Source: a virus
Taxonomy: Duplodnaviria > Heunggongvirae > Uroviricota > Caudoviricetes
DNA: 5,535 nucleotides
Reading direction: 5' to 3' (one strand)
IMG/VR virus record: IMGVR_UViG_2585427727_000006
The translations under genes and the position numbers were made by a program. Below the pieces are notes generated by a model. That model saw only the letters and a program-made list of their open reading frames with translations. It had not been told where the DNA came from and made no database searches. This document shows positions 1-5,535 of the stretch, one piece after another. The first letter of the stretch is position 1; each line of letters begins with the position of its first letter.

Positions 1-2
1 GC

Positions 3-680
3 TTCGTGGTAAGCACGCCGGAGGGGGAAAGATATTTCCCCTGCGTGAATATCTCCGGTGAGCCGGAGGCGTATTTCCGTATGTCGCCGGAAGACTGGCT
101 GCAGGCAGAAATGCAGGGTGAGATTGTGGCGCTGGTCCACAGCCACCCCGGTGGTCTGCCCTGGCTGAGTGAGGCCGACCGGCGGCTGCAGGTGCAGAGT
201 GATTTGCCGTGGTGGCTGGTCTGCCGGGGGACGATTCATAAGTTCCGCTGTGTGCCGCATCTCACCGGGCGTCGCTTTGAGCACGGGGTGACGGACTGTT
301 ACACGCTGTTCCGGGATGCTTATCATTTGGTGGGGATTGAGATGCAGGATTTTCATCGCGGGGATGACTGGTGGCGTAACGGTCAGAATCTCTATCTTGA
401 CAATATGGAGGCGACTGGTTTTTACCGTGTCGCACTGACAGAGGCGCAGCCTGGCGACGTGCTGCTGTGCTGCTTTGGTTCATCGGTGCCGAATCATGCC
501 GCCATTTACTGTGGTGACGGCGAGCTGCTGCACCATATTCCTGAACAACTGAGCAAACGAGAGAGGTATACCGACAAATGGCAGCGACGCACACACTCCC
601 TCTGGCGTCACCGGGCATGGCGCGCATCTGCCTTTACGGGGATTTACAACGATTTGGCCGCCGCATCGACCTTCGTGTGA
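3..680 (+). CDS. K: Tail tip assembly protein K (JAB/MPN plus NlpC/P60 domains), probably 5'-partial
   Basis: Reading frame is open from the window edge to TGA at 678-680. The translation carries a JAMM-type motif HSHPGGLPWLSEAD (HxH-x7-S-x2-D, nt ~138-182) and a downstream Cys/His arrangement typical of NlpC/P60 (GVTDCYTLF ... VPNHAAIYCG ... HH). Sequence is recognisably lambda gpK from memory. An internal ATG at 81 preceded by GGAGG (66-70) would give a 199-aa product, the length I recall for annotated lambda K, but that leaves too little sequence upstream of the HxH for a complete JAB domain, so the true start is probably upstream of the window. Confidence 0.9.
   Translation, partial: FVVSTPEGERYFPCVNISGEPEAYFRMSPEDWLQAEMQGEIVALVHSHPGGLPWLSEADRRLQVQSDLPWWLVCRGTIHKFRCVPHLTGRRFEHGVTDCYTLFRDAYHLVGIEMQDFHRGDDWWRNGQNLYLDNMEATGFYRVALTEAQPGDVLLCCFGSSVPNHAAIYCGDGELLHHIPEQLSKRERYTDKWQRRTHSLWRHRAWRASAFTGIYNDLAAASTFV
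561..566 (+). promoter_or_regulatory. Putative ribosome binding site for gene I (GAGAGG)
   Basis: Purine-rich GAGAGG lies 11 nt upstream of the I start codon at 578, inside the K coding sequence. Confidence 0.4.
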
Positions 681-1249
681 AAACGGGGGCTGAAGCCATT
701 CGGGCGCTGGCCACACAGCTCCCGGCGTTTCGTCAGAAACTGAGCGACGGCTGGTATCAGGTACGGATTTCCGGGCGGGACGTCAGCACGTCCGGATTGA
801 CGGCGCAGTTACATGAGGTTCTGCCTGACGGCGCTGTGATTCATATTGTTCCCAGAGTCGCCGGGGCCAAGTCAGGGGGCGTATTCCAGATTGTTCTGGG
901 GGCTGCCGCCATTGCCGGATCATTCTTTACTGCCGGAGCCACCCTTGCAGCATGGGGGGCAGCCATTGGGGCCGGTGGTATGACCGGTATCCTGTTTTCT
1001 CTCGGTGCCAGTATGGTACTTGGTGGTGTGGCGCAGATGCTGGCACCGAAAGCCAGAACTCCCCGTACACAGACAACGGATAACGGTAAGCAGAACACCT
1101 ATTTCTCCTCACTGGATAACATGGTTGCCCAGGGCAATGTTCTGCCTGTTCTGTACGGTGAAATGCGCGTGGGGTCGCGGGTGGCTTCTCAGGAGATCAG
1201 CACGGCAGACGAAGGGGATGGTGGTCAGGTTGTCGTGATTGGCCGCTGA
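578..1249 (+). CDS. I: Tail tip assembly protein I (ubiquitin-like N-terminal domain, Gly/Ala-rich hydrophobic C-terminal segment)
   Basis: 223-aa ORF from ATG 578 to TGA 1247-1249. It overlaps the 3' end of K by 103 nt in a different frame, as I recall for lambda K/I. Protein is recognisably lambda gpI from memory. Residues ~100-157 (nt ~875-1048) form a long Gly/Ala-rich hydrophobic stretch (GGVFQIVLGAAAIAGSFFTAGATLAAWGAAIGAGGMTGILFSLGASMVLGGVAQMLAP). Confidence 0.92.
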   Translation: MAATHTLPLASPGMARICLYGDLQRFGRRIDLRVKTGAEAIRALATQLPAFRQKLSDGWYQVRISGRDVSTSGLTAQLHEVLPDGAVIHIVPRVAGAKSGGVFQIVLGAAAIAGSFFTAGATLAAWGAAIGAGGMTGILFSLGASMVLGGVAQMLAPKARTPRTQTTDNGKQNTYFSSLDNMVAQGNVLPVLYGEMRVGSRVASQEISTADEGDGGQVVVIGR

Positions 1250-1267
1250 TGCAAAACATTTTATGTG

Positions 1268-1287
1268 AAACCGCCTGCGGGCGGTTT
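1268..1287 (+). other. GC-rich hairpin in the I-J intergenic region (stem AAACCGCC / GGCGGTTT, loop TGCG)
   Basis: Read directly: inverted repeat 1268-1275 / 1280-1287 with a 4-nt loop, followed by an interrupted T-tract (TTTTGTCGTTT). It sits 22 nt upstream of the J start. Confidence 0.35.
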
Positions 1288-1297
1288 TGTCGTTTAT

Positions 1298-1301
1298 GGA
1301 G
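1298..1301 (+). promoter_or_regulatory. Putative ribosome binding site for gene J (GGAG)
   Basis: GGAG lies 8 nt upstream of the J start codon at 1310. Confidence 0.5.
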
Positions 1302-1309
1302 CGTGACGA

Positions 1310-4300
1310 ATGGGTAAAGGCAGCAGTAAGGGGCATACCCCGCGCGAAGCGAAGGACAACCTGAAGTCCACGCAGCTGCTGAGTGTGATCGATGCCATCA
1401 GCGAAGGGCCGGTTGAAGGTCCGGTGGATGGATTAAAAAGCGTGCTGCTGAACAGTACGCCGGTGCTGGACAGTGAGGGGAATACCAATATCTCCGGCGT
1501 CACGGTGGTGTTCCGGGCAGGTGAGCAGGAGCAGACACCGCCGGAGGGGTTTGAATCCTCCGGCTCCGAGACGGTGCTGGGTACGGAAGTGAAATACGAC
1601 ACGCCGATCACCCGCACCATCACGTCGGCAAACATCGACCGTCTGCGCTTTACCTTCGGTGTGCAGGCACTGGTGGAAACCACCTCAAAGGGTGACAGGA
1701 ATCCGTCGGAAGTCCGCCTGCTGGTTCAGATACAACGTAACGGTGGCTGGGTGACGGAAAAAGACATCACCATTAAGGGCAAAACCACGTCGCAGTATCT
1801 GGCCTCGGTGGTGGTGGATAACCTGCCGCCACGCCCGTTTAATATCCGGATGCGCAGGATGACGCCGGACAGCACCACAGACCAGCTGCAGAACAAAACG
1901 CTCTGGTCGTCATACACCGAAATCATCGATGTGAAACAGTGCTACCCGAACACGGCACTGGTCGGCGTGCAGGTGGATTCGGAGCAGTTCGGCAGCCAGC
2001 AGGTGAGCCGTAATTATCATCTGCGCGGGCGTATTCTGCAGGTGCCGTCGAATTATAACCCGCAGACGCGGCAATACAGCGGTATCTGGGACGGAACGTT
2101 TAAACCGGCATACAGCAACAACATGGCCTGGTGTCTGTGGGATATGCTGACCCACCCGCGCTACGGCATGGGGAAACGTCTTGGTGCGGCGGATGTGGAT
2201 AAATGGGCGCTGTATGTCATCGGCCAGTACTGCGACCAGTCAGTGCCGGACGGCTTTGGCGGCACGGAGCCGCGCATCACCTGTAATGCGTACCTGACCA
2301 CACAGCGCAAGGCGTGGGATGTGCTCAGTGATTTCTGCTCGGCGATGCGCTGTATGCCGGTATGGAACGGGCAGACGCTGACGTTCGTGCAGGACCGACC
2401 ATCAGATAAGGTGTGGACCTATAACCGCAGTAATGTGGTGATGCCGGATGATGGCGCGCCGTTCCGCTACAGCTTCAGCGCCCTGAAGGACCGCCATAAT
2501 GCCGTTGAGGTGAACTGGATTGACCCGAACAACGGCTGGGAGACGGCGACAGAGCTCGTGGAGGATACGCAGGCCATTGCCCGTTACGGCCGTAACGTCA
2601 CGAAGATGGATGCCTTTGGCTGTACCAGTCGGGGGCAGGCACACCGCGCCGGGCTGTGGCTGATTAAAACGGAGCTGCTGGAAACGCAGACCGTGGACTT
2701 CAGCGTGGGTGCTGAAGGGCTTCGCCATGTACCGGGGGATGTCATTGAAATCTGCGATGATGACTATGCCGGTATCAGCATCGGTGGGCGTGTGCTGGCG
2801 GTGAACAGCCAGACCCGGACGCTGACGCTCGACCGTGAAATCACGCTGCCATCCTCCGGCACCACGCTGATAAGCCTGGTTGACGGGCAGGGGAATCCGG
2901 TCAGCGTGGAGGTCCAGTCCGTCACCGACGGTGTGAAGGTGAAAGTGAGCCGTGTTCCTGACGGCGTTGCCGGATACAGCGTGTGGGGGCTGAAGCTGCC
3001 GATGCTGCGCCAGCGCCTGTTCCGCTGTGTGAGTATCCGTGAGAACGATGACGGCACGTATGCCATCACTGCCGTGCAGCATGTACCGGAGAAAGAAGCC
3101 ATCGTGGATAACGGGGCGTACTTTGACGGCGACCAGAGCGGAACGGTGAACGGTGTCACGCCGCCCGCGGTGCAGCACCTGACTGCAGAAGTCACCGCAG
3201 ACAGCGGGGAATACCAGGTGCTGGCGCGCTGGGACACGCCGAAGGTGGTGAAGGGGGGGAGCTTTATGCTTCGCCTGACCGTGGCAGCGGATGACGGCAG
3301 TGAGCGGCTGGTCAGCACGGCCAGGACGACGGAAACCACATACCGCTTCAGGCAACTGGCGCTGGGGAACTACAAGCTGACAGTCCGGGCGGTAAATGCG
3401 TGGGGGCAGCAGGGGGATCCGGCGTCAGTATCGTTCCGGATTGCCGCACCGGCAGCGCCATCGCGGATTGAGCTGACGCCGGGCTATTTTCAGATAACCG
3501 CAACGCCGCATCTTGCCGTTTATGATCCGACGGTACAGTTTGAGTTCTGGTTCTCGGAAAAGCGGATTGCGGATATCAGGCAGGTTGAAGCCAGCGCGCG
3601 TTATCTTGGTACGGCGCTGTACTGGATAGCCGCCAGTATCAATATCAAACCGGGCCATGATTATTATTTTTACATTCGCAGTGTGAACACCGTTGGCAAA
3701 TCGGCATTTGTGGAGGCTGTTGGCCATCCGAGTGATGATGCATCCGGCTATCTGGATTTTTTCAAAGGAGAGATAGGGAAAACCCATCTGGCTCAGGAGT
3801 TGTGGACGCAGATTGATAACGGTCAGCTTGCGCCTGACCTGGCTGAAATCAGGACGTCCATTACGGATGTCAGCAATGAAATCACGCAGACCGTCAATAA
3901 GAAACTGGAAGACCAGAGTGCAGCGATCCAGCAGATACAGAAGGTTCAGGTTGATACAAATAATAACCTGAACAGCATGTGGGCTGTGAAGCTGCAGCAG
4001 ATGCAGGACGGACGCCTTTATATCGCGGGTATTGGTGCCGGTATTGAGAATACCCCTGACGGTATGCAGAGTCAGGTGCTGCTGGCGGCGGACAGGATTG
4101 CGATGATTAATCCTGCGAATGGCAATACAAAGCCGATGTTTGTTGGTCAGGGCGATCAGATATTTATGAATGAAGTGTTCCTGAAATATCTGACGGCTCC
4201 CACCATTACCAGTGGTGGCAGTCCTCCGGTATTTTCCCTGACACCGGACGGAAAGCTGACCGCTAAAAATGCGGATATCAGTGGTAGTGTGAATGCGAAC

Positions 4301-4807
4301 TCAGGAACGCTCAACAATGTCACGATTAACCAGAACTGTACGATTAAGGGCATGCTGGAGGCGACTCAGGTCAGAGGTGACTTCGTTAAAGCTGTATCCA
4401 AATCATTTCCGAAACAGGCTGGTACGTGGGGTAACACGGAAACACCAAACGGGACGGTTACAGTCACCATCAGCGATGATCATAACTTTGACCGTCAAAT
4501 CATTATTCCGCCCATTATCTTTAACGGAATAGCGTATAGCGATCCGGGAAGTGGTAATAACCCGGGAGGTACAAGATACACGGGTTATGGTTTTGAAGTT
4601 CGCAAAAACGGTGTATTAATCGCATCCAGAGAAACTAAAGGGGCCATTCCCGGTAGCTACAGTGCGGTTATTGATATGCCGAGTGGCAGGGGAAGCGTCA
4701 CTCTGGAGTTTAAGGTTTTCCATAAAGGCAATCAGTGGGCAGGTAATATCACCGACTGTACGGTGATTGTGACCAAAAAAGCCGCTTCCGGCATCAGTAT
4801 TCGTTGA
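1310..4807 (+). CDS. J: Host specificity protein J (central tail fiber / tail tip attachment protein), 1165 aa
   Basis: Single uninterrupted 3498-nt ORF from ATG 1310 to TGA 4805-4807. The protein is recognisably lambda gpJ-like over most of its length, including fibronectin-III-like repeats in the central part (aa ~620-800). The 61-nt I-J spacing matches what I recall for lambda. The C-terminal ~160 aa are related to but clearly diverged from the lambda receptor-binding region as I recall it, and the protein is ~33 aa longer than lambda J (1132 aa). Confidence 0.95.
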
Positions 4808-4828
4808 AATTGTTATAACCCATATAAG

Positions 4829-4852
4829 GGCACCAGAAATGGTGCCTTTTTT
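4829..4852 (+). terminator. Putative intrinsic terminator downstream of J
   Basis: Perfect 6-bp GC-rich stem GGCACC (4829-4834) / GGTGCC (4841-4846) with loop AGAAAT, immediately followed by TTTTTTATT (4847 onward). Lies 22 nt after the J stop codon. Confidence 0.6.
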
Positions 4853-4865
4853 ATTGCAGAAAAGC

Positions 4866-4871
4866 GAGAGG
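4866..4871 (+). promoter_or_regulatory. Putative ribosome binding site for lom (GAGAGG)
   Basis: GAGAGG lies 5 nt upstream of the ATG at 4877. Confidence 0.5.
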
Positions 4872-4876
4872 TAATT

Positions 4877-5476
4877 ATGCGTAAACTTTATGCCGCCATT
4901 TTGTCCGCAGCCATTTGTCTGGCCGTATCCGGTGCGCCTGCATGGGCATCTGAACATCAGTCCACGCTGAGCGCGGGGTATCTTCATGCCTTGACGAACG
5001 TTCCCGGCAGCGATGATCTTAACGGGATTAACGTGAAATACCGTTATGAGTTTACGGACACACTGGGGCTGGTGACGTCATTCAGCTATGCAGGAGACAA
5101 GAATCGCCAGCTTACCCGTTACAGCGATACCCGCTGGCATGAAGATTCCGTGCGTAACCGCTGGTTCAGCGTGATGGCGGGGCCGTCTGTGCGCGTGAAT
5201 GAATGGTTCAGCGCGTATGCGATGGCGGGTATGGCTTACAGCCGTGTTTCGACTTTCTCCGGAGATTATCTTCGCGTAACTGACAACAAGGGGAAAAAGC
5301 ACGATGTGCTGACCGGAAGTGATGACGGTCGCCACAGCAACACGTCTCTGGCGTGGGGGGCTGGCGTGCAGTTTAACCCGACCGAATCCGTGGCCATTGA
5401 TATTGCTTATGAAGGCTCCGGCAGTGGTGACTGGCGCACTGACGGTTTCATCGTGGGTGTCGGTTATAAATTCTGA
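4877..5476 (+). CDS. lom: Lom-family outer membrane beta-barrel protein (Ail/Lom/OmpX/PagC family)
   Basis: 199-aa ORF from ATG 4877 to TGA 5474-5476. N-terminal signal peptide [24 protein letters not shown] with an AxA cleavage site. Alternating hydrophobic beta-strand pattern and a C-terminus ...[23 protein letters not shown] ending in aromatic-x-aromatic, typical of OM beta-barrels and matching the lambda Lom C-terminus as I recall it. Position directly downstream of J matches lambda gene order. Confidence 0.92.
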
Positions 5477-5502
5477 TTAGCCAGGTAACACAGTGTTATG
5501 AC

Positions 5503-5530
5503 AGCCCGCCGGTTCAGGCGGGCTTTTTTG
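5503..5530 (+). terminator. Putative intrinsic terminator downstream of lom
   Basis: 8-bp stem AGCCCGCC (5503-5510) / GGCGGGCT (5517-5524) with loop GGTTCA, followed by a T-run (5524-5529). Lies 27 nt after the lom stop codon. Confidence 0.7.
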
Positions 5531-5535
5531 TGGGG

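What the first reader, a model, noticed from the sequence alone, without database searches (positions are those of the whole stretch)
4320..4807. J carries a diverged, longer C-terminal receptor-binding domain than lambda J
Most of this J is lambda-like, but from about ...NNVTINQNC (nt ~4320) to the end the sequence departs from the lambda J C-terminus as I remember it. It contains extra segments (for example [21 protein letters not shown]) and ends ...[12 protein letters not shown] rather than lambda's ...MKKATAGITIS. The C-terminal ~150-250 aa of lambda J are the LamB-binding determinant, so a swapped or diverged tip suggests a different receptor or receptor allele. This is a classic host-range mosaic but the target receptor cannot be read from sequence.
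Basis: partly seen in the sequence, partly recalled or inferred. Interest (0 to 1): 0.55.

Follow-up and report, generated by a model that had tools for sequence, protein, structure and literature searches.

The report
Phage-434-type receptor tip on J
The tail-tip protein J of this E. coli prophage carries the well-known phage-434 version of the receptor-binding tip, which in phage 434 uses the porin OmpC instead of lambda's LamB; this tip is far commoner in E. coli genomes than lambda's own, so the finding is real but ordinary.

Summary
From J residue 1002 (nt 4313) to the stop (nt 4807) the protein is 42.5% identical to lambda J, with five indels.

The tip is not new. It is 95.7% identical, with no indels, to the phage 434 J tip, the classical h434 host-range allele. 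It is 100% identical to the tip of phage ev099. Full-length copies at about 90% nucleotide identity or more occur in 2,091 of 5,426 complete E. coli genomes; lambda's tip occurs in 96.

It matches the Pfam J receptor-binding domain. Its AlphaFold2 model best matches solved lambda gpJ and the OmpC-bound A8 gpJ structure. The receptor can therefore be predicted by homology as OmpC, at about 0.78 confidence. OmpC-allele specificity remains unknown.

Only 5 of the 33 extra residues lie in the tip. They form four heptads that lengthen the alpha-helical shaft.

Verdict: already known, low interest.

The parts
1310..4807 (+). Gene J (tip attachment protein / central tail fibre), 1165 aa
   Evidence: ORF. 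Pfam hits in order: FNIII-A_GpJ, Phage-tail_3, Ig_J, Ig_J_second, Phage_Tail_Tip, Ig_GpJ_C. Annotated gpJ (WP_032346580.1) in 100%-identical E. coli O166:H15 chromosomes.
1310..3724 (+). Lambda-like hub and FNIII part of J (aa 1-805)
   Evidence: 97.4% aa identity to lambda, 98.3% to 434, 98.0% to ev099, no gaps.
3725..4186 (+). Alternative shaft/prism module (aa 806-959): alpha-helical shaft plus most of the beta-prism
   Evidence: 55% identical to both lambda and 434 with 28 gap columns, 99.4% to ev099. DNA identity to lambda falls to 0.20-0.40 at nt 3770-3980. Found in 3,545 of 5,426 E. coli genomes.
3815..3907 (+). Region holding the 28 extra residues (aa 836-856 and 860-866) in the helical shaft
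   Evidence: Gap positions. Hydrophobic residues at 840, 844, 847, 851, 854, 858, 862 and 866 follow a/d heptad spacing. The AF2 monomer model puts aa 840-889 in one helix, pLDDT 75-89. Lambda's shaft is aa 809-861 (PMC11101478).
4187..4312 (+). Conserved joint (aa 960-1001, ...[10 protein letters not shown]...NANSGTL) between shaft/prism and tip; likely recombination site
   Evidence: 93-95% aa and about 95-98% nt identity to lambda and 434. The engineered swap point at lambda aa 964 (= window aa 992) lies inside it (PMC11338833).
4313..4807 (+). 434-type receptor-binding cassette (aa 1002-1165 plus stop)
   Evidence: 42.5% identical to lambda, 95.7% to 434 with no indels, 100% to ev099. 74 phage records at 90% aa identity or more and none between 60 and 90%. 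2,091 of 5,426 E. coli genomes.
4394..4801 (+). Ig-like receptor-binding domain proper (Pfam Ig_GpJ_C, aa 1029-1164)
   Evidence: PF12421, E = 9e-26. AF2 model is all-beta, pLDDT about 80-94. Best fold matches are 8xcj/8xck (lambda gpJ) and 9wca/9wcb (A8 gpJ, the latter with OmpC).
4403..4450 (+). Variable patch 1 (aa 1032-1047), includes the +2 indel vs lambda
   Evidence: Indel at aa 1040-1041. Polymorphic positions 1032, 1036, 1037 and 1047 within 434-type tips. Four of the 7 differences from 434 lie here.
4529..4576 (+). Variable patch 2 (aa 1074-1089), the [11 protein letters not shown] hairpin with the +6 indel
   Evidence: Indel at aa 1082-1087. Lies between predicted strands 1075-1078 and 1087-1090. 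Polymorphic at 1077 and 1078.
4682..4750 (+). Variable patches 3 and 4 (aa 1125-1129 and 1135-1147), with the +2 and -6 indels
   Evidence: The differences from 434, R1127G and W1143R, fall here.
4826..4849 (+). Terminator-like hairpin after J
   Evidence: 10-bp stem followed by a T run. 434 is annotated with a terminator at the same place.
4877..5476 (+). lom (Ail/Lom outer-membrane beta-barrel), same neighbour as in lambda and 434
   Evidence: Pfam Ail_Lom, E = 6e-120. Annotations.
578..1249 (+). Gene I (tail tip assembly protein), upstream neighbour
   Evidence: Pfam Lambda_tail_I. Same K/I overlap as in lambda.
6..680 (+). Gene K (JAB + NlpC/P60 peptidase), 5' end cut by the window
   Evidence: Pfam hits. 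The host annotation starts 64 nt before the window.

Best explanation
The last 164 residues of this J protein are the phage-434-type receptor-binding cassette. They are joined to a lambda-like J through a conserved recombination joint (aa 960-1001). By analogy with lambda, three copies of this Ig-like domain sit at the distal end of the trimeric central tail fibre. Their distal loops insert into an outer-membrane porin trimer, and binding is relayed up the beta-prism and helical shaft to open the tail tip. Because the domain is nearly identical to that of phage 434, the porin is most likely OmpC rather than LamB. Shown here: the divergence from lambda, the identity to 434 and ev099, the domain family, the fold match and the population frequency. 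Inferred: OmpC as the receptor of this exact variant, and the lambda-like triggering mechanism.
For: Sequence: 95.7% aa identity and no indels to the 434 J tip, 100% to ev099, against 42.5% with five indels to lambda. Tip types are discrete: no phage record lies between 60 and 90% identity. Domain and fold: Pfam Ig_GpJ_C over aa 1029-1164. phmmer hits to gpJ chains 9wca, 8xcj and 8iyk at E = 1e-91 to 6e-102. The AF2 model's best fold matches are lambda gpJ-LamB (8xcj) and A8 gpJ-OmpC (9wcb). Receptor: 434 J redirects lambda to OmpC (PMC3509688; PMC11101478; PMC12502783). In lambda h434 imm21 the left crossover lies at J aa ~706-711, and lambda and 434 differ by only 8 residues between there and the tip. 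Other natural tips swapped at the same joint (A8, 1A2) also use OmpC (PMC11338833). Function: phages with tips 95.7-96.3% identical at the protein level (mEp332, PhiR26_1) or 96.2% identical at the DNA level (phi458) are recorded with K-12 hosts (K-12 MG1655, MC1061), and Ayreon (95.8% DNA identity) was isolated on a K-12 derivative (PMC5764929). The gene sits in a complete lambda-like late operon.
Against: No adsorption data exist for this exact variant. It differs from 434 at 7 tip residues (S1032A, Q1036K, A1037V, N1047D, S1077D, R1127G, W1143R). All 7 lie in the patches that vary among 434-type tips. I infer that five of them (1036, 1037, 1047, 1077, 1143) lie in or beside loops corresponding to the loops AlphaFold3 predicts to contact OmpC in 434 (PMC12502783); that correspondence rests only on residue spacing, because the paper gives numbering for phi330, not 434. 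A few J substitutions can change porin use in lambda (LamB to OmpF; cited in PMC11101478). A8 and 1A2 show that OmpC-allele specificity differs between tips. The h434 hybrid also carries 434 lom and stf, so it does not by itself pin host range to the tip. The AF2 models are monomers, and no complex was modelled.
Confidence: 0.78

Rival explanations
1. Same 434-type cassette, but the 7 loop substitutions retune it to a particular set of OmpC alleles (for example that of its own host lineage), so it may work poorly or not at all on K-12 OmpC.
For: All 7 differences from 434 fall in the four polymorphic patches. The A8 and 1A2 tips both use OmpC but accept different alleles (PMC11338833). E. coli OmpC is highly polymorphic: 74-76 variants in that study.
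Against: No recorded K-12 host exists for a phage with a tip of 98.8% protein identity or more (ev099, Perceval and the Stx-converting phages list none), so there is no direct evidence against this rival. The K-12-plating phages carry tips only about as close to the window's as 434's own: 95.7% for mEp332, 96.3% for PhiR26_1, and about 96% at the DNA level for phi458 and Ayreon. That shows only that this tip family tolerates some sequence variation on K-12 OmpC. This rival is a refinement of the best explanation rather than a true alternative.
Confidence: 0.15
2. The tip uses a different porin (OmpF, LamB or another outer-membrane protein) despite its similarity to 434.
For: Lambda J can gain OmpF use through a few point mutations (cited in PMC11101478). 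No direct receptor assay exists for this variant.
Against: 95.7% identity and no indels to an OmpC-using tip. Only 42.5% identity to the LamB-binding tip. Three other natural tip types in this family (A8, 1A2, phi330) also use OmpC.
Confidence: 0.05
3. The gene is a decaying prophage remnant and the tip has no current function.
For: It lies in a chromosome, and many E. coli lambdoid prophages are defective.
Against: The 1165-codon ORF is intact. Its tip is 100% identical to that of an isolated phage (ev099). All late genes from terminase to the side tail fibre are present and intact. The window is identical in five genomes.
Confidence: 0.02

Closest known systems
Phage 434 central tail fibre J (h434 host-range allele; OL657226, UMO75286.1)
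   Same: The tip (aa 1002-1165) is 95.7% identical with no indels. It has the same conserved joint, the same downstream lom and terminator, and the same lambda-like hub.
   Different: There are seven substitutions in the tip, all in variable patches. 434 has the short lambda-type helical shaft, whereas this J has the 28-aa-longer shaft module.
Escherichia phage ev099 J (LR597635, VUF53445.1) and relatives (cdtI, phi458, Ayreon, Stx2c/Stx1a-converting phages)
   Same: ev099 J has the same length (1165 aa), is 98% identical overall, and has a 100% identical tip and a 99.4% identical shaft module. The whole window is 96% identical at the DNA level.
   Different: Five substitutions lie in the conserved joint, where the window looks more like lambda and 434. 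No receptor data were found for these phages.
Lambda gpJ (P03749; structures 8IYK, 8XCK, 8XCJ with LamB)
   Same: It has the same domain order (hub, FNIII x2, helical shaft, beta-prism, Ig-like tip) and is 97% identical over aa 1-805. The tip has the same fold.
   Different: The tip is only 42.5% identical, with five indels in or at the edges of loops. The shaft module is 55% identical and 28 aa shorter in lambda. Lambda's receptor is LamB.
Natural OmpC-binding tips A8 (structures 9WCA, 9WCB with OmpC), 1A2 and phi330
   Same: They belong to the same domain family and are exchangeable at the same joint. They use a porin receptor, OmpC.
   Different: They are different cassettes, roughly 45-57% identical to the window tip.

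Membership tests
Lambda-family tip attachment protein J (central tail fibre) | Domain order: hub domains, two FNIII/Ig domains, tail-tip fibre, C-terminal Ig receptor-binding domain | tested here: met
   Pfam FNIII-A_GpJ, Phage-tail_3, Ig_J, Ig_J_second, Phage_Tail_Tip and Ig_GpJ_C, in that order and all above the curated cut-offs.
Lambda-family tip attachment protein J (central tail fibre) | Gene position: after K and I, before lom and stf in the late operon | tested here: met
   K, I, J and lom are in the window. The full late operon and stf are present in the host genome.
Lambda-family tip attachment protein J (central tail fibre) | Trimer forming the closed tail tip and central fibre | not testable with these tools
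   Only monomer AF2 models were available. As expected for an intertwined trimer, the beta-prism is poorly predicted (pLDDT below 50).
434-type (h434) receptor-binding cassette | Near-identity to the 434 J tip with no indels | tested here: met
   157 of 164 residues identical, 0 gaps. Identity to phage tips is bimodal, so type assignment is unambiguous.
434-type (h434) receptor-binding cassette | Infection depends on OmpC, not LamB | not testable with these tools
   Known for 434 from the literature only. No assay exists for this variant.
   42.5% identity and 17 gap columns in five indels.
A8 / 1A2 OmpC-binding tip types | Near-identity to those cassettes | tested here: not met
   About 55% identity to A8. 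The 1A2 DNA shares none of the four window-tip oligonucleotides (16-22 nt) searched and ends ...KKATAGITIS.
Ig-like gpJ receptor-binding fold | All-beta Ig-like domain superposable on solved gpJ tips | tested here: met
   The AF2 model of aa 1026-1156 is all-beta with pLDDT about 80-94. The top four Foldseek hits are gpJ tips, at E = 4e-17 to 2e-15, with TM 0.68 to 9wcb.

The most novel reading that the evidence does not exclude
The window subtype of the 434-type tip differs from 434 at seven residues. All seven lie in the four patches that vary within this tip type. I infer that five of them lie in or beside loops corresponding to the predicted OmpC-contact loops of 434. The subtype could therefore recognise a different set of OmpC alleles, or less likely another porin. 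Together with the four-heptad-longer helical shaft, it could represent the 'wild' solution for reaching porins on O-antigen-bearing E. coli, with lambda and 434 being short-shaft laboratory oddities.
Probability: 0.15. Interest if true: 0.3.

Novelty: already known. Interest (0 to 1): 0.12.

Why it matters
It matters little as a discovery. The tip is the long-known h434 host-range cassette, it is present in sequenced phages with an identical protein sequence, and RefSeq already annotates it as gpJ.

The useful outcomes are corrective. Lambda's own LamB-binding tip is the rare form (96 of 5,426 genomes), while this OmpC-type tip (2,091 genomes) and the longer shaft (3,545 genomes) are the common natural forms. 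That bears on choosing J tips for engineered lambda-based delivery vectors and on predicting prophage host range from sequence.

Tried and rejected
1. I looked for the window tip among the engineered tips of Brodel et al. 2024. Peptide and oligonucleotide searches of the supplements found nothing. Reading the 1A2 sequence showed it is another type, ending ...KKATAGITIS. From the PDB alignment, A8 is about 55% identical.

2. I searched the literature for receptor assays on phages with this exact tip: ev099, phi458, Ayreon, mEp332 and the PhiR phages. None were found. Only the propagation hosts are known: K-12 hosts in the sequence records for phi458, mEp332 and PhiR26_1, and a K-12 derivative for Ayreon (PMC5764929).

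3. I tried to use the lambda h434 imm21 hybrid to pin host range to the tip. The hybrid's 434 segment starts in J at aa ~706-711 but extends through lom, stf and beyond. It is therefore supportive, not decisive.

4. The AF2 monomer model of aa 800-1003 is confident only for the helical part. The beta-prism is unreliable and was not used.

5. Strand-versus-loop conservation relative to lambda showed no clear contrast (38% vs 32%) and was not used as evidence.

6. The paper describing the A8-OmpC structure (9WCA/9WCB) is not in the searchable library.

7. Loop numbering L1-L4 of lambda could not be retrieved from the text (one search failed). Loop equivalence is therefore inferred from strand order and spacing only.

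Full report
**What is in the window.** The 5,535-nt window is the distal tail block of a lambda-like prophage.
- It holds K (6-680, 5' end cut by the window), I (578-1249), J (1310-4807, 1165 aa) and lom (4877-5476).
- Terminator-like hairpins follow J (4826-4849) and lom (5503-5524).
- The window is 100% identical to five E. coli chromosomes, three of them annotated O166:H15. There it sits in a complete lambda-type late operon running from terminase to the side tail fibre.
- RefSeq already names the protein 'phage attachment tail tip protein J' (WP_032346580.1).

**Checking the observation.** I aligned the window J with authentic lambda J (NC_001416, 1132 aa), phage 434 J (OL657226, 1137 aa) and phage ev099 J (LR597635, 1165 aa), then measured identity by segment.

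| Window aa | Window nt | vs lambda | vs 434 | vs ev099 |
|---|---|---|---|---|
| 1-805 | 1310-3724 | 97.4% | 98.3% | 98.0% |
| 806-959 | 3725-4186 | 55%, 28 gap columns | 55.6%, 28 gap columns | 99.4% |
| 960-1001 | 4187-4312 | 93% | 95% | 88% |
| 1002-1165 | 4313-4804 | 42.5%, 17 gap columns | 95.7%, no gaps | 100% |

- The DNA identity profile shows the same boundaries.
- Every quoted peptide is present.
- The recalled lambda C-terminus was wrong. Lambda ends ...VMVIKKQALGISVV. 'MKKATAGITIS' is the end of another natural tip, 1A2, whose sequence I read in the supplement of PMC11338833.
- 'Longer' is only marginally true for the tip: 164 vs 159 aa. Twenty-eight of the 33 extra residues lie upstream.

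**What the tip is.**
- Pfam places 'Tip attachment protein J, C-terminal receptor binding domain' (PF12421) on aa 1029-1164.
- Sequence search of the PDB hits gpJ chains only. The best is the 'A8 gpJ' fragment (9wca, E = 6e-102), followed by lambda gpJ (8xcj, 8iyk).
- An AlphaFold2 model of aa 960-1165, built on 26 homologues, is all-beta with pLDDT about 80-94 over aa 1026-1156.
- The four best structural matches are lambda gpJ closed and LamB-bound (8xck, 8xcj) and A8 gpJ closed and OmpC-bound (9wca, 9wcb).
- The indels relative to lambda fall in, or at the edges of, the loops between predicted strands: aa 1040-1041, 1082-1087, 1115, 1137-1138, and a 6-aa deletion after 1147.
- Four distal loops make the LamB contacts in lambda (PMC11101478). 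That the window's loops are their equivalents is my inference from strand order, not a measured superposition.

**Which receptor.** The tip belongs to the 434 type.
- Replacing lambda J with 434 J redirects the phage to OmpC, the receptor of 434 (PMC3509688; PMC11101478; PMC12502783).
- In the sequenced hybrid lambda h434 imm21, the left crossover lies inside J between lambda nt 17619 and 17637, at aa ~706-711.
- Between that point and the tip, lambda and 434 differ at only 8 residues. The hybrid also carries 434 lom and stf, so it is supportive rather than decisive.
- Natural tips A8 and 1A2, grafted onto lambda J at aa 964, also switch the particle from LamB to OmpC, with different OmpC-allele preferences (PMC11338833). 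Lambda aa 964 equals window aa 992, inside the conserved joint.
- A further type, phi330, is OmpC-dependent by knockout and complementation (PMC12502783).
- OmpC is thus the receptor reported for each non-lambda tip of this domain family that I found with receptor data (434, A8, 1A2, phi330). The window's tip is nearly identical to one of them.
- I put OmpC at about 0.78. What the sequence cannot tell is the allele specificity.

**Differences from 434 within the tip.**
- The window differs from 434 at S1032A, Q1036K, A1037V, N1047D, S1077D, R1127G and W1143R.
- Among 46 database proteins of the 434 type, common polymorphism is confined to four patches: aa 1032-1047, 1074-1089, 1125-1129 and 1135-1143. 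The stretches between them are nearly invariant apart from rare single variants. All seven differences lie in these patches.
- AlphaFold3 models in PMC12502783 predict that 434 contacts OmpC through three loops. Residue numbers are given there only for phi330.
- By spacing, these loops correspond to window aa ~1038-1046, ~1076-1087 and ~1138-1146. That mapping is an inference.

**How common it is.**
- In 5,426 complete E. coli genomes, the window-type tip is present full-length in 2,091. Lambda's tip is present in 96, several of the listed examples being K-12 strains.
- Among phage records, tip identity is bimodal. Seventy-four records are at 90% or more, including ev099, Perceval, mEp332, Stx1a/Stx2c/Stx2d-converting phages and 434 relatives. 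One hundred sixty-nine are below 60%, and none lie between.
- The tips are therefore discrete cassettes, and this one is a majority type.
- Phages with tips 95.7-96.3% identical at the protein level (mEp332, PhiR26_1) or 96.2% identical at the DNA level (phi458) are recorded with K-12 hosts. Ayreon (95.8% DNA identity) was isolated on a K-12 derivative (PMC5764929).

Residues 806-959 form a second exchanged module.
- In lambda this stretch is the alpha-helical shaft (aa 809-861) plus the upper beta-prism. Both refold on receptor binding and pull the tail tube toward the membrane (PMC11101478).
- The window has 28 extra residues here, at aa 836-856 and 860-866 in the alignment.
- Their hydrophobic residues (840, 844, 847, 851, 854, 858, 862, 866) keep the 3-4 spacing of a coiled coil.
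- A monomer AF2 model puts aa 840-889 in one helix at pLDDT 75-89.
- The shaft is thus four heptads longer, roughly 4 nm if fully helical (inference).
- This long-shaft module occurs in 3,545 of 5,426 genomes.
- It is found combined with several tip types, and the short shaft is found with the 434 tip (P0005, P0012, P0061, P0073 and P0112). The modules therefore assort independently around the conserved joint.

**Verdict.** The cassette, however, is the classical 434-type tip. It is identical to one already sequenced in isolated phages and annotated in RefSeq, and it is far commoner than lambda's own tip. The receptor can be predicted (OmpC), and only the allele specificity is open. Novelty: already known. 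Interest: low.

Noticed in passing
window 3725-4186 (J aa 806-959), insertion at 3815-3907: This is a second mosaic module, 55% identical to lambda and 434. It carries 28 extra residues with heptad spacing that lengthen the alpha-helical shaft by four heptads. It accounts for most of J's extra length and occurs in 3,545 of 5,426 E. coli genomes.
   Followed up: partly
window 4187-4312 (J aa 960-1001): In the conserved joint the window is closer to lambda and 434 (about 95-98% nt) than to ev099 (85-90%), although both flanks are ev099-like. This looks like a fine-scale recombination patch. The engineered swap site at lambda aa 964 lies inside it.
   Followed up: partly
window 4403-4450, 4529-4576, 4682-4696, 4712-4738: Within 434-type tips, common polymorphism is confined to four short patches separated by stretches that are nearly invariant apart from rare single variants. 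All seven window-vs-434 differences lie in these patches, which is consistent with diversifying selection on receptor-contact loops.
   Followed up: partly
E. coli genome collection; L001:5425-5904: Lambda's own LamB-binding tip is rare in nature. It is found in 96 of 5,426 complete E. coli genomes, all at 99% identity or more and several of the listed examples being K-12 strains. The 434-type tip is found in 2,091.
   Followed up: yes
1A2 is an OmpC-binding type that delivered to cells carrying the EDL933 (O157) OmpC allele but not to those carrying the MG1655 allele.
   Followed up: yes
L004 (lambda h434 imm21), J aa ~706-711: The left crossover of the classical h434 hybrid lies inside J between lambda nt 17619 and 17637. 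The 434-derived DNA continues through lom, stf and into NleB/NleC-like effector genes.
   Followed up: partly
window 578-1249 vs 677-1249: RefSeq annotates gene I in the host genome as starting at window nt 677 (190 aa). The lambda-equivalent start, which overlaps K, is at nt 578 (223 aa). This is a start-codon annotation discrepancy.
   Followed up: no
window 4826-4849 and 5503-5524: Terminator-like hairpins with T runs follow J and lom, at the same positions as terminators annotated in phage 434.
   Followed up: no
L005 25541-29719 (downstream of the window in the host genome): The prophage carries a 790-aa side tail fibre gene and a second tail-fibre-domain gene after lom, so host recognition probably also involves a side fibre that was not analysed here.
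   Followed up: no

Follow-up and report, generated by a model that had tools for sequence, protein, structure and literature searches.

The lom gene, which lies between the tail-tip gene J and the side tail fibre gene stf in lambdoid prophages, raises the question of what the variable unit at this position consists of. The boundaries of that unit bear on whether the Lom protein serves the host, through adhesion, or the phage, through exclusion, and a unit that carries no promoter brings into focus a question of long standing, namely where the lom transcripts of lysogens begin. The locus was examined in a window of 5,535 nucleotides, which is the whole stretch of DNA analysed (IMG/VR record IMGVR_UViG_2585427727_000006, Caudoviricetes). 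The initial annotation of this window had described lom as a self-contained, moron-like cassette bracketed by two intrinsic terminators.

The window represents the tail-tip end of a prophage of the lambdoid type. The J product matched six J-specific or phage-tail Pfam domains above their cut-offs, and the lambda J entry in the PDB with an E value of 0. In related phages the sequence that follows the terminal GTGGGG is TGAATATG, leading into stf, and the stf ATG of these relatives falls 5 nt past the end of the window. What lies between J and stf is lom, an optional accessory gene of a lambdoid E. coli prophage that encodes an outer-membrane β-barrel of the Ail/Lom/OmpX type. The encoded protein matched the Pfam family Ail_Lom (PF06316) over its full length, residues 1–199 aligning to profile positions 1–199 (E = 6e-120; score 398.7 bits, cut-off 23), and the 'Lom outer membrane protein' group PHROG 108 at 1e-109. 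In a HMMER search of the PDB the match to lambda Lom (9wso) had an E value of 4e-49, and those to OmpX and Ail had E values of approximately 1e-17 to 1e-18. The 9wso entry is the solved structure of lambda Lom and contains two Lom chains next to other chains; J gave no match to it.

Inspection of the translation by eye revealed a Sec-type signal at the N-terminus, in which a hydrophobic core comes after MRK and precedes AWA and SE on either side of the cleavage position, so that the signal peptide likely comprises residues 1–24. The C-terminus, read in the same way, ends in the aromatic motif GYKF expected of a β-signal. HMMER alignments of Lom to the solved OmpX, Ail and lambda Lom chains placed the turns consistently. 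An AF2 model of Lom contained eight main strands, at low confidence (mean pLDDT 53) and from a shallow alignment, and from this model the strand pattern alone was used, alongside the alignment to OmpX and Ail. No credible family match was found for the minus-strand open reading frames at 4616–4987 and 5078–5335. The coordinates of the features in the window are given in Table 1.

Table 1. Positions of genes, signals and boundaries in the 5,535-nucleotide window.
Feature	Positions	Strand	Basis or remark
K	6–680		Open reading frame in the window
I	578–1249		Open reading frame in the window
J, tail tip attachment/host specificity protein, 1165 aa	1310–4807	+	Open reading frame list; stop TGA at 4805–4807
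Motif TTATAACCC	4813–4821	+	Between the J stop and hairpin 1
Hairpin 1 with T-run TTTTTTATT, intrinsic-terminator-like	4826–4855	+	Scan, fold, compensatory variants, phage 434 annotation, lom-less phages
lom indel unit, ~674 nt: RBS, lom and terminator 2	4856–5529	+	Occupied compared with empty sites L119, L120 and L121; right end ambiguous by 1 nt
Shine-Dalgarno-like GAGAGGT	4866–4872	+	4–5 nt before the lom ATG; GAGAGG core at 4866–4871
lom, 199 aa, precursor of an Ail/Lom-family 8-stranded outer-membrane β-barrel	4877–5476	+	Open reading frame list
Direct repeat pair TGGTTCAGCG, 10 nt each	5162–5171 and 5204–5213	+	Within lom; flanked segment deleted or duplicated in some database variants
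Block conserved with lambda: last 25–28 lom codons, spacer, terminator 2, start of stf RBS	5390–5535	+	Sliding identity
Hairpin 2 with T-run, intrinsic-terminator-like, ending the lom unit	5503–5529	+	Scan, fold, terminator annotation in phage 434
GTGGGG, start of the stf ribosome-binding region	5530–5535	+	In relatives GTGGGGTGAATATGGCAGTA comes next, leading into the side tail fibre gene

The signals flanking lom were assessed by pattern scans, folding and comparison with related loci. Over the whole window the scan gave five terminator-like matches against 4.1 ± 1.8 in shuffled sequences, which is not above chance, so the support for the two hairpins next to lom comes from fold energy and conservation. 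Hairpin 1 spans 4826–4849, approximately 20 nt past the J stop, and consists of a 10-bp stem closed by a GAAA loop and followed by the T-run. Its G-C core begins at 4829, in agreement with the hairpin that the initial annotation had placed 22 nt after J, and it folds at −15.6 kcal/mol (z = −3.7), with 0 of 200 shuffles folding as well. Hairpin 2 spans 5503–5524 and forms 8 bp, 7 of them G-C, followed by TTTTTTG; it lies 26 nt past the lom stop and folds at about −18 kcal/mol (z = −2.6), consistent with the second terminator annotated just after lom. A search of Rfam returned nothing at gathering score, and a weak Trp_leader match merely reflects the terminator.

Among 80 IMG/VR loci that share the lom allele of the window, hairpin 1 had the stem GGCACC/GGTGCC, GGCGTC/GACGCC or GGCGCC/GGCGCC, and no change was seen in its T-run, in the RBS or in the distance to the lom ATG. 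Across 17 distinct variants the pairing was kept in 93% of cells, compared to 36–60% when the partners were slid, and two pairs showed double compensatory changes (GC to AU and CG to UA, in either direction), giving a covariation score that was reached by 0 of 500 shuffles. Hairpin 2 was nearly invariant in the 80 loci, and is for that reason uninformative about compensatory change, save for one G-U pair in the lambda copy, which also has changes in the loop. Each hairpin is a G+C-rich stem-loop with a U-run directly after it, and both are thus predicted to act as intrinsic terminators. The RBS that the initial annotation had assigned to lom, with the core GAGAGG ending 5 nt before the ATG, showed no variation in the 80 loci; it is conserved in lambda and annotated in phage 434. 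Between the J stop and hairpin 1, the motif TTATAACCC was kept, with small variants, behind different J C-termini and at sites that lack lom, and is absent in lambda.

Phages in which the two flanks adjoin were found by searching with the end of J, lom and the start of stf. In PhiR11_1_star, Lambda_ev245 and 3W the spacer behind the J stop is that of the window, hairpin 1 comes next, and TTTTTTATT then runs directly into TGTGGAGTGAATATG, which is the start of stf. At the occupied junction of the window TTTTTTATT is instead followed by GCAGAAAAGCGAGAGGTAATTATG, then by lom, and then by GGCGGGCTTTTTT, which abuts GTGGGG. The exact empty junction was present in 86 IMG/VR contigs, with stf downstream in all 86, J upstream in 76 and no lom within 3 kb in 85, and the occupied junction in at least 120. 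HK97 likewise has J followed by stf with no lom. The claim that lom is an accessory gene inserted between J and stf is thus upheld by relatives with an identical J-hairpin-stf junction and no lom.

Because the phages that lack lom carry hairpin 1, this hairpin is the resident terminator of the J-stf backbone and lies outside the lom indel. The variable unit sits exactly between the T-run of the resident terminator and the stf RBS, which leaves 21 nt of the unit ahead of the lom ATG and no room for a promoter. The picture of a self-contained cassette bracketed by two terminators of its own was therefore not borne out: the upstream terminator belongs to the backbone and the DNA that comes and goes consists of lom with its RBS and the terminator behind it. 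What the comparison establishes is a discrete accessory indel; that this indel is also a self-contained transcription unit could not be demonstrated. The lom-bearing and lom-less sites may have arisen by gain of lom through insertion, or by its loss through deletion between the two T-runs, and the J-lom-stf junction appears to be recombination-prone.

Several loci in the comparison were rearranged or damaged. One (L245:3154-6405) contained J, lom, a repeated C-terminal fragment of J, a second lom and stf in succession, and another (L204:612-2630) contained lom, a stub of stf, a fragment of J and then an empty junction with stf. In two Shigella flexneri chromosomes (L093 and L108) lom was broken by frameshifts or stops and the flanking hairpins were kept. 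In a further locus (L066:95-1441) an IS4-family transposase gene was inserted in the left arm of hairpin 1, parting lom from J and destroying the upstream terminator. The deviating upstream context of this locus had been considered as a sign of cassette mobility and was rejected as such, as the difference is the transposase gene inside hairpin 1.

The lom-less relatives bear also on whether Lom might be a component of the virion or of tail assembly. The position between J and stf is the one observation that speaks for such a role. It is opposed by the Sec-type signal peptide, by the full-length match to an outer-membrane barrel family, by the absence of lom from close relatives with the same J-stf junction, and by the dispensability of lambda lom for plaque formation (PMC10695390); these together rule out a virion role for practical purposes, and we regard it as extremely improbable, in line with the initial annotation, which took lom for a candidate lysogenic-conversion factor and not for a virion component.

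No sigma-70-like site was found near lom by a consensus scan, and a PWM scan of 4550–4880 gave nothing usable, its best candidate before the ATG being placed such that transcripts would start inside lom. Both scans may miss promoters that depend on activators or alternative sigma factors and those of the extended −10 type. A candidate site of a non-consensus promoter lies around the conserved TGTTATAAC at 4811–4819, and the conserved TTATAACCC, with TG two bases upstream (4811–4821), could be a weak extended −10 element. However, TTATAACCC occurs also at sites that lack lom, and hairpin 1 with its T-run would lie immediately in the path of any transcript begun at this motif. The base composition of lom was not deviant, with a GC content of 54.7% compared to 55.9% for J and 56.0% for the window, and a GC3 of 59.5% compared to 66% for J.

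The moron architecture proposed for lom consequently holds in two respects and fails in two others. The gene separates, as additional DNA, two genes that adjoin in related phages, and it has its own downstream factor-independent terminator, hairpin 2 and its T6 lying within the indel. A promoter of its own was not recognised by the consensus and PWM scans, and its base composition is not unlike that of its neighbours.

That lom is nevertheless a complete and self-contained moron, which has a promoter, an RBS and a terminator of its own, is transcribed in the lysogen independently of the late operon and acts as a lysogenic-conversion factor in adhesion or serum resistance, is possible but rather doubtful. 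The discrete presence or absence of a unit with its own RBS and terminator is consistent with it, as are the membership of Lom in the Ail/Lom family and the possible extended −10 element. The literature on lambda also contributes: in PMC7067206 and PMC1151598 lom and bor are listed as lambda genes expressed in the lysogen, and PMC3594210, the review that popularised morons, lists lambda Lom among moron products as a prophage-expressed protein and cites a reported link to adhesion. Against it stand the 21 nt ahead of the ATG, the lack of a sigma-70-like match, the occurrence of TTATAACCC at lom-less sites, the unremarkable GC content and one array study in which lom was undetected in lysogens (PMC2147009). 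If lambda lysogens do contain lom transcripts or protein, as PMC1151598 and PMC7067206 report, then some promoter exists. Since the cassette has no recognisable promoter, any lysogenic start must be weak or non-consensus, and must lie outside the cassette or overlap it.

The reading that we consider likely is that lom belongs to a promoterless accessory unit of ~674 nt, composed of RBS, lom and terminator, which lies behind the resident J terminator and encodes a product of the host surface and not of the virion. In lambda, Q-modified RNA polymerase passes the terminators of the late operon. By analogy, during lytic growth a Q-antiterminated polymerase from the late promoter would read through both hairpins, so that lom and the downstream stf/tfa would be co-transcribed with the tail genes, and Lom would be exported by Sec and inserted in the outer membrane, as expected from lambda. 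A mere 11 nt separate the T-run of terminator 2 from the start of stf, so late transcription must pass both hairpins for side tail fibres to be made. Co-transcription with the tail genes agrees with the strong rise of lambda Lom late in infection that is reported in PMC12366544. In a repressed prophage the two terminators would, if the lambda model holds, insulate lom by stopping stray transcripts, and any lysogenic expression would then depend on a promoter that is weak or departs from the consensus and that lies outside the cassette or overlaps it.

The same boundaries would also suit a gene that is no autonomous conversion moron but rides in the late operon without a promoter and is selected for a lytic role, for example a change in the outer membrane of the dying cell that limits unproductive adsorption by progeny or related phages, with lysogenic expression being merely leaky. 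This fits an indel that has no promoter and lies between a terminator T-run and the stf RBS, and it fits the blocking of lambda-vir by lambda Lom; we nonetheless judge it to be unlikely. A similarly low probability is given to the proposal that Lom is an outer-membrane protein serving the phage, in lytic growth or in the lysogen, by cutting adsorption or entry of related phages, either as superinfection exclusion or as protection of progeny against adsorption to lysing cells, with adhesion being secondary. The promoterless cassette does lie in sense orientation inside the late operon, and in a 2025 study (PMC12366544) plasmid-expressed lambda Lom, besides its late rise, gave strong defence against lambda-vir and not against T7. 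However, lambda lysogens with native levels of Lom were unprotected from lambda-vir (PMC12366544), Lom matched none of the PADLOC defence models, and many related phages have no lom.

Co-variation of Lom with the receptor-binding domain of J, which would suit receptor-matched exclusion and was suggested by the place of lom next to the receptor-binding end of J, was considered and rejected. The same lom allele (96–100% amino acid identity) was found behind at least three unrelated C-terminal receptor-binding types of J, with the junctions in the spacer, which argues against receptor matching. As Lom and J do not co-vary, a phage-serving role in the lytic cycle is possible but would not be receptor-matched.

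When the window was compared with lambda, lambda lom (NP_040601; PDB id. 9wso) was found at the same position between J and stf, with the same RBS core and with a hairpin and T-run between J and lom. The upstream hairpin of lambda differs in sequence from hairpin 1 and is the weaker of the two (z = −0.5). Terminator 2 is homologous in the two phages, 55 of 59 downstream non-coding nucleotides being identical and the four changes all falling in the terminator loop and stem. In a sliding comparison the identity was 92–100% from position 1 to ~3750, about 50% from 3750 to 5390, and 87–100% from 5391 to the end, so that the divergent block extends from approximately residue 814 of J, in its C-terminal third, through residue 171 of Lom. 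Within J the comparison is mosaic, the identity of >92% falling to 19–75% after ~3750 with an island of 94% at 4201–4300, and J is 1165 residues long compared to 1132 in lambda. A short patch of 79% identity was also seen in K, at 401–500.

The two Lom proteins share 47% amino acid identity overall, and loop L1 of lambda Lom is longer by an 8-residue insertion. The initial annotation had described the protein as differing from lambda Lom through most of its N-terminal two thirds; it is indeed divergent, but over residues 1–171 of 199, or ~86% of the protein. The shared C-terminus had been attributed to barrel strands. The last 25 residues are identical to those of lambda, but the shared end includes the extracellular loop L4 (EGSGSGDW) as well as strands, and is part of a block of DNA that continues through the terminator. 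In the alignment the sharp boundary near residue 171 is the start of this conserved block. Five synonymous differences separate the 25 identical codons, which indicates that purifying selection also acts on the Lom C-terminus, and very recent recombination was rejected as the sole cause of the shared end on the same grounds.

Diversification of surface-exposed loops, also proposed in that annotation, was partly supported. The topology was assigned heuristically, with the periplasmic turns taken from the OmpX/Ail alignment and the low-confidence AF2 model, and ten residues on each side of a turn counted as membrane strand. On this heuristic topology the identity to lambda over residues 28–171 was 57% in the inferred strands and 26% in the inferred extracellular segments (Fisher p = 4e-4). 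Among Lom proteins that are 70–99% identical the variability was highest in the signal peptide, L1 and L2, but L3 and L4 were conserved, and the boundary of divergence from lambda coincides with that of the DNA block. All four combinations of signal-peptide type and L2 type occur, which indicates intragenic recombination in lom. Four chimeric Lom proteins were observed with a lambda-like signal peptide and L1, including the 8-residue insertion; in three (P0068, P0070 and P0072) these are carried on a body of the window type, and in one (L094:1501-2124) they are joined to a lambda-like body.

A further source of variation is the pair of TGGTTCAGCG repeats within lom, which encode the motif WFS..MAG / WFS..MAG. 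In-frame deletions of 14 or 16 residues at these repeats were present in 25 of 120 database Lom clusters, and duplications of 14 or 16 residues in 4 of the 120; among IMG/VR loci the 185-residue form was found in 1 of 112. Such changes would take away or double most of strand β-4. The length variants reflect either real slippage or artefacts in the assembly of a multi-copy gene.

The lom region is identical (100%) in prophages of E. coli O166:H15, and a match was present in 4733 of 5426 complete E. coli genomes (87%), with a median of two copies. The gene ranks with the commonest accessory genes that E. coli prophages carry and with the best known of lambdoid phages, and the import of the present locus goes little beyond its correct annotation. 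A lambda-identical Lom was also found on low-coverage contigs, some of them ~48.4 kb long, in assemblies from the unrelated genera Neobacillus, Kitasatospora, Leeuwenhoekiella, Pseudomonas, Shewanella, Bradyrhizobium and Paenibacillus (L095-L106), and these are almost certainly lambda DNA contaminating the assemblies.

The features that the initial annotation described are all present and lom was correctly identified, but they are already known, being annotated in phage 434, and lambda Lom has been cited as moron-encoded; the useful refinement is that the variable unit is a promoterless RBS, lom and terminator and that the upstream terminator is backbone. The morons of HK97 and HK022 (Juhala et al., 2000; reviewed in PMC3594210) resemble lom in being DNA added between genes that adjoin in relatives, with a factor-independent terminator downstream and a product directed at the host cell and not at the virion. 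They differ from lom, in which no promoter belonging to the gene can be recognised and the base composition does not deviate. The closest protein relatives are the 8-stranded barrels of the Ail (Yersinia), OmpX (E. coli) and PagC type (PF06316/PF13505). The family HMM covers Lom over its full length, and the periplasmic turns and C-terminal strand of the solved OmpX and Ail chains align with those of Lom, whereas the extracellular hairpins L2 and L3 are longer in Lom. Unlike lom, the genes of the Ail/OmpX/PagC type are chromosomal or plasmid-borne and have their own regulated promoters. The closest known locus is that of phage 434 and the lambda h434 hybrids (OL657226, OM418627), with 98.8% nucleotide identity over positions 4780–5535 (756 nt). 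Phage 434 has a J of 1137 residues compared to 1165 in the window, and the last 1.4 kb of J are 85–92% identical between the two. Near lom the two phages are separated by a few point differences, and phage 434 has the same order of J, terminator, RBS, lom, terminator and stf, with both terminators and the RBS publicly annotated.
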